Assembly (NCBI GenBank): GCA_038870635.1
Contig: JAVZJR010000006.1
Location: forward strand, 9,112-25,995
DNA length: 16,884 nt
Direction of reading: 5' to 3'
Source of the DNA: Candidatus Bilamarchaeaceae archaeon
GTDB lineage: Archaea > Micrarchaeota > Micrarchaeia > Anstonellales > Bilamarchaeaceae
Shown one piece after another: positions 1-16,884 of the stretch. The notes under the pieces are model-generated. The model was not told the origin of the DNA. It did no database searches and was given only the letters and a program-made list of their open reading frames with translations. Numbering within the stretch: position 1 is the stretch's first letter; each line of letters opens with the position of its first letter. The position numbers and the translations under genes were made by a program.

Positions 1-197
1 GAACGAGGAGAGGAGAATCTCGGCCGTGGCCTTGCTGATTTTTTGTTAGAAAACGTTTTGCTGAGATTCGAACGAGGAGAGGAGAATCTCGGCCGTGGCC
101 TTGCTGATTTTTTGTTAGAAAACGTTTTGCTGAGATTCGAACGAGGAGAGGAGAATCTCGGCCGTGGCCTTGCTGATTTTTTGTTAGAAAACGTTTT
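1..197. repeat. Perfect 69-bp tandem repeat, about 2.9 copies visible (1-69, 70-138, 139-197), possibly truncated by the window start
   Basis: The unit gaacgaggagaggagaatctcggccgtggccttgctgattttttgttagaaaacgttttgctgagattc recurs identically at 1, 70 and 139 with no spacers. It is 46% GC (32/69), well above the flanking DNA. Confidence 0.97.
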
Positions 198-217
198 CTA
201 ATTTTTTACTTTTTTTA
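184..217 (+). terminator. Perfect 18-bp palindrome followed by T-tracts; candidate terminator or protein-binding site
   Basis: ttagaaaacgttttctaa (184-201) is its own reverse complement and is followed directly by ttttttacttttttta. Confidence 0.4.
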
Positions 218-652
218 TAAACCAGTCGATTTAACTTTTAGAAAATTCTGAATTATTTAATATTTTATGATATAGATGAAGTTGAATTTTTTTAATCTAT
301 AACTACCTACGGAGCATGGCGCCAAGACGTGAGATATAGAATAAATAAATTTTTTAGTTAGTTTTATCTTCTTAGGATGTGCGCCGCGCAAGTACTACTT
401 TTGTGTAGTGAGCTTGTCATAGGCCGTATTTTCGTTATAAACATCAACATCTTTATCTGTTTTGGTTTTGGCTGCACCTAAATAACTACTTTATTTTTGT
501 GTTCTATAAATTACCTCTTCAGTGTTATAAACACTGTCGTCCAGAAGTTTTTTCTATATACTCACTATATGTTTCATAACGCTGTTTTTACCTTTGCTTT
601 TTAACTTCTTATTCTAAATAATCGTACATTCTATTGAGCTATATTTTGTATT

Positions 653-1606
653 TTAATATGTAATTTTTAACTCATCATAGATTTGCACACTATCATAGTT
701 AATAATATATTTTCCAAACAAACTTCTTATTTCTCCAAGAATTTGTCTTAATCTTGTATGAGATTGAACCTCAATATCAAGTCCTACATCATATTTACCA
801 AGATATTTGACGTAATAAGTTATGTTTGGATTGCTCAATGCATATCTATATATTTTGGGTGTAATATTTACGTCTTTTAAGCTAATCATTACATTATAGT
901 AAGAATACCCTATTTTTTGTAGATTTATTCTTGGTCTAAATGTGAGAATAACTCCTTTGTTGACCAGTTCTTTTATTCTATATCGAACAGCCTCTGGTGT
1001 TAAACCAATATACTGGCTTATCTCAACATTACTAGCTCTTACATTTTGTTGCAAGAAATCAAGAATTTTGAAATCAGTTTCGTCGCAAAGGTTTTTCGGG
1101 GCCCCTTTATAAAAAACTTCATCTCTTTTCATAATCGGAAATTTTGTTATGAGATAATCTCTTCTTAGCGCGTGGTTTTCTGTAATAAAAATTATATCCC
1201 TCATATAGAGATACTGACCATACTTACTTAAAAAAGTATTAAAAAAATCTCCAAAATCAACTTCATTTTTGAACCAAACTATTATCATTAAATCATAGGT
1301 ACCTTCTGTCTTTGCAATCCATCCGACTTCCTTTATGCTTAGAAGATACTGAAGCAAATCACTCTCGATTTCATTTGTTATGCTCTGATATTTTAGTACT
1401 ATCTTGTAGCTCATCATACCTGTTTTGGTTGTATCGGGAATAAAATAGTAACCTTGTATTACGCCAAGTTTTTCAAGTCGTTTTAGTCTATAGTTAAACA
1501 CATCTTTATTCATTTTAAGCTTCTTAGCAAGTGCATTAATATTATCTCTTGCATAAAAATCTAATGCATAAATTATCTCAAAATCTTTAGCTTTTAATTT
1601 TTCCAT
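653..1606 (-). CDS. Tandem (double) Lrp/AsnC-family transcriptional regulator
   Basis: Two wHTH+RAM units: KDFEIIYALDFYARDNINALAKKLKMNKDVFNYRLKRLEKLGVI...EGTYDL and DETDFKILDFLQQNVRASNVEISQYIGLTPEAVRYRIKELVNKGVI...LGKYDV. Confidence 0.9.
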   Translation of the reverse strand: MEKLKAKDFEIIYALDFYARDNINALAKKLKMNKDVFNYRLKRLEKLGVIQGYYFIPDTTKTGMMSYKIVLKYQSITNEIESDLLQYLLSIKEVGWIAKTEGTYDLMIIVWFKNEVDFGDFFNTFLSKYGQYLYMRDIIFITENHALRRDYLITKFPIMKRDEVFYKGAPKNLCDETDFKILDFLQQNVRASNVEISQYIGLTPEAVRYRIKELVNKGVILTFRPRINLQKIGYSYYNVMISLKDVNITPKIYRYALSNPNITYYVKYLGKYDVGLDIEVQSHTRLRQILGEIRSLFGKYIINYDSVQIYDELKITY

Positions 1607-1700
1607 ATTTCAATTATAACAAATTAATTTTAAAAATTTTTGTTTTTTGATAAAATTTTTTCAATAATATTTATTTATAAGAAAATACCTAAGTTAACAT
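1607..1700. promoter_or_regulatory. Divergent promoter region with TATA-like boxes and an imperfect palindrome (candidate operator)
   Basis: tttata at 1674-1679 lies ~27 nt before ATG 1701 (leaderless-type spacing). ttttaaaa at 1628-1635 lies ~25 nt before the minus-strand start at 1606. ttgataaaattttttcaa (1647-1664) has 8 of 9 symmetric pairs complementary. Confidence 0.5.
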
Positions 1701-2780
1701 ATGGAACCAATATTTAACACTAATAAAGAACGTGCCGAGAGGTTGGGATTAAAACCAGCACCAACCATTAAAGGTTATTATTTTGATAAAGACGTAATTG
1801 CAGAAACAATTAGAAATAATATATTTTTTACAAAAGGTAAGGCTGAAAAACCAGCACTTCTAGGACTTTTTATTGAATCTGCTCCATTTTGCAACTTAAG
1901 ATGCCCGCACTGCTACACCGATGCTTTTAAAAGTAATGAAAAATTATCTTTAAATAGCTATAAATTAGAAATCTGGAAAAGAAATGTTGAAATTGCTAAA
2001 GAGTTTGGAATTAAATCTGTTGTTTTTGCAGGTCGTGGAGAACCACTGCTTGACCCGACTGTTGTAGAAATGTTAAAATATATAACAGATATCGGCCTAT
2101 GGGCAGTTGTGTTTACAAATAACACACAAATTGATATTAAAATTGCTGAAATGCTCTATAATCTTAATGTTTCTATTATAGCAAAACTTGGTTCACTTAA
2201 CCCAGAAAAACAGGATAAATTGGTTGGAAAAAAGGGTGCTCACATAAGTATCTATAAAGGATTAGCAAATTTGCTTCAAGTAGGTTTCAATAAAGAGGAG
2301 GGAAGACTTGGTATAGATGCTACAGTAATACGAAGCAACTTAGATGAATTATTGGATATATTTATATTTTGCAGAATTAACGGTATAATACCATACTTTG
2401 AATTTTTGATAGAAGAAGGAAGAGCAAGAAAATGGAAAGATTTTGCAGATGAAAATCTAACAAATGCAGAAAAAATAGAATTTTTTGAAAAGCTAAGAGA
2501 CATTGATGAAAAAGTATTTGGTTACTCGTGGGTAATAGAGGATGGTATATTCATACTGGCTTATGAACGATGCAATAAAGGAAAAACAATGATAACAATA
2601 AGGGACGATTTAAAAGTGGATTCTTGCGTAAATGTCTTTCAGGATGGATGGCTCGGGAGCTTAGAAAACTCTGATTTAAAATCAATATTAAACCGTCAGA
2701 ACATTGCAAAATTAATAAACGCAACAAATTGTTGCACAAAATGTGGTGTTATTAGAGAAATGCTACCTCAATCTATTTGA
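1701..2780 (+). CDS. Radical SAM enzyme with C-terminal Twitch/SPASM-like auxiliary Fe-S region
   Basis: CNLRCPHC (CxxxCxxC), GRGEPLL (GGE-motif variant), VFTN, and C-terminal RCNKGKTMITIRDDLKVDSC...GSL...NCCTKC. Confidence 0.92.
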   Translation: MEPIFNTNKERAERLGLKPAPTIKGYYFDKDVIAETIRNNIFFTKGKAEKPALLGLFIESAPFCNLRCPHCYTDAFKSNEKLSLNSYKLEIWKRNVEIAKEFGIKSVVFAGRGEPLLDPTVVEMLKYITDIGLWAVVFTNNTQIDIKIAEMLYNLNVSIIAKLGSLNPEKQDKLVGKKGAHISIYKGLANLLQVGFNKEEGRLGIDATVIRSNLDELLDIFIFCRINGIIPYFEFLIEEGRARKWKDFADENLTNAEKIEFFEKLRDIDEKVFGYSWVIEDGIFILAYERCNKGKTMITIRDDLKVDSCVNVFQDGWLGSLENSDLKSILNRQNIAKLINATNCCTKCGVIREMLPQSI

Positions 2781-2834
2781 CTTTGGTCAATTTTCTTCAT
2801 TAAGATGCCATTTTATTTAAAAAGAAGAAATTCT

Positions 2835-2972
2835 TTATTTTATGCTGTGGAAATAGCCTTCTTTATCTCTGGTAAATTTATGCCCGGCGATTTGACATAT
2901 CCAAACATCTCCATTTTGCTTTAAAGGAGAATACAATCCTTTTTGTATATGGCATTCTGGGCAGGTTGGCAT
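2835..2972 (-). CDS. 45-aa zinc-ribbon-like microprotein (absent from the ORF track)
   Basis: Hand translation: MPTCPECHIQKGLYSPLKQNGDVWICQIAGHKFTRDKEGYFHSIK*. It has CPxC plus CxxxxH metal knuckles and an upstream gaagtgatgtt RBS-like element, and it fills the gap between neighbouring genes. Confidence 0.8.
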   Translation of the reverse strand: MPTCPECHIQKGLYSPLKQNGDVWICQIAGHKFTRDKEGYFHSIK

Positions 2973-3046
2973 AACATCACTTCCTAATGGTCGCGGGAAA
3001 TATTAAATTATGATACTTTTTTAAAAGTGCTTGCTTGCATTTTTTT

Positions 3047-3760
3047 ATGCAAAAATTACGGGAATACTTGCGAGAAAAAGATGGGATTTACTTTATAGAT
3101 GATAAAAATAATCTTTACTATGAAAAAGAAAACGGAGAAATCGTAAAGCTATCTTTGTTTAGAGACCATTTTTACAACATAAGAATTTACAACAAGGTAC
3201 CTGTTCTTGAAATAGATGGGTTAAGAATGCAAGTTATGAAAGGTTTCAAAAATCCTCGTGAGTACTCTGAAAAAGTCATAAAAAATTTAGGCATAAAGAA
3301 AAAAAGTGTTGTTTTAGATACATGCATGGGTTTAGGTTATACTGCTTTAGCAGCAGCAAAAAGTGGTGCTATAGTGTTTACGATAGAATACAGCAGTGCT
3401 GTTATTGAACTTGCGAAGTATTGCCCACACAGCAAAGAGATTTTCAAAAATGATAATGTGTGTATTATAAATGGTGATGCCTCACAAGAGATAAAAAATA
3501 TTGATGATGGTTATTTTGATTTTGTGATTCACGACCCGCCAAGATTTACGCACGCCCCCCAACTTTACTCCCTTCAATTTTATAAAGAACTCAAAAGAGT
3601 TATGAAAAAAAGAGGAAGACTTTACCATTATGTTGGTTCTGTAGGTGCGAATAGGAAACGCCGTAATATTTGGGCCGAAATCACTATGAGGTTACGCCTC
3701 GCAGGTTTTATAGATATAAAGAGAGATCGCTTGCTACAAGGAATTTTTGCAAAGGCATAA
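3047..3760 (+). CDS. Class I SAM-dependent methyltransferase (archaeal COG2521-like)
   Basis: Motif I VLDTCMGLGYTA, TIE, GDA and FDFVIHDPPRF (DPPx motif). ATG 3047 is preferred over TTG 3035. Confidence 0.88.
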   Translation: MQKLREYLREKDGIYFIDDKNNLYYEKENGEIVKLSLFRDHFYNIRIYNKVPVLEIDGLRMQVMKGFKNPREYSEKVIKNLGIKKKSVVLDTCMGLGYTALAAAKSGAIVFTIEYSSAVIELAKYCPHSKEIFKNDNVCIINGDASQEIKNIDDGYFDFVIHDPPRFTHAPQLYSLQFYKELKRVMKKRGRLYHYVGSVGANRKRRNIWAEITMRLRLAGFIDIKRDRLLQGIFAKA

Positions 3761-3791
3761 GTTTATATTCTTCTTTTTCAATTAAATAAAT

Positions 3792-4733
3792 ATGGTAAAA
3801 GAAATATGTATGCTTATTTTGCTTTTTGCATTTTTTGGTTGTATTACTCAAGAAAAAGTAGAGAATAATGATAGCGAGCAGTATACAATTACACATAAAG
3901 ATTGCGAGGGTTGTTATACAGAAGAAAGCAGTAAATCAATAAACACAATAATCGTAGAAGATCAAAAAGACAGTACTACTCTAAATGAAACATTGATAAA
4001 CGTAACAGATAATAAAACAGAGATTATTGAGGAAGAAGAGCCTATCAAAAACACAACTCCTGACGAAGAAGTTGCTGACGATACTACTGAGAATGACATT
4101 CAAAAGGCAAGATGTAACGGTCCTTCTAATTACAGCAACATTTATACATCAGAAAAAGTAACTTATGACTATCGAGTTTATGAAGACGTATGTGTTAGAT
4201 GGGATACTGTGAAAAAGTTTTATTGTCAAAATGATACTTTAAAAGAAGCAAACCTCAATTGTCCACCTGGTTACTGGTGCCAGTATGGGGCGTGTGTTGA
4301 GTTTAGTGGTTCATGCACAGATTCTGATGGTAACGATACTTCTAAATTTGGATATGTTGATATTGTGACCTCTCCGTTTTCATCCAGGCGAGAGAGTGAT
4401 TCGTGTGTTGATGATATGAATCTGTACGAATGGGTGTGCAAAGAAAACGAAGGGGTTCAACTTTTGCTATCCTGCAAATCAGGTTTTAAATGTGTTGACG
4501 GGCGATGCGTAAAAAGCAAGTGTAAAGAGACAGATGAAGGCTTAGATCCCTTGGTTTTTGGTTCAACTTCAAACACGATGGAAACAGAAAATGATAAATG
4601 CATAGATGACAAGACGTTACGTGAATTCTACTGTTTTGGTGATTCAATACGTTATGTGGATATATTATGTGCAGATGAATGCATAGATAGCTCTTGCAAA
4701 CCAAAAGAGGGGGGCGGGGATGTACAAGGTTAA
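3792..4733 (+). CDS. Exported Cys-rich (lipo)protein with three 6-Cys repeat modules
   Basis: N-terminal hydrophobic stretch ending LLFAFFGC (lipobox-like). Acidic Thr-rich linker with several N-x-T/S sequons. Three modules of the type C-x-DSDG...D-x-C...L-x-E-x-x-C...C...C-x-x-G-x-C. Confidence 0.8.
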   Translation: MVKEICMLILLFAFFGCITQEKVENNDSEQYTITHKDCEGCYTEESSKSINTIIVEDQKDSTTLNETLINVTDNKTEIIEEEEPIKNTTPDEEVADDTTENDIQKARCNGPSNYSNIYTSEKVTYDYRVYEDVCVRWDTVKKFYCQNDTLKEANLNCPPGYWCQYGACVEFSGSCTDSDGNDTSKFGYVDIVTSPFSSRRESDSCVDDMNLYEWVCKENEGVQLLLSCKSGFKCVDGRCVKSKCKETDEGLDPLVFGSTSNTMETENDKCIDDKTLREFYCFGDSIRYVDILCADECIDSSCKPKEGGGDVQG

Positions 4734-5664
4734 GATAATAGATGAAAAGAAAAAAAACAATTTGATGGAGAAATATTATTCTAATAAGTTGTTTGAGCAT
4801 AAGGCAAACATTCATGGGGTATGTACAAAGATCTTTACTGATAATAAACAGATAGCTGAGATGTGGAAGGAGAATTTTGAGGAAATGCCAGAGTGGGTTA
4901 GACCACATACACGTATTTTTGCCATTTCTGATGGAAAACGTCTTGAAGTTCTTTACGAGCCAAATTCAAAAACTGTTTTTATCAAGAATTGCGATTATTA
5001 TGGTTGGATAAAAAGCATTGCACTTGGACTTGTAGCAGAGTTTATGGAAGACTTTTTCTCAGAGCATAGAAGATACTCCATTCATGGTTCTTTTATCGAT
5101 CATAATGGAAAAGGAATGGCTATAATAGGTCCATCAGGTTCTGGTAAAACTACCCTCACGTATGGTATATTACTTGATAGAAGCTATAATTTTCTTACAG
5201 ATGATTGGTTTTTTGTAAGACTATTCGATGATTCTATAAAGGTTTATTCTTCAGAGAAAAATTCTTATATAAGAAATGATCTTGCAACTAACTGGCCAAA
5301 GCTAAAAAATAAACTTGTAACTTTGACATTAGATAATAAACAGAGAGCAATAATCGATGTAAAGAAATTTTTTGGTGCAAAAAGAATCGTTTACGAATCT
5401 TCCTTGTGCTTAATCATCCTTCTGATAAGGGATAAAGAAATGCCATTTTTAACAAAATTAGATAGTAAGAAAGCAATAAAATTTATGATAGACAATGATT
5501 TTTGCAATCCTCATCAATTATTACGAACAAAAAATAAGATAGCACGCAGAAAGTCGTTCTTTATGAATATTTTCAAAAGAGTGCCAGTTTACCTTCTAAA
5601 TACAATAGAATCTCCGCAACAGTCTCTTGAAAGATTGAAAAAAATTGCTCGAGACTATCTCTAA
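4720..5664 (+). CDS. HPr kinase/phosphorylase-related P-loop kinase
   Basis: IHGSFIDHNGKGMAIIGPSGSGKTT (His plus Walker A) and FLTDDW (DD motif) match the HPrK/PEPCK-type fold. Overlaps the upstream gene by 14 nt and has a G-rich RBS. Confidence 0.82.
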   Translation: MYKVKIIDEKKKNNLMEKYYSNKLFEHKANIHGVCTKIFTDNKQIAEMWKENFEEMPEWVRPHTRIFAISDGKRLEVLYEPNSKTVFIKNCDYYGWIKSIALGLVAEFMEDFFSEHRRYSIHGSFIDHNGKGMAIIGPSGSGKTTLTYGILLDRSYNFLTDDWFFVRLFDDSIKVYSSEKNSYIRNDLATNWPKLKNKLVTLTLDNKQRAIIDVKKFFGAKRIVYESSLCLIILLIRDKEMPFLTKLDSKKAIKFMIDNDFCNPHQLLRTKNKIARRKSFFMNIFKRVPVYLLNTIESPQQSLERLKKIARDYL

Positions 5665-8600
5665 TCATCTTTATCATTTTTTTTCAACACGGTTCTAGAG
5701 AATGGTTTGTTTTTGTTTTTTTGTAGCATGTAGAACGCCAACACCCCTATTAAAATCAAAGAAGCGGCCAGAATATACCACATTGTGTTTGCATTTCCTT
5801 TTGTTTTATTTATCTCATCAATTAAAATATTCGCTCCTACTATTGTTTTTATGTAATTCTTTTTATTATACATTTCTTTTAGTTCATTGAGCTTTTTTGT
5901 TAATCCATTTAGCTGCTCCACTGAAAGTTCATTCTTTTTATTTTCAATATCATTCTCTGCTTCTTTTATCTTTCTGTATGCGCTTGATGAAAGCATTTCT
6001 AAAGTAGAATTCATATCCTTAATCGCAGGGATTAGAACGTCATTTATGCTGCTGTTTGCGTTTTCAATATCGCCATTTTTTATGTACTTTTCTATAGCAG
6101 TTATTGTATTTTTTACTTTTTCTGGTTTTGTGTTGAATAATTTTTCAAGGTCAGATTTTAGAGAGTCTTTGTATTCTGTTTCATACTTTAAGAGTAGGGG
6201 CTGGGCTGCATCTTTTAATTCATTGAAATTTTTGCTTAATTCTTCTAATGTTTTTTCTTTTGCTAACTTGGAGCTAGAATGCAAATTGTCTAATTCAAGC
6301 AGGTCAATAAGCACTGCGATTCCGTCTTCTGCTTTTTGTGTGGCCAGAAGTACATTTATATCTTCCTCGGTTTTCTTTAGAAGTGTTTGTGCTTCACTTA
6401 TACCAGTCATTTCTCTTTTATAACTTTCATATTTTTTTTGAGCCTCTTTTGCGATTGAGTTTATTTCTTTACTCAGCCAATTCTCATCTATTGCTTTAAG
6501 TTTGTCTACTGCTTTTTGTATCTCTTCCAATGATGCGTTATCATCAATTGTTGTTTCATTTAAAATAGATAAAAGAAATTCTTTTCGTGTTCTAAATTTA
6601 ATCGTTTGACTGTGGTTTTCAAGATTACCTGTTTGTGCTTTTTCTAATGCTTTTTGTAAATCTTCAATCTCTCTTTTTGTTTTTCTACTAAGTTCATAAT
6701 ATTCCTTTAGTAGTTTTGCTTTATTTTTTTCTAATTCTAAATTTTTCTTTTTTATTTCCTCTACTTTAGCCAGAGCTGCGTCTTCTTTACCATTTTTGAG
6801 AAGGTTTTCTGCCTCGTTTGCCAAGTTAACTATCTCTTGTTCTTTTGAGTTTTTATATTTATAAATTTCAAAAAGAACGTATTCACTAATGTTGCTTATC
6901 GTATAAGATACTAAAATGGTTGCATCTATTCCTTTTTTGAGGTCTTGTAGAAATATTGTATAGCCATAACCATTTTGTTGTTTTACACATTTATGCACTC
7001 CGCAATTTATTGACACCGAAGAAGCTATACCGCTATCGATGTTTAGCGGTACTTCTTCTAAATCTATGAGTGGTGTTATCATTACCCTATAACTTACTGT
7101 TGCTTTGCTATCTTTTGTTGCTATCTCTGCATCTGTTCTTTCTTCTTTGTAAGCATTATTCATAATATACTCTGTTTTTATCGTGTGCACTCCACTGTTT
7201 AGTTTTCTTAATGGGTCCCCATTATCTATTGTTACTCCTTCTATTTGTGGAAGTTTTATTTGGGCATTATCTAATGATAACATTATAACTCTTGTTTCTT
7301 TTACTGCTGCTTTTTCATAACCAAGTCCTTTTGCTTTCATTTCTGTACTTTTTGTAGTTGCCAAAACAATTTTTTTCTTGAATGTGATTGTTTTTCTATC
7401 AAAAGGTTCTATTGATTTCAATATGATGTAAAGGGTTTTCCCATTTGTTTGAATGTTTAATACATCTTCGCTGCCTGAAACTATATCAGAGTAATAAAAT
7501 TTGAATTCACCTTCTAATTGAATTGATATTTTTATATTTTTTCCACCATACTTTTGCGGGTTATAGATAGAAACTGTATAAGTTATCTCCGTAGGTTCAT
7601 CTATGTTTACTGGCGGCATAATCAAAGATGGCTCGATTATGAGTTGATTTGTAATAGCAGCATTTTTCTTTTCTATGTTACTTTCTAAGTCTTCATTTAT
7701 CTCATCGTACTTTTTGTTAAGTTCATTTAGTTTTCCTACTGCAGAAAGCCAATCTATGCTACCATCTTCTTTAACTATTCCTCTTTCTGAGTTTTTCATT
7801 TCATCGAGAAGATCGCTTGCACCAGCAGCTTTTAGTTTTTCTTCTAATTCTTTTCTCTTTTTTTCTAAGTCATAAAATCTAGATTTTATTCTATTCTCCA
7901 ATTCATCTTTTATTTCCTGGAGTAATTCCATCTCATTTGCAGGTCTGTTATTTTTTATTACATCAATTTCAATTTTTAGATCATCGACATAAATGCCATC
8001 TTTTTTAGCATTTTCTATTAATTTTTCCAGCTCAGCGATTTTCTTTTTATACTCTTCATCATAATCTGCACTTTTTGTTGGTGCAGAAACAAGAGCTATT
8101 GTAATTGCCTCTACATATTTTTTGTATTTTAAGCCCAACACAGTTTCTTTATCTCCGTTTTTGAGCGCTTCGGTCGCATTACTCAGTTGTTTTTCTATTG
8201 CAGTTTCGCTGTATCCTAAGTTTTTCATCTGTGTTTTTACATTTTCTATTGTTGCCTTAGCACTAACTCTCTTTTCATCTACAATATTTTGCGCATCTTG
8301 TAGAAGAATTTCTGAATTATTATTTATTAAATGGTAGCTTTCATTAGCTTTTTTCATATCTCTTATTCCTATCAATAAATAGTCTTGTACTTTTGAGGAA
8401 TGGATTTTTTTTGCGTTCTCGTAGTAAGTATCTGCTTCTTTTTTGCTATCTGCTAAGGACTCCCACCTCTCTGAAATTTTTCCGCTTTTTATGTTGTCAA
8501 TACTTTCAAATGTTACGCTTTCAGTTATTAAATCTAATTTTTGTTTTTCTAATTTTTTGTAAGCGTTATCCACCAAAAACTTTTCTTGATTTGCATCATC

Positions 8601-9467
8601 CTCCAATTTAGCATAGTAGTCATCTGCTTTATCTTTTGCATCATTTGCTGTTTTTTTAAGTTCGTTAAATGTTGAAATTATGCCATTTTTATCCCAGATA
8701 TTTTTCATTATTTTTGGGTATGTTGTAGTACTAGCATTTTTTACAAGGTCGCTGTTTAATTTTAGAATATCCGCTTTCATTATGTTTATTTTTCCATATT
8801 GCTCTTCTTTTTGCTCATTATCTATTATCTGAAATGCATTTTCTAGTTTTTTACATTCTTGTTTGCCAGGGTAATTGTATTCTTCCCTACAAAGACCAGC
8901 AAATTTTATTATTTCGTATTGCTCGCGCGCTTTCTGCTCGCTCTTTATTACCTCTTCTTGGCTGTTTTCAAGCGCATCCATCGCTTCTTCCATTGCTTTT
9001 TTCCAATTTTTTTCTAACGAATCATAATATAAAATTGAGGTTGGACAATCTATTTCTTCAATTGTGCGGCTTAATCCTTCTTCTAGACCTTCATTTATTA
9101 ACCTTTCATATATGCATTGAGAAATGGAGATAAGTTCTCCCCTCAGAATGCAGCTTCTTTGACATCTTAAAAATTCTTGTTCTTCTCTTAGATAAATATT
9201 ACTATACTCTTTAGCGTTGTTTATTTTTAATGTTGTTTGGGAATCCATACTTAGATTTGTTATTTCGTTTAATTCAAGTTCATTAAGCGCATACCCCATA
9301 TTATAATATATTTTTATTATTAAAAGATCCAGAATGCCATCTTGATTAGTTTCCCATGCTGGTTCTTGCCAAGGTCTGCTTATCGGAATTTTTTGGGTCG
9401 TTGAATTTAAAACCGAGGAAAATGTTAGGATCACTAAAAAAACAACTATAAGTAAGTTTTTTCCCAC
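5661..9467 (-). CDS. 1268-aa membrane-anchored surface protein: signal peptide, long coiled-coil/helical regions, central beta-rich domains, C-terminal TM helix
   Basis: N-terminal MGKNLLIVVFLVILTFSSVLNS. K/E-rich heptad segments flank a beta-rich block (~6890-7640; TEITYTVSIYN...ILVSYTI). C-terminal MWYILAASLILIGVLAFYML followed by a basic tail. GTG start with ggtggg RBS. Confidence 0.8.
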   Translation of the reverse strand: MGKNLLIVVFLVILTFSSVLNSTTQKIPISRPWQEPAWETNQDGILDLLIIKIYYNMGYALNELELNEITNLSMDSQTTLKINNAKEYSNIYLREEQEFLRCQRSCILRGELISISQCIYERLINEGLEEGLSRTIEEIDCPTSILYYDSLEKNWKKAMEEAMDALENSQEEVIKSEQKAREQYEIIKFAGLCREEYNYPGKQECKKLENAFQIIDNEQKEEQYGKINIMKADILKLNSDLVKNASTTTYPKIMKNIWDKNGIISTFNELKKTANDAKDKADDYYAKLEDDANQEKFLVDNAYKKLEKQKLDLITESVTFESIDNIKSGKISERWESLADSKKEADTYYENAKKIHSSKVQDYLLIGIRDMKKANESYHLINNNSEILLQDAQNIVDEKRVSAKATIENVKTQMKNLGYSETAIEKQLSNATEALKNGDKETVLGLKYKKYVEAITIALVSAPTKSADYDEEYKKKIAELEKLIENAKKDGIYVDDLKIEIDVIKNNRPANEMELLQEIKDELENRIKSRFYDLEKKRKELEEKLKAAGASDLLDEMKNSERGIVKEDGSIDWLSAVGKLNELNKKYDEINEDLESNIEKKNAAITNQLIIEPSLIMPPVNIDEPTEITYTVSIYNPQKYGGKNIKISIQLEGEFKFYYSDIVSGSEDVLNIQTNGKTLYIILKSIEPFDRKTITFKKKIVLATTKSTEMKAKGLGYEKAAVKETRVIMLSLDNAQIKLPQIEGVTIDNGDPLRKLNSGVHTIKTEYIMNNAYKEERTDAEIATKDSKATVSYRVMITPLIDLEEVPLNIDSGIASSVSINCGVHKCVKQQNGYGYTIFLQDLKKGIDATILVSYTISNISEYVLFEIYKYKNSKEQEIVNLANEAENLLKNGKEDAALAKVEEIKKKNLELEKNKAKLLKEYYELSRKTKREIEDLQKALEKAQTGNLENHSQTIKFRTRKEFLLSILNETTIDDNASLEEIQKAVDKLKAIDENWLSKEINSIAKEAQKKYESYKREMTGISEAQTLLKKTEEDINVLLATQKAEDGIAVLIDLLELDNLHSSSKLAKEKTLEELSKNFNELKDAAQPLLLKYETEYKDSLKSDLEKLFNTKPEKVKNTITAIEKYIKNGDIENANSSINDVLIPAIKDMNSTLEMLSSSAYRKIKEAENDIENKKNELSVEQLNGLTKKLNELKEMYNKKNYIKTIVGANILIDEINKTKGNANTMWYILAASLILIGVLAFYMLQKNKNKPFSRTVLKKNDKDD

Positions 9468-9508
9468 CTGCCCACCAATATAATTTAATAATAAAATATT
9501 TTAAATGG

Positions 9509-11290
9509 TTATTTATATTTTGAAAACAATTCCGCGCTATTCACTTTTATATCTAAAGAATAGTTTGCAGTTAATGGCTTTATTAGAGTATTTAATGGTG
9601 GTACTTCCTTCCACATTTCCCCGTTTGTGGCGTGTAATTTTAGTACAACTGGATATTTTTTTCCATCAAAATATCTTATTACACATTCTTCACGTTTGAG
9701 TTTTGTTAAGATGCTTTTCTTTATTTCTTCTATCTCAGTTTGCGTTTTGTTTTTTCTAAAATAATCTTCCAACACAATATTTAGGAGTGGTGCTATCATA
9801 GCCGCGTCGTGTGAATCAACTTTAAAGCAAAAAATGTTTTTAGAGTGGGAAAGCAAAACGTCTGCAAGTTCTTTTTCTATTTGGTTTAAGTGCTGGATGG
9901 TTGAATAGACGTAAAGGTTATACTTTCTTGTTTCATCTAATACGTCTTTTATGTTTATATTGTTTATTTTGGACAAGTCATCTATTACAAGTATCAACGG
10001 CCGTTTCAACTTTTGAGAGAAAGCTAAAAATTTGAGTTGAGCTATAAAGGACGAATATATGAGTTTTATCATTTCATCTTCAAAAAAATTCTTGTCGAGA
10101 TGGACTGCTATTATTGCATTTTTCTCTAATAATTCTTCTAAACTTTCTTCTTTTTTCGCTTTTTTTTCTGTATACAAATCCCACTTACTTATGAAATTTT
10201 TTATTGGAACAATAACTTCATTGAAATTTTTTTCATATATGGCGGGGAATTCTAACCTAAAAAATTTTTTAGCCTCTTCTGCTTTGCTTTTTGATATAAA
10301 TTTCATTCTCATAGGTGGGTCAGTTATAACCTTACCAAAATTTTCCATAGTTAGGGCGTTTATAGAAGAAAGAAGGTAAACTGAATAAAATACAACACGT
10401 TCTATTTGTTTATTATCCTTATCTATTGCCGTAGTAATCATGTCTGTTATTGTTTTTATCATGCGTGGGGTATTCTCTTTACCTCCTGTGGGAATTAGTT
10501 GAAGAAAATTTTCTTTGTAATCTATTATTTTTGCTTCTCTAAGTTCTTTTACAAGATCACCGCTTGTGTCTAAAGCGATTATTCTTATCATGCCGCCATA
10601 TCTTTTTTCTAATGCGCGTATAACCATAAAGAGTGTTTTAGTTTTGCCAGTGTTTCCTTCTCCTATAAATAATGAATGTTGAAATGGGTCAAAATTATCA
10701 ATTCCAAAAGTTATATCATTATCTTCAAAGATTGGGTAATCTGATTTTATAGAGGTATTTTTTATTGTTGGTTCCAATATTTCAAAATAAATGGATGGAT
10801 GTTTATCTGAATTTATCTCAAGAAAAGCAAAAGGATTAAGTGTAATCGAATAAAATGAAAGATTTTTTCTATCAAGTCCTTTTGCATAACCAATGTATTT
10901 GCCAAAAATTTTTATTACATTAAAATTAATCTCGTTTATTCCTTCTTTAAGCATTAAGTTTATGTGGTTCTCGCTATTGAAGAAATAAATTTTAGGAATA
11001 TGCAGATTGGTTTTTTTATTAGTTTCAAAAAACGCTTCGTTTCCTACTTTGAATGGAAAAAAAAGAGGCGCCATATTCATTACTTTTTCTGTCTCTCGAG
11101 TATAATACCTGATGGTGTTGTCTGATCTTTTTATTACTAATGGAGAGGGCAGATTTGAGAGAAAATAAGAAAAGTCAAAGAGCCGCAGAGCAGGATGTCT
11201 TCTTTTTGTCAATTGGTCAAAAAATTGTTTTAATTCTTCTTTGCTTATTTTATTGCTATATAAGTAGAGTTCTCGCCACTTTTCCCCCAT
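9509..11290 (-). CDS. HerA/FtsK/VirB4-superfamily P-loop ATPase (DUF87-like)
   Basis: HSLFIGEGNTGKT (Walker A, 10640-10663), IIALDTSGD, LILVIDDL (Walker B) and ETRKYNLYVYSTIQHLNQI (Arg finger plus conserved Gln of the HerA/VirB4 family). Confidence 0.8.
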   Translation of the reverse strand: MGEKWRELYLYSNKISKEELKQFFDQLTKRRHPALRLFDFSYFLSNLPSPLVIKRSDNTIRYYTRETEKVMNMAPLFFPFKVGNEAFFETNKKTNLHIPKIYFFNSENHINLMLKEGINEINFNVIKIFGKYIGYAKGLDRKNLSFYSITLNPFAFLEINSDKHPSIYFEILEPTIKNTSIKSDYPIFEDNDITFGIDNFDPFQHSLFIGEGNTGKTKTLFMVIRALEKRYGGMIRIIALDTSGDLVKELREAKIIDYKENFLQLIPTGGKENTPRMIKTITDMITTAIDKDNKQIERVVFYSVYLLSSINALTMENFGKVITDPPMRMKFISKSKAEEAKKFFRLEFPAIYEKNFNEVIVPIKNFISKWDLYTEKKAKKEESLEELLEKNAIIAVHLDKNFFEDEMIKLIYSSFIAQLKFLAFSQKLKRPLILVIDDLSKINNINIKDVLDETRKYNLYVYSTIQHLNQIEKELADVLLSHSKNIFCFKVDSHDAAMIAPLLNIVLEDYFRKNKTQTEIEEIKKSILTKLKREECVIRYFDGKKYPVVLKLHATNGEMWKEVPPLNTLIKPLTANYSLDIKVNSAELFSKYK

Positions 11291-11391
11291 GTTTTTATTT
11301 AAACTAACAACTACTTAAAAATCTTGCGATAAGGTTTGTTAAAAAAAGAAATTATATATATTTTATCTTATATCTAATCTTGGTTTTGTTT

Positions 11392-11712
11392 ATGGGCATT
11401 GTTGATTTCATTAGCAAACTTTTTGAAAGCCCTAAAAAAAAGTATAAGTGTCCAAATTGTGGTGCAGATGTTACTCTGGATATGGAAAGATGTCAAAAAT
11501 GTGGCGTAAGGATAAAATCAATGTTTAGAAAGAAATGCCCAAAGTGCGGCACGTTAAATGAACTCGACGCAAAAAAATGTAGTAAATGCGGCTATAATTT
11601 TGAAGCTGAAGAAATACAATTGAAAAAAACCTATTATGTTTGTCCGATATGCGGTTATAAGAGTGAAACTTTTCTTCCAGAGTGTCCTGCCTGTGGCACT
11701 CGTTTTGTATGA
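11392..11712 (+). CDS. Triple zinc-ribbon (DZR-like) protein
   Basis: Six CxxC knuckles: CPNC/CQKC, CPKC/CSKC, CPIC/CPAC. ATG 11392 is preferred over TTG 11380. Confidence 0.88.
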   Translation: MGIVDFISKLFESPKKKYKCPNCGADVTLDMERCQKCGVRIKSMFRKKCPKCGTLNELDAKKCSKCGYNFEAEEIQLKKTYYVCPICGYKSETFLPECPACGTRFV

Positions 11713-11728
11713 ACATAATATGTTGTCG

Positions 11729-13990
11729 CTATTGACCAAAATTTAATGAGTATTCAAATTCACTTTTTTCTTTTCCATTTGGGTTTGGTTTGAATTTAAT
11801 TCTTTTTAGTTCATCTAATACTTTGTCTGTATGACCTGATGGAGGCGTACCATCCTCCTTTACCTTTACATCTATTACTTTTCCTTCTTTTTCATTTACT
11901 TCAAAAAGAACTACCATTTTGCCTTTTAAGTTATACCTTTCACCTAAATATTTTGTTTTATCATTTATAGCCTGGTATAAATTTTTAAGTTGTAATTGAG
12001 GTGTTTTTTTCTCTTCTTTTTCTTGTGGTGTGATTATAACTGCCATTTCTTTTCTATCTTCTTTTTTTTCTTTAATTATTGATGGTTCAGTTAAATTTAA
12101 TTCAGGGATTACCATTTCAAATTCTTTTTTACCATACTTTTTTTCTTCTTTGTTTTCTGCGCTACTCTCTTGTTCTACGCTATCCGGTTGTTTGATAAAA
12201 TCATTGGGTGTAATATCGTTTGAGTATTCTTGCGCAACAACTTCATCTTTACTTTTGATCGACCAATTTTTTAGCATATTGTTAATTAAATCCTGAGCAT
12301 CCACACCCATTGCTTTTTGGACGAGCTTTCCTTGTTGCGTTATATATGTACCGTAATATTTCCCGCCTCTACCAAAGATTTGCGTTTGCAATAGTGGAAC
12401 CCCGCTAACTTGCGAATAAATCTTCAAAGCATCATCAAGCGAACCTGATTTAGCAGTATATCTCATCCCATAATCTATTATGGATACTCTTTTGTCGCCA
12501 TTTTCTTCATAAAAAGCGAGCGCTACCACGTGCGGTGATTTTTTCGTATTAACTGTAATAGTATAAGCTTGTATGCCATTTGCTCTTAAAAATTCCGCAA
12601 TAAATTCGTGTATCCCCGCGCATATTGCAACACCATTCTTAAGTTCCTCTGGCATTCCATCGTATGTTCCGTGTTCTGCGTAATAGCGGTTATACTCTTT
12701 TATAAAGTATAATATATCGTCATAATTTTTTGACGTTAAGTTCTTTACATTTGGACTGAATATTTTGAATTCTTTCAAGTCATTATAGGCACCATAATCA
12801 TATCCCCCTCTTCCAAGCATGCTTGCAAGATAATTAGCAACAGTGAGCAATTCTTCTGTACTTTTTCCATTATATGCAAGTATAAGATCGCCAAAGTAAT
12901 TACTATTCTCTATATTGGTTTTTGCATTGTTTATCCATTGCTCCTCTTGTGGTGTGATTTGGCCATTTTCTGCGATAAATCTTTTTTCATAATTGGGATT
13001 CGTAAGCATATTTTTGTTTTCAAATTCCATGGTGTAATAATTGTCCGGTCTTTCCTTTTTTGAATTGCCAAAATTAACTGTAACTATACCACCTACGTAG
13101 AAAGTATGCGGAAAAAATTCCTTATCATAAATTGGGTTATAACCCCTTACGCCTCCTCCTAAAGAAACTAGTACAGACACGCCACCTTCGTTATATACTT
13201 CTCTTCCATATGCTATTCCAATGTCTGGGTCTATTTTATCTGTATTTACTCTCAAACCAAATATTCCTAAATTTTCATTTTTATAATTTATTTCGAAAAT
13301 ATTTCCTTGATAGCGTGGTCGATAATCAACCACAAGCGCAGTATTAGGTGTTTTTGAAGCTGCAAAATAATTAGTATTTATTATTTTTAATTCAAGTTTG
13401 TTATTATAATCTACTAAGAATCCATTTACCCATCTTGCGAAAAGCATATCGTAGGTCGGGTAAGATATCGCTCCTTGGCCAAGTGTTGCTAAGTTAAAAG
13501 ATACTTTTCCTATAGAAAAGTGCGTGGATGCGCCTGCTCCTTGGACAGTATAAAACCACGACGCCATGTGGGTAAATGTTATGTTTCCATTATAATATAA
13601 ATTTAAATGACCATCGATAAGCCTCAATGATGGTGTTACATTTATGCTTCCAATACCATATGGAATGTTGTTAAGCCATATTCCGCCGCCCCTCACGCTT
13701 AGCCAATCATAAAAACTTAATTCACCTGATAATGAAGAACCTGCATCATTGTTATAGTAATTTACTCCATAAGACAATTTATTATCCGCTATAATAGGCG
13801 GCGCAGCTCGTAGGGCAGTTTCTTCATTTGCTTTTAGTGTTGCAGGTAAGAGTATACCTAATATAAGAACACCGGCAGTTATTTTCTTTGTTTTTTGTAT
13901 TAATTTATTTGATATGTTTTTTAGTGCATCTTTGAATTTTTGAAATTTTCTTTGTTTTATTTCTTTTTTTTCACTAACCTTGTCGTCCAT
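11729..13990 (-). CDS. ~753-aa multidomain exported protein: basic leader + signal peptide, beta-barrel-like region, transglutaminase-like domain, charged linker, TonB C-terminal-like domain
   Basis: Start moved to ATG 13990 (MDDKVSEKK) to avoid head-to-head overlap with the dph2 promoter region. KKITAGVLILGILLPATLKA is signal-like. Gly/aromatic amphipathic strands end in FYVGGIVTVNF. GVAICAGIH...GI...SPHVV...IIDYG gives the triad. C-terminus is KGKMVVLFEVNEKEGKVIDVKV...DKVLDELKRIKFKP...YSLNF. Confidence 0.8.
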   Translation of the reverse strand: MDDKVSEKKEIKQRKFQKFKDALKNISNKLIQKTKKITAGVLILGILLPATLKANEETALRAAPPIIADNKLSYGVNYYNNDAGSSLSGELSFYDWLSVRGGGIWLNNIPYGIGSINVTPSLRLIDGHLNLYYNGNITFTHMASWFYTVQGAGASTHFSIGKVSFNLATLGQGAISYPTYDMLFARWVNGFLVDYNNKLELKIINTNYFAASKTPNTALVVDYRPRYQGNIFEINYKNENLGIFGLRVNTDKIDPDIGIAYGREVYNEGGVSVLVSLGGGVRGYNPIYDKEFFPHTFYVGGIVTVNFGNSKKERPDNYYTMEFENKNMLTNPNYEKRFIAENGQITPQEEQWINNAKTNIENSNYFGDLILAYNGKSTEELLTVANYLASMLGRGGYDYGAYNDLKEFKIFSPNVKNLTSKNYDDILYFIKEYNRYYAEHGTYDGMPEELKNGVAICAGIHEFIAEFLRANGIQAYTITVNTKKSPHVVALAFYEENGDKRVSIIDYGMRYTAKSGSLDDALKIYSQVSGVPLLQTQIFGRGGKYYGTYITQQGKLVQKAMGVDAQDLINNMLKNWSIKSKDEVVAQEYSNDITPNDFIKQPDSVEQESSAENKEEKKYGKKEFEMVIPELNLTEPSIIKEKKEDRKEMAVIITPQEKEEKKTPQLQLKNLYQAINDKTKYLGERYNLKGKMVVLFEVNEKEGKVIDVKVKEDGTPPSGHTDKVLDELKRIKFKPNPNGKEKSEFEYSLNFGQ

Positions 13991-14084
13991 ATTTTTAAAA
14001 AACAGCCCTCTCATAGATTTTATTTTTAGGAAAGAAGAATTTAAAACACTTTGTTTCTTTAAAAAACACAAAAAGGTGTTTCTT

Positions 14085-14981
14085 TTGAGAATACTCCTTC
14101 AGTTTCCAGATGGATTGAAAAAAGAGGCTTTAAAGTATGCAGAAAAATTTAGAAAAGAAGGTCACGAGGTAGTTCTTTCTGGTTCTCCTTGTTATGGTGC
14201 TTGCGACCTTGCTTTAAAAGAAGCAGAAATAATAAAAGCAGATAAAATAATTCATTTCGGTCATGCTCCTTTTTTGAAAAATTCTGTCGTCCCTGTTGAA
14301 TATATAGAATGGCCTGAGGATGTAAATATTGAAAAAATAAAAGAAAGTGCTAAAAAAATAAAAGAGAAAAAAATAGCCCTTGCGACAACCGTTCAGCATA
14401 TTAATAGGATAAAAGAAATAAAAACCGCGTTCGAAGAGATAGGGAAGGAAATTTTTTTGTCAAAAGGCAATTACGCTTTTTACGAGGGGCAGGTTCTTGG
14501 GTGTGATTTTGGCGCAGTTAAACACCCTTTCGCTCAAGCGGCGGTAATTATTGCAGACGGTAAATTTCATGCATTAGGTGTTTTTGTTGATTATCCAGTT
14601 TACTCCATTCATCCAAGAACTGGTGAACTAAAAAACCTAAGCGAGGCCATAGAAAAAGCAAGAAAAATCAGAAAGGGCGCTATTTTGCGTGCTGTTAATG
14701 CAAGCAGTTTTGGCGTTTTAGTAAGTACGAAACCTGGCCAATTCCGATTAAAAATTGCAGAAGATATTGCGGCGAGGATTCGCTCTTATGGAAAAAAGGC
14801 AGAAGTTGTAGTTTGTGATGATTTAAATCCATCAACTCTATCTAATTTCTTTTTTGATGCATTCATAAATACTGCTTGCCCTCGAATCGCTGATGACACT
14901 GAAATTTTCGATAAACCAGTAATAAATTTTGACAGCGTTATTGAACTTTTTAAACTTTGGGACGACTTAGGATCTCGCTGA
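14085..14981 (+). CDS. dph2: Diphthamide biosynthesis enzyme Dph2 (2-(3-amino-3-carboxypropyl)histidine synthase)
   Basis: (M)RILLQFPDGLK, PCYGACD, IHFGH, TTVQH, GQVLGC, STKPGQ and INTACPRI supply the three dispersed Fe-S cysteines. Likely start is TTG 14085 with aggtg RBS at 14074-14078. Confidence 0.95.
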   Translation: MRILLQFPDGLKKEALKYAEKFRKEGHEVVLSGSPCYGACDLALKEAEIIKADKIIHFGHAPFLKNSVVPVEYIEWPEDVNIEKIKESAKKIKEKKIALATTVQHINRIKEIKTAFEEIGKEIFLSKGNYAFYEGQVLGCDFGAVKHPFAQAAVIIADGKFHALGVFVDYPVYSIHPRTGELKNLSEAIEKARKIRKGAILRAVNASSFGVLVSTKPGQFRLKIAEDIAARIRSYGKKAEVVVCDDLNPSTLSNFFFDAFINTACPRIADDTEIFDKPVINFDSVIELFKLWDDLGSR

Positions 14982-15396
14982 GTCTTTTTTTAGCAATTTC
15001 GCGCGTATCTTCATAAGGACAGTTTCGTATTACCCATTCTAAAAAAATTGGTTTGTTTATATTCTTAATGAGATTTTCTCTTGCAGTTTTATTATCTGAA
15101 TACTTTAATATTATTATATAACTGTCAAAAAGTTCAATTGAGCTTGGTCTTTCAGCTGCTCTATTAGCGATTTCCTTTATTGCCTCTCTTTGTAATGCTC
15201 CTACATTACTCTCTTTTATTATTCTTATTAATTCTTCTTCTGTTTTTTCCTTAAGAAATTGAAATTTTTTATATTTATTCCAATTGTATATTCTTATCTG
15301 TACTTCTGGGCCTGGTTTATATTTTTTTAATTTATTTTTTGTTTTTTTATTTTCTCTTGCGCCCTCTTTTTTTTTCTTTTGAATTTCTTTTTTCAT
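14950..15396 (-). CDS. Hypothetical protein with Lys-rich N-terminus and short alpha-helical (HEAT-like) repeats
   Basis: 148-aa ORF with ATG start and helical units (LQREAIKEI, TARENLIKNI, TREIAKKRL). Its 3' end overlaps dph2 convergently by 32 nt. Confidence 0.65.
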   Translation of the reverse strand: MKKEIQKKKKEGARENKKTKNKLKKYKPGPEVQIRIYNWNKYKKFQFLKEKTEEELIRIIKESNVGALQREAIKEIANRAAERPSSIELFDSYIIILKYSDNKTARENLIKNINKPIFLEWVIRNCPYEDTREIAKKRLSEILSRPKV

Positions 15397-15435
15397 ATTC
15401 TTAGTTCATAAGACTATCATTTTTTATTTGTTGTC

Positions 15436-16212
15436 TTATGTAGCTTGTTGCGTAATGGCATGCTCTTTGAAATAATCTAAGGCATGTTCCTGGAATTCAC
15501 GGTTGCTTGAATAACCAAATTTTTCTTTTAGTTGAAGGAGATATGGGTGAGGCGCAAAATGAGGTACTGTTATTGCATATCCTTCTAAATCTATAGACGC
15601 CGAACGCATTTGCGCTCCACCAAGATATTTTGAATAGATGTTTTTGAATTGCGCAGATGTCATTATCCTTTCTTTTGTTATAATCCTTCCTTTTACTGGC
15701 TCATGTACAAAATTAAATTGTATTTTTTTCTCTTCGATGTCGTTTGTAATTAAGTTTTTCATTGTTTTTTTTGTATTTACAGAAATAGATGCCCGTTCCT
15801 CGCTTATCTTTAAACCATACTCATTTTGTTCAAAATGAGCAAGAATAAAAGAAGTAAAAAACTCTTTTCCTTCTCTAAAATTCACGTTTTTTGATAAAAG
15901 CATCAATCTTTCTCCAACAAAAAAAACGGATCGCATTGAGCCGTGGCTAAATGCATTTCCGATTTTTTCATTATCTAATAGGATGTTTTGGAAGTAATTT
16001 GAGGGGACTGCATAAGCAGTGCGCGCTTCAAAAAAAGGGTAGTTCAGAATAATCGGCCATTTTATAGATGAATAACACGCTTTAAAAAGAAAGTTCATCT
16101 CTTTTGCCATTTCTTTTGTAAAATTTATTCTATTGACGTCTTCTTTTGCCATTTTATCTGTTATTGTTTTATATTCAGAAATTTGTGCAGCAATCTTGCA
16201 TAGCTTACACAT
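15436..16212 (-). CDS. Hypothetical protein, 258 aa, N-terminal CxxC
   Basis: Long ORF with globular composition. MCKLC at the start and PHFAPHP near the end. No family recognised. Confidence 0.75.
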   Translation of the reverse strand: MCKLCKIAAQISEYKTITDKMAKEDVNRINFTKEMAKEMNFLFKACYSSIKWPIILNYPFFEARTAYAVPSNYFQNILLDNEKIGNAFSHGSMRSVFFVGERLMLLSKNVNFREGKEFFTSFILAHFEQNEYGLKISEERASISVNTKKTMKNLITNDIEEKKIQFNFVHEPVKGRIITKERIMTSAQFKNIYSKYLGGAQMRSASIDLEGYAITVPHFAPHPYLLQLKEKFGYSSNREFQEHALDYFKEHAITQQAT

Positions 16213-16282
16213 GGTTTTTACTTCTTAGTGAAATTTTTAAATCATTGCATTTAATATCACAATACTTTAAAGGTGGGTTTTC

Positions 16283-16435
16283 ATGGGAAAATTTCCAGAA
16301 GGAGACGCTGAGTTATCGAAGATTGTTATATGCAGACGATGCAAAACAAGGAACAAAGTAGGTGTAGAAAAATGCAGGAAATGTGGCTCTACTTATTTAA
16401 GACCTAAAAGGAGAGAGATAAGAGCGAAGAAATAA
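16283..16435 (+). CDS. rpl40e: 50S ribosomal protein L40e (absent from the ORF track)
   Basis: Hand translation: MGKFPEGDAELSKIVICRRCKTRNKVGVEKCRKCGSTYLRPKRREIRAKK*. Shows the ICRRC...N...CRKCG...LRPK signature, with an aggtgg RBS upstream. Confidence 0.95.
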   Translation: MGKFPEGDAELSKIVICRRCKTRNKVGVEKCRKCGSTYLRPKRREIRAKK

Positions 16436-16442
16436 TAAATAA

Positions 16443-16464
16443 TTCTTTTATTTTATTTTTATTT
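16443..16464 (+). terminator. Oligo-T tract after rpl40e (archaeal-type terminator candidate)
   Basis: ttctttttattttatttttatt begins a few nt after the stop codon. Confidence 0.4.
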
Positions 16465-16518
16465 ACATATTTTTTAATAAAAGATAACTTTATAAAAATT
16501 TGTAGAAAAAATAAATTT

Positions 16519-16884
16519 ATGGATGACCACAATCAAAATCTAAATAATCTAAAGAAAGAAGTTATACTTAGCTATATAAAAGAACATTATAGCAATTTGA
16601 GTTTTACCAATGAAGATGAAGCATTTGAATGGATAAAGAATAACAGAGAGAAGATAAAATCTAAGGATAAAGGAGAAGAGTTATCATTAAGCTATATTGC
16701 ACTTATTTTAGAAGTTGCAGAAAAGTTAGAGAAAATTAATGCACACGGATTACAGATAAAATGTGCAGCATATGATAATTATCTCTTCAATAAGGAAACT
16801 ATTGATAAGTTAGATTTTAGTAATGAAGATGAAGCATTTGAATGGATAAAGAATAACAGAGAGAAGATAAAATCTAAGGATAAA
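16519..16884 (+). CDS. 5' part of a repeat protein with 71-aa period, running off the window end
   Basis: Open from ATG 16519 to the end: MDDHNQNLNNLKKEVILSYIKEHYSNLSFTNEDEAFEWIKNNREKIKSKDKGEELSLSYIALILEVAEKLEKINAHGLQIKCAAYDNYLFNKETIDKLDFSNEDEAFEWIKNNREKIKSKDK... Confidence 0.8.
   Translation, partial: MDDHNQNLNNLKKEVILSYIKEHYSNLSFTNEDEAFEWIKNNREKIKSKDKGEELSLSYIALILEVAEKLEKINAHGLQIKCAAYDNYLFNKETIDKLDFSNEDEAFEWIKNNREKIKSKDK
16609..16884 (+). repeat. Exact direct repeat of at least 63 bp, 213-bp period (16609-16671 and 16822-16884)
   Basis: aatgaagatgaagcatttgaatggataaagaataacagagagaagataaaatctaaggataaa occurs twice, identical up to the last base of the window. Confidence 0.95.

Follow-up and report, generated by a model that had tools for sequence, protein, structure and literature searches.

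A gene native to the genome of a Candidatus Bilamarchaeaceae archaeon encodes a protein for which structure modelling predicts a new arrangement: a transmembrane beta-barrel of 15 strands closed by parallel pairing of its first and last strands, a plug helix threaded through the barrel, an enzyme facing out and a TonB-like tail facing in. Judging from the models, the protein most likely works as a surface thiol enzyme anchored by a barrel and equipped with a tether in the periplasm. Our preferred reading, to which we give a probability of about 0.4, is that this protein is an effector, placed by the archaeon in a Gram-negative (diderm) bacterial host's outer membrane. The gene lies in a stretch of 16,884 nucleotides, the whole of which is called the window here, with the following features.

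11729..14014, reverse strand: complete gene; 761 aa if translation starts at the likelier ATG, 14014
13829..14014, reverse strand: long charged leader and signal-peptide-like segment, with predicted cleavage after LKA (residue 54)
13016..13774, reverse strand: residues 73-325, predicted to form a transmembrane beta-barrel of 15 strands in which beta1 and beta15 pair in parallel
12338..12952, reverse strand: residues 347-551, a transglutaminase-like (papain-like) domain that in the model caps the barrel on its long-loop face
12620-12622, reverse strand: Cys457, candidate catalytic residue
12530-12532, reverse strand: His487, candidate catalytic residue
12473-12475, reverse strand: Asp506, candidate catalytic residue
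12266..12337, reverse strand: predicted plug helices, residues 552-575, running through the lumen from the long-loop to the short-turn side
11999..12262, reverse strand: disordered E/K-rich linker, residues 577-664, variable between strains
11732..11989, reverse strand: TonB_C / AgmX-PglI-like C-terminal domain, residues 668-753
14076..14981, forward strand: dph2, divergent neighbour, with a likely GTG start at 14076 (the computed open reading frame begins at 13980)
11380..11712, forward strand: convergent zinc-ribbon gene, also found near the barrel gene in the loci L001, L004 and L068

The open reading frame at 13990..11729 on the reverse strand encodes 753 residues with no internal stops, and residues are numbered throughout from its ATG at 13990. 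The sequence-only reading of this DNA had proposed the same frame, but its start codon probably lies eight codons further upstream, at 14014, since the relatives P0003-P0006 begin with MRGILY and the window reads MRGLFF there. The source genome comprises 859 kb (89.6% complete, 0% contamination), and the sequencing runs containing the DNA are hot-spring metagenomes. A relative with 97% identity is labelled Ca. Bilamarchaeaceae archaeon, a family described in PMC8561730 as belonging to the Micrarchaeota order Anstonellales. The archaeal neighbours named earlier were recovered, dph2 by a Pfam match (E 1.7e-69) and rpl40e by eye, in a 50-aa reading frame at 16283-16435. In L001, labelled Micrarchaeota, the orthologue is likewise flanked by dph2, the zinc-ribbon gene and a 1270-aa gene. 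Contig integrity, which had been left to be checked, proved sound, as one independent contig of a second study spans 10872-13884 and another, 12024-15319, reaches into dph2, jointly linking tail, enzyme, barrel and dph2. In addition, the GC content of the gene agrees with that of its flanks. A promoter scan performed no better than chance.

AlphaFold2 modelling of the whole protein with 40 sequences gave a pLDDT of 81.7 and a pTM of 0.70. In the model, 15 long strands (residues 73-325) are followed by a domain of helices and beta structure (347-574), a disordered segment (577-664) and a compact tail (668-751). The strands of the barrel have a pLDDT of about 90 and form a predicted barrel of the outer-membrane type, in agreement with the barrel-like fold suspected earlier. 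The Gly- and aromatic-rich beta region assigned to about 13067-13783 indeed contains 14 strands (residues 73-307), and the 15th (317-325) lies beyond it. Superposition of the barrel against PelB (9h80) revealed a Z score of 15.0 and an RMSD of 3.6 Å over 226 residues, and that against CymA a Z score of 14.4 and an RMSD of 4.1 Å over 232 residues. The barrel also aligns with PgaA, BcsC and OmpG, with Z scores to PelB, CymA and OmpG in the range of 13-15 and an RMSD of at least 3.6 Å to every barrel compared. As the RMSD is near 4 Å to both 14- and 16-stranded barrels, the predicted size fits between those. Among the structural matches listed, all 50 are membrane barrels or complexes containing them. 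When the plug contacts are used to assign the faces of strands 2-10, hydrophobic residues make up 69% and charged ones 2% of the outer face (46 positions), compared with 35% and 21% of the lumen face (35 positions). The model is that of a closed transmembrane barrel of amphipathic strands.

Folded alone without an alignment, the barrel reached a pLDDT of only 29. Foldseek of the whole model against the PDB gave no match at E <= 0.001, and PDB sequence searches with the profiles A2, A3 and A4, including the profiles of both subfamilies of the family, yielded nothing significant. No usable match was found in the ESM Atlas with the whole protein, and none in PHROGs. Viral contigs gave 37 pattern matches with no true relative among them, and a search of viral folds found none at E <= 0.001.

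The topology was modelled by folding residues 62-312 and 313-578 as two separate chains and reading off the contacts. The two-chain fold scored 0.91, against 0.00 for the best of three controls; of 157 solved complexes 116 attain the score mark, as do 2 of 215 mismatched pairs. The runs agreed in at least 87% of contacts, with a partner pLDDT of at least 84. Since halves cut from a single protein should pass such a test, its value lies in the contact list. The contacts 78-321 and 79-322 (offset 243) are parallel and pair strand 15 with strand 1, and the contact 303-321 is antiparallel and pairs it with strand 14, placing strand 15 between strands 14 and 1. The 14-strand half does not close on itself in this model. 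Coevolution analysis of 112 sequences, run before the two-chain model, recovered the adjacent antiparallel ladders and ranked offset 243 first as the partner of strand 15, although the score of the beta1-beta15 pairing, 4.1, is within the noise, in which a false pair reached 6.0. The 25 listed contacts have a mean coevolution Z of 0.31, against -0.30 ± 0.18 for random ones (p 0.0014). The AlphaFold2 model has 15 strands, and the two-chain model, built on the same 40-row alignment, predicts that beta1 and beta15 close the barrel by pairing in parallel, a closure towards which coevolution also leans. Odd-stranded barrels are reported in PMC7586230 solely from mitochondrial outer membranes. Among AlphaFold models of barrels, at least 80% of automated odd counts other than 11 are given as miscounts or misfolds in the 2026 survey of predicted bacterial barrels, the exception being a putative 11-strand fold (bioRxiv 10.64898/2026.03.07.710327). 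Since odd counts are mostly wrong in predicted bacterial barrels, the strand count of 15 is a prediction.

In the model, the helix 561-573 runs the length of the lumen, starting where the long loops are and ending at the short turns, residues 561-563 contacting 136/138/149 and residues 569-573 contacting 166/168/188-192. The barrel as drawn in the sequence-only reading has therefore to be revised, as the model adds to it both a 15th strand and a helix plug after the enzyme domain. In 84 of the 112 family rows the protein ends within 4 residues of column 576, i.e. at the plug. The plug helix is predicted to return the chain to the N-terminal side, where the linker and tail would exit. By analogy with bacterial barrels, we infer that the short-turn side is the periplasm, with the N-terminus and the short turns periplasmic. 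Plug threading together with this bacterial convention would make the enzyme face out and the TonB-like tail face the periplasm, where TonB_C domains act. A topology of 14 strands plus a linker, as in an inverse autotransporter, was considered and dropped after the structural matches and the two-chain contacts.

The enzyme domain carries the Cys-His-Asp triad of PF01841 in the expected order. In an alignment of 112 rows, from which six sequences (enzyme-first or fragments) were excluded, Cys457 and His487 are each conserved in 107 of 107 non-gap rows, and in the Asp506 column 93 of the 107 rows have D and 9 have N. The match to Pfam Transglut_core is below the curated cut-off (E 0.0099; 16.6 bits, cut-off 23), so that the Cys-His-Asp region noticed earlier is near-invariant in the family and the proposed profile does find it, under its threshold. 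Foldseek of the whole model returned the transglutaminase 4xz7 and the cysteine protease 3isr as weak rows (E 0.011 and 0.015). Similar to these enzymes, the domain has its Cys at a helix start and its His and Asp on the following strands; it differs in being fused to a barrel, whose loops 179-184 and 210-220 are predicted to touch the active-site helix. The domain is likely a cysteine peptidase.

At the N-terminus, the charged leader and the hydrophobic stretch from about residue 36, ending in LKA at residue 54, bear out the signal-like segment seen earlier, as called by a hydropathy rule and not by SignalP. A hydrophobic stretch is found in 33 of 36 scored members of the first subfamily, where the median position of its first residue is 34. 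When P0001 and P0002 were left out of the leader HMM, it ranked other long-leader proteins of the source genome at the top. At the other end, the linker (residues 577-664) has a pLDDT below 50 and includes 17 E, 15 K and 6 P in its 88 residues, as the E/K/P-rich linker described before. The tail (668-751) folds as helix-strand-strand-helix-strand with pLDDT mostly above 90. It matches the NCBIfam AgmX/PglI C-terminal model with E 2.5e-6 (27.5 bits, cut-off 40) and Pfam TonB_C with E 0.0048, below cut-off, with 3 of 6 tails matching; its top matches in the ESM Atlas are TonB_C clusters at 0.94. Sub-threshold matches in three libraries and the matching secondary structure are compatible with the TonB_C pattern recognized earlier, and we take the tail to have a TonB_C-like fold without being a TonB. 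Comparison with the 97% relative shows 3 differences in the 505 positions of barrel and enzyme and 18 in the 178 of linker and tail, the latter accounting for 18 of the 23 differences. Among the codons with strain differences that were listed, 13 of 16 in linker and tail change the residue; 35 further strain differences lie outside this listing. In the genomes G162 and G214, a similar TonB-like end occurs in separate genes that also encode a signal. Among shorter proteins, 14 were candidate relatives of the tail, but none of them scored. Comparison of the tail profile with three individual proteins by HHalign gave nothing significant, so no further TonB-like domains are claimed for the source genome.

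Profile A1 matched in 40 of 401 Micrarchaeota genomes. Besides the source genome, barrel and enzyme are present in 38 of 75 Bilamarchaeaceae genomes, so that the search for homologues succeeded for these two modules; they are absent from the other 37, some of which are incomplete, and from nearly all other Micrarchaeota families. A leader-only match in G012 was not counted as a family member. With a second profile, matches were obtained in 39 of 75 Bilamarchaeaceae genomes and in 3 of 30 genomes of a sister family. The second subfamily shares barrel and enzyme with the first (HHalign probability 100), and three layouts occur: leader, signal, barrel and enzyme, with or without tail; signal-less barrel and enzyme; and enzyme first with a C-terminal beta-rich region. 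The tail is covered in only 2 of 40 carrier genomes (G000 and G064) and found in 5 of 118 non-redundant sequences. In a midpoint-rooted FastTree tree of 97 rows, with 15 short rows excluded, the five tail carriers fall into one clade (support 0.997) together with the tail-less P0007, from a 2.1-kb contig, and judging from this distribution the tail is likely a late fusion. The three-module architecture proposed before is thus real, but the core of barrel and enzyme is family-wide and the TonB-like tail a rare add-on. A repeated word-index search with A2 returned the identical 6 proteins. Most relatives carry no label, and one remote relative, on a 4.8-kb contig, is labelled Omnitrophota. The expectation that no such family had been described was borne out in open-access full text, in which we found no description of this family, although supplementary tables may list it.

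Comparison with known systems revealed likenesses to several of them. Similar to the 14- and 16-stranded bacterial barrels CymA (4d5b), OmpG (2f1c/4ctd), PelB, PgaA (4y25) and BcsC (9b8h), the archaeal barrel is an antiparallel meander with a hydrophobic outside, its strands being joined by short turns at one end and by long loops at the opposite end, whereas its predicted 15 strands, parallel closure, catalytic cap and threaded plug helix, its 6-10% identity and its encoding by an archaeon set it apart. Bacterial outer-membrane proteins have an even number of all-antiparallel strands and are encoded alongside Omp85/BamA, which was found in none of 301 Micrarchaeota genomes. The first and last strands of VDAC-type mitochondrial barrels are parallel. 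VDAC, Tom40 and Mdm10 also share with the archaeal protein an odd strand number (PMC7586230) and a helix in the lumen, but they have 19 strands against the predicted 15, and the archaeal lumen helix is C-terminal. Matches to VDAC1 (Foldseek E 0.028) and the TOM core complex (Z 9.2) are weak, and neither subfamily profile gave a sign of homology to VDAC/Tom40 in PDB sequence searches. Inverse autotransporters (type Ve, such as intimin and invasin) have a signal peptide, an N-terminal barrel and a C-terminal domain on the outer face, an order which the archaeal protein resembles, and the intimin barrel 4e1s is a weak Foldseek match (E 0.032). However, they have 12 strands and a linker leading out through the pore, whereas in the archaeal model an odd strand would carry the chain out and a helix would bring it back in, and an Ig-like passenger is absent. 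Like the TonB_C (PF03544) and AgmX/PglI/GltG (NF033768) C-terminal domains, the tail has their order of secondary structure, and as in TonB it ends a long flexible linker. Unlike TonB, it is tethered to a barrel and not to an inner-membrane helix with a motor, as no ExbB/TolQ/MotA motor was found in the genome or family. By the features tested, the protein is not an autotransporter, a VDAC or a TonB.

Which membrane holds the barrel was approached through the machinery of the encoding lineage. The Omp85/BamA profile gave no match in the 301 Micrarchaeota genomes while detecting its positive controls, and a divergent insertase would escape it. MotA/ExbB gave one weak match and none over the cut-off in 99 Bilamarchaeaceae genomes. 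The source genome, at its 89.6% completeness, showed no Omp85, ExbB or Lgt, and it encodes an S-layer protein and AglB. Its exported proteins form two classes, one with short signals and one with long charged leaders. In 58 short-signal proteins, 624 N-x-S/T sites were observed against 361 expected, or 252 against 154 without the four largest proteins, whereas 11 hand-picked long-leader proteins, the barrel protein included, contain 30 against 39.9 expected (per protein, 47 vs 11, p 0.001). The enzyme domain across the family has 108 against 137 expected (102 rows). The missing enrichment in the long-leader class suggests a separate route that bypasses the archaeon's own glycosylation. This contrast is not decisive: the S-layer protein itself is a counter-example, having 5 sites where 7.7 would be expected, and enrichment is absent from 12 of 47 proteins with short signals. 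The signals of 7 of the 11 long-leader proteins end, by eye, in a lipobox-like Cys. SLT lytic-transglycosylase matches occur in 19 of 99 Bilamarchaeaceae genomes and not in the source genome; an SLT-like motif seen by eye in a 916-aa gene of L001 had no Pfam match.

Since the archaeon shows no visible barrel-building machinery, a bacterial host's outer membrane may be the destination of the protein, and an effector engaging the bacterial envelope fits this indirect evidence. We propose that the leader would route the protein into the host, where the host export and barrel-assembly systems would insert the barrel. The enzyme, on the outer face, may then cut or de-acylate surface proteins at the contact site, and the tail on its 88-residue tether might bind TonB-box-like strands or the host cell wall, thereby anchoring the barrel or tugging its plug. 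The patchy range of the family, three gene copies within 12 kb in G070, the lack of a conserved operon partner across the family loci compared and the concentration of differences from the 97% relative in tail and linker are effector-like traits, and bacterial hosts have been proposed for some DPANN (PMC8204110). The SLT matches in other Bilamarchaeaceae genomes favour this reading as well, and their absence from the source genome counts against it. Several points stand against the host outer membrane. Odd-stranded barrels are not established bacterial substrates. The known hosts of cultured Micrarchaeota are archaeal, which counts against a bacterial host. Signal peptides are found in only 2 of 17 scored members of the second subfamily, whose reading frames begin directly with the domain, and proteins mostly without a signal could not use the host Sec pathway. 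A fuller version, in which Bilamarchaeaceae parasitize Gram-negatives, host export, lipidation and barrel assembly mature the whole long-leader set, and the 15-stranded barrel bears a protease outside and a periplasmic TonB-like handle wired to its plug, seems to us doubtful as a whole.

The main rival to a host effector, which we consider rather unlikely, places the barrel in an outer membrane of the archaeon's own, with the enzyme trimming surface proteins, the tail binding a periplasmic partner of the cell and an unrecognised archaeal machine inserting the barrel. Double membranes are reported for ARMAN cells (PMC6098224), a 1154-aa protein of the source genome ranks 7th of 813 in a crude barrel score, and the evidence on fold and topology applies equally. 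An outer membrane of its own is opposed by the S-layer gene, by the absence of Omp85 and of ExbB over cut-off from the genomes searched, by the glycosylation sites, which are not enriched, and by the missing of the family from about half of the Bilamarchaeaceae genomes, incomplete ones among them, and from nearly all other families.

We hold it similarly improbable that the plugged barrel enters a single membrane without BAM, whether the archaeon's own, that of vesicles or that of an archaeal host, and serves as a sealed anchor for the thiol enzyme, the tail being a generic binding module gained by one subclade. The signal-less subfamily retains the whole barrel, and its insertion may need neither Sec nor BAM; most members end at the plug, the tail is confined to the few sequences noted above, and the enzyme-first order also exists. 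TonB_C-like domains and lipobox-like signals, however, point to diderm bacterial envelopes, and we know of no such barrel in an energised single membrane. It is very unlikely that the barrel is soluble or lipid-carrying and forms no membrane pore: the lack of a Foldseek PDB match at E <= 0.001 and the high RMSD to all barrels would suit it, but its outward face is hydrophobic and almost charge-free and the listed structural matches are all membrane barrels or their complexes. An assembly chimera or bacterial contamination, to which the bacterial type of the modules might point, is ruled out for practical purposes by the second-study contigs across gene and dph2, the Bilamarchaeaceae relatives, the flank-like GC content and the same neighbours in L001.

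To our knowledge, transmembrane beta-barrels, odd-stranded ones above all, are not established in archaea. The only mention of an archaeal barrel that we met is a possible PopA relative in Altiarchaeales (PMC12228718), and PMC7613921 contributed nothing on barrels. The predicted topology, with 15 strands, the enzyme out and the tail in, is sharp enough to be disproved, and the protein is small. The finding bears on the origin and folding of parallel-closed barrels such as VDAC. Should the archaeon itself carry the barrel in its envelope, a Micrarchaeota lineage would have an outer membrane and a BAM-independent way of building it. If instead, as in our preferred reading, it sits in a bacterial host, DPANN archaea would parasitize diderm bacteria, a question left open in PMC8204110, and would deliver envelope proteins across domains.

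The Cys-His-Asp domain of the gene under study (window 11729..14014) recurs in an enzyme-first layout, followed by a C-terminal beta-rich region, in proteins P0068, P0076 and P0083 and at two of the following loci of other Micrarchaeota.

L096:1135-4272, G119, enzyme-first layout, two copies side by side, clear signal absent
L097:1045-2754, G182, enzyme-first layout
L098:848-11507, G070, three barrel-enzyme paralogues inside 12 kb, all without a signal
L063:35-1153, G162, stand-alone gene with signal, linker and AgmX/TonB_C-like end
L064:403-1683, G214, the same stand-alone arrangement

Beside the G162 gene, a second gene resembles it by eye, without a family match.

Other window genes are the following; L001 is a Micrarchaeota locus carrying an orthologue of the gene under study.

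3792-4733, (+), Cys-rich repeat lipoprotein
5661-9467, (-), coiled-coil protein, 1268 aa, with signal and C-terminal anchor
9509-11290, (-), HerA/VirB4-like ATPase, 593 aa, weak TrwB match (E 0.0011)
16519-16884, (+), ORF truncated by the contig end

The coiled-coil protein, which has no family, is kept in L001. The slot of the ATPase is taken there by a 916-aa lipoprotein (L001:10708-13458) with an SLT-like motif by eye and no Pfam match, and this slot looks exchangeable. Glycosylation sites are enriched in the Cys-rich lipoprotein (8 versus 3.2 expected). At window 1-197 a 69-bp unit is repeated in tandem without mismatch, giving 2.9 copies that keep the reading frame (23 aa per unit), and a scaffold gap may lie nearby because the contig holds 98 N. 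The truncated ORF has a repeat unit of about 22 aa, NEDEAFEWIKNNREKIKSKDK.

In the source genome, a class of orphan proteins carries a bacterial-type signal preceded by 20-50 charged residues.

Contig C1: 44502-45308, 153405-154133, 163029-164798, 219221-220285
C2: 96013-96573, 135142-136476
C3: 20695-24156, 67471-68295
C4: 41341-42075
C5: 25093-26682

Nine members of the set are at loci L099-L106 and L108, C1:219221-220285 being the tenth. Seven of the orphan proteins have a lipobox-like Cys; glycosylation sites are not enriched in the class, and a Pfam scan of nine gave no significant match. The C1:219221 protein shares KKITAGVL with the leader of the gene under study. We propose these long-leader proteins as a candidate effector set.
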